Shown here in pieces: positions 1 through 64,000 of a DNA stretch of 64,000 bases. How positions within the stretch are numbered: the first letter of the stretch is position 1; each line of letters starts with the position of its first letter. Below the pieces are notes generated by a model that did not search any database, was not told the origin of the DNA, and worked only from the letters and a program-made list of their open reading frames with translations. Made by a program: the position numbers and the translations under genes. Source of the DNA: Kiritimatiellia bacterium (GTDB taxonomy: Bacteria > Verrucomicrobiota > Kiritimatiellia > RFP12 > JAAYLN01); contig JAGCUY010000217.1 of the NCBI GenBank assembly GCA_017962605.1, positions 7,412-71,411 on the forward strand, given 5' to 3'.

Positions 1-1279
1 AGTGGAGGTTGCCATTGGAGCGCCCCTGGTAAACCGTCAGCACGCCTTCCGAATTTCGTGTGACGGCGTAGAATGTCCATTTATCGGGTTCGACATCGAA
101 TGTGCCCATGTCGATGCGCCCCCTGTCCGCACAACCGGCGTTGAAGCAGACGCCGGGAATCTCCACGCCATCCGTTCTCTTTGAGGCTACGAGCGCGACG
201 CCGGGGTTCGCGCCGTCCCTCCAGTCCTTGTTGGAGAAGAGCACCGGGTCCCCCGTCTGCCTTGCTGGCAGGCGGGCCCAGATAATCGCGGCAAAGTCGC
301 CCCCATTCTCGAAAACTGGTCTTGCGCCATCCCCAGTTATGAGTCCATCATCAAGGGCACGCGACGCCGCACTGGCGGCGGCCGTCAGCGGCCGTCCGTC
401 AAGGCCGAGCGCAACGGGGTCGAGGCCAAAGTGGGCCAGCGCCGTCGCCGTAATGTCGTAGTGGCGCGGGGAGCCGGGGAGGCGGCCGGAGGGGGTGTGC
501 CGGCCAGAGATGACAAGCGGAATAGTCGATGCCTGTCCGCCCCACATGCCGTGTCCGCGTCCGTATCCGCCATGGTCAGCCGTGACGCCGATCAGCCAGT
601 CTTCCCGGTCAAATGTCGGACGACTTTTTATCGCGGCGAGCGCGGAGGCGATGTAGGTGTCGATTGTCTCCAATGCTGGCAGGTAATCTGCGCCGAATGG
701 GTAGAAGCCCGTCCCGTGGCCAGCGTCGTCGGGAAGGTTGATGAAATACTGTATGGCGTCAGGGGCATCCGGCGCGGAGAGCAGCTCGCCTATCCTCCTG
801 CCGTTGTTCACGTCGGAGTCATGGATGAACCTCACATTCGGGGTGCGTGGGTACTGGTTGCCCTCGCCCCAGGCGAAGACAAAAAGCCCGCTTGTTCCGG
901 GGACTTCCTTCGTCACCCTCGCCAGCCACGTGGGCCATCTGGCGTAGTCGCCGTCCTTGGTCTCGCCGTTATTGAAAACGCGCGACTTTTCGGCGTTCAC
1001 GGCAGTGAGAATGGCCGTGTGGTTCGCGGCGCTGGAAGGCCGGGCGTCTGGAACCGTCTGCCCAGTAAGCGACCATGCGCCGGAATATCCCGGAGCCCAG
1101 GAGCCGTCGCGAAGGCTTTCGACGGCCGGCATCCGAGCAGCGGCCAGCGCGTCGGCCCGCGCGCCGTCAAGCATGATCAAAAGCGCCTTTGGCCTGCTGT
1201 CCAGTGCTATCTGGGGGCCAGCAGCGAAGGAATGTATGGCGGCGCCGAGCGCCGCAACGATGAATGTGAGGTTCTTCAT
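1..1279 (-). CDS. Secreted alkaline-phosphatase-superfamily (type I phosphodiesterase/nucleotide pyrophosphatase-like) protein with a C-terminal LamG/ConA-like domain; runs off the left window edge
   Basis: Not in the ORF track because there is no stop in the window. Manual translation from ATG 1279 is open to position 1: MKNLTFIVAALGAAIHSFAA (signal peptide), LIMLDGARAD, PSSAANHTAILT, LPDDAGH, VTADHGG (AP metal ligands), then DPVLFSNKDW..GANPG and WTFYAVT (LamG-like). Confidence 0.8.
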   Translation of the reverse strand, partial: MKNLTFIVAALGAAIHSFAAGPQIALDSRPKALLIMLDGARADALAAARMPAVESLRDGSWAPGYSGAWSLTGQTVPDARPSSAANHTAILTAVNAEKSRVFNNGETKDGDYARWPTWLARVTKEVPGTSGLFVFAWGEGNQYPRTPNVRFIHDSDVNNGRRIGELLSAPDAPDAIQYFINLPDDAGHGTGFYPFGADYLPALETIDTYIASALAAIKSRPTFDREDWLIGVTADHGGYGRGHGMWGGQASTIPLVISGRHTPSGRLPGSPRHYDITATALAHFGLDPVALGLDGRPLTAAASAASRALDDGLITGDGARPVFENGGDFAAIIWARLPARQTGDPVLFSNKDWRDGANPGVALVASKRTDGVEIPGVCFNAGCADRGRIDMGTFDVEPDKWTFYAVTRNSEGVLTVYQGRSNGNLH

Positions 1280-1290
1280 TTGCCACGATA

Positions 1291-2043
1291 TTACCTCATT
1301 ATTATGACAAACAAGTCATCCCATGGCCAGTCGAGAGACGCTTCGAGCGGCGTTCCAAGCGGGTCACCGGAGCCGTCGAGAGCAGCAAGCCGCAATGTGT
1401 AGGCGCCTCGGGTTGTTGGGTGCTGAAAGGGAAATGCACCACTGGCGTCCGCGTCCCACGAGCCGAGGGTCTTCGTCTCGACGACGGCGCCGCCGTCGAG
1501 CGGTGCGCGATCTAGCGTTAGAGCCACGCTAGCCGCACCAGCGAACCAGCCAGTCGAATAGGCGACATCATGCGGGAGACGGTTCTGCCGCCCGTCCGCG
1601 TTAACAGCCCGCTGGAGTTTGTCCGCATCCATGTCAGCCAGCGTCTCAGAGGAGAAGCCGGAACCGACGCCAATCCCGACGTCGGCGGAGATTTCGCCGA
1701 CAATGGCGTCGTTCTCATCGAACGAGCGCAGCACCAGATGGTGCGCGCCGGTCGCGGCAAGCGTCACAGAGCCGCTGGCCGAGGCCGCAGATGCGGGAAC
1801 AAGTGTGTTCGTGGACGGGGAGAAGGTGCCAAAGTGCAGGATGTCGAGAAGTTCGACATGGCCTGCCACGGCGCCGCCTTCCACAAACATGGTGTCGTAA
1901 CGCACGGATGCCGGGGCGGCGCGGCGGGCGCTGCCGTCGCTCATGTCAATAGATGACGGTTGCGACCAAGCCGTCGCAGACACGTCAGCGAACGCCGGCG
2001 AGGCTGCGACTAGCAGAGCGCAAAGAATGGGGATTCGTCTCAT
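1291..2043 (-). CDS. Secreted hypothetical beta-rich protein ending in LFVIIMR
   Basis: ATG 2043 follows a strong SD (AAAGGAGG). Signal peptide MRRIPILCALLVAASPAFA. Confidence 0.75.
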   Translation of the reverse strand: MRRIPILCALLVAASPAFADVSATAWSQPSSIDMSDGSARRAAPASVRYDTMFVEGGAVAGHVELLDILHFGTFSPSTNTLVPASAASASGSVTLAATGAHHLVLRSFDENDAIVGEISADVGIGVGSGFSSETLADMDADKLQRAVNADGRQNRLPHDVAYSTGWFAGAASVALTLDRAPLDGGAVVETKTLGSWDADASGAFPFQHPTTRGAYTLRLAALDGSGDPLGTPLEASLDWPWDDLFVIIMR

Positions 2044-2064
2044 GGCGTTTCCTCCTTTCAAATT

Positions 2065-3393
2065 CTATTTCGCCGTCACCACCACGCGGAAGCCGTAGAT
2101 GCGGCTGGAGGCGGAAACCTGCTCGTGGTTTCGGTCATACACGGTCACCTGGTTTTCCGCGAAGGCATAGTTGCCGCCTCGCAGGATGCGGCCCTCCGTG
2201 AAATAAGTTGGATTTGCAGGATCCGTGCGCGGATCAACAAACGAATATCCGGCTCCCGTGGGACGCCTGGTCCTGTAGCCGTCGCCGCACCATTCGGCGA
2301 CATTCCCGAGCATGTCATAGAGTCCCCAGTTGTTTGGCGCGTAGGATCCCACCTTGCCGGTTCCGGCGGCCGTGGAGATCGTGCCATCCTTGCTGTTCAT
2401 GGTGAGACCCGTCACTCCGGTTGGCGAATTCGCGGTGCGGGCGTAGTTCTTTATGGTGCTGGACGTCACGCCCGTCCAGCCAAACTCGTAGTCCGTCCCG
2501 GCGCGGGCCGCGTATTCCCACTGGGATTCTGTCGGGAGGTCAATCCATGTCATGCCGGTGCGCGCGCGGAGATTGGCGATGAACGTCCCAGCCACGCAGT
2601 TTGTCCCGCTGGCCGGATCGCTGTCCAACCAGCCGGTCTCCCCGCGAATTGCCTGGAAGGACACTTGCTCAACGGAGCGGGTGGCCCGGTATGTCGTGTT
2701 GGAGTAGAAACTGGGCCATGTGCCCTGGACCTGATACCACTGCTGCTGCGTGCACTCGAAAATACCGATGTAGAACGGCCACGAGTGCGTGACCTCGTGC
2801 GACGCCCAAGCGGAATTCGGGGAACTCATATAGCCGTCGTAGCCCATCGTAAAGGTCCCGGCGGGGCAGCGGCGGAGCCACATCTCCGTGGTGCGGCAGG
2901 TGTCATCTGAAATGTCCGGCGCCTGAGTGGTGTAGCGCACCGGGTATTCGCCAGCGCCAGCGCTGGGACCGGCGGAGAGGTCGATTACCATGTAAACGGG
3001 CGCGGTGTCGCCAAGGGGCGTCACGGTGACACGAGCGGAGAAGTTGGAGGTGACGAGGCCGGGATACTGCGCTTCAAGATCCCAGGTGAGGCGATGCACG
3101 CCGTCGCCAGATACGATTGGCTCCGTCAGTAGCGTCGTTGCGCCCACCTCGTCGCCCTCGATGCCAGGGAAACGAGCCGCCACATCAACCTGGTAGAGTG
3201 TTCCGGCATCCGTGCCAGAGAGGGTGAAGTCGATATCGACCAGATTGTTCCAGGGCCAGCGCTGACGCGCAGTGATGTCCGAAACATCTAGCGCGGACGA
3301 GGCCGACACAGTGCCGATTGCACAGACTGCCGCGAGGGAGGCACGGCGGATGGAGAATCCGTGCGCGGATGTTGATGAATTCATGAACTTCAT
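2065..3393 (-). CDS. Secreted FGE-sulfatase (SUMF1/EgtB/PvdO, C-type-lectin fold) domain protein
   Basis: Motifs PAGTFTMG, FECTQQQW, LPTESQWEYAARAG, PNNWGLYDMLGNVAEWC, RGG..YGFRV. Start moved to ATG 3393, which follows AAAGG. Confidence 0.9.
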   Translation of the reverse strand: MKFMNSSTSAHGFSIRRASLAAVCAIGTVSASSALDVSDITARQRWPWNNLVDIDFTLSGTDAGTLYQVDVAARFPGIEGDEVGATTLLTEPIVSGDGVHRLTWDLEAQYPGLVTSNFSARVTVTPLGDTAPVYMVIDLSAGPSAGAGEYPVRYTTQAPDISDDTCRTTEMWLRRCPAGTFTMGYDGYMSSPNSAWASHEVTHSWPFYIGIFECTQQQWYQVQGTWPSFYSNTTYRATRSVEQVSFQAIRGETGWLDSDPASGTNCVAGTFIANLRARTGMTWIDLPTESQWEYAARAGTDYEFGWTGVTSSTIKNYARTANSPTGVTGLTMNSKDGTISTAAGTGKVGSYAPNNWGLYDMLGNVAEWCGDGYRTRRPTGAGYSFVDPRTDPANPTYFTEGRILRGGNYAFAENQVTVYDRNHEQVSASSRIYGFRVVVTAK

Positions 3394-3546
3394 GGTGTTG
3401 CCTTTCGCATGGTTAATTATTTCGTTCGCTAGGGCTTTCGGCCCTTGCCGCGGCCCCGGCCACGGGACACAGCCCAAGCGAACAATAATTATTTTACACC
3501 ACGCCCCAATGAAAGAGTGCGACTTTTTGAAACTATTTTTTCCAAC

Positions 3547-4668
3547 TCACGAACGCAGATATTCCGCGAAAAACGGATCCGCCAGACGACAGCGGCCACT
3601 AATCTGCTCTATGTGCCCGTCCTCTATAAGCTTTTTCTTCGCGGAATTGACGGTGGATGACGCGCCAAGCGAATGCCGGCTTCTATAGCCATCGTCGAAC
3701 TCCGTGGCGCTTTCCCGCGCAAGGGCTAGCAGAAGTTTCTTCTGCGCTGCTGAGAAGTTGAGCATTAGCTGCTCATACTGATCCCGGTTGAATCCAGCCA
3801 GTCGCGCGTATGCGGCATCGACATCCTCCGGCCCTGCCATTCTTCGCCCATCATCGTCAACCAGGCGAAATGTCTCGAAGGCAAGCTGCTGGACATAATA
3901 GGGGATGTTTTCGATTTTCGTGACGAGCCGACGCGCCGCCGGGGCGGAAATGGACAGCCCGCCGCTCTTGAAGCGCTTCGCCACGAACGCCGCGCTCTCC
4001 TCTTCCGGAGGCTTGTCAAGCAGCATCGTCAAGGCGGATTTGTAAAAAGGCCGGTTGTGGTCGGTGAACATTCGGCGGAGGATGTGGTAGCGACTTCCAA
4101 GAAACAGATACGACACGTCTCCATGCCTTTGGATGACAGAGCGCATGACCCCTTCGAAGCCGTCTTCTGGCAGTAAATCCTTAACCTCCTGAAATTCATC
4201 CAGCACCACGACAACGCGCCGTCCGGAAGCAAGTTTCTGCGGGAGGTCCAGCACTTCGGAAAGCTCCTCCTGCCCCATCGCGGCAGCCGCCGCGTCAAAT
4301 GAGACCCCCGCCTCCCCGTTCGCGTCAATTGTCAGCTTGGGGCGCAATCTCTTGAAAAAGGATGCGACCTGCCCGACACCGAACCGCACTGGCGCCAGCT
4401 TCCGGTAAATTTTCGTCGCGTAGGCGTTGATGAAAATGTCCAGTGTCGGCATCTTCACCATATCCAGTGACACGCATATCACGCCGGCCTTTTCCAGCGA
4501 CGCCACCAGTTCCGCGACAAGCGAACTCTTCCCATAGCGCCTAGGCCCATATAGGACGACATTCGTCTGCCCGCTCAGGAAGCGCGAGCGCAAGTCCGCC
4601 AGCATTTCCCGTCGATCATAGAAATTCTCGCCCGTGGCCAGCTGAAGGTAATTGAAAGGATTTTTCAT
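3547..4668 (-). CDS. AAA+/archaeal-ATPase-family ATP-binding protein with probable C-terminal winged helix
   Basis: FYDRREML, Walker A GPRRYGKS, Walker B VVVLDEFQ, C-terminal DPFFAEYL. Confidence 0.85.
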   Translation of the reverse strand: MKNPFNYLQLATGENFYDRREMLADLRSRFLSGQTNVVLYGPRRYGKSSLVAELVASLEKAGVICVSLDMVKMPTLDIFINAYATKIYRKLAPVRFGVGQVASFFKRLRPKLTIDANGEAGVSFDAAAAAMGQEELSEVLDLPQKLASGRRVVVVLDEFQEVKDLLPEDGFEGVMRSVIQRHGDVSYLFLGSRYHILRRMFTDHNRPFYKSALTMLLDKPPEEESAAFVAKRFKSGGLSISAPAARRLVTKIENIPYYVQQLAFETFRLVDDDGRRMAGPEDVDAAYARLAGFNRDQYEQLMLNFSAAQKKLLLALARESATEFDDGYRSRHSLGASSTVNSAKKKLIEDGHIEQISGRCRLADPFFAEYLRS

Positions 4669-4756
4669 GCAGAAATACTACCAAAGTCCTCACGAAAAAT
4701 CAAACGAGAACTGACGAAGAATTACGTTACTTAGAATTTCGTCAGCAGCGTGGCGG

Positions 4757-5920
4757 TCACAGTCGCGTCCGGCGCCATTCGCGCATGGAGACGTGGAAGC
4801 GGGAGAGGAAGAGCTTGCGCAGTTCGCCGTCCGTGCGGAAGCCGCAGAACGTGGCGATGGCGCCGATGGGGACGTCGCGCCTGGCCAGCAGTTCCAGGAC
4901 CCGTTCGAGGCGGACCTGCAGAATTTCCTCAAGGACGCTATGCCCCATCGCTTCGCGGAAGCGCATCTCGAACAAATGACGGGAGCCACTGAATCGCGAG
5001 GCCAGTTTCGCAGCGGTCAGGCCATCGCACGCCTTGGCGCGAATCGTCTCGACCGCCTTCAGTATGTATGGTTCGCGTCGCCCGCGCCCACGCGTCGAAA
5101 CGCGGCGCTCAACCAGCAACGGACCAAAGGTGAGGGTGCCTCCGCCAAGAGCCTTCGCGGCCAAATAGCCTGCAAGTTCATAGTCAATGCGGACGCTGGA
5201 AGTCAGCAATTCGCGATTCTGTTCCGGAGGGCTGACCACATTGTCGGCGCCAACGAGGGTGGCGGCGTATGGGAGCGAACGCCAGACAGATTTGAACGCT
5301 CGTGAAACCTCATACGCGGTAACATCGTTGACCGCGAAGACTGCGCTGCGTGGCGGGAGCGCCGCAGCCCATTTGGCCAGCCGCACCTCCCGGGCCTCCA
5401 GCGTCTCTCCGTTCCGGGCGGGAAACGTCGCGCACGACACTCCGGCCTCCTGGCAACACGCGCGAAATGCCGCGACGCGGTCGCGCGACCACTGGCATGG
5501 CTTGCGGTATCCAACCGCCGCGTATGCTTGCGGAAGCCCAAGGGATAGTTCGCGGAAGGCCATCTGCGCCACGGCTGCGTTGTCGCAGACCACGGATGCC
5601 ACACTGCGCCAAGGGAGTCGCTGCGGCGGGTCAAGATAGACAACAGGGGTCTTGCCGAAAAGGCGAGGCGGGAGACTGCGGATGTCAAAGCGCGCAGAGC
5701 ATTCGGCGATGCAGCCCGCCACACGGACACGGGCGAGAAGTTCCGGCAAAGTCTCCGGCTCTAAGCGCTCCATCGTCGCAACCCGGAATCCATGCTGCTT
5801 GGCGAAACGTCGGACGCCAGCCAGTTCCCGCCGGTACTTCTCCTCCCCTGCGTGGAAGTCGAGGCAGAGGATCGTTCCAGCGGACCGGCCGTCCTGATGG
5901 CTATTTCGCGCCCTGTCCAT
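4757..5920 (-). CDS. XylR-type regulator (LacI-like ligand-binding domain + AraC HTH)
   Basis: VFAVND, LVGADN, SSV..DYELAGY, and AraC-like FEMRFREAMGHS..RLERV..CGF. Start placed at ATG 5920, 7 nt after a TGCTATAAT promoter. Confidence 0.85.
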   Translation of the reverse strand: MDRARNSHQDGRSAGTILCLDFHAGEEKYRRELAGVRRFAKQHGFRVATMERLEPETLPELLARVRVAGCIAECSARFDIRSLPPRLFGKTPVVYLDPPQRLPWRSVASVVCDNAAVAQMAFRELSLGLPQAYAAVGYRKPCQWSRDRVAAFRACCQEAGVSCATFPARNGETLEAREVRLAKWAAALPPRSAVFAVNDVTAYEVSRAFKSVWRSLPYAATLVGADNVVSPPEQNRELLTSSVRIDYELAGYLAAKALGGGTLTFGPLLVERRVSTRGRGRREPYILKAVETIRAKACDGLTAAKLASRFSGSRHLFEMRFREAMGHSVLEEILQVRLERVLELLARRDVPIGAIATFCGFRTDGELRKLFLSRFHVSMREWRRTRL

Positions 5921-6009
5921 GCAACCCATTATAGCACATCGATGCGGCGACCCCGGCGGTTTTGCCAGCATGGATTCCTTCCCGCCATTGTGCTACCATA
6001 GATGCTGCC
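5921..6009. promoter_or_regulatory. Divergent extended -10 promoters for the xylR-like gene and the nitrilase-GDPD gene
   Basis: Minus: TGCTATAAT (-10 at 5933-5928). Plus: TGCTACCAT (-10 at 5994-5999). Confidence 0.6.
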
Positions 6010-7641
6010 ATGAAAGCACGCATCATCCAATACCGCTTCGGCCCGGAGCCATCCGACCTCGACGCCAATTTCCAATGGATTCTCAATGAGCTCGACGCCT
6101 GCGACGACTCGCTTGACGTCATTGTCCTGCCTGAGGGCTGCGACGCGCCGGCACCGGATGCCCCTCCGGCGCCAGGTTCATCCGCCGCTTCGGCGGCTAG
6201 CCACGCGGGCTCGCGCGAAAAGCCCCTTCTTGCGGCTGTCGCCGCGACGGCGCGGCGCTGCCATGCCGCCGTATTCGTGAACTCCTATGCCGAAACCCCT
6301 ACCGGCACACGCAACCGCACTTTCGCCTACGGCCCCGACGGCGAGTTTGCCGGCTTCTACGACAAGCAGAACCTCACACCGGGCGAGCACAAGAAGCTCG
6401 ACGACTCCTACACGCGTGAACCGTCGGCGCCGACTGTCATCAACATTGGCGGCGTCCGCTACGCCTTCCTTACCTGCTACGACTTCTATTTCGTCGAGCA
6501 ATGGGCCGCCCTGGCGCGCGTGCAGCCGGATGTCATCATCGGCTGCTCGCGCCAGCGCACCGACACCCACGAGGCGCTGTCCTTCCAGAACCGCACCTGC
6601 GCCTACGCAACCGGCGCCTACCTCCTGCGCGCCAGCGTGAGCATGGGCGCGGACAGCCCCACCGGCGGCTGCTCTTGCGCCATCGCGCCCGACGGCAAAG
6701 TCCTCGGCGAATTCACAAACGAGGTCGGCCACTTCGACGTCGAGTTCGACCCGCACGCCAAGTATCTCAAAAAGGCCGGCTATGTCGGCAACATCGTATC
6801 CACGCACCCCGAATACGTGGAGCGCGGACGGCGTCCATGCAAATACCGCCCGGGCGGCAGCGCCATCGCGCCCTTCTTCGCAGAGCTGCCCGCGAAGCGC
6901 CTCTGCGCCCACCGAGGGCTACACGGAGCGGCCATCCCCGAAAACAGCCTCCCTTCGCTTGCCGCCGCCACGGCGCTCGGCGCTTCGGAAATCGAGTTCG
7001 ACCTCTGGCCAACCGCCGACGGCATTCCCGTCTCGCTCCACGACAACACGCTGGAGCGCGTCAGCGACGGCAATGGCAACATCCGCGAAAAGACATTCGC
7101 GCAACTGGCCGGCATCGATTTCGGCAACAAGGCCGACCCCTGCATGGGCGGACTCGGCGTCCTGACCTTCAAGGCGCTGATGGACAAGCTCGCCTGCCAT
7201 GCGTCGATGAACATCCACATCAAGGGGCGCGGGGCCAAGGACGGCGATTGGAGCGATGAGGCACTGGCATCCGTCGTCCGCGAAATCGACGACCACGACG
7301 CACGCCGCCACGTCTATTTCATGACCAGCGACGGCGACCTCCAGCAACGCCTTGCAGCAATTGCGCCCGACATCCCCCGCTGCATGGGCAACGACAGCCT
7401 TCAAAACCTGAACCGCCCCGACATCGTGGACTACGCCATCAAATACAATTGCCAGATGGTGCAGCTATTCAAGCCATACTTCACGCAATCGACCATCGAC
7501 AGGGCGCGTGAGGCCGGCATGCGGATAAACGTTTTCTGGAGCGACGACCCTGAGGAGGCGAAGCGCTTCCTCGAAATGGGCGCGGACACCATCCTCACCA
7601 ACAGCTGGCTAAAGCTCCACAAGGCGCTCGCCATGAACTAG
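6010..7641 (+). CDS. Carbon-nitrogen hydrolase (nitrilase family) fused to a glycerophosphodiester phosphodiesterase (GDPD) domain
   Basis: Nitrilase triad LPE / YDK / TCYD in the N-half. GDPD motifs AHRG, PENS, EIEFD, HD..LER in the C-half. Start at MKARIIQY. Confidence 0.85.
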   Translation: MKARIIQYRFGPEPSDLDANFQWILNELDACDDSLDVIVLPEGCDAPAPDAPPAPGSSAASAASHAGSREKPLLAAVAATARRCHAAVFVNSYAETPTGTRNRTFAYGPDGEFAGFYDKQNLTPGEHKKLDDSYTREPSAPTVINIGGVRYAFLTCYDFYFVEQWAALARVQPDVIIGCSRQRTDTHEALSFQNRTCAYATGAYLLRASVSMGADSPTGGCSCAIAPDGKVLGEFTNEVGHFDVEFDPHAKYLKKAGYVGNIVSTHPEYVERGRRPCKYRPGGSAIAPFFAELPAKRLCAHRGLHGAAIPENSLPSLAAATALGASEIEFDLWPTADGIPVSLHDNTLERVSDGNGNIREKTFAQLAGIDFGNKADPCMGGLGVLTFKALMDKLACHASMNIHIKGRGAKDGDWSDEALASVVREIDDHDARRHVYFMTSDGDLQQRLAAIAPDIPRCMGNDSLQNLNRPDIVDYAIKYNCQMVQLFKPYFTQSTIDRAREAGMRINVFWSDDPEEAKRFLEMGADTILTNSWLKLHKALAMN

Positions 7642-7651
7642 GGCCGGCGAC

Positions 7652-9247
7652 CTACTTCAGCCGCCATATCCTGAGCGGCGTGTGCTCCTGCCCGAAATCC
7701 GGGACAATGCAATCCAGCACGTAGCGCTCCGCCAGCGCGGCATCGATGACCGCTCGTTCCGCGTCGTTCTTCTTCAGTTCAGGCGCCGACATCGAAAAGG
7801 CGTAGTCCGACAGCGCAACCAATTGATAGCGCCCGCTTCGAATCGCCTCAAGCGCCAGGTTCCTGTTCAGCACGTGGAAGCGGCGCGCCTCGTCGTCGGA
7901 CAAGTCGGCAAAATAGCCAAAGGGCCCCATCTCAAACCCCGGCGGCACGCTGCGTCCAGAGTCAACGGCCAGATAGGCGTCCTGCGTGAGAAGCGGCTCG
8001 CCAGGAGGGAACATCACATCCACATTCCGCGCCGTCAAATGCATGGCCCAGACATCGGGCTTCGCCTTCTTCTCAACCCAGAAGCGATCCTTGCGCAGGA
8101 CAAGCCACGACTCGTTCATCGGCGACGTGAAGGCGAACAGCGCCGCAGCGACGGCGAAGGCAAACAGCAGCGGCCCCTGGCGCGACTCGTCGGCTGCAGA
8201 CCAGAACAGCGCCGACGCGGCAATGGCTGCCAGCGGCATGATGGGGGTCTGGTAGTCGTCGTAGGGGAACGGTGCTGACACATGGACAAGGAAGGCCGCC
8301 GCGAAGGCGGCAAGGGCCATCCAGCAGAAGCCGCGAAGGCAACCCTGACTCGCGGGCCCTTCATCCTGACTCACGGGCTCCGCCCCGCGTACACATTCTC
8401 CCCCTCCCCGTGCAATCGCAATAATTCCAAGCATCACCAATGGCATGTAGTTCCGCGCGAGCCTGGAGACCGACCCCAGCGGCAGCGACAATCCGCCGCC
8501 GGCGCGGCCGCCGTGGAAGAAATTGGCGAAGGCGAATGCCTCCCAATCAGCCATAACGAAAGGCAGAAGCCCCGCAGCGAGGCCAAGCGCGCCGCCTATT
8601 CCAAACCAAAGCCAAAGCCCCGGATGACGCCGCCGCACAGCCAGCAGCCACAGGCCAATGACCGGAAGCATCGCGCCCAGGGAAAGGCGCGTCGCCGCAG
8701 CCAGGGCCAGCAACGCACCTCCAGCAACGCCGCACGCCACCACAATTGCGCGCCTGCTAGCAGTCCATGCGCAAGCCAAAGCAAGGGCGCCGCCGGAGAC
8801 GAACAGCGAGGCCAACGCGTATGTCTTGGGGATAACCGTGAAGTAGGAATGCGCCACGTTGCACTGGAGAAGCAGGAAAACCGTAGCTCCGGCGACCAGG
8901 CGCCTCCCCTGCCCCGCAAGGCGCGCCGCCGCCAGCGACGCCAGCACCGATGCCAGCAGGCCGAACTGCGCCGTCAGCATGCGCCCGCCAAGAACGCCAA
9001 TGTGCGACCATTGCGAGACCAGCGCTCCGTAAACGGCCGGCATCATAGGCGCCTGCGTGAAGAAGAAGTCGCGATAGGGCCGCGCCCCGGCGGCGAAGTT
9101 CCTCGCCGCGAGCAGATACCACCCCTCGTCCAGGTTCAGCGGGCCGAGGACGGTGTTCGCCACAATTAGAGCCAATGCCAGAAGCACCGCCAGCACCACG
9201 GCGGCGGACAGCCAGAGGTTTTTTATTTTTGCGGCATCAACCTTCAT
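7652..9247 (-). CDS. Polytopic membrane glycosyltransferase, GT-C fold (ArnT/PMT-like)
   Basis: DEGWYL..A and PYRDFF..Q.P after TM1, followed by many hydrophobic segments. Confidence 0.7.
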   Translation of the reverse strand: MKVDAAKIKNLWLSAAVVLAVLLALALIVANTVLGPLNLDEGWYLLAARNFAAGARPYRDFFFTQAPMMPAVYGALVSQWSHIGVLGGRMLTAQFGLLASVLASLAAARLAGQGRRLVAGATVFLLLQCNVAHSYFTVIPKTYALASLFVSGGALALACAWTASRRAIVVACGVAGGALLALAAATRLSLGAMLPVIGLWLLAVRRRHPGLWLWFGIGGALGLAAGLLPFVMADWEAFAFANFFHGGRAGGGLSLPLGSVSRLARNYMPLVMLGIIAIARGGGECVRGAEPVSQDEGPASQGCLRGFCWMALAAFAAAFLVHVSAPFPYDDYQTPIMPLAAIAASALFWSAADESRQGPLLFAFAVAAALFAFTSPMNESWLVLRKDRFWVEKKAKPDVWAMHLTARNVDVMFPPGEPLLTQDAYLAVDSGRSVPPGFEMGPFGYFADLSDDEARRFHVLNRNLALEAIRSGRYQLVALSDYAFSMSAPELKKNDAERAVIDAALAERYVLDCIVPDFGQEHTPLRIWRLK

Positions 9248-9251
9248 CACC

Positions 9252-9427
9252 AATTCCTATTCCCAAATCCCAATTCTCAAATCTTAAATATCAAATATAA
9301 AATCTTAAATCTCAAATTCAAAATTCTTAGATTTCAAATCTCAAATCCCTTTTCCTCTTCTCAAATTTCAAATTTCAAATACCCAATCTCAAATCTCAAA
9401 TCTTAAATCCCAGATTCCCATTTCCAG
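9252..9427. repeat. Degenerate 7-bp tandem array (~25 units, consensus AAATCTC/AAATYYY)
   Basis: aaatccc aattctc aaatctt aaatatc ... aaatttc aaatttc ... aaatctc aaatctt aaatccc. AT-rich island in a GC-rich genome. Confidence 0.9.
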
Positions 9428-9430
9428 TCT

Positions 9431-9727
9431 TCAAATGCGCACCAGCCGGAAGACAATCCAGAAAGCCGCAAGCCCCAGAAGCCACGCAACAACCACGCCC
9501 TTCCTGTCCGGAACGACCGCGCGCTCCTTCTCCTCCTCAACATCGGCCCGGATTACACCCATCCGCAAGAAGTGGTGAAGCTTCGCGTCATCCAAATCGG
9601 ATCTCAGTTTGTCCGGGCCGTGGTCGTCGCGCACGTCCAGGCGCCAGTCCATCTTGTGGCCGTCAAAGTGCCAGAGCCAATTCCCATGCCCCTTCGAGTG
9701 TTCGGGCCTGCTTTCAAACTCCGACAT
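9431..9727 (-). CDS. Small hypothetical protein with a C-terminal TM helix
   Basis: 98-aa ORF co-oriented with neighbours; hydrophobic tail VVVAWLLGLAAFWIVF. Confidence 0.6.
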   Translation of the reverse strand: MSEFESRPEHSKGHGNWLWHFDGHKMDWRLDVRDDHGPDKLRSDLDDAKLHHFLRMGVIRADVEEEKERAVVPDRKGVVVAWLLGLAAFWIVFRLVRI

Positions 9728-9763
9728 AACCTTAGACCTTGCGACCTGCGACTTTGGATTTAA

Positions 9764-10594
9764 TTAAGGAATGATGAGCACATCCCCAGGCTTTACCCTG
9801 TCGCCGTTCTTCACCTTGTCGGGGTTCGCATCGCGAATTCGCGGCCACTGTGTCCTGTCGCCATAGACATATTCGGCGATTACAGAAATGCTGTCGCCCT
9901 TGCGGACTTCGTATGTCTGCAGGACTTTCTCTTTCCCGTCCGTGTCCGTAATGGTAACCGAATCCAGCTTCCCGGCATTGACGCCATCCGTGGGCGAGGA
10001 CTGTATTCGCTTGATCCAAAGCAGCTGGTTGTCGATCTTGTTGTTCAAACGAACAATCTCCGCGCGCAATGTGGCATTGGACTCCGCAAGCGTCTCGTTC
10101 TGCGCTGACAGTTTCGCCACCTTGTTGTCGAGTTCCGCGTAGTTCTTCCTGATGCGGACGCCCTCGCTGTCCTCGCTGTCGGCAATCGCGCGGACATACT
10201 GCGCGGAGAGCAACTGCCCGACTTTCTCAATGCGGTTTGAGACTATCGTGAAGTCTCGCGTGGCCCCCTTCCCATTGGAATTCATCCCGGCTGTTTCAAT
10301 GTAGCGGCGATAGTGGTAGATGGCGGCGAGGTAGTCGCGCCTGTATTCATGCAGGAGCAGCGCCAACTGCAGATGCGCCAGCGGCGCCGACTTGTAGGCG
10401 TCGATCGTATCCTGGTAAAGCTTGATGGCGCGGTCGTATTCCCCCAGGCGCTCGGCGGCAATCGCCTCCTGCATCTCGCGGGACGACGCGGCATCCCCGT
10501 CTTTTGCGCGCCCATCCTGGCGCGCGCATCCCGCCGCCACCATCAATAGGCAAATGTTCGCTAAAACAATCTTCGTTGAAATCATCTTCATCAT
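9764..10594 (-). CDS. Lipoprotein with TPR, coiled coil and C-terminal LysM domain
   Basis: Lipobox VAAGC, TPR-like AIKLYQ..AHLQLALL, LysM YEVRKGDSISVIA..VYG..W..I..AN..PGDVLIIP. The track start lies inside the tRNA, so it was moved to 10594. Confidence 0.85.
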   Translation of the reverse strand: MMKMISTKIVLANICLLMVAAGCARQDGRAKDGDAASSREMQEAIAAERLGEYDRAIKLYQDTIDAYKSAPLAHLQLALLLHEYRRDYLAAIYHYRRYIETAGMNSNGKGATRDFTIVSNRIEKVGQLLSAQYVRAIADSEDSEGVRIRKNYAELDNKVAKLSAQNETLAESNATLRAEIVRLNNKIDNQLLWIKRIQSSPTDGVNAGKLDSVTITDTDGKEKVLQTYEVRKGDSISVIAEYVYGDRTQWPRIRDANPDKVKNGDRVKPGDVLIIP

Positions 10595-10619
10595 CTGACG
10601 GCGCAGTTGTCGGTCATCA

Positions 10620-10696
<77 letters not shown>

Positions 10697-10772
10697 AAAG
10701 AAAAGTGGAAAATATTATACCACTTTAGTAGAATGTTTGCGTATTCTCTTACAAACCAAACTCTTTTTCACC

Positions 10773-11687
10773 ATGAACAAACGCGCATCATTCGTTGCCT
10801 CCGCAACTTTCCTAGCCATCGTCGCACACCTCGCCGCAGCCCCGGCAATCCCGCCCACATCAACCATTGCGGCGAAGATCAACATGGCCAAGGCGCAGTC
10901 CCTGCCCGCCGCCTCGCAGGCCATTGACTGCCTCCTCGCCGAGGTGCCAGACATCCGCACCGCCGTGAAGATGATATCCCAGTCCTTCGGCGTCGATGTC
11001 CGCAAAGACGTCTCCACAGTCATCGCCTTCTCCGATGGCTTTTCATACAGCGACGGCCGCGTATCCCTCAAGGACGCCTCCTCCCTCGCAAGCGGCAAGT
11101 TCGACACTGCCCGCATGTCGGCCGCCGTGAAGAAGGCCCCTGGCTTCACGAGTGTAAACGCCAGTGGCCTGGAGGCAATGACGGCGGACTTCTCAAAAGG
11201 ACGCTGGGTAGCCTTCCCTTCCGGCAACACCGTCCTTGCCTCCTCCACGAAGTCCGCCATTACCAAGGCCGCCGCCGCACTGGCCGCTGTCTCTGACGCC
11301 TCCCAAGGCTTCCTTGCAAAGTCAATCGACGCAGACTGCGCGGCCGTGGTCGCCATTGACGGCTCCAAGGGGGCGCCAAACCTCACCACTCTCACCAGCG
11401 GACTCCTAAAAGCCGACGCCCGCAGCATCGTCGCCAAGATTACAGAACCCACCCCTGGCACCGCCCGCCTCGACGTTGACATGGTCTTCGACAACGAGAC
11501 TATTGCCGCCCAGACCTTCGCCACCATCAATGGAATTAAGATGCTTACGGCGCTGCGCCAGGCGCAGGATCCCTCCGCTCCATCATTGCTTCAGCGCCTG
11601 GTGGAAGCCGATGTTAACTGCTCCGGCTCAAAGGTCCATTTCGCGATGACCGCCAGCGCGAAAGACCTTTCCTCCCTCAAGTTGTAG
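10773..11687 (+). CDS. Secreted hypothetical protein
   Basis: Signal peptide MNKRASFVASATFLAIVAHLAA; long ORF with host-like codon use. Confidence 0.7.
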   Translation: MNKRASFVASATFLAIVAHLAAAPAIPPTSTIAAKINMAKAQSLPAASQAIDCLLAEVPDIRTAVKMISQSFGVDVRKDVSTVIAFSDGFSYSDGRVSLKDASSLASGKFDTARMSAAVKKAPGFTSVNASGLEAMTADFSKGRWVAFPSGNTVLASSTKSAITKAAAALAAVSDASQGFLAKSIDADCAAVVAIDGSKGAPNLTTLTSGLLKADARSIVAKITEPTPGTARLDVDMVFDNETIAAQTFATINGIKMLTALRQAQDPSAPSLLQRLVEADVNCSGSKVHFAMTASAKDLSSLKL

Positions 11688-11691
11688 GGCG

Positions 11692-12468
11692 CTAGGCCAG
11701 CAGTTCGACGCCGCCTATATTCCGCGCCCACTCAAAGGCCTTGCGCCAGTGGTTGCAGGTAAAGGCCTCCGCGCCTATGTCCCGCGCCACCGTCAGCGCC
11801 TCCGGCGTGTTCACGCCGTAAACGCGAAAAGACATCCCCGTCGCGCGCACGGCGTCGGCTTCGTCTGGCGTCAGCGGCCTGTCGTTGGCGCAAAGCCCGG
11901 GACAAAAGGCCCAGAAGCCCGCCTCCGCGCACTGGGCCGTTTTCGCCGCGACGTCAACGTCGCCATTCTTCGGCACACCCAGCAGAAACAGCGTCCGATA
12001 TTTCGGCAGCCTTTTGTGGAAATCGAGCAGCGCTTCAAACTTGAAGGACGACACGACGATGTTTTCCTCAGTCAGTCCGGCCGCGCGAACCGCCGCGTCA
12101 AAGAGCTCCGGATAGTCTGGCGCGTAGCCTTTGATCTCGGCCTGAAGGGTTCCGTGGCGCGGCACTGTCGCTAGCACTTCGTCAAGAAGCGGGATTCTCT
12201 CCCCTTCCCCGTTCGGAGGCGTAAGTCGCAGAGTCGCCACTTCCTCGGGCGTCAAGTCAACGATGGCCTTTTCGCAGCCGGTGTAGCGCCTCAGTTCGTT
12301 CTCGACATGGATGCAGACCATCTGCCCCGCCGCCGTGCGGTGGAAGTCGGTCTCCACCCATGTCGCCCCTGCCTCCCATGCGAGGCGGAATGCCTTGAGA
12401 GTGTTCTGCGGAACGCTGTCGTCCCAGATGCCCCGGTGGGCGATGTTGCGGATCTTCACATTTGCCAT
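11692..12468 (-). CDS. Glycerophosphodiester phosphodiesterase family protein
   Basis: IAHRG, PQNT..AF, WVETD, IPLLDEVL, EIK, VSSF. Start at MANVKIRNIAHRG. Confidence 0.88.
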   Translation of the reverse strand: MANVKIRNIAHRGIWDDSVPQNTLKAFRLAWEAGATWVETDFHRTAAGQMVCIHVENELRRYTGCEKAIVDLTPEEVATLRLTPPNGEGERIPLLDEVLATVPRHGTLQAEIKGYAPDYPELFDAAVRAAGLTEENIVVSSFKFEALLDFHKRLPKYRTLFLLGVPKNGDVDVAAKTAQCAEAGFWAFCPGLCANDRPLTPDEADAVRATGMSFRVYGVNTPEALTVARDIGAEAFTCNHWRKAFEWARNIGGVELLA

Positions 12469-12594
12469 TTTCGTTTTTCCCAAAGCAACCATTCTAGCAA
12501 TTCCGCCGTTCCCTTTCCACAACGACGGGCTCTCTATGCTATAATGGATGCAAAGGGCGATAGACGCCATTTGAGAAAGTGAAGGTTTGACATT

Positions 12595-13122
12595 GTGGAT
12601 GTAATCCATGCAAAGGCCATAACGGCCGCACTATTTGGAATCCCCGGCGCCTTTGCGCTGCTGGCGCCGGCGGCGGCGCGCCGCGTGGCAAAGGTCTTTC
12701 CCGACAACGCCGTCGCAGGCCGCATCCTCTCGGCCGCCGCGCTCCTTTGGGCTGCGGCGCTGATCTACTACACGCCACTCGACTTCCTGGCGAAGTTCCG
12801 CGTCGCGATAACGGTTTTCCTCATCGTCGCCGTTCCGCTCTCTTGGGCATGGACGCCGACGCTCCTCGCCGCACGTTCCCTTGGAGGGCTATGGTGTCTG
12901 ATTCCGGCGCCGGTGCTGGTGGCTGTTAGGTTCGCCCCCGGAAGCGGGCGGCTGGTGACGGTCTCATTAATGTATGTCATGGCAGTGGCCGGAATGTTCT
13001 CCACCTTCTCGCCTTACCTCCTCCGCGACGCACTCTTCAAATTTTCGGATTCAAGCAACACCATGGCAAGAGTCATCGGGCTGCTGTTGCTGGTAGCCGG
13101 GACTGCCGCAGCTGCCGCATGA
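12595..13122 (+). CDS. Hypothetical integral membrane protein
   Basis: About 5-6 hydrophobic segments; TGCTATAAT promoter at 12537-12545. Confidence 0.7.
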   Translation: MDVIHAKAITAALFGIPGAFALLAPAAARRVAKVFPDNAVAGRILSAAALLWAAALIYYTPLDFLAKFRVAITVFLIVAVPLSWAWTPTLLAARSLGGLWCLIPAPVLVAVRFAPGSGRLVTVSLMYVMAVAGMFSTFSPYLLRDALFKFSDSSNTMARVIGLLLLVAGTAAAAA

Positions 13123-13194
13123 GGCGTCGCGCCACATGGTCCACGCGGGTGTTGCCCTTAATGTCCCCTTTTGATATACTTTCAGACAGTTGAG

Positions 13195-13755
13195 ATGTTT
13201 TTTGCTCCCGCCAAGATGCTTCTAAACTCCCGCGCCAGATGCGCGGTGGTGGTGCTTTGCACCGCCGCCTGCATGGTTTCGTCGCACGCGCTTGCCGACG
13301 AGGAAGAGGTCCGGCGCATAGACGATGAACTTGTCTCGGCCTGGCGCCTTGGCGGAGGCTCAGCCGGCGCCGCCATGCCGATGGAGGACCTCTCATTCCC
13401 AATCGACCACTTCGAAGACGGATCCGTCCGCGCGCAGTTCAACGCAGACTGGGCCCTCGTGCCTGACGACGAAGACGACTTCGTCCGCGCCAAAGGCATA
13501 AGAATCGACCTCTACGACGAAGAGGGCAACGTCATTGGCTGCTACGTGGCGGAAAACTGCATCTTCGACCGGGCGACGCGCACCGGCTACTGCGAAGGGC
13601 CGGTGAGAATCGAATACAAGGCGCCTGGGCGCAACATCAAACTTGAAGGCATGGGCATGCAGTGGAACCTTGCCACGCGCAACGCGAAGATACTTTCGGA
13701 ACCAATACTCGAAATGTCCCAGATCATGGGCGAACTCGGAGGGGCTTTTAGATGA
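13195..13755 (+). CDS. lptC: LPS export periplasmic protein LptC-like
   Basis: Beta-jellyroll-like sequence (G.V.I...G.GM.WN) directly before lptA/lptB. TTGCCC-N17-TATACT upstream. Start uncertain. Confidence 0.65.
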   Translation: MFFAPAKMLLNSRARCAVVVLCTAACMVSSHALADEEEVRRIDDELVSAWRLGGGSAGAAMPMEDLSFPIDHFEDGSVRAQFNADWALVPDDEDDFVRAKGIRIDLYDEEGNVIGCYVAENCIFDRATRTGYCEGPVRIEYKAPGRNIKLEGMGMQWNLATRNAKILSEPILEMSQIMGELGGAFR

Positions 13756-14252
13756 ACCTAGGAATCAAGCGGATTTCCGCAATCATGGCGGCTTTTCTGG
13801 TGACCGGCGCGGCATGCGCGGCCGGCGCCGTCAAGGGCGACACCACCATCACTTCCAGCCGCATGGAATACGACTACTCGCGCTCGTCGATTATCTTCGA
13901 GGAGAACGTGAAGATCGCCAACCCCGAATACACCATGACATGCGAGCGCCTGGTGGTAATGCTCAACTCGACGAACGACGTCAAGTGGATCAAGGCCACG
14001 AAGAACGTGATCCTGGTGAATGGCGACCGCAGCGCCAAGTGCGACGAGGCCGTTTACACCAAGGCCGACGGTAAGGTTGTTATGACAGGGCGCGAGGTGA
14101 TCGTGCAACGTGCCAAGGACCAGATGACCGGCACGAAGATCACCATTTGGCTGAACGAGGAGCGCGTGGAGTGCGAACCGGCACGCATGGTGATTCAGGA
14201 GACAACGGTAAACTCCGGCAAGGGAGGCGCAGGCAACATCCTGCATAAGTAA
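13752..14252 (+). CDS. lptA: LptA/OstA family LPS transport protein
   Basis: Signal peptide, ITS..MEY, F.ENV.I, A.CD.AVY, MTG.KITIWL; adjacent to lptB. Confidence 0.85.
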   Translation: MNLGIKRISAIMAAFLVTGAACAAGAVKGDTTITSSRMEYDYSRSSIIFEENVKIANPEYTMTCERLVVMLNSTNDVKWIKATKNVILVNGDRSAKCDEAVYTKADGKVVMTGREVIVQRAKDQMTGTKITIWLNEERVECEPARMVIQETTVNSGKGGAGNILHK

Positions 14253-14255
14253 CAC

Positions 14256-15014
14256 ATGCAAGCGGGCGACAACCAGAACACGGCCATCAGGCCGCCGGAC
14301 ATAGAGGCAATCGGCCTTGTGAAGTCCTACCACGGACGCACCGTGGTGAAGGGCGTGTCGATTTCCGCCCGCTGCGGCGAGACCGTCGGCATCCTCGGCC
14401 CCAACGGCGCAGGCAAGACGACTTCCTTCTACATGATTGTCGGACTGGTAAAGCCGAACGCGGGGCGCGTCCTCTTCCAAGGCGAAGACGTCACGCGCAT
14501 GCCCGTTTACCTTCGAGCCCGAAAGGGGCTTGGCTATCTGGCGCAGGAGGCGTCGGTATTCCGCAAGCTTTCGGTTCAGGACAACATCATGGCGATTCTG
14601 GAATCGATGCCCATGACGCGCGCCGAGCGCCGCGACCGCCTGCAGGAACTCTTGTCGGACCTGCGGCTGGAGCATGTGGCGAAGCAGATGGCCTTCACAC
14701 TTTCCGGCGGCGAGCGCCGCAAGCTTGAAATCGCCAGGGCCCTGGTCAGGCGCCCGACGATACTGATGCTTGACGAGCCTTTCAGCGGCGTCGACCCGCT
14801 TGCGGTTCACGACATCCAGGAGATTGTCCGCGACCTCAAGCGGCGCGGGCTTGGCGTGATGATCACCGACCACAACGTCCGCGAGACGCTGTCCGTCGTG
14901 GACAGGGCATACCTCATCTACGACGGCGGAGTGCTCCGCGAAGGTTCAAGCGAATTTTTAATCAACGATCCCGAAGCGCGCAAGGTCTATCTTGGCGACG
15001 ACTTCAGGATGTAA
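14256..15014 (+). CDS. lptB: LPS export ABC transporter ATPase
   Basis: GPNGAGKTT, GYLAQEASVFRKL, LSGGERR, LDEPFSGVDP, ITDHNVRETL, VYLG. Confidence 0.97.
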   Translation: MQAGDNQNTAIRPPDIEAIGLVKSYHGRTVVKGVSISARCGETVGILGPNGAGKTTSFYMIVGLVKPNAGRVLFQGEDVTRMPVYLRARKGLGYLAQEASVFRKLSVQDNIMAILESMPMTRAERRDRLQELLSDLRLEHVAKQMAFTLSGGERRKLEIARALVRRPTILMLDEPFSGVDPLAVHDIQEIVRDLKRRGLGVMITDHNVRETLSVVDRAYLIYDGGVLREGSSEFLINDPEARKVYLGDDFRM

Positions 15015-15035
15015 CAAAACAAAAGGAGAACTAAA

Positions 15036-15335
15036 ATGGCAATAGAAGCAACGGCACGTGACAAGGAAATCCCGGCGGCGGCATTGGACTACGCGAAGGG
15101 CCGCGCGGCGGCAATCGAAAAGGATTTCGAGAAGGTCTCTCAAGTCCGCGTGGTGCTCGACACCGCGCGCCACCTCTACACGGCGCAGTTCACGGCCACC
15201 GTGGTCGGCGAAAACTTCGCCGCCGAGGCCGAGGACGACAGCAGCTTCACGAAGGCCGTCGATGCGGCCTACGAGAAGATTTTCTCGCAGATCCGCAAGC
15301 GCCGCGACATCGTTGGCGACAACAGAAAAGCCTGA
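15036..15335 (+). CDS. raiA: Ribosome hibernation factor (HPF/RaiA family)
   Basis: 99 aa; IEATAR..I..A..DYA and AVD.A.EKI..QIRK; SD AAAGGAG; position after lptB. Confidence 0.8.
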   Translation: MAIEATARDKEIPAAALDYAKGRAAAIEKDFEKVSQVRVVLDTARHLYTAQFTATVVGENFAAEAEDDSSFTKAVDAAYEKIFSQIRKRRDIVGDNRKA

Positions 15336-15348
15336 GGCGCGGTAGGCA

Positions 15349-16314
15349 GTGCCAGATGATGCAAAGACTGCGGCCGCCCCGACGACCGTAAAGAAGTTTC
15401 TTGAAGCTGGGAAGAAGCGGCTCTCGCTCTCGCTTGTAGCGGGCGAGAGCGGCCTCGACAGGCAAATCCGAGAGCCGGCCATCAACCGGCCAGGGCTTGC
15501 CTTGGCGGGCTTCTACAAGTTTTTTCCCGTGAAGCGCATCCAGGTGGTGGGGCATGCGGAGTTCTCCTACTACATGTCGCTCCCCGAAGACCTTCGGCGG
15601 GAGCGCATGGAGAGGCTCTTCGCCACTCGCGTCCCATGCATCGTCTATTCGCGGCGGCGCAAGCCCGACGACGCGGCCTGCGCCCTGGCTAACAAGTATT
15701 CGGTGCCACTGCTAAGGACGCAGATGATCACCGGCCCCTTCGCCAATGCGGCCACCATAATAATGGAGGAGCTGACCGCCCCAAGGGCGCGTATCCACGC
15801 CACGATGATGGAGGTCGCCGGTATGGGCATTCTCATCGAGGGGCCTCCCGGCATTGGCAAAAGCGAGACGGCGCTCGGCCTCATCAAGCACGGCTACGCG
15901 CTTGTCGCCGACGACTGCACCGAGGTCCGGCGCAACGGCGACGGCAGTCTCGTAGGGTCGGCAGTTCCGCTCACGCGCTTCTACATGGAAATGCGCGGGC
16001 TTGGCATCATTCACGTGCCTTCGATCTTCGGCGCGGCATCTGTCCGCGGCGAGAAGAAGGTCGATCTCGTGGTCACGCTCAAGCGCCAGTCAGAGTGCGG
16101 CGACGAAATCGACCGCACCGGAGAGAATGTCCTATACAGGACTTTCCTTGGCGTGGATGTGCCGCAGGTGGTGGTTCCCGTGGCGCCGGGCCGCGACCTG
16201 GTGAACTTTGTCGAAACTGTTGCCCAGGAATTCAGCCTTCGGCTCTCCGGCCAGATCGCCCACATCGACCTTGACGAAAGAATCAAACGCCGCAACGTCC
16301 AGCTCGCCCAGTAG
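15349..16314 (+). CDS. hprK: HPr kinase/phosphorylase
   Basis: NRPGLALAGF, RIQVVG..E, GIGKSETAL, LVADD, MEMRGLGII, PVAPGRD. Confidence 0.95.
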   Translation: MPDDAKTAAAPTTVKKFLEAGKKRLSLSLVAGESGLDRQIREPAINRPGLALAGFYKFFPVKRIQVVGHAEFSYYMSLPEDLRRERMERLFATRVPCIVYSRRRKPDDAACALANKYSVPLLRTQMITGPFANAATIIMEELTAPRARIHATMMEVAGMGILIEGPPGIGKSETALGLIKHGYALVADDCTEVRRNGDGSLVGSAVPLTRFYMEMRGLGIIHVPSIFGAASVRGEKKVDLVVTLKRQSECGDEIDRTGENVLYRTFLGVDVPQVVVPVAPGRDLVNFVETVAQEFSLRLSGQIAHIDLDERIKRRNVQLAQ

Positions 16315-16352
16315 GCATGGGCAAACGAACGAAAGAACGCAAAGGAAAAGCA

Positions 16353-16640
16353 ATGGCAGAAGAAATCCACGAACGCAAAATGACGCTCCTCAATAGATAC
16401 GGGATGCATGTGCGACCGGCGGGGCTTTTCGCCAAAATCGCCTCGCGGCACGATGCCGCGATCACCGTTGAGAAGGACGGCAATTCCGTGTCGGGCAAGA
16501 GCATCATGGCTCTCCTCACGCTGGAGGCGGTTTGCGGCTCCGTCATCACCGTCCGGGCCGAGGGCCCAGACGGCGAAGAGGCGCTGGATGACCTTGAGGC
16601 GCTTGTATCCCGCAAATTCGACCTGCCCGACGAACAGTAG
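16353..16640 (+). CDS. ptsH: Phosphocarrier protein HPr
   Basis: GMHVRPA (His15) and GKSIM (Ser46) motifs; start after AAAGGAAA. Confidence 0.95.
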   Translation: MAEEIHERKMTLLNRYGMHVRPAGLFAKIASRHDAAITVEKDGNSVSGKSIMALLTLEAVCGSVITVRAEGPDGEEALDDLEALVSRKFDLPDEQ

Positions 16641-16649
16641 TTTCACTCA

Positions 16650-18413
16650 ATGGAACGCGAACGCAAATATACTGGCATAGGAGTCTCGCCCGGAGTGGCG
16701 ATGGCCCACGCCTATGTCCACCGTCCGGCCGCCATTGACCCGCCACACCGAATCCTGCCCGATGGCGATGCCGCCCCAGAGTGGGAACGCCTCGTGGCCG
16801 CGAAGGGAGTTGCACGCCACCAGATCCAGCAGATGCTAGACGCCCTTGGCCTTGAAGCCTCTGGTGGCGAGGGCGGCATCCTCGAGGCACACCTGATGAC
16901 TCTAGACGACGAGATGCTCATCGGCGCGCTTCGCCGCGAGATTTTCGAGAAGCACCACAACGCCGAATGGGCTGTCAGCGATATCGCCAGCGATTTCGCA
17001 AACCGGCTGCGTTCCTCCAAGAACCCACTGTTGGCAGAACGCGCTGGAGACATAACCGACGTGGCCCGCCGTTTGCTCCGCGCCCTAATGGGAACGCAGG
17101 ACACAATCTCCTTCACCTTTGAAGACCGCCGCATCGTGGTGGCCGAGAACCTGACTCCTTCCGAAGCGCTGTCGCTGCCCCGCGACCGCGTTGCTGGCGT
17201 CGCCCTTGACCGTGGCGGCATCACATCCCACGCGGCCCTGCTTGTCCGCGCGCTTGGAATACCGGCGGTCTTCGGCCTAGGCGACTTCTCCTCGAATGTG
17301 GAGTCCGACGCCATCGTGGCAATCGATGGCAATGCGGGCGAGGCACTGATTTCTCCAGGTGAGAACGAAGAGGCCCATCTGAACCGACTTGCCGCCGAAC
17401 GGGAGGCTCTGATTCGCACCGTCCGCGAGCGCGCCTGCGAGAAGGTAGCCACTCCCGATGGCGTCGAGGTCCGCTGCATGGCGAATATCGAAGACGCCGA
17501 TGGAATAAATGAACTTCTAATGGAAGGCGCCGATGGGGTCGGCCTGTTCCGAACGGAGTACCTGTGGCTCTCGGAAGGTCGCCCCGTCGAAGAAGACCGC
17601 CAGGTTGAAACCTACGCCACCGCCGCAAAAGCGCTTGTGGACAGGCGTCTCGCCATTCGGGCATTCGATTTGGGGGGCGACAAGTTCCGCGGCGGCGCTG
17701 GCATGGGGAAGTCTGAAGACAACCCCTTCCTAGGCACGCGATCCATCCGCTTCCTTCTCGCAAACAAGACATTCTTCAAAATCCAAATCCGCGCCATCCT
17801 CCGCGCCTCCGCAGTTGCCGGACGCGCCATTGACTTCACCATCCCCATGGTGAGCGACATAGGCGAACTCGTCCAGACACGCCACCTTATCGAGGATTGC
17901 GCCGACGAGCTTGCGAAGCGTGGAACCCCCTATGTCCTCCCGCGCGTTGGCATCATGGTCGAAGTGCCTTCGACCGCCCTCTGCGCCCGCGCCTTCGCCA
18001 GCCACTGCGACTACTTCTCTCTCGGCACCAACGACCTCACACAATACACGCTTGCCGTTGACCGCTGCAATGCGTCGGCAGCCCACCTCTACCAGCCACT
18101 CCACCCATCTGTCCTCTCACTCGTGCGGATGACGGTCGATGCGGCCGGCAAGGCGTCGATTGGAGTCTCGGCTTGCGGCGAGATGGCAGGAGATCCGCTT
18201 AGCGCCCTCGTGCTCCTTGGCCTAGGTGTTCGTGAGTTCAGCATGGCGCCATCCGCAATTCCACTTGTCAAGGAGACTTTCAGGAGAGTTCCGGCGGCTA
18301 AGGCCGCTAAGGTCGCCACGCTCCTCGGCAGCGCCTCCACGGCGAAGCAAATCCGCCACTGTGCGCGCAACATCCTTGCGCATTTCGCGCCGGAGATTTT
18401 AAGGCAATGCTAG
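16650..18413 (+). CDS. ptsP: PEP-protein phosphotransferase (enzyme I)
   Basis: GGITSHAA (phospho-His), GVGLFRTEY, DLGGDK, NPFLG.R, GTNDLTQY, CGEMAGD. Confidence 0.96.
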   Translation: MERERKYTGIGVSPGVAMAHAYVHRPAAIDPPHRILPDGDAAPEWERLVAAKGVARHQIQQMLDALGLEASGGEGGILEAHLMTLDDEMLIGALRREIFEKHHNAEWAVSDIASDFANRLRSSKNPLLAERAGDITDVARRLLRALMGTQDTISFTFEDRRIVVAENLTPSEALSLPRDRVAGVALDRGGITSHAALLVRALGIPAVFGLGDFSSNVESDAIVAIDGNAGEALISPGENEEAHLNRLAAEREALIRTVRERACEKVATPDGVEVRCMANIEDADGINELLMEGADGVGLFRTEYLWLSEGRPVEEDRQVETYATAAKALVDRRLAIRAFDLGGDKFRGGAGMGKSEDNPFLGTRSIRFLLANKTFFKIQIRAILRASAVAGRAIDFTIPMVSDIGELVQTRHLIEDCADELAKRGTPYVLPRVGIMVEVPSTALCARAFASHCDYFSLGTNDLTQYTLAVDRCNASAAHLYQPLHPSVLSLVRMTVDAAGKASIGVSACGEMAGDPLSALVLLGLGVREFSMAPSAIPLVKETFRRVPAAKAAKVATLLGSASTAKQIRHCARNILAHFAPEILRQC

Positions 18414-19264
18414 CCAAAGGCGCAAAACTGACTGTCCTCGCGGTGAAGGTCTCTATTCTGGCCATCGCCGTAGCGTTCCTCTACGGGCTTACAACCTTCT
18501 ACCTCTTCGGCGGACGCTTCCTCGGCCTTGAGGAGAAAGGCGTGCAGATTACAGATGTTGAAATCAACACTGGTGAAACCGTGACGCCCGACATACTCAT
18601 GGGCTGGCTGGGAGTGGAACGCGACGCACCGCTCTTCGCCTCGCGCAGATTTGGAGCCAACGACCTACGCGCCGCCATGGTCCGCGCCATGGCCAACCCA
18701 ACCCTTGCATCGCTATATGTCTCGCGCGAGTTCACTGGCAAGGTAACCATCCATGCCACGGAGCGCAAGCCTCTCGCCCGAATCGCTGGACGCGGCCTCG
18801 CCATCGACCGTGATGGCTATGTATTCGCCTTCCGCAAGACGGGAAAGGACAGCCTCGTCGATATTGAAGGTTCAGTTCCCGCAGGACTTCAGGCAGGGAA
18901 CAGAATCGTTCCTTCGTCGCTAGACGCCTCTATCGCCATGGCGCAGGGCCGCTCAGTTCCATCCGCCATGGGTGTCGCCGCGCTCCGACTCATAGACTAT
19001 CTGGCCGAGGGCTCATCCCCTCTTCCGCTCTCCGCGATTGGCTCCGTCAACACCGATAATCAGGACTATCTGAAAATAATCTTCAAAGATGGCCGCACTG
19101 CACGGTTAGCGTGGGACTGCATGAAGTCCTCGCAGGCAGCCGACGGACTCGACTACCTCGCCGCGCAAATTGCAGGCCTCGCCAAGGCCATGACCTCTCG
19201 GGAAGGCCGCGCCCACCGCCACTTTGACTTTACCATCAAGGGGCGTGGATACGGACTTCGGTAG
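18407..19264 (+). CDS. FtsQ-type POTRA domain membrane protein
   Basis: N-terminal TM, then POTRA-like NP.LAS..VSREF.G.V.I...ER.PLARI and IDRDG.VF. Overlaps the ptsP stop. Confidence 0.65.
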   Translation: MLAKGAKLTVLAVKVSILAIAVAFLYGLTTFYLFGGRFLGLEEKGVQITDVEINTGETVTPDILMGWLGVERDAPLFASRRFGANDLRAAMVRAMANPTLASLYVSREFTGKVTIHATERKPLARIAGRGLAIDRDGYVFAFRKTGKDSLVDIEGSVPAGLQAGNRIVPSSLDASIAMAQGRSVPSAMGVAALRLIDYLAEGSSPLPLSAIGSVNTDNQDYLKIIFKDGRTARLAWDCMKSSQAADGLDYLAAQIAGLAKAMTSREGRAHRHFDFTIKGRGYGLR

Positions 19265-19307
19265 CCACCCCTGATTCGCCCGTCATCAAGCGCCCTCCCT
19301 CGCCACC

Positions 19308-19475
19308 GTTCTCCCTCTTCCCCTCTGTTCTGTGCCACGCATGTCGCGGCTTCCCTCCTGGTGCGCAGGCTCAGTCCTGCGCTGCCGTTCCCCTTCTTCC
19401 ACCCTCTGTCCTGTGCCATGCCATGCATTGCGCTTTTTTTTGTCCTGACGCGCAGGCTCAGTCCGGCGCTGCCGT
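19308..19475. repeat. Imperfect ~85-bp tandem duplication, each unit ending in a REP-like hairpin
   Basis: cgcaggctcagtcctgcgctgccgt (19364-19388) vs cgcaggctcagtccggcgctgccgt (19451-19475). Each is preceded by ccctctgt.ctgtgcca. Stem gcgcagg/cctgcgc. Confidence 0.8.
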
Positions 19476-20503
19476 CATGCGCTAGCCCGCTCGCCCACGC
19501 CAGTTCTCCATTTTGCCCTCCACATTGTCCTCCACCCTGCCTGCGTGAACCTTTCCGCAGGCATTTCCCCCAATCTCTTCTCTAAAATCCTTTCCAGCGC
19601 CGTCACCCCTCTTCCTCGACCATTTTCTTCTCCGCACCGTAGTCTTGTGGAAGCTTCTCCCCCACATTCGCCTAGGATTTCGCGTGCGCATTTCCACGCA
19701 GATTCCAGTGCATCCGCCTCGAGCGCGTATGTCCCGCTTACAGTCCTCCCCCCTCGAAGACCATTCTTCTTTTTCATCCGCACTGTAATCTTTCCACATT
19801 TGCCACCGCCGAGAGGCTGCAGGGTTGCTTCTGCGCCTTCAGCCAGCAACGCTGCAGCTGGAATGGGATCTGCGGCTCCAGCCGCCTGCCTAAACTTCTC
19901 AGCCAACCCTTTGTAGCGCATCGCATTCTTGTAATGTGAAAGCAGTTCTGGGCAGTTCTCCCTAAGCCACCCCTTGATTCCCGGATTGCGACCGACTATT
20001 TCACCATCCACGTTGCGGAGCAAAGAATTGTCGCAATACGCTTCAAGATCACAGAGCATGGAGCCGAACCGTAACGCCTCTATTGCACCAGTTCCAGCCT
20101 TCGCATACTGCATCAGCAACTCCTCTGGCTTCGGACACGGGCTTGTCGTGAAGCGGTCGCGGACGCGCCGCCGCTCCTTCGCAAGACGCTCCCTGCGGCT
20201 CCGCTCCTGCGGATAATACTTAGGCCGCCGCATTTTTGCAAGAAGGACACGGGACATCTTGGCAACAGCCCATATTCCCATCCCTACGGAGACTTGTCCT
20301 GCCGCAAGCGTCAAGCCCGCCAGAGCACCAACGGCCTCCGATCCAATAGACAAGTTTTGGTATGGGTTCATGTGCTGGCCAATGGCCGCACCAGCCCTCA
20401 CTTCGGCCATACCGACATTGATAAGGAGGCGCAGCATGTCGCGCCCGTTGAGGAAATCGAAGGCTTCGCCAAAAGCCTTCCTACGAAGTGATGAATATCT
20501 CAT
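19475..20503 (-). CDS. Basic hypothetical protein of unknown family
   Basis: Long ORF, visibly less GC-rich than its neighbours. TTGAAA-N17-TATCAT promoter ends 7 nt before ATG 20503. Confidence 0.7.
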   Translation of the reverse strand: MRYSSLRRKAFGEAFDFLNGRDMLRLLINVGMAEVRAGAAIGQHMNPYQNLSIGSEAVGALAGLTLAAGQVSVGMGIWAVAKMSRVLLAKMRRPKYYPQERSRRERLAKERRRVRDRFTTSPCPKPEELLMQYAKAGTGAIEALRFGSMLCDLEAYCDNSLLRNVDGEIVGRNPGIKGWLRENCPELLSHYKNAMRYKGLAEKFRQAAGAADPIPAAALLAEGAEATLQPLGGGKCGKITVRMKKKNGLRGGRTVSGTYALEADALESAWKCAREILGECGGEASTRLRCGEENGRGRGVTALERILEKRLGEMPAERFTQAGWRTMWRAKWRTGVGERASA

Positions 20504-20613
20504 GAAATCAATGATAGCAGAAAGAAGAGGGGATTTCAAGACTACGGAGAGGAAAGGATAATGGAGGGGGTGAAAACTTGCGTCTAATGGGGTGTTGAGG
20601 TATCATGGAAGGC
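20504..20613. promoter_or_regulatory. Back-to-back sigma70 promoters, each ending 7 nt before an ATG
   Basis: Minus: TTGAAA (20539-20534) N17 TATCAT (20516-20511). Plus: TTGCGT (20578-20583) N17 TATCAT (20601-20606). Confidence 0.7.
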
Positions 20614-21369
20614 ATGCAAAATAATACTAATACGATTGCATCTCTTATCGACGCTATCTTCTCCGCCAGCGCACCTTACTTCTTCACAGGCGCCGGAGTA
20701 TCCACCCTCTGCGGGATTCCAGACTTCCGCGGCCCAAACGGACTCTACCGCGACCCAAATGTGGCCCGGATGTTCGAGATAGACCTCTTCGACGAAGACC
20801 CTTCCTATTTCTACAGCATGGCCGACACTCTCGTTTACGGAACATCTGCAATCGAACCCGGCCCCGTCCACCGCGCAATCGCGGCGCTTGAGCACACAGG
20901 GCGCAGCTTGGGTGTCGTCACGCAGAACATCGACGGCCTCCACGAGCGCGCAGGCTCCTCACCCGTCTATGCCGTGCACGGCTCGGCTGCAATGCACCAC
21001 TGCCGCCGATGCGGTGACGCCAAGACCTTCGATGAAATCGTCGCCATCCGTGGCGGCATCAAGGGCGCCGTTCCACATTGCGCCAAGTGCGGCGGGGTTT
21101 ACAAGCCAGACATAACCTTCTTCGGCGAGATGCTACCCGAGGCGGCGTTCGACGGCGCAATGCGCCTTGCCGACAAAGCAGACCTTGTCGTCGTCCTAGG
21201 CTCATCGCTCACCGTCCACCCTGCGGCCTCTATTCCCCTCCGCACCTTGCGTCGCGGCGGGAAAATGGCCATCGTGAACCGTGGCGAAACTCCGTACGAC
21301 GATCTAGCGGAATTCCTCTGCGACGACCTCGCCGAGTTCGCAGCCGCCCTCTTCGCACGGCTACCCTAA
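20614..21369 (+). CDS. cobB: Sir2-family NAD-dependent protein deacylase
   Basis: TGAGVST..GIPDFRG, TQNIDGLH, HGS, two CxxC, KPDITFFGE, GSSLTVHPAA. TTGCGT-N17-TATCAT promoter places the start at 20614. Confidence 0.93.
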   Translation: MQNNTNTIASLIDAIFSASAPYFFTGAGVSTLCGIPDFRGPNGLYRDPNVARMFEIDLFDEDPSYFYSMADTLVYGTSAIEPGPVHRAIAALEHTGRSLGVVTQNIDGLHERAGSSPVYAVHGSAAMHHCRRCGDAKTFDEIVAIRGGIKGAVPHCAKCGGVYKPDITFFGEMLPEAAFDGAMRLADKADLVVVLGSSLTVHPAASIPLRTLRRGGKMAIVNRGETPYDDLAEFLCDDLAEFAAALFARLP

Positions 21370-22055
21370 TCGCCACGCTTCGCCAGCGGATAGGCGCGCC
21401 CTAGCATAGGATACTTTGCGCCAGCGGCCGCATTGTATGGCAGCCACTCGACTTTCGCCCCTGCTGCCAGAGCCTCTAATGCCGCCCTATCGGCGGCACT
21501 GTCGTTCACGCCAGGAATCAACGGCACGCGGAAGACAAAGGGCACTCCGCTCGTGCGCAGCCAGGTGACATTCTCCAGCACCAGCGCCAAATCGCCGCCA
21601 GTCCAGCGGCGGAAGGCATCGGCATCGTGGTGCTTCAAGTCCTGATAGACGAAATCCATCCGCGAGACTACGGATCGGAAGTCCTCTTGCGGAGCGTGGC
21701 CGCTCGTCTCAATGGCGAGATGGATGCCATGGGCGTGGAGGAGGTCTGAAACCTCGCAGACGAATTCGGCCTGCGCCAGAGGTTCCCCTCCGGAGAAGGT
21801 GACTCCGCCGCCGCTCTGAAGCATGATGTCGGCGTTTATGAGAAGTTCCCTGGCAAGAGCTGACGCCTCCCAGTCAACGCCACATGGAATCTCCTCGCCG
21901 TCGCGTCGGCGCATGGTCTCGACCTCGAACCTCTGCCCCTCGGGGTTGTGACACCAGGCACAGCGCAGCGGACACCCCTTCAAAAAGACGGTAGTCCGCA
22001 CGCCCGGTCCGTCGTGCAGCGTGAATTCGCGAATCTCAAAAACCCGCCCCTTCAT
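21366..22055 (-). CDS. Glycyl-radical enzyme activating protein (radical SAM, no ferredoxin insert)
   Basis: HDGPGVRTTVFLKGCPLRCAWCHNPE, GGVTFSGGEP, R.PLIPGVND. Confidence 0.93.
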   Translation of the reverse strand: MKGRVFEIREFTLHDGPGVRTTVFLKGCPLRCAWCHNPEGQRFEVETMRRRDGEEIPCGVDWEASALARELLINADIMLQSGGGVTFSGGEPLAQAEFVCEVSDLLHAHGIHLAIETSGHAPQEDFRSVVSRMDFVYQDLKHHDADAFRRWTGGDLALVLENVTWLRTSGVPFVFRVPLIPGVNDSAADRAALEALAAGAKVEWLPYNAAAGAKYPMLGRAYPLAKRGD

Positions 22056-24145
22056 GGCGCGGCGAGTTCAACGCGCTTGATGATCTGATCCTGGAACTCC
22101 TTGTCAAGCTCAACGAAGTAGCCGCTCCAGCCCCAGACGCGCACAATTAGGTGGCGATGCTTCTCCGGGTGCGCCTGGGCGTCAAGCAGCGTCTCGCGGT
22201 CAATTGCGTTGATCTGCAACTGGTGGCCGCCGCGCATGACGAAGAAGCGCACGAGCTCCGCCACCTTGTCCACGCCATCAGGCATTGCAAATGCGGAGTC
22301 GTGGATTTCAATCGTCAGAGGGCCGCCATTGGAGACGAGCCCCAAATCAGGCTCAGTGAACGAGCGCACCACCGAGACAGGCCCCTTGACAGGGAAGTCG
22401 AGCGATGGCGCCCAGTTGGCAGGATACGGCTGACCGGAGAGGCGGCCTGACGGAGACGCCTTGAGCTCGCGGGCGTGCCAGACATAATACATGGCGCTGC
22501 CGGTGCCGGGACGGAAGATGCCGCCACGGTCATTGCGCTTGCCGTCAAAAGCATGGCCCCAGAAGGCGATTACACGCTGCGCAATCTCATCGGCGCGGGC
22601 GTCGGCATTGCCCATCTTCGGTGCGGCCTTGGCGGCGGCGAGAACATCGGGGCGACCAGCGAAGTCGGTGTCGAGCAGCGCCACAAGCTCCTGCAAGGAG
22701 ACAAGTTTCTTTTCAAAGACCAGCTCGCGGACGGCGGCCAGAGAATCCACGGCCACGGAGATGCCGGTGCCATGGATGCCGAAGTTGTTGTATTTGGCGC
22801 AGCAGGAGAGGTCGCGGGCGGACGCGATGCACCCAGCCGAGATCGCCGAGACAAACGGCCCAGGCAGCACCTCTACATGCGAGTATTTGGCGACGAGCGC
22901 GTCGGCGCGCCGCTTGACCTCGGCGAGGAATGCGGCCTCGATGGCGGCAAAGGACGGGGGCTCAGCCCCCGAGCCCCCAGACGCAAGGGTTCTTAGCGTG
23001 GTGTCGAGGGCGCCGGGGAAGTTCACGGCGTCGATGTTGTCGATGTCCAGGGCGCAGCCGGGGATGATGAACTCCCAGCATGCAGCCACGGTGTAGTCGC
23101 GGGCGTCCTCGGGCGCGTAGCCCCAGCGCTCAAGCGCCGGGATGACCACATCGTCGTTGGCATATTGCGGGAAGCCAAGACCCTTGGCGGTAAGTTCGGT
23201 GCCAAGGCGATAGATCTCAATTGGCGTCTCCTTGTTGACGCGGAGGTTGATCTTGGGATCGACGAGCTTCAGTTCGCCACATGCCTTTAGGCAAAGGCGA
23301 GAGAGGTCGTTGAAAGCCGGCTTGCCATCGCGGGTCACGCCGCCGAGCATTACGGACTGGCCGTTGTCGCCCTGCTGGACGCCGATGTAGAGGTCGCTGT
23401 CGCGGTTGCAGGCGATGAAAAACTCCTCAAGGAGCTCAAGCGCGCCGTCCTCGTCCAACTGGCCCTCGCGGATGTCGGACTCGAAATATGGCAGAAGATA
23501 CTGGTCGATGCGGCCAAGGCCGCAATGGTATTCGCCCTCGCACCACATCGCATAGTGGAGGATGCGCAACGACTGAAGAGCCTCGTGGAAAGTCCGCGCG
23601 CCAAGGCGCGGGACGCGGGAGAGAATCTCCACGATTTCCGTTAGGCCGCGCTCCTCGGCGGCGGCGCGATAGCGCTCCACCAGCCCCAGCACCGCCTCGA
23701 CGGAGAGGATCGAGTTCTCGAGGAACTCGATGCCGGCGGCATCGTCCTCGGCGCGGGCGCGCTCAAGACGAGAGCGCATCTCGGAGAGGCGGGCGTCGAG
23801 GCCATCGCGGATAGACGGACCGAAGTCTGCCGTGATGTTGAAGACAACGCCCTTCTCACCGAAGGCCGTACCTGTGGCGCGGCGCGCGTCCATCTCCGCA
23901 TCGCTGTGGAGGTCGGGGATCTGGCGGACAGTGCGAGTGAAGGCGATGCGCTCGCCGTCAAGGAAGGCAGGCTTCTCGCCCTCGGCGCGAAGCATCTCGC
24001 AGAGGCCGATGCGTGCGCGCGCCATGTCTGGCGTTTTCTCCGCGACAAAGCGCTCCAGCAATGGCGCCCAGTCGGCATCGCGGCGGAGGGCATCCTGCCG
24101 ACGGTCGAAGGTGTAGTCGAGAAGAGAGCTGATTCTGTCAGTCAT
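22052..24145 (-). CDS. Glycyl-radical enzyme (PFL2-like family), substrate unknown
   Basis: GRIDQYL, Cys loop AACWE, GHQLQIN, L.DAQ.HPE.H..LIVRVWGWSGYF. Start at MTDRISS, after GAGG. Confidence 0.92.
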   Translation of the reverse strand: MTDRISSLLDYTFDRRQDALRRDADWAPLLERFVAEKTPDMARARIGLCEMLRAEGEKPAFLDGERIAFTRTVRQIPDLHSDAEMDARRATGTAFGEKGVVFNITADFGPSIRDGLDARLSEMRSRLERARAEDDAAGIEFLENSILSVEAVLGLVERYRAAAEERGLTEIVEILSRVPRLGARTFHEALQSLRILHYAMWCEGEYHCGLGRIDQYLLPYFESDIREGQLDEDGALELLEEFFIACNRDSDLYIGVQQGDNGQSVMLGGVTRDGKPAFNDLSRLCLKACGELKLVDPKINLRVNKETPIEIYRLGTELTAKGLGFPQYANDDVVIPALERWGYAPEDARDYTVAACWEFIIPGCALDIDNIDAVNFPGALDTTLRTLASGGSGAEPPSFAAIEAAFLAEVKRRADALVAKYSHVEVLPGPFVSAISAGCIASARDLSCCAKYNNFGIHGTGISVAVDSLAAVRELVFEKKLVSLQELVALLDTDFAGRPDVLAAAKAAPKMGNADARADEIAQRVIAFWGHAFDGKRNDRGGIFRPGTGSAMYYVWHARELKASPSGRLSGQPYPANWAPSLDFPVKGPVSVVRSFTEPDLGLVSNGGPLTIEIHDSAFAMPDGVDKVAELVRFFVMRGGHQLQINAIDRETLLDAQAHPEKHRHLIVRVWGWSGYFVELDKEFQDQIIKRVELAAP

Positions 24146-24186
24146 GGCAATTACCTCAGTTATGGAGAATGATAAAATTCGCCGGC

Positions 24187-26385
24187 TCAGACGCGGCGGA
24201 TGGGAAGACGCATAGACGCCGCATCGTGGCATGGAACCGGCACGGGGATGCCGGCACCCATGAGGGTGTCACCGGACCAGACGCCAAGCTCACCGACTTC
24301 GTAACGAGCGGCGGGGTCAAGCCCGCGCAGGCGCAGGACGACATCGTTGCCATTGGGAACGGCGCGGCGCCGGACAACGGAAAGGAGGCCGCTGGAACGG
24401 TCCTTTGCGACGAACATCCAGGCATCCACGGCGTTGTCGCTCCAGGCATTTGAGAGGCGGTAGTGGTCGCCAGCCAGAGTCAACGGGTGGTAGCGGTGGA
24501 AGTCGGCAATCTGCTTGGGAACGAGAGCCCTGTCTTCGTCTGAGAGCTTCGTCGTGTCGAGTTCGTAGCCGAAGGCGCCGGCGAGAGCGACTGTGGCGCG
24601 AGTCTCGAACGGGGTGATACGGCCGACCTGGTGGTTCGGGCATGCGTAGACATGCGCGCCCATCGTCGAGCAGGGGTAGAAAATGGAAGTTCCGCCCTGG
24701 ATGCGGGTGCGCTCGACGGCATCGGAGTCGTCGGAGCACCAGATCTGCGGCGTGTAGCGGAGCATACCGGCGTCGAAGCGTCCGCCGCCGCCCGAGCAGC
24801 CTTCGACGAGCAAGCCAGGGCAGCGCTCAAGGAGAAGGCGGTGGAAGCGGTAAACGCCGAGAATGAAGCGGTGCGCGGCCTCTCCCTGGCGCTCGGGCGG
24901 CAGGGCGGCTGCAAAGGCCTCGGTGTGGTTGCGGTTCATGTCGTATTTGAGATAGTCTATGCCGGCGCGGCTTGCGAGGCCCGCGACGGTATCGACAACC
25001 GCATCGACAATCTCCGGGCGAGTGAAGTCGAGCAGATATTGGTAGCGGCCGATGGAGCGGTCGCGGCCGGGGATGCACATAACCCAGTCGGGATGGGCGC
25101 GGAAGATTTCGCTATCCTCGCCAATCATCTCCGGCTCGAACCAAAGACCGAACTTGATACCGAGGTCATGGACGCCGCGCACGAGGTCAGCCATGTCGCC
25201 GACCTTGGCGGAGTTCTCAAACCAGTCGCCCATGGAAACCTTGTCGTTGTCGCGGCGGCCGAACCAGCCGTCGTCCACGACAATCATCTCGGCGCCGAGA
25301 GAGGCCGCGTCGCGGGCGATGGCCAGGATCTTCTCAGCATTGAAATTGAAGTATGCGGCCTCCCAGCAATTGACGAGCGCGGGGCGCGGCACCTTCGCCC
25401 ACTTCTGGTCGATGAGATGGCCGCGCATGAAGTCGTGGAAGCGGCGGCTCATGCCGCCGACGCCCTCCGCCGAGTAGGCAAGGAAAACCTCCGGCGCCTG
25501 GAAGGATTCGCCGGGGGCGAGCTTCCAGGAGAAGGTGTCAGGCGCAATGCCCGTAACGGCGCGGGTGGAGCCGAAGGGGTCGGTATCGACATCGGCCCTG
25601 AAGTTGCCGCTGTAGCAGAGGACAAAGCCCCAGGCATCGCCCTGAGACTCGGTGGCATCGGACGAGAGCAGCGCAAAGGCGTTGTTCATCGAGTGGCCGG
25701 TGGCGCCACGGACGCTACGCATCGTGTGGATACCGCCGCCGAGGGGGAGTCGCTCGGCGTGGCGCTCGCGCGCCCATGCGCCGGGGAGTTGCAGGAGATG
25801 GAGGCCATCGCGGCGGAGGTCAAGCTGCGCACTGGCAACGCGCTCGATGGTGAATGGAGAATCGGTCGTGTTCTCGATGCGGACGCTGCGGACGATTACA
25901 TCGGTCGCCGGGAAGACAGTGTAGAGGAGATGGAAGGAAGCGCCGCGCGCGGCGTCGCGGGCGAGAATGTCGAGAGTTTCGACATCCTTGTCATCGCCGG
26001 CGAAGGCGCCGGGGAGGTCGCCCATATCGAGCGCGCCCGGGCGGATCTCGTGCGACACATAGCGCAGATCGGCGGCGAGGGAGCCATCATCCCAGCGGAT
26101 GGAAAGGCCGGGAACGCGGTAGTCGCCAGTGTTGACACCCGACATCTCCTGCGGGGCGGTGTCGCGTGAGAACGGCCAAGGGACACCGGCCGGCTGCGGC
26201 TGGAAGGATGGGCGCTGCTCGCGGCGGGCGAGAGCGACCAGGGCGTCGCCGTCAGACACACGCGCGCCGTAGTGCAGATGCAGCAGAAAGCCGTTGGGGT
26301 CGGCAAAGAAAGCGTAGGAAGTCGTCCGCGTATCGAGGCGGAACACTTTAGAGTTAGGGAAGTAAGTAATCATGGTGAAAAACAT
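24187..26385 (-). CDS. Alpha-galactosidase, GH36
   Basis: N.WEAAYF, DDGWFG.R, FGLWFEPEM, YLKYDMNR, EGCSGGGGRFD.G, W.SDDSDA. Confidence 0.95.
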   Translation of the reverse strand: MFFTMITYFPNSKVFRLDTRTTSYAFFADPNGFLLHLHYGARVSDGDALVALARREQRPSFQPQPAGVPWPFSRDTAPQEMSGVNTGDYRVPGLSIRWDDGSLAADLRYVSHEIRPGALDMGDLPGAFAGDDKDVETLDILARDAARGASFHLLYTVFPATDVIVRSVRIENTTDSPFTIERVASAQLDLRRDGLHLLQLPGAWARERHAERLPLGGGIHTMRSVRGATGHSMNNAFALLSSDATESQGDAWGFVLCYSGNFRADVDTDPFGSTRAVTGIAPDTFSWKLAPGESFQAPEVFLAYSAEGVGGMSRRFHDFMRGHLIDQKWAKVPRPALVNCWEAAYFNFNAEKILAIARDAASLGAEMIVVDDGWFGRRDNDKVSMGDWFENSAKVGDMADLVRGVHDLGIKFGLWFEPEMIGEDSEIFRAHPDWVMCIPGRDRSIGRYQYLLDFTRPEIVDAVVDTVAGLASRAGIDYLKYDMNRNHTEAFAAALPPERQGEAAHRFILGVYRFHRLLLERCPGLLVEGCSGGGGRFDAGMLRYTPQIWCSDDSDAVERTRIQGGTSIFYPCSTMGAHVYACPNHQVGRITPFETRATVALAGAFGYELDTTKLSDEDRALVPKQIADFHRYHPLTLAGDHYRLSNAWSDNAVDAWMFVAKDRSSGLLSVVRRRAVPNGNDVVLRLRGLDPAARYEVGELGVWSGDTLMGAGIPVPVPCHDAASMRLPIRRV

Positions 26386-27518
26386 TATAGAAAACGGCCA
26401 TCATGGCCGCAAGCGGCCGAGCCGTTTCGAATTATGCGGGCGGATACTTGCCAGCCAGCGAAAGGGGTGGAATGACCTTTTGAGAGGAAGCGAGAGGGGT
26501 CGATGGTGTCATTGACGCCTATCGCCACCTCAATTGCGTCCTTCTCCGCCGGAGGCAGACCAAAAATTGCGCGAGGGCGCGTGGACATCCTGTCTATGAG
26601 CGCGTCAAGCGTCAGAACCCCCTTCTCCACCAGATAGGTGTAGCAGAGGGCGAAAGAAGTCTCAAGCCCGACAATGCCAAAAGCGCTCCCGGAAAGCCCA
26701 CGGGACTTCTCCTCCGCAGAGTGCGGCGCGTGGTCGGTTGCGATGCAGTCGATTGTTCCATCGGCTAGAGCCTCGCGCAGGGCATCGCGGTCATCTGCGC
26801 CACGGACAGGCGGATTCATCTTGAAACGCCCCTCGTCGGCCAGGTCATCGTCGCAGAGGAGCAGGTAGTGAGGCGCAGTCTCGCAAGAGATGCGAAGACC
26901 GTCGCGCTTTGCCTCGCGGACAAGCATCGCGCTCTCCTTGGTCGAGACATGGCAGATATGATACTGGACGCCGGTGTCGCGCACAATCTCCAGGTCGCGC
27001 TCCACCATGCGCCACTCGCTTGACGAAGGGATGCCAGTGAGGAAATGGGCGCGGGCGTATACGCCATCGTGGACGCAGCCGCCAGCGGGAACCAGAGAAT
27101 TCACCTCGCAGTGGGCGGAGATTGGCCGCCCGACTTCACGGGCCGCCGCGAATGCCTCACGCGCCAGCCCGATGTCCTGAAGGCCGTGGCCGTCATCGGA
27201 GAAACCCACGACATGCGGCGCAAGCGCGGCGAGGTCGGCGAGTTCACGGCCAGCCTGCCCCTTGGTTATTGCGGCGAATGGGTGGACGCGCACCCGCGCC
27301 GAGCGCTCGATGGCCTCAAGCTCGACCTGCAACGCATCAAGGCAGTCCGGCACGGGGTTGAGGTTAGGCATCGCGCAGATGTCGGTGAAGCCGCCAGCCG
27401 CCGCGGCAGCAGTGCCGCTGGCTATCGTCTCCTTATATTCTGCTCCAGGCTCGCGCAGGTGGACATGGCAGTCCGCCAGCCCCGGAAGCAGGATGTGCTG
27501 GATTTCGCTAGTCCCCAT
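26385..27518 (-). CDS. pyrC: Dihydroorotase (type I)
   Basis: D.HVHLREPG, MPNL.P, HICHVS, ETAPHYL, KMNPP, IATDHAPH, TPF.GW. Start moved to MGTSEIQ. Confidence 0.93.
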   Translation of the reverse strand: MGTSEIQHILLPGLADCHVHLREPGAEYKETIASGTAAAAAGGFTDICAMPNLNPVPDCLDALQVELEAIERSARVRVHPFAAITKGQAGRELADLAALAPHVVGFSDDGHGLQDIGLAREAFAAAREVGRPISAHCEVNSLVPAGGCVHDGVYARAHFLTGIPSSSEWRMVERDLEIVRDTGVQYHICHVSTKESAMLVREAKRDGLRISCETAPHYLLLCDDDLADEGRFKMNPPVRGADDRDALREALADGTIDCIATDHAPHSAEEKSRGLSGSAFGIVGLETSFALCYTYLVEKGVLTLDALIDRMSTRPRAIFGLPPAEKDAIEVAIGVNDTIDPSRFLSKGHSTPFAGWQVSARIIRNGSAACGHDGRFL

Positions 27519-29469
27519 TTGCGTCTTTCGGGTCCGGGTATTTGATTCCTGTCTTGAGCTGGAGCGCGGAAGATGTGGCGCTGGCGTCGGCCGGAGCCGC
27601 GATGATGGTCGGAGTAACGAAGACAAGCAGGTTCGTCTTCTCCTCGACGTCGTTCTTGTAGCGGAAGAGCCAGCCAAGCAGCGGGATCGAGCCGAGAATC
27701 GGAATGCGGTGCTCGACCTTCTTCACCGTCGTGCGAGTCAGGCCGGCGATAACGATTGTCTCGGAGTTCGGCACCGTAACGGTCGTCTTGGCGGAGCGCT
27801 TGGCGATGGTGGGGTTGAGGGCGTCGGTCGCGCTAGTCACGGAGGCGATTGTCGGCTCAAGCGCCATGCGCACCAGTTCGCCCGGCACGATGTATGGCGT
27901 GAACTTCAGCGTAACGCCCACCTCCATGCGGTCGATAGTCTGGACAGTCTCGCGGTCGGAGCCGGTTCCCTGAATGTTGGACTTGGCATAGGGGATGTCA
28001 TCGACGATCTTCACCTCGGCCTCGATGTTGTTCTGCGCCTGAAGAGAGGTTTCGGAAACGATGTTGAAATGGCTGTCGCTCTTCAGCGCCTCAATGGCGA
28101 TGATGCCAGGATAGGAGACGCGAAGATTGCCGGAGGCGTCGTAACCCGTGCCATGCGCGAAGGCCGCAGTCAGGCCCTGCGGCAGGATGGCGTTGGCGGC
28201 GCCCTCGATGACGCTCCCGCTGTCGGAAGTCATGCGGGAACCTGCCGAGACGCGAGTCTGGCCGCTCCTGCCGGGGGAGTCGAGCATCGTCAGCTGTGGA
28301 TTCCAGTTGAAGCCGTCGCCATCGGTAACCTCGGCGATCATCACGCTCACGTGGACCTGACCAGGAAGGACATCCATCGCCTCGACGAGCGAGCGCACCA
28401 CGCGGAAGTCACCGGGTAGGGCATCGACGACAATTGCGTTATTGACTGGACTTGCCTCAACGGAAATCTTGCGCAGTTCACCGCCGCCCTGCGCGCGCAT
28501 GGCCGACTTCTCCAGCAGCGCGGAAAGAGTCTTGGCGACGTCCTCGGCCTTGAGGTATTGCAGCGAAATGGCGTTAAGCGTGCCGCGCCCGGTGGGGACA
28601 TCGACATCCAGCTCCGCTACGAGCGCCTTGAACTCCGCAACCTGCGCCTCTTGTCCGACAAGGACAACGGCGTTGGCGGTTGGCGACGGGATGGCGACGC
28701 CGGCGGCAAGCATGGCTCGCGGCGTGACCGCGCCGTTGCCGGCCAGACGCTGGGCCACGGCCGCGCCCTCGCTCTGCACAGACGTGGCCGCGATGGCGTT
28801 AAGCTGCGCCGCGATGGCGTCGGCGTCGGCGAACTTTAGATTGACGATCTCCGTGGTGCGAGCCAGCCCAGGCTTGTCCAACTCGGCGACAAGAGCCGCC
28901 ACGCGCTCCAGTGTTGGGGCGGTGTCGGTGACGACGATAAGGTTGGCGCTTTCGAGCATCGTGATCCAAGACTTGCGGCCGCTGCCGCCCTCAAGGACGC
29001 GCCGAACCTCGTCGGCAGTGGCGTTCTTGAGGCGGAAGACCCGCGTCATCAGGCCATGCGGTGCTGGGGAGGGAGATTGGACAGACTCGGTTTGACCTTC
29101 GCCATTGCCGCCGGGTGCGCCGACAGCAAGGCCGCCGCCTTCTGGCAGGCTCACGATGCGGCAGGTGTGACCGTCATCGACCACGGAAAGACCCGCCGAA
29201 GCGAGGATGGAAAGGCCGAAAGTGTAGATTTCATCGGGAGAGAGGGCCACCGGATCGCCGTCGGGCACCAGCACCGAGAACTCGTTGTCGAGGCCGCCGG
29301 AGATGGCGAAGGGGCGGCCGGAGGCGTCGCTCATCATCTGGGCGAGAACATCGATCTTCACGCGCTCCATAGGACCGAGGCCGATGGTTGGCGCGGCCTC
29401 GCCGGAGGCCGTTGTGGCCGCCATTGCGGCGGCGATTAGTGGTGCGACTAAAGCAATCTTCATTTTCAT
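27508..29469 (-). CDS. gspD: Type II secretion secretin (GspD-like)
   Basis: Signal peptide, several secretin-N repeats (LKNATA, LKFADA, LQYLKA), and secretin domain with IPILGSIPLLGWLFR and NLLVFVTPTII. Confidence 0.88.
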   Translation of the reverse strand: MKMKIALVAPLIAAAMAATTASGEAAPTIGLGPMERVKIDVLAQMMSDASGRPFAISGGLDNEFSVLVPDGDPVALSPDEIYTFGLSILASAGLSVVDDGHTCRIVSLPEGGGLAVGAPGGNGEGQTESVQSPSPAPHGLMTRVFRLKNATADEVRRVLEGGSGRKSWITMLESANLIVVTDTAPTLERVAALVAELDKPGLARTTEIVNLKFADADAIAAQLNAIAATSVQSEGAAVAQRLAGNGAVTPRAMLAAGVAIPSPTANAVVLVGQEAQVAEFKALVAELDVDVPTGRGTLNAISLQYLKAEDVAKTLSALLEKSAMRAQGGGELRKISVEASPVNNAIVVDALPGDFRVVRSLVEAMDVLPGQVHVSVMIAEVTDGDGFNWNPQLTMLDSPGRSGQTRVSAGSRMTSDSGSVIEGAANAILPQGLTAAFAHGTGYDASGNLRVSYPGIIAIEALKSDSHFNIVSETSLQAQNNIEAEVKIVDDIPYAKSNIQGTGSDRETVQTIDRMEVGVTLKFTPYIVPGELVRMALEPTIASVTSATDALNPTIAKRSAKTTVTVPNSETIVIAGLTRTTVKKVEHRIPILGSIPLLGWLFRYKNDVEEKTNLLVFVTPTIIAAPADASATSSALQLKTGIKYPDPKDANGD

Positions 29470-30335
29470 TTAACCTTCTTTCCCACTCCCCTGCCCTTTT
29501 CAGGCGCAATTCCACCGCAACCGATCCACGCCACTTCAAGGCCCTTGAACCGCCGCTTCATCACGGCAATCGCGTCCCGATTGGAATCGACGAGCACGCA
29601 GTTCCGGCCAAGGCTGTGAGCGCTTTCGCCAAGGGTTCCCGAGCCGGCGAAGAAGTCCATGACCAAGTCACCCAGCTTCGAGTGAATCCTGACGATGCGG
29701 TCGATGACGCCGCGTGGCTTCTGGGTCGCGTAGCCGGTCTTCTCCCGCCCGTTTGGGCTGACGATGGTGTGCCACCAGACATCGGTGGGCGTCTTACCGC
29801 GCGCAGCCTTCTCAGGGCCGACAAGCCCCGGCGCCATGTACGGGATGCGCGGCATGTCGTCGTAGTTGAAAGTGTAGTGCTTCGGATCCTTGGCATACCA
29901 GAGGATGTTGTCGTGCTTGGCGCTCCACTTCACCTTCGAGCGCGCGCCGTAGTCGTATGCCCAGATGATCTCGTTGATGAAGGAGCTGCGGCCGAAGATG
30001 GTGTCGAGCATCACCTTGCAGTAGTGGACCTCGCGGAAATCCATGTGGAAGAATAGGGATCCGTCCGGCTTGAGAATGCGGTAAGCCTCGACCATGCGCG
30101 GCTGCAGGAATCCGGAAAAGTCATCAAAGGAGTCAGGGTAGCCGTAGCTACGCTCCGCGACCTTCTCCCCGCCGCGCTTGCTGAATCGCGTCCGCAGCTG
30201 ACGATGGCCGGTATTGAAGGGAGGATCGATGTAAATCAAATCCACGCTCTCCGACGGCCAACCCCGGAGAACCTCCAGGTTGTCGCCGAAATGGACTTCA
30301 ATGCCCGGGCGCCTGCTGGCGGGCTTAGACTTCAT
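29466..30335 (-). CDS. Orphan N4/N6 DNA methyltransferase (beta class)
   Basis: LIYIDPPF precedes YATQKP and DFFAGSGT (beta motif order). No adjacent endonuclease. Confidence 0.92.
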   Translation of the reverse strand: MKSKPASRRPGIEVHFGDNLEVLRGWPSESVDLIYIDPPFNTGHRQLRTRFSKRGGEKVAERSYGYPDSFDDFSGFLQPRMVEAYRILKPDGSLFFHMDFREVHYCKVMLDTIFGRSSFINEIIWAYDYGARSKVKWSAKHDNILWYAKDPKHYTFNYDDMPRIPYMAPGLVGPEKAARGKTPTDVWWHTIVSPNGREKTGYATQKPRGVIDRIVRIHSKLGDLVMDFFAGSGTLGESAHSLGRNCVLVDSNRDAIAVMKRRFKGLEVAWIGCGGIAPEKGRGVGKKVK

Positions 30336-31099
30336 GCAATGACTCCGCGCTGGGACTTTTCGATGAAGTCCAGCAGATGCTCGACCTCAGGGCAGCCAAA
30401 GATGTTCTCGCGCACCTTGGCGATGGCGTTGGAGCGGTTCAGCCCCTCGTGCCAGATGATGCGGTAGGCCTTCTTCAGCGCGGCGATGGACTCCTCAGGC
30501 ACGCCGCGACGCTGGAGCCCCACGAGATTCAGCCCGATCACCTCGGCCGGCTCGCGCGAAACGAGCATGTAGGGCGGAACGTCCTGCGTGATGCGCGGGG
30601 AGCTGGTCATGGACATCGTGCCGATGCGCACGAACTGGTGGACGCCAAGCATCCCGGAAATCACTGCCTTGTCCTCGACCTTCACCTCGCCGGCAAGCAT
30701 GGCGGAGTTCGACATGATCACGTCGTCGCCGACCTCGCAGCCGTGGGCGATGTGGCAGTAGGCCATCACGAGGCAGCGCTTGCCGACCTTGGTGACCTCG
30801 CCGTCACGCGTGCCGAGATGCACGGTGGAGAACTCGCGAAGCGTCGTGCCGTCGCCGATGTCGGCGTAGGTGGTGCCGCCGTTGTATTTCAGGTCCTGCG
30901 TCGGCATGCCCACGCAGGCGAAGGGGAAGATCTTGCAGTCGCGGCCGATGGTGGTGTGGCCGTCGATGAAAGCGTGGGCCTGCACGACCGTTCCCGCGCC
31001 GATCTTGACGTTGGCGCCGATGATGGCGTATGGTCCGACCTCGACAGTCGGGTCGAGGATTGCGCCTTCGTTGACGATTGCGGTAGGATGAATCTGCAT
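30332..31099 (-). CDS. lpxA: UDP-N-acetylglucosamine O-acyltransferase
   Basis: IHPTAIV, hexapeptide repeats, PTQDLKY, HIAH.C, VHQFVRIG, QDVPPY, N.VGL.RRG. Confidence 0.96.
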   Translation of the reverse strand: MQIHPTAIVNEGAILDPTVEVGPYAIIGANVKIGAGTVVQAHAFIDGHTTIGRDCKIFPFACVGMPTQDLKYNGGTTYADIGDGTTLREFSTVHLGTRDGEVTKVGKRCLVMAYCHIAHGCEVGDDVIMSNSAMLAGEVKVEDKAVISGMLGVHQFVRIGTMSMTSSPRITQDVPPYMLVSREPAEVIGLNLVGLQRRGVPEESIAALKKAYRIIWHEGLNRSNAIAKVRENIFGCPEVEHLLDFIEKSQRGVIA

Positions 31100-31158
31100 G
31101 GCGTTGCTCCGATTGAAATGTCCTTATGTCCTTTGCGAGCCTTGTGACAAAAACATCA

Positions 31159-32901
31159 TCACTGCTTTATGGCGTCTTGGAGAAGCTTCTCGATCTTGGC
31201 CTTAAGTTCGCCGTATGCGGCGCTGTCCTTCGCGGCCTGGTGCCAGTCCTTGAAGGTCTGCGTCATCGTGAGGAAGAAACGGCGCGCGGCGTCCTTGTCG
31301 TCGCCGAAGTCGAACTCGGAATTGATGATCTTCTCCAGGAGGTCGAAGACCTCGCGCTGGCGGGCGACCGGCACCGCAGAATCGACCTCGTGGAAGGCGT
31401 CCTGCTGCAGATAGACGGCATCGAGCAGCTCGCTCTTGAGATAGACGAGGAAGTCGGCCATAGCCGTGCCCTCTTCGCCAACGACCTTGGTCATCTGCAG
31501 GACCTCGTTGCCGCGCCGCAGAACGGCGCGCAGGGCCTCGACGCGCGGCTGCTCGACGACGCTTTCATACTTGCTCCAGCTGTCGAGCGGATCGATAGCC
31601 GGGAAGCGGCGGGCGTCGGAGCGGGCGCGGGAGAGGCCGTGGAAGGCGCCCACGACCTTGAGAGTGGCCTGGGTGACGGGTTCGTCGAAGTTGCCGCCGG
31701 CGGGCGAGACGGTGCCGCCGATGGTGACGGAGCCAATGGAGCCGTCGCGTAGGCGGACACGCCCGGCGCGTTCGTAGAAAGCCGCAACGACCGACTCGAG
31801 GTAGGCGGGGAAAGCCTCCTCGCCGGGAATCTCCTCAAGGCGGCCTGACATCTCGCGCAGCGCCTGCGCCCAGCGCGAGGTGGAGTCGGCGAGCAGCAGG
31901 ACGTTCAGCCCCATCTGCCGGTAGTAGGAGGCGATGGTGACAGCCGTATAGACGGAGGCCTCGCGTGCCGCGACTGGCATCGACGAAGTGTTGCAGATGA
32001 TGACGGTGCGGTCCATCAGGGAGCGGCCGGTGCGGGGGTCGGTCATCTCCGGGAACTCGCGGAGAGTCTCCACGACTTCGCCGGCGCGTTCGCCGCAAGC
32101 GGCCAGCACGACGATGTCCACCTCGGCGTGGCGGCTCGTCACCTGCTGGAGGACGGTTTTGCCGGCACCGAAGGGGCCGGGGGTGCAGTAGGTGCCGCCA
32201 AGGGCCACTGGGAAGAAAGTGTCGATCGTGCGCTGCTGCGTGATCATCGTCTCGTTGGGGGAGAGGCGTTCCTCGAAGCAGTTCATCGGCACCTTTACGG
32301 GCCAGCGCTGCGCCATCGCCACGTCGCGTGTCGCGCCCTGGGCGTTCTCGATGACGGCGACCTTGTCGGTAACGGAGTATTCGCCGGCCTTGGCGATCTC
32401 CTTGACCGTCCAGGTGCCGATGGCGCTAAAGGGGACCATGATGCGGTGCTTGAAGATGCCCTCGGGAACGGTGCCGAGAGTGTCGCCGGCGAGGACCTTG
32501 TCGCCGACTTTGGCGGTAGGCTCGAAGGCCCACTTCCGGTCACGCGGCAGCGGGTCGAGGTAGGTGCCGCTCTGGAGGAAGAAGCCGCACTGCTCGGCAA
32601 GGCGAGGCAGCGGGTTCTGGAGGCCGTCGTAAACCTGGCCGAGTAGGCCGGGACCGAGTTCCGCAGAGAGAAGGTCGCCGGTGAACTCGACTGTATCTCC
32701 GATGGCGAGGCCGGTCGTGTCCTCGAAGACCTGCATGTCGGCGCGAGTTCCGCGAATACGGACGACCTCGCACATCAGGCGGTGCTGCGCGCCTTCCGCG
32801 CCAGTGACGGCGTAGCCGACTTCGTTCTGCGCAACTGCGCCGTCGAAAAGAACGGAAATCATGTTTCCGTTCACCATTGAGATCTTACCGGTAGTTTTCA
32901 T
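31159..32901 (-). CDS. ntpA: V-type ATP synthase subunit A
   Basis: GPFGAGKT, ACGERAGE, NTSSMPVAAREAS, ADSTSRWA, PGEEAFPAYL, VSPAGGNF. Start at MKTTGK. Confidence 0.96.
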   Translation of the reverse strand: MKTTGKISMVNGNMISVLFDGAVAQNEVGYAVTGAEGAQHRLMCEVVRIRGTRADMQVFEDTTGLAIGDTVEFTGDLLSAELGPGLLGQVYDGLQNPLPRLAEQCGFFLQSGTYLDPLPRDRKWAFEPTAKVGDKVLAGDTLGTVPEGIFKHRIMVPFSAIGTWTVKEIAKAGEYSVTDKVAVIENAQGATRDVAMAQRWPVKVPMNCFEERLSPNETMITQQRTIDTFFPVALGGTYCTPGPFGAGKTVLQQVTSRHAEVDIVVLAACGERAGEVVETLREFPEMTDPRTGRSLMDRTVIICNTSSMPVAAREASVYTAVTIASYYRQMGLNVLLLADSTSRWAQALREMSGRLEEIPGEEAFPAYLESVVAAFYERAGRVRLRDGSIGSVTIGGTVSPAGGNFDEPVTQATLKVVGAFHGLSRARSDARRFPAIDPLDSWSKYESVVEQPRVEALRAVLRRGNEVLQMTKVVGEEGTAMADFLVYLKSELLDAVYLQQDAFHEVDSAVPVARQREVFDLLEKIINSEFDFGDDKDAARRFFLTMTQTFKDWHQAAKDSAAYGELKAKIEKLLQDAIKQ

Positions 32902-32937
32902 GAAAGTAGTAGGGGGCAAGTTGGGGGTCAAAAGTGG

Positions 32938-33040
32938 AATTGTGAATTTGAAATTAGGGATCAGGGATTAGGGGTCAGGGATCAGGGGTCAGGGGCCAGG
33001 GGTCAGGGATTGGGGATGCGGGGTTAGGGATTAGAAGTTA
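32938..33040. repeat. 7-bp tandem array (GGGRTYA, ~12 clear units plus degenerate flanks)
   Basis: gggatca gggatta ggggtca gggatca ggggtca ggggcca ggggtca gggattg gggatgc ggggtta gggatta. Overlaps the DUF2764 stop codon. Confidence 0.9.
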
Positions 33041-33608
33041 GCGATTTGAACTTCTCCATACCTTTGTCGTCCTCGATGGAGAACCTGCGGGCATTGAGTG
33101 CGAGCTTCCCGGCGTATGACAGAACGGCCGCCTCGGTAAAGGGCGCGATGCCCTGAAGTTCGTCGAGGATGCGCCAGCGCAGCGCGTCAAGCGCCCGCTC
33201 GCGCTGGAGCGGGTCTTTGGCGGCGAATGCCTGCGCCACGCCCTGGGTGATCATCGCCTCGCAGCCATGAGCATCGCGGGGCGCGGGGCGAGTCGCGCCA
33301 AGGCGGCGCGCACGTTCGGCCGCAACGGCGTTGCGCAGCTGAATCTCGCGGTCGCGCCACTCGGCGAGGAACGGGTGCGAGGAAGGCGCGGTTTGAAGAA
33401 CCGCGCCGACAGGACGGGAGGACGCGGAGTTAGGACTGGAAGGCGGGGCGTCTGGACGGGAGGACGCGCCGAGCATTTCATTGGCGGCCGCCGCCAGCGC
33501 CGGGTCAAGCTGATCGCCGCACATTTCCGCAAAAGCCGCCGGCGAAATCTTCGCCGGCTGGTCTTCCAGCAGCATCGGCAACGAGGATATGAAGTATTCC
33601 AAATTCAC
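33024..33608 (-). CDS. DUF2764-family V-ATPase-associated protein
   Basis: YFISSLP.L, HPFL.EW..E..LRNA.A..RA, P..RE..LD..RW; lies between subunits E and A. Confidence 0.8.
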   Translation of the reverse strand: MNLEYFISSLPMLLEDQPAKISPAAFAEMCGDQLDPALAAAANEMLGASSRPDAPPSSPNSASSRPVGAVLQTAPSSHPFLAEWRDREIQLRNAVAAERARRLGATRPAPRDAHGCEAMITQGVAQAFAAKDPLQRERALDALRWRILDELQGIAPFTEAAVLSYAGKLALNARRFSIEDDKGMEKFKSLTSNP

Positions 33609-33675
33609 GGCGCCAAACCTCCAGACATCAAAACTTCAAGGGCGCTTTCGTCAAACCTACAAAAATCCATAAACC

Positions 33676-34278
33676 TCACTCACGCATGAGCGCCGCGAGT
33701 TCAGGACGCAGCAGGCGCCCGAGAGCATCGGAAATTGCATCGGCAGTAAAGCACTGCTCCACGCGCCCGCCATCGAGCTTGATTGTAAAACCATTCGGGA
33801 ACGCGGGGCTCGCCTCCACGGCAATGCCGCCATTCGCGGCCTTTGCGGCCAGCGCGGCCTTCACGGCTGACGCCATCTTGGCCGCGTCGCCGCCAAGCGC
33901 CACGGCAATGCCCTTCTCTCCCTGCGCAAGATAGCCATCGACGGCCTTGGAAATCCACGCGGAGACTGCGCCTTCATCGGCAAGAGCGCCCTTGACACCG
34001 GCGGCGATGAAATCGGAAACCTGCGCCTGCAAATCAGAAGCGAGCTGGAGCTTGACATCGCGCATAGCCTGGCGGACGGTCGCCTCGGCGCGCGCGGCGA
34101 AGTCGGCCGCTTCGCGCTTAGATTGCTCGCGGGACTTCTCCGCCGCCGCTTCCGCCTTGGCGCGGATCTCGGCGGCTTCCTTCTTCGCGGCATCGACGAT
34201 GGCCTTCGCCTCGGCCTCGGCCTTGCCGATTCCGTCGCTCTTGATTTTGTCAAGCAGTGATTGCAGTTCTTCTGACAT
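33676..34278 (-). CDS. ntpE: V-type ATP synthase subunit E
   Basis: LQSLLDKIK.DG..KAE.EA coiled coil, GF.I, L...LRP.L; SD AAGGAG. Confidence 0.85.
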   Translation of the reverse strand: MSEELQSLLDKIKSDGIGKAEAEAKAIVDAAKKEAAEIRAKAEAAAEKSREQSKREAADFAARAEATVRQAMRDVKLQLASDLQAQVSDFIAAGVKGALADEGAVSAWISKAVDGYLAQGEKGIAVALGGDAAKMASAVKAALAAKAANGGIAVEASPAFPNGFTIKLDGGRVEQCFTADAISDALGRLLRPELAALMRE

Positions 34279-34373
34279 TACTTTCTCCTTAAAATGATCA
34301 GTTCAATATACCAAATTTGCGCTTGCGGTGCATCTCCCCTTATGCTATCATTTTTCCCAAGGAGTTAACACAC

Positions 34374-34907
34374 ATGAACCTCAAAGGAACAAAAACCGAA
34401 GCAAACCTCAAGACCGCCTTCGCTGGCGAGTCGCAGGCCCGCAACAAATATTCCTACTTCGCCTCCCAGGCAAAGAAGGAAGGATACGAGCAGATCGCCG
34501 CCCTCTTCGAGGAAACGGCCGCCAACGAGAAGGAACACGCCAAGCTCTGGTTCAAGCACCTCGGCGGCATCGGCAAGACCGCGGAGAATCTGGCCGCGGC
34601 AGCCGCCGGCGAGCACGAAGAGTGGACGGAAATGTACAAGCAGTTCGCCGAAGAGGCCCGCGCCGAGGGTTTCGAGGCTCTTGCCAAGCAGTTCGAGGGC
34701 GTCGCCGCGATCGAAAAGCACCACGAAGAGCGCTACCTCAAGCTTCTCGCCAACATCGAGAAGGACGAGGTCTGGGTCAAGGTGGGCGAAAACCGCTGGC
34801 AGTGCCGCAACTGCGGTCACATCTATATCGGCGAGAAGGCTCCCGAAGTCTGCCCGGTGTGCTTCCACCCGAAAGCCTACTTCCAGGTCGAGGCGGAGAA
34901 TTACTAG
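34374..34907 (+). CDS. rbr: Rubrerythrin
   Basis: LKGTKTE.NL..AFAGES.ARNKY, EKEHA, EKHHE, C-terminal CRNCG..CPVC.HP; SD AAGGAG. Confidence 0.96.
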
Positions 34908-34910
34908 GCC

Positions 34911-36215
34911 ATGCACAGTAAGACAGCGGCAATAGCCACAGCAACCGCCGCCCTCGCGTTTCTCGCGGGCTGCGACATTACAGGCACGAAGAAGACCGCC
35001 GAAAAGACGGCCTTCTCAACCGCCACCGTAGCGCGCGGGTCCGTCGTCCAATCCGTGTCCGCAACGGGGACAATCGAGCCGGAGGAACTGGTCGATATCG
35101 GCGCCCAGGTCTCCGGCAAGATACTCTCCTTCGGCACCGGCCTCGACGGCGAGGTGCTCGACTACTGCTCGCTTGTCACCAACGGCATGACGCTCGCCAA
35201 AATAGATGACGAGACCTACATCGCCGACCTCAACGTCGCGGAGGCGCAGCTGCAGCGGGCTCGCGCCTCCGAGGCCGTTGCCTCCGCAAGCCTCGTCCAG
35301 GCCCGCGTGAATGCCGACCAGGCGCGGCGCGAGTGGGAGCGCGCCCAGAAAATCGGCGTTGGCTCCGCCCTCTCCCGCACGACCTACGAGAACTACGAGG
35401 CAGCCGCGCAGAACGCCGAGGCAGCGCTCGGCATCGCCGAAGCTCAGGTGAAGCAGTCGCAGGCAAGCGTCGTCGAAGCCGAGGCAAGCGTCGACAAGGC
35501 GAAACGCAACCTCAGCTACTGCGAGATCGTGTCGTCAGTCGATGGCGTCATCATCGACCGCCGGGTGAACGTCGGCCAGACCGTCGTCTCTTCGATGAGC
35601 GCATCCTCCCTCTTCCTCGTGGCGCGGGACCTCTCCCGCGTGCAGATATGGGTCGCGGTGAACGAGGCCGACATCGGCTCGATCAAGCCAGGCGGCCGCG
35701 TCACCTTCACCGTCGATACCTTCCCCGGCCGCATCTTCGAGGGCGTCGTGAAACGCATCCGCCTGAACGCGACCGTCACCTCCAATGTAGTCACCTACAC
35801 CGTCGAGGTCGAAACCGACAACTCCAACCACATCCTCCTCCCCTACCTCACGGCCAACGTGCAGTTTGAAATCGCACGCGCCGACGGCGCCATCGTGGTT
35901 CCCGCCAAGGCGCTGCGGTTCCGCCCCCCTGCCCCGCCTGACGCGAAAAGCCTGCCGACAGGCGATGCGGTCTTCGTCGTCGATGGCGACAACCCGCCGC
36001 GCCGCATTCCCGTGAAAGTGCTGCTTTCAAATGGCGTCGATACGGCCATAGAGCCGCTTGAAGGCGCAACGATTGCGGAAGGCGCGAAAGTCATCACCGG
36101 CATCACCACCGCGTCGTCAATCGGCGGCCCAGCCGGAAACGATGGCAGCAGTCCCTTTATGCCGAAGATGCCCAAGCGCAACAAGAGAGGCAACAGCGGC
36201 CCGCCGCCACCCTAA
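34911..36215 (+). CDS. MacA-like periplasmic adaptor subunit
   Basis: Lipobox LAGC, VSATGTIEP, GAQVSG, DG.II.R.V.VGQTV, V.EADIG, LLPYLTANV. Confidence 0.9.
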   Translation: MHSKTAAIATATAALAFLAGCDITGTKKTAEKTAFSTATVARGSVVQSVSATGTIEPEELVDIGAQVSGKILSFGTGLDGEVLDYCSLVTNGMTLAKIDDETYIADLNVAEAQLQRARASEAVASASLVQARVNADQARREWERAQKIGVGSALSRTTYENYEAAAQNAEAALGIAEAQVKQSQASVVEAEASVDKAKRNLSYCEIVSSVDGVIIDRRVNVGQTVVSSMSASSLFLVARDLSRVQIWVAVNEADIGSIKPGGRVTFTVDTFPGRIFEGVVKRIRLNATVTSNVVTYTVEVETDNSNHILLPYLTANVQFEIARADGAIVVPAKALRFRPPAPPDAKSLPTGDAVFVVDGDNPPRRIPVKVLLSNGVDTAIEPLEGATIAEGAKVITGITTASSIGGPAGNDGSSPFMPKMPKRNKRGNSGPPPP

Positions 36216-36305
36216 TGAATGTGAAATTGTGAAAATGTGAAAACAGCCAACAGCCAATAACCAATGAAAAATAGCACTTTTTCACGTTTCCACATTTCCG
36301 CACTT
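36216..36305. repeat. Inverted 8-bp arrays enclosing 7-bp repeats
   Basis: Left: gtgaaatt gtgaaaat gtgaaa. Centre: aacagcc aacagcc aataacc. Right: ttttcacg tttccaca tttccgca. Confidence 0.75.
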
Positions 36306-36309
36306 TGAT

Positions 36310-37398
36310 ATGGACATCACCAAAATCGACCGCAATTTCTCCGCCGCCACAGTGGGCGGCCGTGAAATCAACTACTACGACGTGACCGATGCGCCATTCT
36401 CCCTTGAGGGCTTCCCTTGGGGGGATCCTAAAAAAGGCGAGTTCTTCCGTCTTCCTCCCAATTTCAAGGCGCCGGAAGACATCAACGAAGGGGCGCTTTT
36501 CAATGGCCATCATTTGGCCTCCGGCGGATGCGCCCGCTTCCGTACCGACGCATCATTCATAGCAGTTCGCGCAACGCTCGCAGACAGCGCCGACATGAAC
36601 CACATGCCACGCTGCGGCTCTGCCGGATTCGACCTCTATGTCGGCCCCTCCGCCGCATCGCACCATGTCGGCACGGCGCAGCCCTCGCGCGATGAAGTCG
36701 CGCTGGAGCGCGTTCTCATTGACCTTCCCGGCTGGAGTGGCGAAGAGCGGGAATTCCGCCTGAACTTCCCCCTCTACGGCGGGGTGAAGAAGGTTGAAAT
36801 CGGCCTGCCACCCGGCGCAGTGTTAAAAGCGCCCGCGCCGCATGCGCTGAAGCCAATACTCTTCTACGGCTCATCAATAACCCAGGGCGGATGCGCCTCG
36901 CGTCCCGGCAACAACTACTGCTCAATGCTCTGCCGCGCCCTCGACGCCGAACAGATCAACCTCGGGTTCTCGGGTTGCGGCAGGGGCGAACCGGCCGTAG
37001 CCCGCGCCATCGCCTCGCTTGACCTCTCGGCGTTCGTGATGGACTACGACCACAACGCGCCCAACCCCGAACATCTTGAGGCGACGCACTGGAACTTCTT
37101 CTCCATCGTCCGCGAGAAGAATCCCGACCTGCCAATCCTTCTTCTTTCAAGATGCGACATCTGGCGCGACCGTGCCTATGAGTACGACTGCCGCCGCCGC
37201 GCAGTAGTCAAAGCCACCTACGACCGCGCCATCGCCGCAGGCGACAGGCATGTGTTCTTCATCGACGGAGAGACACTCTTCGGCGGCGAGGGCCGCGAGG
37301 AGTGCACAGTTGACCGAACCCACCCCAACGACCTTGGCTTTTTCCGCATGTTCCAGACAGTCCTGCCCGTGCTGAAAAAGGCCATAGCGAAAGCGTGA
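36310..37398 (+). CDS. SGNH/GDSL hydrolase with N-terminal GxDLY domain
   Basis: GFDLY, YGSSITQGGCASRPG, NLGFSG, DYDHN, D..HPNDLGF. Confidence 0.9.
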   Translation: MDITKIDRNFSAATVGGREINYYDVTDAPFSLEGFPWGDPKKGEFFRLPPNFKAPEDINEGALFNGHHLASGGCARFRTDASFIAVRATLADSADMNHMPRCGSAGFDLYVGPSAASHHVGTAQPSRDEVALERVLIDLPGWSGEEREFRLNFPLYGGVKKVEIGLPPGAVLKAPAPHALKPILFYGSSITQGGCASRPGNNYCSMLCRALDAEQINLGFSGCGRGEPAVARAIASLDLSAFVMDYDHNAPNPEHLEATHWNFFSIVREKNPDLPILLLSRCDIWRDRAYEYDCRRRAVVKATYDRAIAAGDRHVFFIDGETLFGGEGREECTVDRTHPNDLGFFRMFQTVLPVLKKAIAKA

Positions 37399-37406
37399 GA
37401 TCCAAC

Positions 37407-38114
37407 ATGGCGCTTATCGAGCTAGAGAATATCCGCAAAACCTACGCCCTCGCCGGAACGGAGGGCGTCGAGGTCCTGAAGGGCGTTACCCTGAAGATAA
37501 ACGAGGGGTCGCTCGTCGCACTCATGGGCGCGTCCGGCTCCGGAAAATCGACGCTCATGAACATCCTGGGCTTCCTCGACACCGCCACTTCGGGACGCTA
37601 CCTCTTCGACGGCCGCGACGTCTCAAAGCTCTCCGCCAACGACCGCGCCGACCTCCGCAACGAGCGCATCGGCTTTGTCTTCCAGAACTTCAACCTCCTC
37701 TCCCGCACATCGGCGTTGCAGAACGTCCTGCTGCCCCTCGAATACCAGCGGAAGCGCCGCCCCAAAGCAGAGAACCGCGCCTGGGCCGCCGAACTGCTGA
37801 AGCGAATGGGGCTAGCCGACCGCATGGACCACGCCCCCAACCAGCTCTCCGGCGGCCAGCAGCAGCGCGTTGCAATCGCACGCGCCCTGGTGAACCGCCC
37901 GCGCATCCTCTTCGCCGACGAACCCACAGGCAACCTCGACTCCAAGACGACTGTGGAAATTCTCGAGATGTTCCGGAACCTCAACAAGGAGGAGGGCATC
38001 ACCATCGTCATCGTAACGCACGACGCCGAAGTCTGCGACTACGCCAAGGAGACAATCCAGATCCGCGACGGCCTTGTCGTAGGGGGGGCCTTTGGACAGG
38101 AGGGAGGCAAATGA
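37407..38114 (+). CDS. MacB/LolD-like ABC transporter ATPase
   Basis: GASGSGKS, IGFVFQNFNLL, LSGGQQQRVAIARAL, ADEPTGNLD. Confidence 0.95.
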   Translation: MALIELENIRKTYALAGTEGVEVLKGVTLKINEGSLVALMGASGSGKSTLMNILGFLDTATSGRYLFDGRDVSKLSANDRADLRNERIGFVFQNFNLLSRTSALQNVLLPLEYQRKRRPKAENRAWAAELLKRMGLADRMDHAPNQLSGGQQQRVAIARALVNRPRILFADEPTGNLDSKTTVEILEMFRNLNKEEGITIVIVTHDAEVCDYAKETIQIRDGLVVGGAFGQEGGK

Positions 38115-39469
38115 TTTCGTTTCGGGTCATAGTCACCGCCCTCTCGGCGTTGCGGCGCAACCTGCTGCGCTCCATCCTCACGATGCTCGGCATAGTCATC
38201 GGCATCGCATCCGTCATCGCCATGATGGAGATTGGTGCGGGCGCGTCGAAGCAGATGAGCGAGCGCATCTCGAGCATGGGCTCCAATGTCCTCATGATCT
38301 CGCCGGTAGCCATCTCATCGGGCGGCGTCTCAGCCGGATCGGGCACCGGCATCACCCTCACCAGCGGCGACTGCGAGGCTATCATCCGCGACTGCCCCGC
38401 AGTCAAGGCCGCAACGCCCGTCCTCTCGCAGGGCGGCATACAGGTAGTCGCCGGCAGCCGCAACTGGAGCCCAAACCGCATCGAGTCCGGCACACCCGAC
38501 TACCTCGAAGTCCAGAACTGGCAGGTGGCCGAAGGCGCGTGCTTCACCGAACGCGACGTCACCACCGCGGCAACCGTCGGCCTGCTCGGGCAGACAGTCG
38601 CCGACGAACTCTTCGGCGAGGGCTCGTCACCCATCGGCGCGGACATCCGCATCAAAAACGTGACCTTCCGCGTAGTTGGCCTTCTCGCCAAGAAGGGCGC
38701 CAACCTCATGGGAATGGACCAGAACGACGTTGTCATAGTGCCATGGACGACCATGCGCAACCGCCTCGCCCGCAGCGGCGGCACCGCATCCACCGCCTCC
38801 AGCAGCCACACATATTCCCGCAAGGACCTCTACCCCATCACCTCGGTGGCCCTCTACCCGTCGCGTGATGCCACCCAGACGTCCAACTACCAGATGCCGA
38901 TTCGATTCAACAACATCAACCGCATCCAGGCATCCGCCGCATCCGCCGACACAATCCAGACCGCCATCTCGCAGATCGAGGAAACCCTCCGCCTGCGCCA
39001 CAGGATCGCCGATGGCGCCGAAGACGACTTCGAAGTCCGCAACATGAGCGAGCTTCTCGACACGCTCACGTCAACTTCCACCCTCATGACCAACCTCCTG
39101 CTGGTCGTGGCGCTGATATCGCTCGTCGTTGGCGGCGTGGGCATAATGAACATCATGTTCGTCTCCGTCACCGAGCGGACGCGCGAGATTGGCCTGAGGA
39201 TGTCGATTGGCGCGCGCGGGAGCGACATTCTCGTGCAGTTCCTCGTTGAGTCGGTGATCCTCTGCGTTTCGGGCGGACTATTCGGCATCCTGGCGGGGCG
39301 CGTAGCCTCGATGGTCATAGCCTCCGTGCTGAACTGGCCAACGGCCACCTCGCCCAGCGCCATCGCCATATCGTTCGCCGTCTCGGCGGCCATCGGCATT
39401 GTCTTCGGTTTCTACCCCGCCTGGCGCGCCTCGCGCCTCAACCCCATTGACGCCCTGCGCTATGAATAG
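38111..39469 (+). CDS. MacB-like ABC transporter permease
   Basis: RSILTMLGIVIGIASV, ISLVVGGVGIMNIM.VSVTERTREIG, GFYPA.RAS.LNPIDALRYE. Confidence 0.95.
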   Translation: MISFRVIVTALSALRRNLLRSILTMLGIVIGIASVIAMMEIGAGASKQMSERISSMGSNVLMISPVAISSGGVSAGSGTGITLTSGDCEAIIRDCPAVKAATPVLSQGGIQVVAGSRNWSPNRIESGTPDYLEVQNWQVAEGACFTERDVTTAATVGLLGQTVADELFGEGSSPIGADIRIKNVTFRVVGLLAKKGANLMGMDQNDVVIVPWTTMRNRLARSGGTASTASSSHTYSRKDLYPITSVALYPSRDATQTSNYQMPIRFNNINRIQASAASADTIQTAISQIEETLRLRHRIADGAEDDFEVRNMSELLDTLTSTSTLMTNLLLVVALISLVVGGVGIMNIMFVSVTERTREIGLRMSIGARGSDILVQFLVESVILCVSGGLFGILAGRVASMVIASVLNWPTATSPSAIAISFAVSAAIGIVFGFYPAWRASRLNPIDALRYE

Positions 39470-40895
39470 CCGCCATTTATACACCTCATTTCATGCAACG
39501 CTCGCACTGGCGCTGCCGCTCGCAATGATAGTGCCGCTCGCCCTGATAGTGCCGCTTGCCCTAACGGGCTGCGCTTCGGGGGCTAAAGCCCCCCGCTCCG
39601 ATATCTCAGAGGCAACTAAAGCCACAGGCTCCGATATCCCGGCGGCGATTGAAGCCCCCGGCTCCGATGCCTCGGCGCCACAGTGCGCCATTATGGCAAA
39701 CGAGCCGGCCGTGGTTGCACTTTGGGAAATCGCCGCCACGAACAACCTCACCGTCCTGCAGGCCGTGCAGCGCATTGAGGCATCGCGCGCCGCGCTTGCA
39801 GGCTCACGCGCCGAATTCTGGCCTAGCGTTGGCTTCTCTGCCGGAACATCCAAGGCCAAGAACTACAACCCCGACGGCTCGTCGGAGCGCTCATCGCTGG
39901 GATTCGACGCCTCGTGGGAGATCGACCTCTTCGGCAAGGTGCGCCGCTCCGTCGAGGCCGCCAAGGCCGAATTCGAGGCCACCGAATATTCGCTCGGCGA
40001 CGTCATGGTATCGCTCCGCGCCGAAATCGCCGCCGAATACGTGAACCTATGCCTCCAGAGGCAGCTTCTGACATTGGCGCGGCGCAACCTCGAGGCGCAG
40101 CAAGAACTTGCCGACATCGCCAAGTCCAAGTTCGACGCCGGACTCACCACCGAACTCGACTGGCTCTCCGCCAAGGCGCAGCTTCACTCCGCCGAAGCCA
40201 CCATACCCGCCACGGAAGCCAACGCCACCGGATGCATCCGCCGCATCGAGATGCTCTGCGGCCTTGAACCTGGCGCATTGGGGGAAATGGAGGCTGAGGC
40301 CACCATCCCCGACATTCCAGCGGCCTCGGAGCCACCGGTCATTGACTCGGCGCTTCTTCGCCAGCGTCCAGATGTGCTGCGCGCGGAACGCGCCTACACG
40401 GCCGCCCTCGCCCGCATAGGCGTGGCAAAGGCCAACTACTATCCATCCGTATCCATCGGCGCCGGACTATCCCTCTCATCCGACTCCTTCGCAAGCTGGA
40501 GCGACGCGATGCGCTCCATCTCCTTTGGCCCATCGCTGAACTGGAGCATCCTCTCGTTCGGGCGCAACAAGGCACGCGTCGCCCAGGCGCGCGCAAATGC
40601 CGAGGAGGCCGCCCTCGCCTACCGCGAGGTCGTCCTAAAGGCATTCCACGAAGTCGAGGACGCCGCCATCGCCCTTGCCCGCGACAACGCGCGCGAGGCG
40701 CCAATCGTGGCCGCATACGAGGCACAGAAGGGAGCCGATGCCCTTGCCCTCAAGCTCTACCGCGAAGACCTCGGCGAATACCGCGACGTCCTCACCGCCC
40801 GCCAATCGCTCATCGCGCAGGAACGCACCCTAGCAGAACTCCGCGCCAACCTCATCCTTTCGCGCATCGCCATCGACAAGGCCCTCGCCCTTTAA
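39462..40895 (+). CDS. Outer membrane efflux lipoprotein (NodT/TolC family)
   Basis: Lipobox LTGC, SWEIDLFG, RPDV..AE, YR..VL.AF.EVED. Start overlaps the permease stop. Confidence 0.9.
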   Translation: MNSRHLYTSFHATLALALPLAMIVPLALIVPLALTGCASGAKAPRSDISEATKATGSDIPAAIEAPGSDASAPQCAIMANEPAVVALWEIAATNNLTVLQAVQRIEASRAALAGSRAEFWPSVGFSAGTSKAKNYNPDGSSERSSLGFDASWEIDLFGKVRRSVEAAKAEFEATEYSLGDVMVSLRAEIAAEYVNLCLQRQLLTLARRNLEAQQELADIAKSKFDAGLTTELDWLSAKAQLHSAEATIPATEANATGCIRRIEMLCGLEPGALGEMEAEATIPDIPAASEPPVIDSALLRQRPDVLRAERAYTAALARIGVAKANYYPSVSIGAGLSLSSDSFASWSDAMRSISFGPSLNWSILSFGRNKARVAQARANAEEAALAYREVVLKAFHEVEDAAIALARDNAREAPIVAAYEAQKGADALALKLYREDLGEYRDVLTARQSLIAQERTLAELRANLILSRIAIDKALAL

Positions 40896-40901
40896 CGCCA
40901 C

Positions 40902-42071
40902 ATGAACAAGCGCATCCTCTTCATCGCATCCCAGCCCTTCTTTGAAAAGCGCGGATCCCCCATCCGCCTGGGCTTCGACCTCCTCGCCCTATCGCAGCTC
41001 GGCTACGACGTCGAATTCCTCACGCTGCCCATCGGGGAGCGCCGCACCGTAGAAGGCGTGAAGATCGTCCGCGCGCCAAACCCATTCTTCGCCCGCAAGA
41101 TATCCATAGGCCCATCGCCGCTAAAGCTGGCCTTCGACTTCTTCCTCTTCTGGATGGCCCTCTGGCGCGTCATCTTCCGCCGCTACGCCGTGGTTCACGG
41201 CGTTGAGGACTGCGGGATAATCGCCCTTGTCTGCGGCCGCATCGGGCGGGCGCGCGTCGTATTCGAGCGCCACTCCGACCCAGCCAGCTACGGTGGCTCC
41301 CGCGGCCTCAAGAGCAAGCTTGCGCACATCTACGCAAAGGTCGAGCGCTTCACGATGCGCCACGCCGACGCCGTCATCGGCACCGGCCCGGGGCTCGTCG
41401 AGGACGCCATGCGCCATGGCCGCGCCTCCCGCGCCTGCCTGATTCCCGACATTCCCTCATCGCTTGCCGAAGCCGACCCGGATGAAATCGCCGCCGCGCG
41501 AACGCTCCACTCCCGCGCACCCACGGACATCCTCATCGGCTATGTCGGATCATTCGCCGCCTATCAGGGAATCGACCTGATATTCTCCGCAATTCCGCAG
41601 GTCGTGGCGAAGGAGCCACGCGCCAGGTTCGTCATAATCGGCGGCAGCGACCGCGAAGTTGCCGACCGCCGCGCCCAGCTCGCCAAAGCAGGATGCCTGG
41701 ATGCCGTCGATTTCGCCGGGTTCATCGACCCCGACGCCCTTCCGGCGCATCTCTCTTCCTTCGACATACTGCTTTCGCCGCGCCTCACCGGCATGAACAC
41801 ACCTCTGAAGCTCCTCGACTACCTCAAGGCTGGCGTGGCGATTGCGGCCACGGACACCCCTGCGAACCGCCTTATCCTCGACGAAAAGACGGCAGAACTT
41901 TCAAAGCCCGATTCTGAGTCCTTTGCGGGAGCCATCCTGCGGCTCTGCGCAAACCCCGCGCGACGCGAAGCCCTCACCGCCGGGGGGAAGAAGATACTGG
42001 AAGACCGCCACAACTTCGCTTTTTTCCGCGACGGCCTCCGCCAGTGCTACGAATATATCCTCACAAAGTAG
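40902..42071 (+). CDS. Glycosyltransferase family 4
   Basis: YVGSF..YQGID, D.L.SPR..G.NTPLKL.DYL.AG..I.ATD. Confidence 0.88.
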   Translation: MNKRILFIASQPFFEKRGSPIRLGFDLLALSQLGYDVEFLTLPIGERRTVEGVKIVRAPNPFFARKISIGPSPLKLAFDFFLFWMALWRVIFRRYAVVHGVEDCGIIALVCGRIGRARVVFERHSDPASYGGSRGLKSKLAHIYAKVERFTMRHADAVIGTGPGLVEDAMRHGRASRACLIPDIPSSLAEADPDEIAAARTLHSRAPTDILIGYVGSFAAYQGIDLIFSAIPQVVAKEPRARFVIIGGSDREVADRRAQLAKAGCLDAVDFAGFIDPDALPAHLSSFDILLSPRLTGMNTPLKLLDYLKAGVAIAATDTPANRLILDEKTAELSKPDSESFAGAILRLCANPARREALTAGGKKILEDRHNFAFFRDGLRQCYEYILTK

Positions 42072-42217
42072 GCGGCATTGTCGCCACAAACATAAGCGAC
42101 GGCTCGAATGGGCCTCAAATTCTGAAGCCGCCTCTATGCAATTAATAATTCTTTCCTTTTGTCTTGCAATTCACGCGTTTTGCGATTTTCCGGCGTTGTG
42201 GTAGTATGGGATACGAC

Positions 42218-42868
42218 ATGACTGTGCTTGCAATAGACAGATCGACGCCGCGAGGGACATTCGCGGTTGTCTGTGACGACGAGGAGATCACCTTCAGCGT
42301 GTTTCGCGAGAAGGCGCCACGCTCTCCTGAGTGGTTTCCCACACTTGTGGCCGCGCTGAAGAAGTGCGGTCTGGCTCCGGCGGCGCTTGACGCCATCGTC
42401 ATCGGCACCGGCCCCGGATCGTTCTCCGGCATCCGGGCGGTGCTGGCCGCCGCGCAGGGCCTGGCCCTGCCCTCGGACACGCCTGTGTATGGGGTCCTGT
42501 CATCGTCGGCCCTGGCGGCCGCCGAGGCAAGTCGCGCCAGCGCCAGCCGCGTCGCCGTAGTCGGCGACGCCCGACGCGGCAGCCTCTGGCTTGCAATCCT
42601 GGATGATGCCGCGCCGACACCTCCGCGCCTGGTACCATACGACGCCGCGCCGACTGCGCTGGAGAAACTTGCCGACGCCCGCATCGTATCGCCAGATGCC
42701 GACCGCGTCCGCGCCATCCTCGCGCAGCGCATGGAGCGGCCGCCGGAAATCTTCGAGGCGCTCCCCACGGCACGCGACGTCTCCGCATTCTTCGCCGCGC
42801 ACCCTGAGGCAGCCGTTCGAGACCCCACCCCCGCCTATCTCCATCCGGCCGTCGATCCGCACAAGTAA
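42218..42868 (+). CDS. tsaB: tRNA t6A biosynthesis protein TsaB
   Basis: VLAID.ST, G.GPGSFSGIR...A.AQGL, DARRG, P.YL. Confidence 0.9.
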   Translation: MTVLAIDRSTPRGTFAVVCDDEEITFSVFREKAPRSPEWFPTLVAALKKCGLAPAALDAIVIGTGPGSFSGIRAVLAAAQGLALPSDTPVYGVLSSSALAAAEASRASASRVAVVGDARRGSLWLAILDDAAPTPPRLVPYDAAPTALEKLADARIVSPDADRVRAILAQRMERPPEIFEALPTARDVSAFFAAHPEAAVRDPTPAYLHPAVDPHK

Positions 42869-42892
42869 GGCGGCCCCTCCAGAGGCCGCGCC

Positions 42893-44419
42893 CTAGGCGA
42901 ATTCGAGGCAACGCAGGGAAACGTTCCCCTGCCCTTCTTTTTCAAGGCGCCATTCCTTCTCCACGATACGCGAGAGGAAGCGACGGTCGTGGCTCACGAC
43001 AATCATCGCGCACGGGCAATCAGCAAGCGCCTCTTCCAGGCACTCAATGCCCGAGAGGTCAAGGTGGTTTGTCGGCTCATCCATCACCAGCAGGTGGATG
43101 CCCCTGTTCACACCAAGCGCGAGAAGCAGCTTGCGGACCTCCCCAGGACTTGGCACCTCGCTCTGGAGAAGGCGCCCCGGCCGCGAGCCAAGCCGGCTCA
43201 CGCTCGTCATCACGCGGCCGAGCATGTCGTCATGCAGGGCCTTCGCCTCCGCGAGTATCTTCGCCGACTCCTCAGCCGTTATCTCCTGCGGGACGACAAG
43301 GAGTTTTTCTTCCGGCACATTTGCGAACTTGAGGATGTGGCGCAGGAGAGTCGTCTTGCCTATGCCGTTCGGGCCAGTGAGCGCAATGCGATCCGACGGC
43401 GCCACGCGAAGGTCCGGAAAACGCAGAGTCCGGCCGCAGCCAATGCCAATGGCGCCAGCCTCGACAGACAGGACGACATTGCGCGACGAGGCTTCGGAAC
43501 CGTCCAGCCAGAAGCCCGTCTCGTATTCCTTGCGCGGATGGAGACGCGAACGCGCCGCCTCGGCCTTTGAGGCGCGCCTGGCCAGGGATGCGGACTTCGT
43601 CACCGCCCAGGCGTCCTTGCCGGTAAGCTTGGCGAGGTTGCGCTTGGCGCGTCCGTCGTGGTCGTTGGCGGGGATTTTCCTATTGCGGGCGGCCTTGTTC
43701 TTCGCGGCCAACTGCTGTGCGGCCTCGAACTGCCTGTGGGCGGAATCGCGCAGACGACGCGCCTCGCCGCGGGCCTGCTCGTCGCGATCGCGGGCGAACT
43801 CCTGCTCCCGGCGGTCCTCGCGCTCGCCGTCCGTAACGCCGCCAGGCCGCACTGTGGCTGCTGGAGGGAAGATGAAGACGCACTGCGAGCAGAGGGCGTC
43901 GAGGAAGTCGCGGTCGTGGCTTACGACAAGTCCAGCGCCGCGGAAGGAGCGGAGGGCGTTGAGTAGGGCGTCCTTTGCCTGGGCGTCAAGGTGATTGGTT
44001 GGCTCGTCAAGCGCAAGGACTCCGGGGTTGCGCCAGAGGGCCGCGCCAATCTGGATGCGCTTTCGCTCGCCGTGGCTGAGCGTATCCCAACGTCCGGCAA
44101 GGTCTGGGCCAATCCCCAGCCGAGCGCGCCAGAGGATGGCTTCGGAATCGACCGCATCCATGAAGTCCTCGTAGTCGGCTGGCGGGAAGTCGGTGCGCTG
44201 CTCGACGGCAATGGCGCTGCCAAGCGAGGAGACAGAGCCGCGCTGCGGCTCCAGGACGCCAGTCGCAAGGCGCAGGAAGGTGGTTTTTCCGCAGCCATTT
44301 GCGCCGACTACGCCCGTCCAACAGCCCTCCGGGAAGTGGGCCGTTACGCCTTCCAACAACGGGCGCTCCATGCCGTCGTAGGCGAAAGTCACGTTCTCGA
44401 ATTTCAGGAATCTTCCCAT
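42893..44419 (-). CDS. ABC-F family ATPase
   Basis: Two NBDs (GANGCGKT/LSHGE/LDEPTNHLD and GPNGIGKT/SPGE/MDEPTNHLD) with a helical linker and no TM. Confidence 0.9.
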   Translation of the reverse strand: MGRFLKFENVTFAYDGMERPLLEGVTAHFPEGCWTGVVGANGCGKTTFLRLATGVLEPQRGSVSSLGSAIAVEQRTDFPPADYEDFMDAVDSEAILWRARLGIGPDLAGRWDTLSHGERKRIQIGAALWRNPGVLALDEPTNHLDAQAKDALLNALRSFRGAGLVVSHDRDFLDALCSQCVFIFPPAATVRPGGVTDGEREDRREQEFARDRDEQARGEARRLRDSAHRQFEAAQQLAAKNKAARNRKIPANDHDGRAKRNLAKLTGKDAWAVTKSASLARRASKAEAARSRLHPRKEYETGFWLDGSEASSRNVVLSVEAGAIGIGCGRTLRFPDLRVAPSDRIALTGPNGIGKTTLLRHILKFANVPEEKLLVVPQEITAEESAKILAEAKALHDDMLGRVMTSVSRLGSRPGRLLQSEVPSPGEVRKLLLALGVNRGIHLLVMDEPTNHLDLSGIECLEEALADCPCAMIVVSHDRRFLSRIVEKEWRLEKEGQGNVSLRCLEFA

Positions 44420-44520
44420 GTCTCAGTCGATTATACCAGTTTCCGCCATTGAAGATGTTGCCTCATATCCGGCGATATGCCATAATGTCTGGCATCTGAA
44501 AGGCAATTGAAAAGGACCAA

Positions 44521-46905
44521 ATGAACATTTCACGCATCTTCCGCACCGAACGCCACACGCGCGGCGACACGAACATCACGCCCCAGCAACCAATCGACGA
44601 GGCATCGTGGATCTGGCGCAAGGGCTGCGACCGCTGGGGCGGCGCCGTCTTCGCCGAAACCCGCCCGACGCCAGAGTCGCTGGCAAAGGAAACGCAAATC
44701 TTCCTGCGCTTCCGCTGCGACTTCGAAGCCGCGCCCGATGGCGAGGCGCTTGACATCGACGTCTCCGCCGACGAGCGCTTCATCCTCCTGCTCGACGGAG
44801 AGGAGATTGGGCGCGGGCCAAACCGCGGCCTTCCCAACCGCTGGCACTACCACAGCTGGCGCATCTCCGGCCTTGCGCAGGGAAGCCACCGCATCGAGGC
44901 CATCTGCTGGCAGATTGCCGAACACGCGCCCCTCGCGCAGCTTTCCGTGCGCGGTGGCTTCATCCTCAAAGCCTCCGGAGCATACGATGACGCACTCACC
45001 ACCGGCAAGGCCAAGTGGATCGTGGCGCCACTCTCCGGCACCAGAATGACCGACAAAGGCAAGTCGGGCGCCTTCGGCGTAGGCTCGCAGTGCGAAGTGC
45101 GCGGCGCTTCAATCCTGGACGAGGAGCCACACCCCGGCTCCTGGGAGGAGGCCGCAGTGGTGCGCGGTCCTGTCAGCACCTGGGCCGGACTCCGCATCCA
45201 GGGCTGGCTGCTCTTCCCGACGCCCCTCCCCGACATGATCCACGAGCGCAAGAAGCCCGGGTGCGTGAAAGAGGGAACGGATTGCCATGCCCCCTTCACG
45301 GGATTGCAGGTTCCCCCTCGCACGCGGCGCGTCCTCTTCTGGGATCTAGACAACTACTACTGCGCCTACCCCGAACTGATCGCAAGCGGCGGCAATGGCG
45401 CACGCATCCAGTGGGACTGGGCCGAGTGCCTTACCGGCCCCGATGGCAAGAAAGGCGACCGCGCCGCCTGGCAGGGCCTCGACATGCCCAAGCCATTCGG
45501 CGACACCTTCCTTCCAGACGGCCACTCCGGCGCGCGCTTCACCACCCCATGGTGGCGCGCCGGCCGCTGGGTTCGGCTGACCATTGAAACCGCAGACGAG
45601 CCTCTCACCATCGACGACATCGCCATTGTCGAAACCCGCCTGCCCGCCAAAATGGAGGCATCTTTCGAGGCGCCACTGCAACCTGACGAAAAAACACTTC
45701 AGGCCATGCAGGAAGTCTGCGAGCGCTCGCTCCAGATGTGCATGCACGAAATGTTCTTCGACTGCCCATACTACGAGCAGCAGATGTATCCCGGCGACAG
45801 CCGAGTCCAGTATCTTGTGGCCACGCTCTTCGGCGAGACTGGCCGCCGCGCCGTTCGAAACGCAATTGCGCTCTACGACGCCGACCGCCGCGAGAACGGC
45901 CAGATGCCCATGAACTGCCCAACGCGCGGCACCCAGGAGGCCCTGCCCTTCACCTGCTGCCAGGCAATGATGCTGGGCGACCTGGCCTGGAACCACGATG
46001 ACGAGGCTACGGTCCGCGCCCGCTTCCCCGGCCTTGTCCACACCCTCATGGGCATGGAGGCTTTTACTTCTTCCGATGGGCTGCTTGACCGGACTCCGGG
46101 ATGGAACTTCGTCGATTGGGTCGAAGGGTGGCCTAATGGCGTTCCGCCAGACGGCGACAGCGATCGTCCAAACGCTGAGATCAACCTCGAATACCTCCAT
46201 GCGATTCTCTCGGGCCTCCGCTCCGCAGAGGCACTGGGCGAGACTCACCTGGCAGCCCATTGGCGCGACCGCGCAGACCACCTGCGATCCGCCATCCGCT
46301 CCACCTTCTGGTGCCCCGACAAGGCCCTCATCGCAAGCGACGAGGCGCACACCGTCTTCTCCCAGCACTCGCAGGCACTCGCACTTCTCGCCGACGTTCT
46401 GCCCCCGGAGGAGGCCGCGCGCTGCTTCGAGGCGCTTACAAAGCCCGAGATTCCATTGGCCACAGGCTCAATCTACTTCCGCCATTACCTCTTCGCGACC
46501 TTCTTCAAGTTCCACCGCCCGGACCTCTTCTTCTCAAGCCTGGACTTCTGGCGGAACTGCCTCGACTGGCACTGCAAGACGATTCTTGAAGTTCCGGACA
46601 CCAACTCGCGCAGCGACTGCCACGGCTGGGGGTCGCACCCGCTCTGGCACCTGCATACGGGCGTGGCCGGCGTCCGAAGTGCAGCTCCATTTTTCAGGAG
46701 CGTCCTCGTCGAGCCGCAGCCGGCGCACCTGCGGGAAATCCATTCGCGGACGCCAACTCCTCACGGCATTGTCGCGCTAGACCTTTCCTTCGATGGGGAC
46801 AGGGTCAATGGCACCGTCGCGCTGCCTGACGGCATGGACGGAACATTCATCTGGCGCGGCAATAAGCTGGCGCTTGGACAGGGCGTTACGAAAATCGACC
46901 TCTGA
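44521..46905 (+). CDS. Alpha-L-rhamnosidase-like glycoside hydrolase (GH78-related)
   Basis: VSADERF, G.GP, DCPYYEQ.MYPGD, FVDW, E...SRSDCHGWGSHP, PTPHG. Confidence 0.85.
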   Translation: MNISRIFRTERHTRGDTNITPQQPIDEASWIWRKGCDRWGGAVFAETRPTPESLAKETQIFLRFRCDFEAAPDGEALDIDVSADERFILLLDGEEIGRGPNRGLPNRWHYHSWRISGLAQGSHRIEAICWQIAEHAPLAQLSVRGGFILKASGAYDDALTTGKAKWIVAPLSGTRMTDKGKSGAFGVGSQCEVRGASILDEEPHPGSWEEAAVVRGPVSTWAGLRIQGWLLFPTPLPDMIHERKKPGCVKEGTDCHAPFTGLQVPPRTRRVLFWDLDNYYCAYPELIASGGNGARIQWDWAECLTGPDGKKGDRAAWQGLDMPKPFGDTFLPDGHSGARFTTPWWRAGRWVRLTIETADEPLTIDDIAIVETRLPAKMEASFEAPLQPDEKTLQAMQEVCERSLQMCMHEMFFDCPYYEQQMYPGDSRVQYLVATLFGETGRRAVRNAIALYDADRRENGQMPMNCPTRGTQEALPFTCCQAMMLGDLAWNHDDEATVRARFPGLVHTLMGMEAFTSSDGLLDRTPGWNFVDWVEGWPNGVPPDGDSDRPNAEINLEYLHAILSGLRSAEALGETHLAAHWRDRADHLRSAIRSTFWCPDKALIASDEAHTVFSQHSQALALLADVLPPEEAARCFEALTKPEIPLATGSIYFRHYLFATFFKFHRPDLFFSSLDFWRNCLDWHCKTILEVPDTNSRSDCHGWGSHPLWHLHTGVAGVRSAAPFFRSVLVEPQPAHLREIHSRTPTPHGIVALDLSFDGDRVNGTVALPDGMDGTFIWRGNKLALGQGVTKIDL

Positions 46906-46909
46906 GACA

Positions 46910-46937
46910 ATAGGCGCAGTTGAACTACTGCGCCTAT
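46910..46937. terminator. Perfect 11-bp hairpin between convergent genes (bidirectional terminator or REP)
   Basis: ataggcgcagt-tgaact-actgcgcctat; no long U-tract. Confidence 0.6.
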
Positions 46938-48628
46938 CTCTGGTTGCCGATGATATGGTCAAGCAAAATGTTGCCGATTTGGCGCTGGTCGATGCGTCCC
47001 ATTATCGAGAACGCCAAAAGTTCCGTAGTGGAGACAGACGTCTCGAATATGAATTCGCCATCCTTGCGCGATACGCGCCAAACTAGGCCGCTGCCGTAGC
47101 GCGGAAGCTGGCGGCAAATGGGCTCCATTCCTGGCATGCCCTGGAGAATCGAAACGAAGGTCTGTGTTGGGCGGAGTTCCCCAGCCCCCATGAGGGTCTC
47201 ACCGTCGGAGAGTTGCGGAAGCGATTTTGCGAGTTCGCCGACGCTGCGCCTTATGCGCGATGACTGCGGGAGGAACAGCAGCTTTTCAATCGCGCCGTAT
47301 GGGCCGGATACGACTACCAGGTTGTTGCCGTCTATCGCAAACTCGATGCAGTTTAACTGGGCGAGGAGGATGAGCGCGCTGGCGGCGAAGTCCTCGGCGG
47401 TTTCAGGACTGGCCTGCCGCTTCGCGTTGTAGCCGTAGATGATATGGCGGCCGACGGAACGCGGCAGGCGGAAGGTTGCCTGCTTTGTGTCCGTTCCCCA
47501 TGGAAGGAGAGTGCGAAGTGCGGCGGCGGCGCCAATTGGGTTGGACAAGGTGAAGGTCTGAACACGCGTAGGAGGTTCGCCAGGCGCGATATTGAACCCT
47601 GCTGCCGATTCTCCGGTGAGGAATGGGGCCAGGGCGTCCTCGGCGGCTTTATCCCCGAGGCCGGGGAACAGACGCCGGCCTACGAAGAAGGAGTAGGCGG
47701 AAGAGCCGTAGCGGGTGTAAACGGATGAGGGGACAAATGGCGCGAAGGGGGCAAGGGCGCCATCAGAGGCGCAGTATGCGTCTCGCGGCAAGGCAGCAAG
47801 CGGCGCCCCCGCAACCTCGATTTTGGAGGGGTGGGCTTCGGTCTTCCCTGCCGTAGGCGAAAGCCGCGCCGCCAAATCCCATGAATGGATGCTCGGGGTA
47901 AGTGAAATGTGCAGTGAGTCCAGCGGCGTGAGGAGATCGCGTAGCGAGTGAAGCAGCTTGACGACGGAAGCGGTGTCTTCGGTGGTCTCTGCGCCAGCGA
48001 GGAGCTTGTCCAGAACATCGCCCATGAGCTCCGCGTCGAAGAATGCGGACAGCGTGGCGCCTTCGCGGACGTCGGGAATATTGGGGATGGTGCCGGCGCG
48101 CCAGTGGCGGGCGATCCACTGCAGGCTCTCGCGGCTGCTGGCGACGTATGCGGTGTCGCGCATGATTATCACGGACAGTGCAACCAGATTCGCCTCATCG
48201 CGAGGCTCGGAGCAATACAGGACGCTTCTGCCGCTGATCTTGCCGTAAGCTTCGGAGAGGGATTGCCTCAGGCGATTCTCGCCATTGACCGGCGAAAGGG
48301 GGATGATGGCGACCTGGTCTGGCAACTCCTGCCCCTCCGGCGGCGAGACGAGGATAACGGTTGCGCGGCGTGTAAGGTCGGCGCAGTCGAGCGACGGCAG
48401 CAAGGTAAGCCAGGTGACAATGGCGTTGGCGATATCTGAGGCGCCTTCCACGCCAATGCCGGACAGACCGTCGTAGATGCCCTGCCGCGCATTGGTGATG
48501 GAGGAGAAGGTGACGACCGCGACCTGCCCCTTGCCGGCGGCGCCCTCTTCTATGCGTGTTGAGCCCACGTATGCGGCGTGGGCGGATGCGGCGCACAGCG
48601 CCAAAGCCATGGCCAGTGCTCTTTTCAT
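46934..48628 (-). CDS. Secreted hypothetical protein
   Basis: Signal peptide MKRALAMALALCAASAHA; 564-aa ORF overlapping the upstream stop. Confidence 0.75.
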   Translation of the reverse strand: MKRALAMALALCAASAHAAYVGSTRIEEGAAGKGQVAVVTFSSITNARQGIYDGLSGIGVEGASDIANAIVTWLTLLPSLDCADLTRRATVILVSPPEGQELPDQVAIIPLSPVNGENRLRQSLSEAYGKISGRSVLYCSEPRDEANLVALSVIIMRDTAYVASSRESLQWIARHWRAGTIPNIPDVREGATLSAFFDAELMGDVLDKLLAGAETTEDTASVVKLLHSLRDLLTPLDSLHISLTPSIHSWDLAARLSPTAGKTEAHPSKIEVAGAPLAALPRDAYCASDGALAPFAPFVPSSVYTRYGSSAYSFFVGRRLFPGLGDKAAEDALAPFLTGESAAGFNIAPGEPPTRVQTFTLSNPIGAAAALRTLLPWGTDTKQATFRLPRSVGRHIIYGYNAKRQASPETAEDFAASALILLAQLNCIEFAIDGNNLVVVSGPYGAIEKLLFLPQSSRIRRSVGELAKSLPQLSDGETLMGAGELRPTQTFVSILQGMPGMEPICRQLPRYGSGLVWRVSRKDGEFIFETSVSTTELLAFSIMGRIDQRQIGNILLDHIIGNQR

Positions 48629-49185
48629 CTAAACCCCCGGTTGGAAACGATTGCCTCGATAATGGCGTCAACGACACCTGTTAGTTCCGGATTATTGGTG
48701 CGGACACGGAATGGCTTGCCATTGAGTTTGGCGGTGATGGTGACTATGCCGGCGGAGGCGTCGGAGCGGTCCTTGTCGTCAAGCTTCTTCATGCGCTTAT
48801 GCTCCTTGGTAAGGCCGGCATCGACAAACAGCTGCATCATCCAACGGGCCTGCGCCGGGGTGACGCCCAACTTCTCCTCGATGATGTCGCCCCATGCCGG
48901 GTTGTCGACGTCCTGGGAGAATGAGTCGAACACCAGCGGGGAACGGCCCTGCCGGAACTCCACCGAGCCGACGCCGATGATTTCAAGGCGGCATGGCGCG
49001 GTGCCGTTTGCCGGATGGTATCGGGCGGTGAGCCAGTTGAGCTGCGAATCGTTAACCTCAGTGAGCGGCTTCTCGCTGAAAAGCGCGCAGCCGGAGAGGG
49101 CTAGGGCTGCGGCGCAAAGCGCCACAGCCATGGCAGACGCAGTCTGGAAGACTGCGCCAAAAGGACGGTGAAGACGGCGCATCAT
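48625..49185 (-). CDS. Hypothetical lipoprotein
   Basis: Lipobox LALSGC; lies 1 nt after the uxaC stop. Confidence 0.7.
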   Translation of the reverse strand: MMRRLHRPFGAVFQTASAMAVALCAAALALSGCALFSEKPLTEVNDSQLNWLTARYHPANGTAPCRLEIIGVGSVEFRQGRSPLVFDSFSQDVDNPAWGDIIEEKLGVTPAQARWMMQLFVDAGLTKEHKRMKKLDDKDRSDASAGIVTITAKLNGKPFRVRTNNPELTGVVDAIIEAIVSNRGFR

Positions 49186-49186
49186 G

Positions 49187-50608
49187 CTATTCCCCGAACC
49201 TAAAGAAGCGGGCGGCGTTGTGGTGGCAGATGTCCTCGACGATGGAACCCGCCCAGTCGAGGTCGTGCGTCATGTCGCCGGCGTCGATTTCCGAGCCGAT
49301 GATGTCGCAGAGGACACGCCGGAAGTATTCGTGGCGCGGGTAGGAGAGGAATGAGCGGCTGTCCGTGAGCATTCCCACGAAGTTGGCGAGGAGGCCAAGT
49401 TCGGAGAGGGCGTCGATCTGGGCGCGCATTCCGTGCTTCTGGTCGTTGAACCACCAGCCGGAGCCAAGTTGTATCTTGCCGGCGTCGGGGCCGCGCTGGA
49501 AGGCCCCCATCATCACGGCGACGAGGTAGTTGTCGCGAGGGTTGAGGTTGTAGATGATGGTGCGCGGGAGGTTGTCGTCGCGGTCGAGGGCATCGAGGAG
49601 GCGCGCCAGGCCGGCCGCAACGGGGAGGTCGTGGATCACGTCGGCGCCGGCGTCGGGGCCGATTGCCTCGAATAGGCGCGTGCTGACGTTGCGCATCGGA
49701 CCATAGTGGATCTGCCATGTCCAGTCGGAGTCGGCGTCGAGGTGGCCGAGTTCGACAAGCGTTCCGAGGCGGAAGGCATTGACCTCCTCAGGTGTGGCGC
49801 GGCCACCGGTGCGCACCTTGCGGAAGATGGCGTTGATGGCTGATGGCGCCGGTATCTCGACATCTGGAACCGTCTCGATGCCGTAATCGGAAAGGCGGCA
49901 TCCGTTGGCGGCGAAGAACTCATGGCGCTCGGCCAGTGCGTTCATCATGTCGTCGAAGTCGCAGCAAGGGGCGTTCGTGACGGCCTCCAGACCGTCGAGC
50001 CACTTGTTCCAGGCTGACGGGCGGTCAATGGCGAGGGCCTTGTCTGGACGCCATGCAGGCAGCACTTTTACGGGGAAGCCGGACTCGCGGATCGCGGCAT
50101 GCCATTCAAGGGTGTCGGTTGGATCGTCGGTTGTGCAGACGACCTCGACATTGCTGCGGGTGATGCAGGAGCGCGCGGAGAAGCCGCCGGAGGCAAGTGC
50201 GGCGCGGGTCTGCTCCCAGATGTGGTCGGCAGTGTCCGGCGAAAGGACTTCGCGTATGCCGAAGAAGCGCGCCAGTTCGAGGTGCGACCAGTCGAACATC
50301 GGGTTGCGCATGAGGCGCGGCATGGTTGCGGCGAAGGCGTCGAACTTCTCGCGTGGCGAGGCGTCGCCGGTGATGAGGCGCTCGTCAATGCCGTTGGAAC
50401 GCATGCAGCGCCACTTGTAGTGGTCGCCGCCCAGCCAGAGGTCGGCCAAGTTGTTCCAGCGGGTGTCCTCGGCTATCTCGCGAGGAGGAAGGTGGCAGTG
50501 GAAGTCGATGATGGGAAGCTTCTCCGCATGCTCATGGTAGAGGTAGCGGGCGCTTTCGCCGTGGAGAAGGAAGTCATCGGTAATGTAGAAGGGGGTATCT
50601 TTATTCAT
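49187..50608 (-). CDS. uxaC: Glucuronate (uronate) isomerase
   Basis: PIIDFHCHL, WL.GDHYKWR, TTDDP, GSGWWFND, GMLTDSRSFLSY.RHEYFRR. Confidence 0.97.
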   Translation of the reverse strand: MNKDTPFYITDDFLLHGESARYLYHEHAEKLPIIDFHCHLPPREIAEDTRWNNLADLWLGGDHYKWRCMRSNGIDERLITGDASPREKFDAFAATMPRLMRNPMFDWSHLELARFFGIREVLSPDTADHIWEQTRAALASGGFSARSCITRSNVEVVCTTDDPTDTLEWHAAIRESGFPVKVLPAWRPDKALAIDRPSAWNKWLDGLEAVTNAPCCDFDDMMNALAERHEFFAANGCRLSDYGIETVPDVEIPAPSAINAIFRKVRTGGRATPEEVNAFRLGTLVELGHLDADSDWTWQIHYGPMRNVSTRLFEAIGPDAGADVIHDLPVAAGLARLLDALDRDDNLPRTIIYNLNPRDNYLVAVMMGAFQRGPDAGKIQLGSGWWFNDQKHGMRAQIDALSELGLLANFVGMLTDSRSFLSYPRHEYFRRVLCDIIGSEIDAGDMTHDLDWAGSIVEDICHHNAARFFRFGE

Positions 50609-50673
50609 AGCGGAAGTATTATACCAAAAGCGGGAAAAACACTACACAATCCCTCCCGCATTCTCGCTTATGG

Positions 50674-50696
50674 GAAGTGACGGGCTTCGTCACTTC
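50674..50696. repeat. Palindrome at the left edge of the island
   Basis: gaagtgacg-ggctt-cgtcacttc, just after the HNH stop. Confidence 0.65.
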
Positions 50697-50705
50697 AGCG
50701 ACCTT

Positions 50706-51248
50706 CTACTTAGCGCCCTTGCGGCGGTTGCAGTCGCGGCATAGCATCTGGCAGTTGTCGGGGATGGTGCGGCCGCCCTGCCTCCACGGCGTGATGTGGT
50801 CGGCCTCCATCTCCTCCAGCTCGAAGTGCTCCCGGCAGATGGCGCACAGGCCATGCTGACGCTCGTATGCCTCCAGCCTCGTGTTCCCGTCGAACGCGCG
50901 GATGTTGAGGTGCCGCTCGTCGCCGTCCAGCACGTATTCCCAGATGCCGCTCTTCCGCTGCACGTCGCTGTCCGCCACAAGCCGCGCTATTTCAACTTCC
51001 AGCATCTTGGCGTCGAGCGGCGCTTCCGCGAACTTGTTGTAGAGGCACCCCCAATCCACGTGTTTCATCGGCGGCCGCGTCTTCGGGAATGTCGCCTTGA
51101 CCCAGCTGATGACTTTCTGGAAGTAGAGCCAGAGCGGCGTCGCGTTTGGGTCGTGCTGGTGGAGCGCCTTGTAGAAGCGCGGGTCGGCGCCGTCGCTGTA
51201 GCCGTCCACGAGGTCGCGGATTCTGATTTCGTGCAGTTCGATTTTCAT
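50706..51248 (-). CDS. HNH endonuclease; internally deleted derivative of a DUF262(GmrSD-like)-HNH protein
   Basis: C-terminal CAIC..MEADHITPW..GG.T..DNCQMLCRDCNRRK. N-terminal MKIELHEIRIRDLVDGY is joined almost directly to HQHDPNA..LWLYFQ. Confidence 0.75.
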   Translation of the reverse strand: MKIELHEIRIRDLVDGYSDGADPRFYKALHQHDPNATPLWLYFQKVISWVKATFPKTRPPMKHVDWGCLYNKFAEAPLDAKMLEVEIARLVADSDVQRKSGIWEYVLDGDERHLNIRAFDGNTRLEAYERQHGLCAICREHFELEEMEADHITPWRQGGRTIPDNCQMLCRDCNRRKGAK

Positions 51249-51272
51249 GGATGGTGCCTTACATCGGGGTTG

Positions 51273-51857
51273 CTACTTGACGAAAAAGACTGAGCCATCG
51301 CGGTGGGCGGCGACTGCCACTGCTGCGGCATTGGGTAGGCCGCGCACGGTTTCACGGACGCAATTCCAGAGGTCGATGCGCCCGACGGAGGCAAGAAGCG
51401 GCAATGCGTCGGCGAGAATCGGGACATTGTTCTCAAGAATTGACAGCGAGGCCGCCTCGCCTTTGGAGTCGATGCGGACGAACACCGAAAGCGTCTTTTG
51501 GGGATTCGGCGAAGAAGGTGACTCCGCAAGCGTCTCGCCAGTAATCGGCGATGACGCGATCCATTCGCCTGCATCCCATCCAATCTTGAAGGAGGCCTCT
51601 GGCCAATCGAGCGCGTCGTCGAAGTTGGAGTCGCGGCCAAAGACAAGTTCGACGCAGTTCGTAGGTGTGGCCATGAAAGTGATGGTCGCGGAAAGAGTGC
51701 CAGGGGCTTCTATTGAAATGTCGGCGGAAGCGGTCGCCTCGCCGTCGGCAAAAGCAGTCGGCGTGGGTTGGGGAATGCTGACAGTCGCCGCACTGCTTGA
51801 AGAGAATGATGCGTAAAGCGCTGTAGCCAAAACGCTCGTTATGAATTGATTCCCCAT
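51273..51857 (-). CDS. Secreted hypothetical protein (accessory gene of the toxin-like cassette)
   Basis: SD GGAGG, signal peptide, FGRDSNFDDALD..E loop, GWDAGEW, C-terminus DGSVFFVK. Confidence 0.75.
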   Translation of the reverse strand: MGNQFITSVLATALYASFSSSSAATVSIPQPTPTAFADGEATASADISIEAPGTLSATITFMATPTNCVELVFGRDSNFDDALDWPEASFKIGWDAGEWIASSPITGETLAESPSSPNPQKTLSVFVRIDSKGEAASLSILENNVPILADALPLLASVGRIDLWNCVRETVRGLPNAAAVAVAAHRDGSVFFVK

Positions 51858-51894
51858 GGCACCTCCGGTTTGCTAATTGCAGCAAAAACAACGG

Positions 51895-52551
51895 TCATAA
51901 TTGCGGCACAGAATTCGTAAGTTGCTCCATTGCGTATTCAAGCGAAAACCGCTCCCAGTTATCCAGAAATCTTCTCTCTTCTCTCGAATCGCTGTCGAAT
52001 ACGCTTTGAAAGTAGTCGGCAATTTGATTGTCATTGGTGGGGAACAAGTTCATTGTCCTGATAAACAAATTGCTCACGCCTGGTTTGTCTGAATTGATGA
52101 ACGCATACCTGTAAAGAGGAGTTGTAGCCGCCTCATAGACTTCCCTGATGAAAGCAGCGCTGCACCTGTTTGTGTCTACTTGGCAAATGTCGATGAGTCC
52201 GTCCCACACGCCCAAGAGAGCATTGGTTCCTGCAAAGCCAACTATGTTCGGGATGATAAGCCTCATCGTTTCATTCGTCCAGTAGTAGTCCCAATCTGCC
52301 ACAAGCGATGACCAGTCGTTGGACATTGCGGCGATTGTGTTGCAAAAAGGTTCTGTTCCGCATATGCCCGACGGGAAGCCCCACTCGGCGATTTGACTTA
52401 AATTGCAGTATTGTGAAGTTGTGCAAAAGTAACTTAATTCGTCAAGAGTGGCTCTCGTTTGAGTTTGATCACCCTTGCAAGGTATGACTGTTGTTGAAGC
52501 AGCCATAAAGAGGATTGTGCGACATGTCGCATTTACTGTGCTAATTTTCAT
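51895..52551 (-). CDS. Exported hypothetical protein, candidate immunity protein
   Basis: ATG 52551 with a GGAG SD overlaps the last 11 nt of the upstream gene. Signal-like N-terminus; markedly AT-rich. Confidence 0.7.
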   Translation of the reverse strand: MKISTVNATCRTILFMAASTTVIPCKGDQTQTRATLDELSYFCTTSQYCNLSQIAEWGFPSGICGTEPFCNTIAAMSNDWSSLVADWDYYWTNETMRLIIPNIVGFAGTNALLGVWDGLIDICQVDTNRCSAAFIREVYEAATTPLYRYAFINSDKPGVSNLFIRTMNLFPTNDNQIADYFQSVFDSDSREERRFLDNWERFSLEYAMEQLTNSVPQL

Positions 52552-55470
52552 CGTTACTCCATTTATTAAGGCCGGAAGACCCGTCAAGAAACATAACAAA
52601 TTGCCTATTGACATTTAGTGTTCCTGCGGCGATTCCCCATCCATCATAGTCAACAATTCCGCAATGACCTGATCCGCCAGAATTTGGATGCGCTATGACA
52701 AATCCTGGCTCAAGTGCTACAGTGGCAGGAGCGTGAATCCACGGCGCTATGTTTTCGCCTGATGCCCAGTCATTGGCTACTGGCGGATACTTGCGCCATG
52801 GCGTAGTTTGCGTCGAAGCGACAGGGAGACCTGATTGTGAAATGCAGCATGCCACAAAAGCGTTGCATTTCCAGTCGCCGTTCTTGACGCTCCGAAATCC
52901 GAAGTAAGACGGCAAGAAACAATCGCGAGCGAAAGCCGTGCTGCCCAGATGCGACAAAGCGGTGTTCCGCAATGCGATCTGCCATTGCTCGGACGCAACA
53001 CCGATGTGGTCGTAGCCGCCCACATGGTAGTTGCTTTCCGGCGGGTCGAAGTCGTTTCGCGACGCGATTTTGTAGTATGTCTCCCGCGTCGCCCCGCAAA
53101 GTGTCATTTCCACCTTGACGCGATATATCCCGCCCGTCACCATTGTTGGCGAGAACGTGTCTCCCGGGATGTCGTCGCCTATCTTGACCCAGCCCTCGTG
53201 GCCTCCATTCCTCGTCCTCCGCCCGACATGCCAATCGCATTCGGCATCGTCAAGGTTCGCACCGGCGGGGACGCAAACCGCCGACATCGGCACCTCGCTC
53301 CCGGCGAGGACCACAAGTCCCGACGCCGGCGCGCCGGGCACCGCCACGCGGTCGAGCGACACCGCCGTCGAGTTGGCAGTGCAATACGCATTGCCCCCGC
53401 CATCTCGGACAAGCTCCGCCTCCAGCACGATGTCCCCGGATACCGACGACACCGTCGCCGCGTGTATGACCCCAGTTGCACAGAACTCATGGCTCTCGCC
53501 GTCAAGCGCGAACGTCCACGGCAACCCGCCGATAAGCGACTGCGACAGGCTCGCGTCCGACACAGTTATCTCGCCCGCCGCCGGCTCGTCGGCCCAGTAA
53601 GTGACCACGACGTCGGCGTCTTCCCCGGCGAAGAACGCTGGCGGCAACGAGATGCCGACGAGCGTCAGCGGCGCGGTTCGCCTCCCCCTGTGGATTAGCG
53701 CTTCGGAGGTGGCCGACCAGTCACCTATGCGGCATGTGAGCGTTATCCTTCGCGAGGCCCAGTCCACGTCGTCACCGTAGCCATCGAAAAACCACGCCGC
53801 GCCAGTCGTCCGCGAGTTGGGGGAGTATATCTGCACGTAGTCGGCGTCGTTCTCGTCGTCGTCCACGAAAGACCATTCCCATGAATCGACGACCGCCGGG
53901 TCCGCCCCGACGCAGACGCCCGTGAACTCGTGGATTTCGCCAGACCCGTAGCAGTACTGGTCCCCGGGGGCGACCGCCACGCCGGCCGGCCTCAGCGTGA
54001 CCGTCCCGGAAACCCCGCCCCCATTGAGCGAAACCAGCGCGTCGGATCTAGACGCCGAAAAACTGGCCGCGCATGGCGGGGTGACTCCGAACTGGTATTC
54101 CGGCCCGACGTTCAGCAGAAACCCGTATGTCCCGTTCTCGTTCGCCACAACCCGCTGCCCGCCGACGCTTACCAGCACTTCCGGCGGACCCTGCACGTCG
54201 CCGCCATATTGCCCGACGCCATCAAGCTCGACATAGAAGACGTAGCGCCTTTCCCCGTCGTCGCCATCAGTCTGCGACAGGAGGTAGTCGTCGTAGCCCA
54301 TCGAGATTATCTCGGACGAATTCGTGAAGGTGGCGGCAATCCACGCGCTGGACTGCCCGAAGGCGGCGCCGCACGAAACAAGTGGCGCCTGATCGAAGCC
54401 GTCCGCAAGACCGTCGCCGTCGGTGTCGAAATCGAACGGGTCTGTTCCCGAAACAATCTCCGCACCGTCGCCTAGTCCGTCGCCGTCGGTGTCGGCCACG
54501 AGGGGGTCGGTGCCGAGGAGCATCAGTTCGTCGTAGTCGGTCAGGCCGTCTTCGTCCGTGTCGCCGGTCCCGTCCCCGTATGCGGACACGTCGGCGAAGT
54601 AGATCGACGAGGCGCGTGAGATCGCGCCGGTGACGGAAGAGGTCTCGCCGGGAGGCACGGAGGCGCCGGGGCCGCCAATTGAGAACGTGGCATTTGTGAG
54701 CGCGTCAATCGCGTCTGTGTCGCCGTAGCGGTAGATGAAGTCGCCGTTCCGCAGAAACTCAATCTGGAACGAGAGCGGCTGCGCCGTGTCGCGGTCAAGC
54801 AGCGCGCATTCCCATGCGACGATGGTTGAGGCGGGGGACGACGCCGTCCAGCAGCGGGACGTGACGCCGCACTCCGCCCACTTGCCCTCGGCGACGAACG
54901 ACATCGGGGCGTGGAACGGTTCGAGATAGGCGGCATCTCCATTGCCTAGAATCGCCTTGGCGCGGCCGTGCGAAAAAACCATCAGGCGGCGCACATCGTT
55001 CGTGCCGATACGCACCGGCGCATTCGTAGGCGGCGTGACTGCGAAGTAGTCGTCGAATACGCCCGTCGCCAGCCATGACGCCTTTGCAACGGCGTTGCTC
55101 GTCGTGTCAAATAAGGCCCACACATGGTCTGCGCCGTTGATGCATCGACTGGCCACCGCCGCAGGATTAGTGACGCAGGCGAAGCCCAGCGCCTGTTCCG
55201 CCTCGGTGAACGAGCGCGGCTCCTGCGGGTCGCCGGCGGCGGGGACGCCTCGCGGCGCGGGTCGCCGCCACCGCCGCCGTCGCCGCTATCGCCCTTGCCT
55301 CCGCCGTATATCACCGCCGCGGCGAAGAAGGCGCAGACGGCGACGCGCATGTATGGGGGTTCGCGCGAAAGCGCGGCGCGCAATACGGACAGTCCCCGCA
55401 ATCGCCAGACAACAGGCGCCGCCATTCCGGCAAACACGAGAAAGACCACTATTTCAAGCGTCCATCTCAT
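52541..55470 (-). pseudogene. Large exported protein (~976 aa if repaired) with DxDxDG (TSP3-like) repeats and a C-terminal NlpC/P60-CHAP-like domain; split by one frameshift near 55260
   Basis: ORF 54982..55470 supplies the SD-led start and hydrophobic leader. The frame of ORF 52541..55156 stays open up to a TAG near 55287, and adding one C to CCC (55259-55261) fuses them. Motifs DTDEDGLTD, DTDGDGLGD, DTDGDGLAD; KCNAFV and GHCGIV. Confidence 0.75.
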
Positions 55471-55522
55471 CTTCGGCCTTCCTTGGCGCCCCCCGTTGCA
55501 ACCCTCTACAAGATGGGTGCAT

Positions 55523-55546
55523 GTGAAGCGGCTAGGGCCGCTTCAC
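55523..55546. repeat. Palindrome at the right edge of the island, just after the serA stop (REP-like or terminator)
   Basis: gtgaagcggc-tagg-gccgcttcac. Confidence 0.7.
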
Positions 55547-55547
55547 G

Positions 55548-57125
55548 CTAGATTTCGATGCAAAGCGCGGACTTAGCCTTCACCTCGGCCGAAATCTCGG
55601 CGAGCGTGGCGTCGTCCACCGGCTGGCTGAGCTTCAGGATCACGAGCGAACGGCCCGTCTTCGGGTCATGCGGATTGCGCATGTCCTCGATGTTGATGCC
55701 CTTGTCGGCAATGCGGCGGGAAATGGCCGCGATCACGCCGGGACGGTCGTCATAGATGCAGCAGAGAATCGGGCCCTGCGGCTCGAAGTAGAGGCCATCG
55801 AACTCGTTGATGCGGGCGACCATCAGGCGGCTCTCGGCGACTGTGCCGCGGAGGCTGATGCGCTTCAGGCTGTTCGCACCGTCCTCGACGAGGACGTCGA
55901 TCGTCATGGAGTTCACATAGTGCTTGGCGTTGTCGGCCTTGCGGTTGGTGTATTTGATGCCCGCGTCTTCGAGGAACCGGATGGCGGCCTTGCGGTCGTT
56001 GAGGCGGTCGAAGTTGTCGCAGACGCCTGCCAACACCGGCACAATCAGCCAGTCGGCGAAGGGCTCCAGTTTGCCGTAGAAGCTCGTCTCGATCTCGCGG
56101 ATCGGGTTGGCCTCGCCGGAGAGGAGGCGCGCCATGTGGGCGATTGTCCAGGCAAGGTCGCAGTAGGAGCGGTCGAGGCCGTCGGGGATGTCGCGGTTCA
56201 CGATGCAGGCGGTGACGCCGCGCTCATCGAGGTCGATCAGCTCCTCGGCGGCGCGCTTGGCCGCCGTGCGGTTGGCTTCCTTCGTGGAGGCGCCGAGGTG
56301 CGGCATCATGATGTCGGCCACGTCGGCGATGCTCTTGGGGCCTTCGATGTCCTTGGGGTAAACGTCGTTGAGGTAGCGGAGCTTCTTCACCGGCTTGGCG
56401 GCGCGGAGGGCGTCCTCGTCCACGATGCCGGCGCGGGCGCAGTTCACAATCGTTGCGCCGGTCTTCATGCAGGAGAGCAGCTCGGTGGAGAGCATCTTGC
56501 GGGTGGAGTCGGTCTCCGGGATGTGGAGGGTGACGATGTCGGACTCCGCGAAGAGCTCCTCAAGGGGCATCGGCTCGATGCCGGAGGCGCGGGCCTTGTC
56601 GCCGGGAACGAGGGGGTCGTAGCCGAGGATGCGGCAGTCGAAACCCTTCAGGCGCTTCGCGACGAGGCGGCCAATGTTGCCGAGGCCGACGATGCCGACG
56701 GTCTTGCCGGAGAGTTCGGTGCCCATGAAGTTCTTCTTCTCCCACTTGCCGGCGCGGACCGAGGGGTCGGCCGCCACGACATGGCGCATGTCTGCCAGGA
56801 TGAGGGCGATCACCTCTTCGGCGACCGCGTTGGCGTTGGCGCCAGGGGTGTTCATCACGTCAACGCCGCGCTTGCGGGCGTATTTGGTGTCGATGGTGTT
56901 GTAGCCGGCGCCGGCGCGGACAATCACCTTAAGCTGCGGAAGGGCGTCGATCGTCGCCGCCGTCACTTGCTCGCTGCGCACGATTAGAGCATAAGAGTCG
57001 GAGTTGGCCGCGACAAGCTCGTCAAAGGGGGTGGTGGAATCCTGCACCACGGAGTAGTTACCGTTATCGGTGAGGATCTTGGCGGCGATTCCGTCAAGCT
57101 TGGTGGGAATGAGGACTTTTTTCAT
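55548..57125 (-). CDS. serA: D-3-phosphoglycerate dehydrogenase with C-terminal ACT domain
   Basis: LIVRS, RAGAG..TID, VMNTPG.N..AVAE, GLGNIG, NCARAG, PHLGAST.EA, DRPGVI. Start at MKKVLIP. Confidence 0.92.
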   Translation of the reverse strand: MKKVLIPTKLDGIAAKILTDNGNYSVVQDSTTPFDELVAANSDSYALIVRSEQVTAATIDALPQLKVIVRAGAGYNTIDTKYARKRGVDVMNTPGANANAVAEEVIALILADMRHVVAADPSVRAGKWEKKNFMGTELSGKTVGIVGLGNIGRLVAKRLKGFDCRILGYDPLVPGDKARASGIEPMPLEELFAESDIVTLHIPETDSTRKMLSTELLSCMKTGATIVNCARAGIVDEDALRAAKPVKKLRYLNDVYPKDIEGPKSIADVADIMMPHLGASTKEANRTAAKRAAEELIDLDERGVTACIVNRDIPDGLDRSYCDLAWTIAHMARLLSGEANPIREIETSFYGKLEPFADWLIVPVLAGVCDNFDRLNDRKAAIRFLEDAGIKYTNRKADNAKHYVNSMTIDVLVEDGANSLKRISLRGTVAESRLMVARINEFDGLYFEPQGPILCCIYDDRPGVIAAISRRIADKGINIEDMRNPHDPKTGRSLVILKLSQPVDDATLAEISAEVKAKSALCIEI

Positions 57126-57250
57126 TGCTTTATTAACCGCGCGGGATTTGGTATCATTGATTCCCGACGGCGGATTCCGCCGGGAACCGCATCGCCGAAA
57201 TCCCACGGCGACGCTTAAAAATTGGAACATCTATTCTACATTTTGACGCC

Positions 57251-58255
57251 ATGAAAATCAAGCGAATCGCCCTTTTCGCCGCCATTGCCGCGCTCGCCGC
57301 GGCAGTCGCCACACCCGCCACGGCGGCGTCTCAAGACGCCGCCCGGCTGCGCGATACCACCGCCCACCAGCCTGGCAATTTCGACGACGACCTCTTCTCC
57401 GCCGCGCAGAAGGAGCCTGAACGCAAGGCAACCGGCTTCTTCTTCCACCACCGCGACAAGCGCCCCGCCGCCGTCCAGTTCGAGGAGGCGGGCAAGAAAT
57501 ACCTCGCCGGCGACCTCAAGGGCGCATGCCGCGCATACGACCGCCTCGTGCGCTCCTGCCCCTATTCGCCCGAGGCGCCGCGCGCCCAATACAACTTGGG
57601 CGCCATCCTAGAGCGCCGCGAAAAATACAAGGCCGCATTCGACGAATACCGCTATCTCCTCACATATTACCCCGAAAGCAGCAAGACGGGCGTGGTCCTC
57701 GAGCACATGTTCGCCATCGCGAACTGGCAACTTGGCCGCCGCAAACGCGAGGCTGCGGCCAAGTCATTCGCCGCCATCGCCGTCGCAGCACCCGGATGGC
57801 ACCGCGCGGCTGAGGCGCTGTTCCGCCTTGGCGAGGCCAATTTCGCCATGCGCGAGTGGTATGACGCCGCCGACGCCTTCGACTCCGTTGCCTCCGACTA
57901 TCCCTCCAGCGAATACGCCCTTCCCGCAATGGAGCGCCATGCAGCGGCCCTCTACGCACTTTCTCTAAAATATAAAGAGGACGAAGCCATCCAGAATCGC
58001 GCCATCACAGTGGCGACCGCCGCCGCCGCCGCGCTCCCCAAAGACGACCCGGCGCGTCCTAAACTGGTGGAGCACCTAGAGGACCTCCTTGACCGCCGCG
58101 ACGCCCGCGCCTTCGCCATCGCCAAGTTCTATGATGGCAAGCGCCACAAGCGGGAATCGGCCATTGCCGCCTACGAGGAGTTCCTTCGCCAGTATCCGCG
58201 CTCGCCGCGCGCCGAAGAAGCCCGCGCCCGCCTCGAAGTCCTCCGCGCGAAGTAG
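57251..58255 (+). CDS. Periplasmic TPR protein, BamD/YfiO-like
   Basis: Signal peptide; repeated YP.S..A TPR units; A.FY....A...Y...L..YP.S..AEEA..RL. Confidence 0.7.
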   Translation: MKIKRIALFAAIAALAAAVATPATAASQDAARLRDTTAHQPGNFDDDLFSAAQKEPERKATGFFFHHRDKRPAAVQFEEAGKKYLAGDLKGACRAYDRLVRSCPYSPEAPRAQYNLGAILERREKYKAAFDEYRYLLTYYPESSKTGVVLEHMFAIANWQLGRRKREAAAKSFAAIAVAAPGWHRAAEALFRLGEANFAMREWYDAADAFDSVASDYPSSEYALPAMERHAAALYALSLKYKEDEAIQNRAITVATAAAAALPKDDPARPKLVEHLEDLLDRRDARAFAIAKFYDGKRHKRESAIAAYEEFLRQYPRSPRAEEARARLEVLRAK

Positions 58256-58275
58256 CCCGCCTTGCACACTTGAAA

Positions 58276-58989
58276 ATGAATCCGAAACTCATCGCCTTTG
58301 ACCTTGACGGCACGCTTACCCAGCACAAGTCGCCGCTCTCCGACGAAATGCGCTCCACCCTCGACGCGCTCCGCGCATCCGGGCGCCAGCTGCTGATGGT
58401 CGGCGCAGGCGCCTGCCGCCGCATCTTCAACCAAATGGGGGCCTACCCCATCGACATCCTCGGCAACTACGGCCTCCAGTACGCCGAATACGACGAAGCC
58501 GCCAAGGACCTGAAATTCGTCTTCGACGAGCGACTGCCCTGCGACCGCGAGTCCGTTCTCAAACGCGCCAGCGCATTCCGCGAGAAGCATGGCCTGACGA
58601 ACTTCGCCGGCGACAGCATCGAGTTCCACGACTCAGGCGTCGTCACCTTCGCCATCCTTGGCACCAAGGCGGTCCAGGCCGACAAGCTGGCCTTCGACCC
58701 CGACCGCGTCAAGCGCCGCGCCATCTACGCCGAGGTCTGCGCCCTATTCCCGGACTACAAGGTCTTCATCGGCGGCTCGTCCTCCTTTGACATGGCCCCT
58801 GCCCCATACGACAAGGCATACGCACTTTCGCTCCTCTGCGAAAAGCGCGGGCTGGCCAAGGAAGAGGTGCTCTACGTCGGCGACGACTACGGCCCCGGCG
58901 GCAACGACGAATCGGTTCTCCTTGCCGGCTTCCCATTCTTGAAAATCGACGACTACCGCACCACACCGGCGTTGTTGCGCCAGTATTAA
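58276..58989 (+). CDS. HAD-IIB hydrolase (phosphomannomutase-like)
   Basis: FDLDGTL, GGSSSFD, DKAY, GDD..PGGND. Confidence 0.85.
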   Translation: MNPKLIAFDLDGTLTQHKSPLSDEMRSTLDALRASGRQLLMVGAGACRRIFNQMGAYPIDILGNYGLQYAEYDEAAKDLKFVFDERLPCDRESVLKRASAFREKHGLTNFAGDSIEFHDSGVVTFAILGTKAVQADKLAFDPDRVKRRAIYAEVCALFPDYKVFIGGSSSFDMAPAPYDKAYALSLLCEKRGLAKEEVLYVGDDYGPGGNDESVLLAGFPFLKIDDYRTTPALLRQY

Positions 58990-59034
58990 TCACTTCCACA
59001 TTTCCACATTTCCACACTTCCACATTTCCACACT
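58990..59034. repeat. 8-bp tandem array (TTCCACAY x5) filling the intergenic gap
   Basis: cacttccaca tttccaca tttccaca cttccaca tttccaca ct. Confidence 0.9.
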
Positions 59035-59994
59035 ATGAAAGCTCTCTGCATCCAAGCTGACGGATCGCTCCTGTGGAGCGACGTCCCCGAACCCGAACTG
59101 CGCGGCGACTTCGACGTCCTCATCGACGTGAAGGCCGCAGCCGTGAACCGCGCCGACCTCATGCAGCGCGCCGGCATCTACGCGCCGCCGCCGGAATGGC
59201 CCACATGGCCTGGGCTGGAGTGCGCGGGCGTCGTCCTCAAGGCTCCGGCTGGCGGCCGCTTCAAGGAAGGCGACAGCGTCTGCGCCCTCCTCGGTGGCGG
59301 CGGATACGCCGAGCGCGTCGCGGTTCCAGAGGGAATGTGCATGCCGCTCCCGAAAGGCTTCTCCTTCGAGCAGGCAACGGCCCTCCCCGAGGTCTATGCG
59401 ACGGCATATCTCAACCTCCGCATCGTCGGCGAAATCCAGCGCGGCGAGACCTTCTTCATCAACGGCGGCGAAGGCGGCCTGGGCGTCGCCTGCATCCAGC
59501 TGGCCAAGCACTGCTTTGGCGCAAAGGTCGTGGCCCAGGTGGCCTCCGACGAAAACGGCGCCTTCTGCAAGTCGCTCGGCGCGGACGTCGTCTCCAACCG
59601 TTTCAAGGACGACCTCGTGAAGACTCTTGAAGCCAATCCGCCGAATGTCGCCATCGACCCCGTTGGAGGGCCTCTCATGGGCAAGTGCATCGCCACCATG
59701 CCCTATCGCGGCCGCTGGATTTCCCTCGCATCAATGGCAGGCCCCGAGACCACCCTCGACGTGAACCTGCTTTGGCGCAAGAACCTTCGAGTCATCGGCT
59801 CAACCCTCCGTTCGCGCACCAGCGCTGAAAAGGCGCAGATACTCGCGGGGCTTGTCCGCGACGCCTGGCCGCTCTTCGAGTCCGGCGCCATCGCGCCCGT
59901 CATCCACGCCGTCGTGCCAATGCGCGAGGCCGCCGAGGCCCACCGCATCATGCAGGCGGGCGAAAACAGAGGCAAACTCGTTTTGAAGGTGTAA
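59035..59994 (+). CDS. NAD(P)H-quinone oxidoreductase, PIG3/MDR family
   Basis: AAAVNRAD..QR.G.Y, GLECAG, LLGGGGYAE, GSTLRSR, GKLVL. Confidence 0.92.
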   Translation: MKALCIQADGSLLWSDVPEPELRGDFDVLIDVKAAAVNRADLMQRAGIYAPPPEWPTWPGLECAGVVLKAPAGGRFKEGDSVCALLGGGGYAERVAVPEGMCMPLPKGFSFEQATALPEVYATAYLNLRIVGEIQRGETFFINGGEGGLGVACIQLAKHCFGAKVVAQVASDENGAFCKSLGADVVSNRFKDDLVKTLEANPPNVAIDPVGGPLMGKCIATMPYRGRWISLASMAGPETTLDVNLLWRKNLRVIGSTLRSRTSAEKAQILAGLVRDAWPLFESGAIAPVIHAVVPMREAAEAHRIMQAGENRGKLVLKV

Positions 59995-59997
59995 AGA

Positions 59998-61008
59998 ATG
60001 AAGAAACTCCGCACAATTTTCCACGGCCTCAACCACGAGCACGGGGTTGGCAAGCTGGTAAGCGTCCGCAAGCTCCAAGACATCTTTGAAGTCGTCGCCG
60101 CCGTCGATGACATCTCCAGCAAGACGCCAACCTGGCACGCCTCCTGGCCGACCGGCGAAGGGCTGAAGCTCGTCACCGCAGAAGAGGCGCTGGCCATGCC
60201 CGACATCGACGTCGTCTTTGTCGAGACGGCCAACGCCGACCTCGTCGCCTCCGCCATGCCCTGGGCGAAGCGCGGCGTGGCGATGCACCTCGACAAGCCC
60301 ACTGGCGAAACGCGCGAGCCTTTCCGCGAACTGGTCGCCATCTGCCGCGAGAAGAACGTTCCGCTTCAGCTTGGCTACATGTTCCGCGCCAACCCCGCCG
60401 TCAAGTTCCTCCAGCGCTCCGTCCTCGACGGCACATTGGGCAAGGTCATTCACATCCAGGCCACGATGGACCACAACTACGGCAACGACGAATACCAGCG
60501 CTACCTATCGACCTTCAAGGCAGGCATCCACTACAACCTCTGCTGCCACCTGCTCGACTTCATCGCGCCGATGATGGAAGGCGACCTCGTCCGCGTCACA
60601 ACCCAGATCGGCGCAGCGCCAGGCGACCCGCCAGACTCCCGCAACCGCTGCACCTCGCTTCTGGAATGGCCCGGGGCGACGGCATTCGTCCACGCCTGCA
60701 GCCGCGTCCCCGGCGGCCAGACCCGCCGCCATCTCCGCGCCGACTGCCAAAACGGCATTTTCGAGATGGAGCAAATAGAGCGCTTCGACGGCCAGCCGCT
60801 AAAGGCGACCATGATTCTCGGGAAGGGCGCAGGCTACTATTCCGCAGGGCGCCACGAGCTAGACTTCGGCATCCAGACCGACCGCTACGCCGGCCAGCTG
60901 CTGGAGCTTGCCGCCATCGTGCGCGGCGAGCGGCCCAATCCAACGGCCCTCTACGACCACGATCTCCGCGTCCACGACATCCTCCTGAAGTCATGCGGGC
61001 TTATCTGA
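59998..61008 (+). CDS. Gfo/Idh/MocA family oxidoreductase
   Basis: H.H..GK, HLDKP, LGYMFR.NP, CHLLD. Confidence 0.85.
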   Translation: MKKLRTIFHGLNHEHGVGKLVSVRKLQDIFEVVAAVDDISSKTPTWHASWPTGEGLKLVTAEEALAMPDIDVVFVETANADLVASAMPWAKRGVAMHLDKPTGETREPFRELVAICREKNVPLQLGYMFRANPAVKFLQRSVLDGTLGKVIHIQATMDHNYGNDEYQRYLSTFKAGIHYNLCCHLLDFIAPMMEGDLVRVTTQIGAAPGDPPDSRNRCTSLLEWPGATAFVHACSRVPGGQTRRHLRADCQNGIFEMEQIERFDGQPLKATMILGKGAGYYSAGRHELDFGIQTDRYAGQLLELAAIVRGERPNPTALYDHDLRVHDILLKSCGLI

Positions 61009-61116
61009 AAGGACGGTGCCGGAATCCCGATTCCCGGATCTCGGCGCCGCCTAACTTGACTTGCCTCGCGCAATAGTGTATCTTAACAGGAAATTTCTTT
61101 GAAAGGTTTTGTTAAC

Positions 61117-62532
61117 ATGGCCACGCAGGAAACTATCGATCCACAACTCCAGAAAAAGGCTCTCAACTTCTTCAACAACGGCTTCGCGGCCTTTGAGCGA
61201 GGCAACCTCGACATGGCTGTCGAATTGCTTCTGCGAAGCCTGGAAATCGACCCCACGTCATTTAGGACGCGGAAGTTCCTCCGCGCGGCATCGCTCCAGC
61301 GCTATGTGAAGACAAAGCCATCTCCGCTGAAGATCAAGCTTTCGGAAATCGCCTCGCTCGGCGCGGCCATGAAGAGCGAGAGCCTTCTCAAGGCGGGCAA
61401 GATCAACGAGGCGCTTGTTGCCTCCGAGAAGCTCGTTGAGGCGTCGCCCCTTTCGGTCAAGAACCTCTCCATCGCCGCAAAGTGCGCCATGGCGGCCAAT
61501 CAGCCCGACGTTGCCGCGATGCTGTTCGAGACGGCCCTACAGGCCGACTTGGGCAACGAGGCGATCATGACGAAGCTCGCCGAAATCTACTGCCAGGCAA
61601 AGCAGTGGTCCAAGGCGCGCGAAATCTACTCGGCGCTCCTCGGCAAGCACCCGCAGGACGGCCGACTCGTCACGCTCCTCAAGGACACCGAGGCGCGCAT
61701 GACCATGGCCGGCGGATGGGAGTATGTCGTTTCCTCTAACAAGAAGGAAGGCTTCCGCGACCTCATCAAGAACACGGAAGAGGCCAGCAAGCTCGACATG
61801 AAGAACAAGGCCACCGTCGCCGTGGGCGACGACGCCGAGGCCATGATCGCAGACCAGAAGGCCAAGATCGAGAAGGATCCGCGCAACCTCAACTACTCCC
61901 GCGGCCTCGCCCGCATCTACCAGCAGCTCAAGCGCTACGACGAAGCCGTCGAGACCCTCAAGAAGGCCCGCGAGATCAACTCAGCAGACCCCGAACTCGA
62001 CCGCATGCTCACGAACGTCACCATCTTGGCCTACGACTCCAAGATCGATGCCCTTGTCCAGGCTGGCAAGCCCGAAGAGGCCGACGAGCTGCGCGCAACG
62101 CGCAACCAGTTCGTCTTCGACGACCTCGTGCAGCGCGTCGAACGCTACCCGAACGACCTGCGCCTCCGCTTCGAACTTGGCCAGCAGTACCTCATGTACG
62201 ACGCCTACGATGACGCCATCCAGCAGTTCCAGCTTTCGCAGCGCAGCCCCAAGGAGCGCACCCTCTCCCTGCACGGTCTGGCAAAGTGCTTCCGCGCAAA
62301 GGGGCAGCGCGACATGGCCGTCATGCAGCTCGAAACGGCTCTGGAGCAGCTGCACGTCATGGACGACACCAAGAAGGCAGTCCTGTTCGACCTGGGCGAA
62401 ATGGCCGAGGAAGCCGGCGACCTTGAGAAGGCATTCAAGATCTACCGCGAGGTTTACGGCGCGGACATCGCCTACAAGGACATCGGCGAGAAGATGGAGC
62501 GCATCTACAAGCTGCGCCAGCAAAAGGCATAG
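61117..62532 (+). CDS. Tetratricopeptide repeat protein
   Basis: Multiple TPRs; RYPND..LRFELG, AIQQFQ, DI.YKD. TTGACT-N17-TATCTT promoter upstream. Confidence 0.85.
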   Translation: MATQETIDPQLQKKALNFFNNGFAAFERGNLDMAVELLLRSLEIDPTSFRTRKFLRAASLQRYVKTKPSPLKIKLSEIASLGAAMKSESLLKAGKINEALVASEKLVEASPLSVKNLSIAAKCAMAANQPDVAAMLFETALQADLGNEAIMTKLAEIYCQAKQWSKAREIYSALLGKHPQDGRLVTLLKDTEARMTMAGGWEYVVSSNKKEGFRDLIKNTEEASKLDMKNKATVAVGDDAEAMIADQKAKIEKDPRNLNYSRGLARIYQQLKRYDEAVETLKKAREINSADPELDRMLTNVTILAYDSKIDALVQAGKPEEADELRATRNQFVFDDLVQRVERYPNDLRLRFELGQQYLMYDAYDDAIQQFQLSQRSPKERTLSLHGLAKCFRAKGQRDMAVMQLETALEQLHVMDDTKKAVLFDLGEMAEEAGDLEKAFKIYREVYGADIAYKDIGEKMERIYKLRQQKA

Positions 62533-62541
62533 CGGCTCGCG

Positions 62542-63873
62542 CTATTTGCGCCGCGCGGCTATGTGAATGGCAATTGCCACTGCCTGCGCGGCGCAGGATG
62601 CGAGCAGCCACCACACGAAGAAGGAGAGCCTCCCTGCATTCAGGGAGGCCATCCAATTTAAAGCCCCCTGCGGCAGGATGCCGGCGAAAGCGCCATGCCC
62701 CGTAAGGACGACCAGTCCGCCAGTCTCAATTAGTATGATCGGCAGCCAGTACCTGATGAAGCGGAAACGGCCCGCCGCCGTCTCGTATGAGTAGAACGAG
62801 CCAATGGCCACGCAAAGCGTCATGCGCAGAGCAAGCGCAGTGAGCAGCAGCGAGTATGGCGTGTAGTCGCGCCATAGCGGGACGGCGTTGAGAATCATCT
62901 TTCCAAACACGGCCAGAAGGGCCGTCACGCATAGGCCCGGTGCGATTGTCCCGACTAGCATCCTCGTGAGAAGCCGTCCGTTGTCTCCGCCCTTCTCGTT
63001 CGACTCCACCGCGAGCGGGAACATGACGAAGGAGATTGACATGCCCGCGTATGCGGCGATTTCGGCCAGGCGCGTAATCATGTAGTAGGCCGCCGATTCC
63101 ACGTCGGGGAGCCTCTGGCGGAAGAGCAGCGCCTGCCAGGTGCCGAGGATCGTGCCTATGACCATGTATCCGGCGAAGGGCAGGACGTAGCGCGCCATGT
63201 CGTGGACGTCTTTGCCCAGCGGGACGCTCTTCACGTCGCGCCCTAGCTCCCTGCGCAGGGAAAGCCACCCCGCAGTCGCGTTGAGCACAGGCGCGGCCAT
63301 CTGTCCCATGACGTATCCCGACAGGGCGCGGATGGGCATCGCGATTAGCATCACCACCAGCCTCGCAGGAGCGCCGAAGATGTTGATGAGCGAAGTCGTG
63401 CGGAACTTCTTCAGTCCCTGGAGGGCGTTGTTGAAAATCGTGGATACCGGCGTCACAAGCCCGGCGCAGACGATGAGGAAGCCAAGGGAGCCTTCGGCCA
63501 CGCGCATCCGCTCGAAGAAAAGCGGGAGGATGAAGCGGGCGGAAAGCACTGCCAGAACGAACGCGCCGACGCCTCCATAGATGGCTATCGACAGCAGCCG
63601 CTTTATCTTGCCCCGCTCCCCGCGCGTGGCGTAGATGGTGAGCCAGCGTGAGAATGGGACGACGAGAATCGCGAGCGGTAGTCCGAAAATGCCGCCGGCC
63701 TGGATCAGCGGCAGCGCCGCGCCCAGTTCCTCCTGCGGTACATACTTCGGAACAAGCCAAAGGCCGATGAAGGCGTTGATGAGGTCGCCGAACCTGCATG
63801 AAATGAAGATGATGGCCGACCACCACCACAGTTCGCCGCTCTTTTCACGAAGCCGTTTTACGAAAGCATTCAT
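62542..63873 (-). CDS. Oligosaccharide flippase / polysaccharide biosynthesis membrane protein
   Basis: About 11-12 TM segments; LQGLKKF; AAYYMITR..E. Confidence 0.7.
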   Translation of the reverse strand: MNAFVKRLREKSGELWWWSAIIFISCRFGDLINAFIGLWLVPKYVPQEELGAALPLIQAGGIFGLPLAILVVPFSRWLTIYATRGERGKIKRLLSIAIYGGVGAFVLAVLSARFILPLFFERMRVAEGSLGFLIVCAGLVTPVSTIFNNALQGLKKFRTTSLINIFGAPARLVVMLIAMPIRALSGYVMGQMAAPVLNATAGWLSLRRELGRDVKSVPLGKDVHDMARYVLPFAGYMVIGTILGTWQALLFRQRLPDVESAAYYMITRLAEIAAYAGMSISFVMFPLAVESNEKGGDNGRLLTRMLVGTIAPGLCVTALLAVFGKMILNAVPLWRDYTPYSLLLTALALRMTLCVAIGSFYSYETAAGRFRFIRYWLPIILIETGGLVVLTGHGAFAGILPQGALNWMASLNAGRLSFFVWWLLASCAAQAVAIAIHIAARRK

Positions 63874-63874
63874 T

Positions 63875-64000
63875 TTACTTCAATCCAAAGATCCCCCTCA
63901 AGGTGCCCTTGGCGTAAGCCCAGGCGATGTCGGGTCTTCGGTTCTTCATGGCGACCATGCCATAGTAAACGGCGGAAAGCGGGGCGAACAGCAGCGTGAC
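63875..64000 (-). CDS. 3' end of an upstream gene (possibly a glycosyltransferase); partial
   Basis: Open frame VTLLFAPLSAVYYGMVAMKNRRPDIAWAYAKGTLRGIFGLK-stop, ending 1 nt before the flippase start. Confidence 0.5.
   Translation of the reverse strand, partial: VTLLFAPLSAVYYGMVAMKNRRPDIAWAYAKGTLRGIFGLK

What the first reader, a model, noticed from the sequence alone, without database searches (positions are those of the whole stretch)
50674..55546. Candidate new polymorphic toxin system: exported DxDxDG-repeat carrier with a peptidoglycan-hydrolase-like tip, overlapping immunity gene and accessory gene
Seen: an island between uxaC and serA, bounded by two palindromes, with four co-oriented genes. 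The large protein has two hydrophobic segments ending in VIYGGGK, a Gly linker, a beta domain (TIVAWE...SFQIEFLRNGDFIYRY), three DxDxDG Ca-binding repeats, Ig-like beta regions, and a tip with KCNAFV...P.ANDW...PG.VIA...GHCGIV. GC falls visibly in the tip and in the next gene. Known: a Cys...His pair in this spacing is the papain-like NlpC/P60-CHAP fold used by cell-wall amidase effectors, and carrier + low-GC tip + overlapping small gene is the hallmark of polymorphic toxins. The carrier shows no Rhs/YD, haemagglutinin, VgrG, PAAR, LXG, MafB or MuF features. Inference: an undescribed delivery class in this lineage.
Basis: partly seen in the sequence, partly recalled or inferred. Interest (0 to 1): 0.88.

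Follow-up and report, generated by a model that had tools for sequence, protein, structure and literature searches.

The report
Swappable cell-wall toxin in gut bacterium
A little-studied gut bacterium (Kiritimatiellia) encodes an exported protein whose swappable tip looks like a cell-wall-cutting enzyme, paired with an antidote gene and with a lineage-specific delivery module that the same bacteria also put on other toxins.

Summary
Four co-oriented minus-strand genes lie between serA and uxaC. The large protein is split over two frames in the window, but contigs of four public runs carry one extra base at 55256 that joins them.

- **Tip:** its last ~150 residues model as an NlpC/P60-CHAP fold (pLDDT 93.7; Z 10.7), with an invariant Cys and a conserved His.
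- **Immunity candidate:** the next gene encodes an exported protein of no known family. It follows the tip in 29 of 31 related loci and is predicted to bind it (0.69 against 0.05).
- **Swapping:** another strain has replaced the tip's end plus this gene at this very locus. Two copies in a congener diverge at the same point.
- **Delivery module:** the N-terminal leader, beta domain and TSP3 repeats, together with the lectin-fold accessory gene, also head Rhs-repeat and arginine-deiminase proteins across the order.
- **No T6SS:** no T6SS sheath or Hcp gene was found.

Best reading: a Sec-exported polymorphic antibacterial toxin with MafA/MafB-like logic. It is a new variant of a known kind. The delivery step is inferred.

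The parts
55523..55546 (.). Perfect 10-nt-arm hairpin directly behind the serA stop; upper edge of the block. Terminator-like.
   Evidence: the repeat finder; sequence.
55257..55470 (-). 5' part of the large gene: start codon, hydrophobic segment 1, Arg-rich loop, hydrophobic segment 2, conserved [YH]-G-G-x-K motif and Gly-rich linker. Read as an extended Sec signal or leader.
   Evidence: Alignment of 14 leaders has G56 and K59 nearly invariant. The same layout is seen in G001, G019, G003 and the G000 paralog.
55256..55257 (-). Place where the window lacks one base relative to public assemblies. With that base the leader frame and the 871-codon frame are one ORF of about 976 codons.
   Evidence: read-laying table 4: extra base in X1, X2, X5 and X6 (one contig each, full depth of that contig). 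Frames.
54563..55156 (-). Beta-rich N-terminal domain (TIVAWE ... SFQIEFLRNGDFIYRY). It is the conserved core of the N-terminal module and has no Pfam family.
   Evidence: Matches residues ~14-260 of many large proteins of the order. Local HMM hits. Atlas lead to NIDO was not confirmed by Pfam (0 of 15).
54416..54562 (-). Three calcium-binding TSP3 repeats (DxDxDG).
   Evidence: Pfam TSP3_bac 2e-12, 3 stretches; coordinates.
52994..54415 (-). Middle carrier region, beta-rich, with no family assigned. Its last ~100 residues precede the tip on other carrier types too.
   Evidence: No Pfam hit. 41-42% identity to G002 copies over residues 504-867. Alignment A1 columns 30-130.
52550..52993 (-). 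C-terminal NlpC/P60-CHAP-fold domain (the tip). Catalytic Cys codon at 52865-52867 and His codon at 52664-52666.
   Evidence: AF2 pLDDT 93.7; structure matches; conservation; Pfam CHAP in 14 of 32 family members; coordinates.
51895..52551 (-). Candidate immunity gene: 218 aa from the MK start, with a signal peptide and a Cys at residue 25. No known family. Overlaps the toxin's stop by 11 nt.
   Evidence: no family. Downstream of the tip in 29 of 31 loci. Alignment A3. Predicted complex.
51793..52831 (-). Low-GC segment (0.474) that another strain has replaced. It covers the tip from about its residue 105 onward, the whole immunity gene and the first ~22 codons of the accessory gene.
   Evidence: read-laying table 5: X5 record 17 has 948 other letters in place of these 1039. 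X6 record 25 also stops matching at 51792. GC.
51273..51857 (-). Accessory gene (194 aa): signal peptide, concanavalin-A-like/galectin-like beta-sandwich, EF-hand-like DxNxDGxLxxxE loop. Constant partner of the N-terminal module.
   Evidence: Alignment A4; AF2 pLDDT 84.9; fold matches at Z 10-11; adjacency; restricted to the order in a phylum sample.
50706..51248 (-). HNH endonuclease gene (180 aa).
   Evidence: Pfam HNH 6.1e-15. No tblastn hit in 35 related loci. Contig breaks and raised depth in metagenomes (tables 2, 7, 8).
50674..50696 (.). Perfect 9-nt-arm hairpin behind the HNH gene; lower edge of the block. Terminator-like.
   Evidence: the repeat finder.

Best explanation
This is a polymorphic antibacterial toxin locus of a gut Kiritimatiellia bacterium. 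The large protein (about 976 residues once the missing base is counted) is exported by an extended Sec-type leader. An order-specific N-terminal module follows the leader: a beta domain and calcium-binding TSP3 repeats. This module works with the exported lectin-fold accessory protein to hold the protein on the cell surface or pass it across the outer membrane. The C-terminal NlpC/P60-CHAP cysteine peptidase cuts peptidoglycan peptides of competitors. The downstream exported protein binds over the catalytic cleft. It protects the producer's own wall while the toxin crosses its periplasm, and protects against toxin from sister cells. The tip-plus-immunity cassette is exchanged by recombination between strains and gene copies, while the leader module and accessory gene stay constant. 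Shown here: the fold and catalytic residues, the gene linkages, the cassette replacement, and the shared N-terminal module. Inferred: the substrate, toxicity, neutralisation, and above all the route across the outer membrane.
For: **Tip fold.** The AF2 model has pLDDT 93.7 and pTM 0.90. A second look with VIA-align at Foldseek's matches gave Z 10.7 (8er5_B, rmsd 2.8, 107 aligned), 10.6 (7cfl_B) and 10.1 (Tae3, 4hz9_A). 49 chains reached Z >= 8, and the rows listed at Z >= 8 are all NlpC/P60 or CHAP. Cys93 sits at the start of helix 93-103 and His160 at the start of strand 160-164. Cys is invariant and His is kept in at least 90% of 32 sequences. Pfam CHAP matches 14 of 32 members at E <= 1, best 1.3e-5. 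The family has 307 cluster representatives at E <= 1e-3. In the 150 best listed, the domain lies at the C-terminal end of proteins of 93-1887 aa.

**Immunity.** A homolog of the downstream gene follows the tip in 29 of 31 loci by an HMM built from these loci. Single-sequence tblastn finds it in 22 of 31. All 22 aligned members start with a hydrophobic signal-like segment. Predicted complex: median score 0.69, best of 3 controls 0.05. That mark was reached by 58 of 80 solved complexes and 2 of 110 mismatched pairs. Partner pLDDT was at least 70, but run agreement was 0% because one of the three runs scored 0.00. The interface includes residues 87-91 and 152-160, next to Cys93 and His160.

**Polymorphism.** In run X5 a contig is identical over 53058-53912. 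It has 26 differences and 4 gaps over 52832-53087, carries 948 other letters in place of 51793-52831, and matches again over 51232-51792. In X6 the match ends at the same 51792. Two copies in congener G002 are 97-100% identical over the first 400 nt, 66-79% in the tip, 39-70% in the immunity gene and unrelated after it. GC is 0.474 in the replaced segment against 0.652 in the carrier.

**Constant module.** Residues ~14-260 match N-termini of open frames of 332-2604 aa across the order, with 15 listed matches in G019 alone. Of 18 such proteins scanned, 6 have RHS repeats and 1 has a PAD domain. The own-genome paralog on C202 has an RHS repeat. The accessory gene lies directly upstream at 11 distinct places that lack the tip, and beside 9 of 31 tip loci plus the window. 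It occurs in 14 of 301 genomes sampled from the phylum. All 14 belong to families that one search lists as the window's own order.

**Secretion systems.** No TssC or Hcp was found in G000, which is 92.67% complete.

**Gene integrity.** The gene is intact in four public assemblies.
Against: No activity, toxicity or secretion has been measured. The window's own tip does not reach any Pfam model even at E <= 10. Foldseek's best E-value is only 5.9e-3. One of the three complex runs gave 0.00, and the alignments were my own, so the calibration holds only roughly. Contigs show presence, not absence, and I could not see the 948 replacing letters, so it is not shown that they encode another tip end and immunity gene. 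The accessory gene is not beside every N-module gene: G019 has 5 copies against 15 listed N-module matches. Many loci are cut by contig ends. A peptidoglycan hydrolase cannot by itself cross a Gram-negative target's outer membrane, and no translocation domain was identified. The window as deposited carries a frameshift.
Confidence: 0.7

Rival explanations
1. The protein is a secreted or surface-bound bacteriolytic or wall-remodelling enzyme with a cognate inhibitor, such as an autolysin or a prey-lysing exoenzyme used for nutrition. It is not a weapon in competition between relatives. The downstream protein only guards the producer's own wall.
For: The best structural matches are housekeeping NlpC/P60 endopeptidases and autolysins (8er5, 7cfl, LytE 8i2d, CwlO 8wt3, MepS 8xup). 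Enzyme-inhibitor pairs such as LytE-IseA are among them. The protein has a Sec-type leader and surface-type domains such as TSP3. No injection machine was found.
Against: The cassette is replaced between strains at one locus and diverges between copies, with a low-GC signature. The same leader module heads Rhs-repeat proteins, which are classical toxin carriers. The immunity family diverges fast, at 13-21% identity to the window's copy.
Confidence: 0.13
2. It is a polymorphic toxin, but the tip's substrate is not peptidoglycan. It could be a lipid (phospholipase or acyltransferase type NlpC/P60) or a protein (deamidase or protease).
For: The NlpC/P60 fold also holds lipid-targeting toxins (abstract of PMC11996579). 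The window's tip is too divergent for any Pfam model. Substrate cannot be read from the fold.
Against: The catalytic order is Cys then His, whereas the lipid-targeting Tox-Act1 is described as permuted (abstract). All listed matches at Z >= 8 act on or bind peptidoglycan or are CHAP lysins. The immunity candidate is exported, which fits a periplasmic target.
Confidence: 0.08
3. It is cargo of a contact-dependent injection machine (T6SS or another) rather than a Sec-exported surface or secreted toxin.
For: The fold resembles the T6SS amidases Tae3, Tse1 and Tae4 with their periplasmic immunity partners. Rhs proteins with the same N-terminal module exist, and many Rhs toxins elsewhere use T6SS (established knowledge).
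Against: No TssC (PF05943) or Hcp (PF05638) was found in G000, although the genome is only 92.67% complete. Pfam finds no PAAR or VgrG in the protein. The N-terminus looks like a signal sequence with a basic loop before the second hydrophobic segment. The accessory protein is itself exported.
Confidence: 0.05
4. The window copy is a dead gene: the frameshift is real in this strain and the locus is a decaying relic.
For: The window's letters split the gene into two frames.
Against: Contigs of four runs from four studies, including the best holder X1 (0.96 of words), all carry the extra base at the full depth of the covering contig. The long frame has no other stop. The site is a GC-rich repetitive stretch where assemblies err.
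Confidence: 0.04

Closest known systems
Maf polymorphic toxin system of Neisseria (MafA accessory outer-membrane protein, MafB toxin with conserved MafB-N domain, MafI immunity)
   Same: The logic is the same: signal peptide, then a lineage-restricted conserved N-terminal domain, then a polymorphic C-terminal toxin, then a downstream immunity gene. A conserved, non-polymorphic exported accessory gene sits next to the toxin gene, and there are several copies per genome (PMC3482391 section 37, read whole). MafA is needed to pass MafB across the outer membrane (abstract of PMC7738311).
   Different: There is no sequence relation. Pfam and NCBIfam give no hit for the N-terminal domain or for the accessory protein. 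The accessory protein here is a ~190-aa lectin-fold beta-sandwich. The module includes TSP3 repeats and an extra hydrophobic segment before the signal sequence. The lineage is Kiritimatiellia. The accessory gene can lie upstream of the toxin or behind the immunity gene.
T6SS peptidoglycan amidase effector-immunity pairs (Tae1/Tse1-Tsi1, Tae3-Tai3, Tae4-Tai4)
   Same: The effector has an NlpC/P60-type fold with a Cys-His centre (Tae3 4hz9_A at Z 10.1, 108 of 118 residues aligned; Tse1 at Z 8.4). An exported immunity protein is encoded next to it and is predicted to cover the active site.
   Different: Those effectors are small stand-alone proteins fired by a T6SS. Here the domain is the tip of a ~976-residue Sec-leader protein, in a genome where no TssC or Hcp was found. 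Identity is 13-21%. The immunity family is unrelated to any Pfam family.
Tox-NlpC/P60 of polymorphic toxins (Zhang et al. 2012)
   Same: It is a papain-like C, H, D peptidase at the C-terminus of polymorphic toxins and is predicted to degrade target cell walls (PMC3482391, passages).
   Different: That table lists it for Bacteroidetes and delta-proteobacteria, with T6SS, PVC or TcdB/TcaC export, RHS repeats and no immunity protein. Here the lineage, the carrier and the leader differ, and a linked immunity family exists. I could not see that paper's additional files, which hold the alignments, so identity of the two toxin families is untested.
Rhs/YD-repeat toxins
   Same: In the same genome (C202) and order, the identical type of leader module plus accessory gene heads Rhs-repeat proteins of about 2000-2540 aa.
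   Different: The window's protein has no RHS repeat, so there is no Rhs shell to encapsulate the toxin.
Thrombospondin signature domain (TSP3 repeats packed on an L-type-lectin-like C-terminal domain)
   Same: TSP3 calcium repeats are in the large protein, and the partner has a lectin-like beta-sandwich fold. Thrombospondin-1's C-terminal domain (2rhp_A) is among the matches at Z 9.8.
   Different: Here the two parts are separate polypeptides. The match is tied with many other ConA-like folds. That the repeats wrap the lectin domain in thrombospondin is recalled knowledge, and no binding was tested here.

Membership tests
NlpC/P60-CHAP papain-like cysteine peptidases | Papain-like alpha+beta fold of the catalytic domain | tested here: met
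   AF2 pLDDT 93.7. VIA-align Z 10.7, rmsd 2.8, 107 aligned for 8er5_B. 49 chains at Z >= 8; the listed rows at Z >= 8 are all of this superfamily. Foldseek's top rows are the same families, but its best E-value is 5.9e-3.
NlpC/P60-CHAP papain-like cysteine peptidases | Catalytic Cys at the N-terminus of a helix, followed in sequence by a His on a beta strand, plus a third polar residue | tested here: met
   Cys93 is invariant in 32 of 32 sequences. His160, Asp165 and Asp167 are kept in at least 90%. The helix starts at residue 93 and the strand at 160 in the model. Which Asp is the third residue was not resolved.
NlpC/P60-CHAP papain-like cysteine peptidases | Match to a curated sequence model (Pfam CHAP PF05257 or NLPC_P60) | tested here: inconclusive
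   The window's tip gives no Pfam hit at E <= 10. 14 of 32 family members hit CHAP at E <= 1, best 1.3e-5. The PDB profile search gave only 4xcm_A at E 1.3, over the Cys motif.
NlpC/P60-CHAP papain-like cysteine peptidases | Hydrolysis of peptidoglycan peptide or amide bonds | not testable with these tools
   Needs an enzyme assay.
Polymorphic toxin systems (sensu Zhang et al. 2012) | Conserved N-terminal trafficking region joined to alternative C-terminal toxin domains | tested here: met
   The N-module (residues ~14-260) sits on proteins ending in Rhs regions, a PAD domain or this tip. Conversely, the tip sits on carriers with TSP3, Calx-beta, RCC1, Laminin_G_3, fn3 or Big_1 domains.
Polymorphic toxin systems (sensu Zhang et al. 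2012) | Immunity gene immediately downstream that varies together with the toxin domain | tested here: met
   It follows the tip in 29 of 31 loci. It diverges together with the tip in G002. It lies within the segment replaced in X5. The predicted complex scored 0.69 against a best control of 0.05.
Polymorphic toxin systems (sensu Zhang et al. 2012) | Displacement of the C-terminal cassette by recombination | tested here: met
   An X5 contig replaces 51793-52831 with 948 other letters, between flanks with 0 differences (53058-53912) and 22 differences in 561 nt (51232-51792). The content of the replacing letters was not seen.
Polymorphic toxin systems (sensu Zhang et al. 2012) | Toxicity to cells lacking the cognate immunity protein | not testable with these tools
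   Needs expression and competition assays.
Maf system (MafA/MafB/MafI) | MafB-N (DUF1020) domain after the signal peptide | tested here: not met
   Only TSP3_bac is found in the large protein. No family was found in 15 N-modules at E <= 1 apart from chance-level rows.
Maf system (MafA/MafB/MafI) | MafA-family accessory lipoprotein | tested here: not met
   The accessory protein has no Pfam or NCBIfam hit. The Atlas holds only unnamed clusters. Its fold is a ConA-like beta-sandwich. Whether those libraries hold a MafA model was not checked.
Maf system (MafA/MafB/MafI) | Gene logic: constant accessory gene, constant N-domain, polymorphic C-terminus, immunity gene | tested here: met
   compared with PMC3482391 section 37.
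T6SS amidase effectors (Tae/Tai) | A T6SS in the producer | tested here: not met
   PF05943 (TssC) and PF05638 (Hcp) were not found in G000. The genome is 92.67% complete, so absence is not proven. The control E. coli genome gave a match with both models.
Rhs/YD toxins | RHS/YD repeats in the protein | tested here: not met
   There is no RHS_repeat hit in the window's protein. Paralogs with the same N-module do have them.

The most novel reading that the evidence does not exclude
The leader, beta domain and TSP3 repeats, together with the exported lectin-fold partner, form a dedicated and so far undescribed outer-membrane passage or surface-display pathway of Kiritimatiellales. It serves a whole arsenal: Rhs toxins, an arginine deiminase and this amidase. 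It does so without a T6SS. The calcium-loaded TSP3 repeats dock on the lectin-fold partner in trans, as they do in cis in thrombospondin.
Probability: 0.3. Interest if true: 0.8.

Novelty: new variant of a known kind. Interest (0 to 1): 0.63.

Why it matters
Kiritimatiellia are common but barely studied gut and sediment bacteria, and nothing is in print about how they fight neighbours. My search for 'Kiritimatiellota' with 'polymorphic toxin' found 0 papers. 'Kiritimatiell' with 'Rhs' and 'toxin' found 1 paper, which does not describe such a system.

This locus provides four things:
- a new toxin family of the NlpC/P60-CHAP fold with 307 sequence clusters and no Pfam model;
- a new exported immunity family;
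- a constant N-terminal module plus a lectin-fold partner that also heads Rhs proteins in genomes where no T6SS was found;
- a natural cassette swap caught at one locus.

It makes an open question directly testable: how large Rhs and non-Rhs toxins leave a Gram-negative cell without T5SS, T6SS or Tc machinery. The test needs only two genes and a reporter.

Tried and rejected
- **Pfam on the window's proteins:** at E <= 10 there was nothing for the tip or the accessory protein, and only a chance-level row for the immunity candidate (v110, E 0.088). NCBIfam gave nothing for the immunity candidate or the accessory protein.
- **NCBIfam on the large protein:** only TSP3-repeat similarity to CglD/MtsC/MtsD, far under their cut-offs.
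- **PDB sequence profile of the tip:** one hit at E 1.3.
- **The search for related loci:** An 8-sequence alignment worked.
- **NIDO lead:** the ESM Atlas feature search pointed to NIDO for the N-terminal beta domain (score 0.95, recognition 2128, below the usual 2300). Pfam NIDO was hit in 0 of 15 N-modules at E <= 1, so I do not file it as NIDO.
- **Accessory protein versus Laminin_G_3:** a profile comparison of the accessory family with the Laminin_G_3-bearing tip carrier P0083 showed no relation (probability 0.6%). The cis fusion of TSP3 and a ConA-like domain there is only a fold-level parallel.
- **Island as a simple insertion between serA and uxaC:** in G001, G003 and G007 the two genes lie on different contigs, and serA was not found in G002 or G004. 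The sequence fetched beside serA (G001, G003, G007) and beside uxaC (G001, G002, G003) holds none of the four components. The block is therefore not at that place in relatives, but a clean empty site could not be shown.
- **HNH gene as part of the system:** rejected.
- **Coverage holes:** X5 and X6 have no cover over about 51936-52770 (table 2). That alone proves nothing; only the X5 joint and the shared match end at 51792 are used.

Full report
**What is there**

All genes of the block lie on the minus strand. In order they are:
- serA (55548-57230);
- a large gene;
- a 218-aa gene (51895-52551; the longest ORF runs from 52614);
- a 194-aa gene (51273-51857);
- a 180-aa HNH gene (50706-51248);
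- uxaC (49187-50608).

serA, uxaC and HNH are confirmed by Pfam. Each sits right behind a stop codon, so both look like ordinary terminator hairpins. GC is 0.652 in the carrier, 0.52 in the last 170 codons of the large gene, 0.46 in the next gene, 0.581 in the third gene and 0.62 in the whole window. The window is part of a 231-contig, 4.18-Mb assembly that is 92.67% complete. Record titles of related loci place the lineage in Kiritimatiellia, mostly from gut metagenome assemblies.

**The large gene is split in the window but not in nature**

The ORF that starts at 55470 encodes two hydrophobic segments, the motif VIYGGGK and a Gly run, and then turns into Arg-rich nonsense. The 871-codon ORF (55156-52541) is in another frame and stays open back to 55285. 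Relatives are single ORFs with the same N-terminal layout: G001, 842 aa, and P0001, 929 aa, 65% identical in the tip.

I laid Logan contigs of four runs from four studies on 50600-55600. All four carry one extra base behind 55256, each in one contig at the full depth of that contig (table 4). That base joins the two frames into about 976 codons. The best holder, X1 (0.96 of the words), may be the source sample, and it also has the base. I therefore treat the frameshift as an error or rare variant of this assembly. Contigs cannot exclude a minority variant.

**The tip**

The last 200 residues found 307 cluster representatives at E <= 1e-3 among 1.84 billion proteins, 190 of them at E <= 1e-10. 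In the 150 best listed, the match lies at the C-terminal end of proteins of 93-1887 aa. In an alignment of 32 of them, Cys93 is invariant. K92, N94, F96, V97, P120, N124, W126, H160, G162, I163, D165 and D167 are kept in at least 90%, and P121 and A123 are invariant.

The window's tip reaches no Pfam model at E <= 10, but 14 of the 32 members hit CHAP at E <= 1, best 1.3e-5. The AlphaFold model has pLDDT 93.7 and pTM 0.90. A helix starts at Cys93 and a strand starts at His160.

Foldseek's best rows are all NlpC/P60 or CHAP wall hydrolases, headed by the T6SS amidase Tae3, but its best E-value is only 5.9e-3. VIA-align on those rows gives:
- Z 10.7 for 8er5_B (rmsd 2.8, 107 aligned);
- Z 10.6 for 7cfl_B;
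- Z 10.1 for Tae3, 4hz9_A (108 of 118 residues);
- Z 8.4 for Tse1;
- 49 chains at Z >= 8.

The substrate is inferred from the relatives.

**The downstream gene**

It has no Pfam or NCBIfam family. In 31 loci found with the tip in species-representative genomes, single-sequence tblastn finds a homolog directly downstream in 22. An HMM iterated on these loci finds it in 29. In two of those 29 (L046, L062) the hit lies in the same open frame as the tip. In L045 the contig ends 27 nt behind the gene. L073, the weakest tip match, has none. L061 has two copies in tandem.

The 22 aligned members all begin with a hydrophobic signal-like segment, and several have a Cys behind it. They are only 13-21% identical to the window's copy.

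The complex prediction of tip residues 45-200 with residues 26-218 of this protein gave scores of 0.00, 0.84 and 0.69 in three runs. The median is 0.69 and the best of three controls is 0.05. That mark was reached by 58 of 80 solved complexes and 2 of 110 mismatched pairs. The partner's pLDDT was at least 70, and stated run agreement was 0% because of the failed run. My own alignments were used, so the calibration counts hold only roughly.

The confident interface includes residues 87-91, 119-131 and 152-160, which are the loops around Cys93 and His160. This supports binding over the active site but does not show it.

**Polymorphism, seen three ways**

1. *At this very locus in another strain.* In run X5 one contig is identical to the window over 53058-53912. 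Another has 26 differences and 4 gaps over 52832-53087, then 948 other letters in place of the window's 1039 (51793-52831), then 22 differences over 51232-51792 (tables 5 and 8). In X6 a contig also stops matching at 51792. The replaced stretch is the low-GC one (0.474). It holds the tip from about residue 105, the whole downstream gene and the first ~22 codons of the third gene. By my count, 30 of the 38 tip residues in the predicted interface lie in the replaced part. I could not see the replacing letters.
2. *Between two copies in a congener.* G002 has two copies on contigs that both break inside the gene. They are 97-100% identical over the first 400 nt, 66-79% in the tip, 39-70% in the downstream gene and unrelated beyond it.
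3. *Across carriers.* The tip sits on carriers with TSP3, Calx-beta, RCC1, Laminin_G_3 plus TSP3, fn3 or Big_1 domains.

**The constant part**

Residues ~14-260 of the 871-aa ORF (the beta domain plus TSP3 repeats) match the N-terminal parts of open frames of 332-2604 aa in 60 of 61 genomes of the order, counting any match. The longer matches that cover the beta domain are listed for many of these genomes, with 15 in G019 alone.

All the full-length examples I read begin with the same leader: hydrophobic segment, basic loop, second hydrophobic segment, then [YH]-G-G/S-x-K. G56 and K59 are nearly invariant. Two sequences lack the first hydrophobic segment. The second segment, with the basic loop before it, therefore looks like the true Sec signal and the first like an extension. 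This is my inference, because no signal-peptide predictor was available.

Of 18 such proteins scanned with Pfam:
- 6 have RHS repeats (five in G019, one in congener G003);
- 1 ends in a protein-arginine deiminase domain (G008);
- 5 show only TSP3 repeats;
- 6 show nothing at E <= 1e-4.

The window's own genome has a second member on contig C202, and it has an RHS repeat over the family cut-off.

The third gene of the block belongs with this module, not with the tip. Its homolog lies directly upstream of N-module genes at 11 distinct places that have no tip. These include C202 of the same genome and the Rhs protein of G003. Among the 31 tip loci it lies just upstream of the large gene in 5 and behind the downstream gene in 4, as it does in the window. 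Many loci are cut by contig ends, so absences there say little. In G019 there are 5 copies against 15 listed N-module matches, so it is not one-to-one.

In a sample of 301 genomes of the phylum the family was found in 14. All 14 belong to families that one search lists as the window's own order.

The protein has a signal peptide, a conserved FADTEVSTN stretch and an EF-hand-like DxNxDGxLxxxE loop. Its model (pLDDT 84.9) is a concanavalin-A-like beta-sandwich. Matches include GH32 C-terminal domains, galectins, L-type lectins and calnexin at Z 10-11.4. The first row (1y4w_A, Z 12.6) has rmsd 7.6. The thrombospondin-1 lectin-like domain scores Z 9.8. The ESM Atlas holds only unnamed clusters for it.

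**How it most likely works**

- *Shown:* a Cys-His NlpC/P60-fold tip; a linked, exported, co-diverging partner that is predicted to bind over the active site; cassette replacement; and a constant leader module with a constant exported lectin-fold partner, shared with Rhs proteins.
- *Inferred:* the protein is exported by Sec. The N-module and the accessory protein anchor it on the surface or pass it over the outer membrane. The tip cuts peptidoglycan of competitors. The downstream protein protects the producer's wall.
- *Secretion machinery:* no T6SS sheath (PF05943) or Hcp (PF05638) gene was found in this 92.67%-complete genome.
- *Main gap:* how a wall hydrolase would reach the periplasm of a Gram-negative target is open. 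Gram-positive neighbours would need no such step.

**Comparison with what is known**

The closest logic is the Maf system. Zhang et al. 2012 describe lineage-specific N-terminal domains behind signal peptides, with the conserved accessory gene mafA next to each full-length mafB. They propose surface anchoring (PMC3482391, section 37 read whole). Arenas et al. 2020 report that MafA is an outer-membrane protein needed for MafB secretion (PMC7738311, abstract only). There is no sequence relation to Maf here.

The same 2012 paper lists a Tox-NlpC/P60 domain for Bacteroidetes and delta-proteobacteria with no immunity protein (passages). I could not see its additional files, so I cannot say whether that family overlaps this one.

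The T6SS amidases share the fold and the periplasmic-immunity principle, but not the carrier or the machine. Lipid-targeting NlpC/P60 toxins are described as permuted (PMC11996579, abstract only). Here Cys precedes His.

Literature searches:
- 'Kiritimatiellota' with 'polymorphic toxin': 0 papers.
- 'Kiritimatiell', 'Rhs' and 'toxin': 1 paper. The passages I read concern a large catabolic protein of another PVC lineage.

**Verdict**

This is a new variant of a known kind: a polymorphic toxin system with a new CHAP-like toxin family, a new immunity family, and an order-specific leader module with a lectin-fold partner that also serves Rhs toxins. Delivery is the untested and most interesting part.

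Noticed in passing
window 50706-51248 (-): A 180-aa HNH endonuclease gene lies between the accessory gene and uxaC. Its NCBIfam hits match only the HNH part of the IscB/Cas9d models, far below their cut-offs. It is not found in 35 related loci. In metagenome contigs this stretch shows many contig breaks and raised summed depth, as if it were repeated or mobile.
   Followed up: partly
window 55276-55471: The leader-coding 5' end of the large gene has two to five times the summed contig depth of the rest of the gene in X2 and X5. Several contigs run on into unrelated sequence at 55471. This would fit several genes in the community sharing this leader at the DNA level.
   Followed up: no
L022 / L064 (G001:C65): The congener's full-length copy (accessory gene, 842-aa toxin, immunity gene) sits in a visibly AT-rich stretch next to a type I restriction enzyme R subunit. 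This suggests a variable defence/offence island.
   Followed up: no
L061:6597-7870; L046:2-1222; L062:5044-5787: L061 has two immunity homologs in tandem behind the tip. In L046 and L062 the tip and the immunity homolog lie in one open frame, which could be a fusion, a lost stop or an assembly artefact.
   Followed up: no
L046, L047, L050, L059, L061, L062, L066, L067: Tip loci sit on short contigs of bins labelled Anaerovoracaceae, Gemmiger, Barnesiella and Faecalibacterium, all from one series of gut bins. They carry the same accessory and immunity genes as the Kiritimatiellia loci, so mis-binning seems more likely than transfer to Firmicutes or Bacteroidota.
   Followed up: no
L042:3323-7252 (G008:C128): One N-module protein ends in a protein-arginine deiminase domain (Pfam PAD, 1.1e-24). 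That is an unusual candidate toxin or effector domain on this carrier.
   Followed up: no
L014:586-1095 and L030:8457-10430 (G019): Open frames with YD/Rhs-like sequence lie beside the large Rhs genes of G019: one just upstream of an N-module gene in L014 and one behind the Rhs gene in L030. They may be orphan toxin cassettes.
   Followed up: no
window 46934-49185 (-): Two co-oriented genes downstream of uxaC (564 aa and 186 aa) have signal-peptide-like starts and no Pfam family.
   Followed up: no
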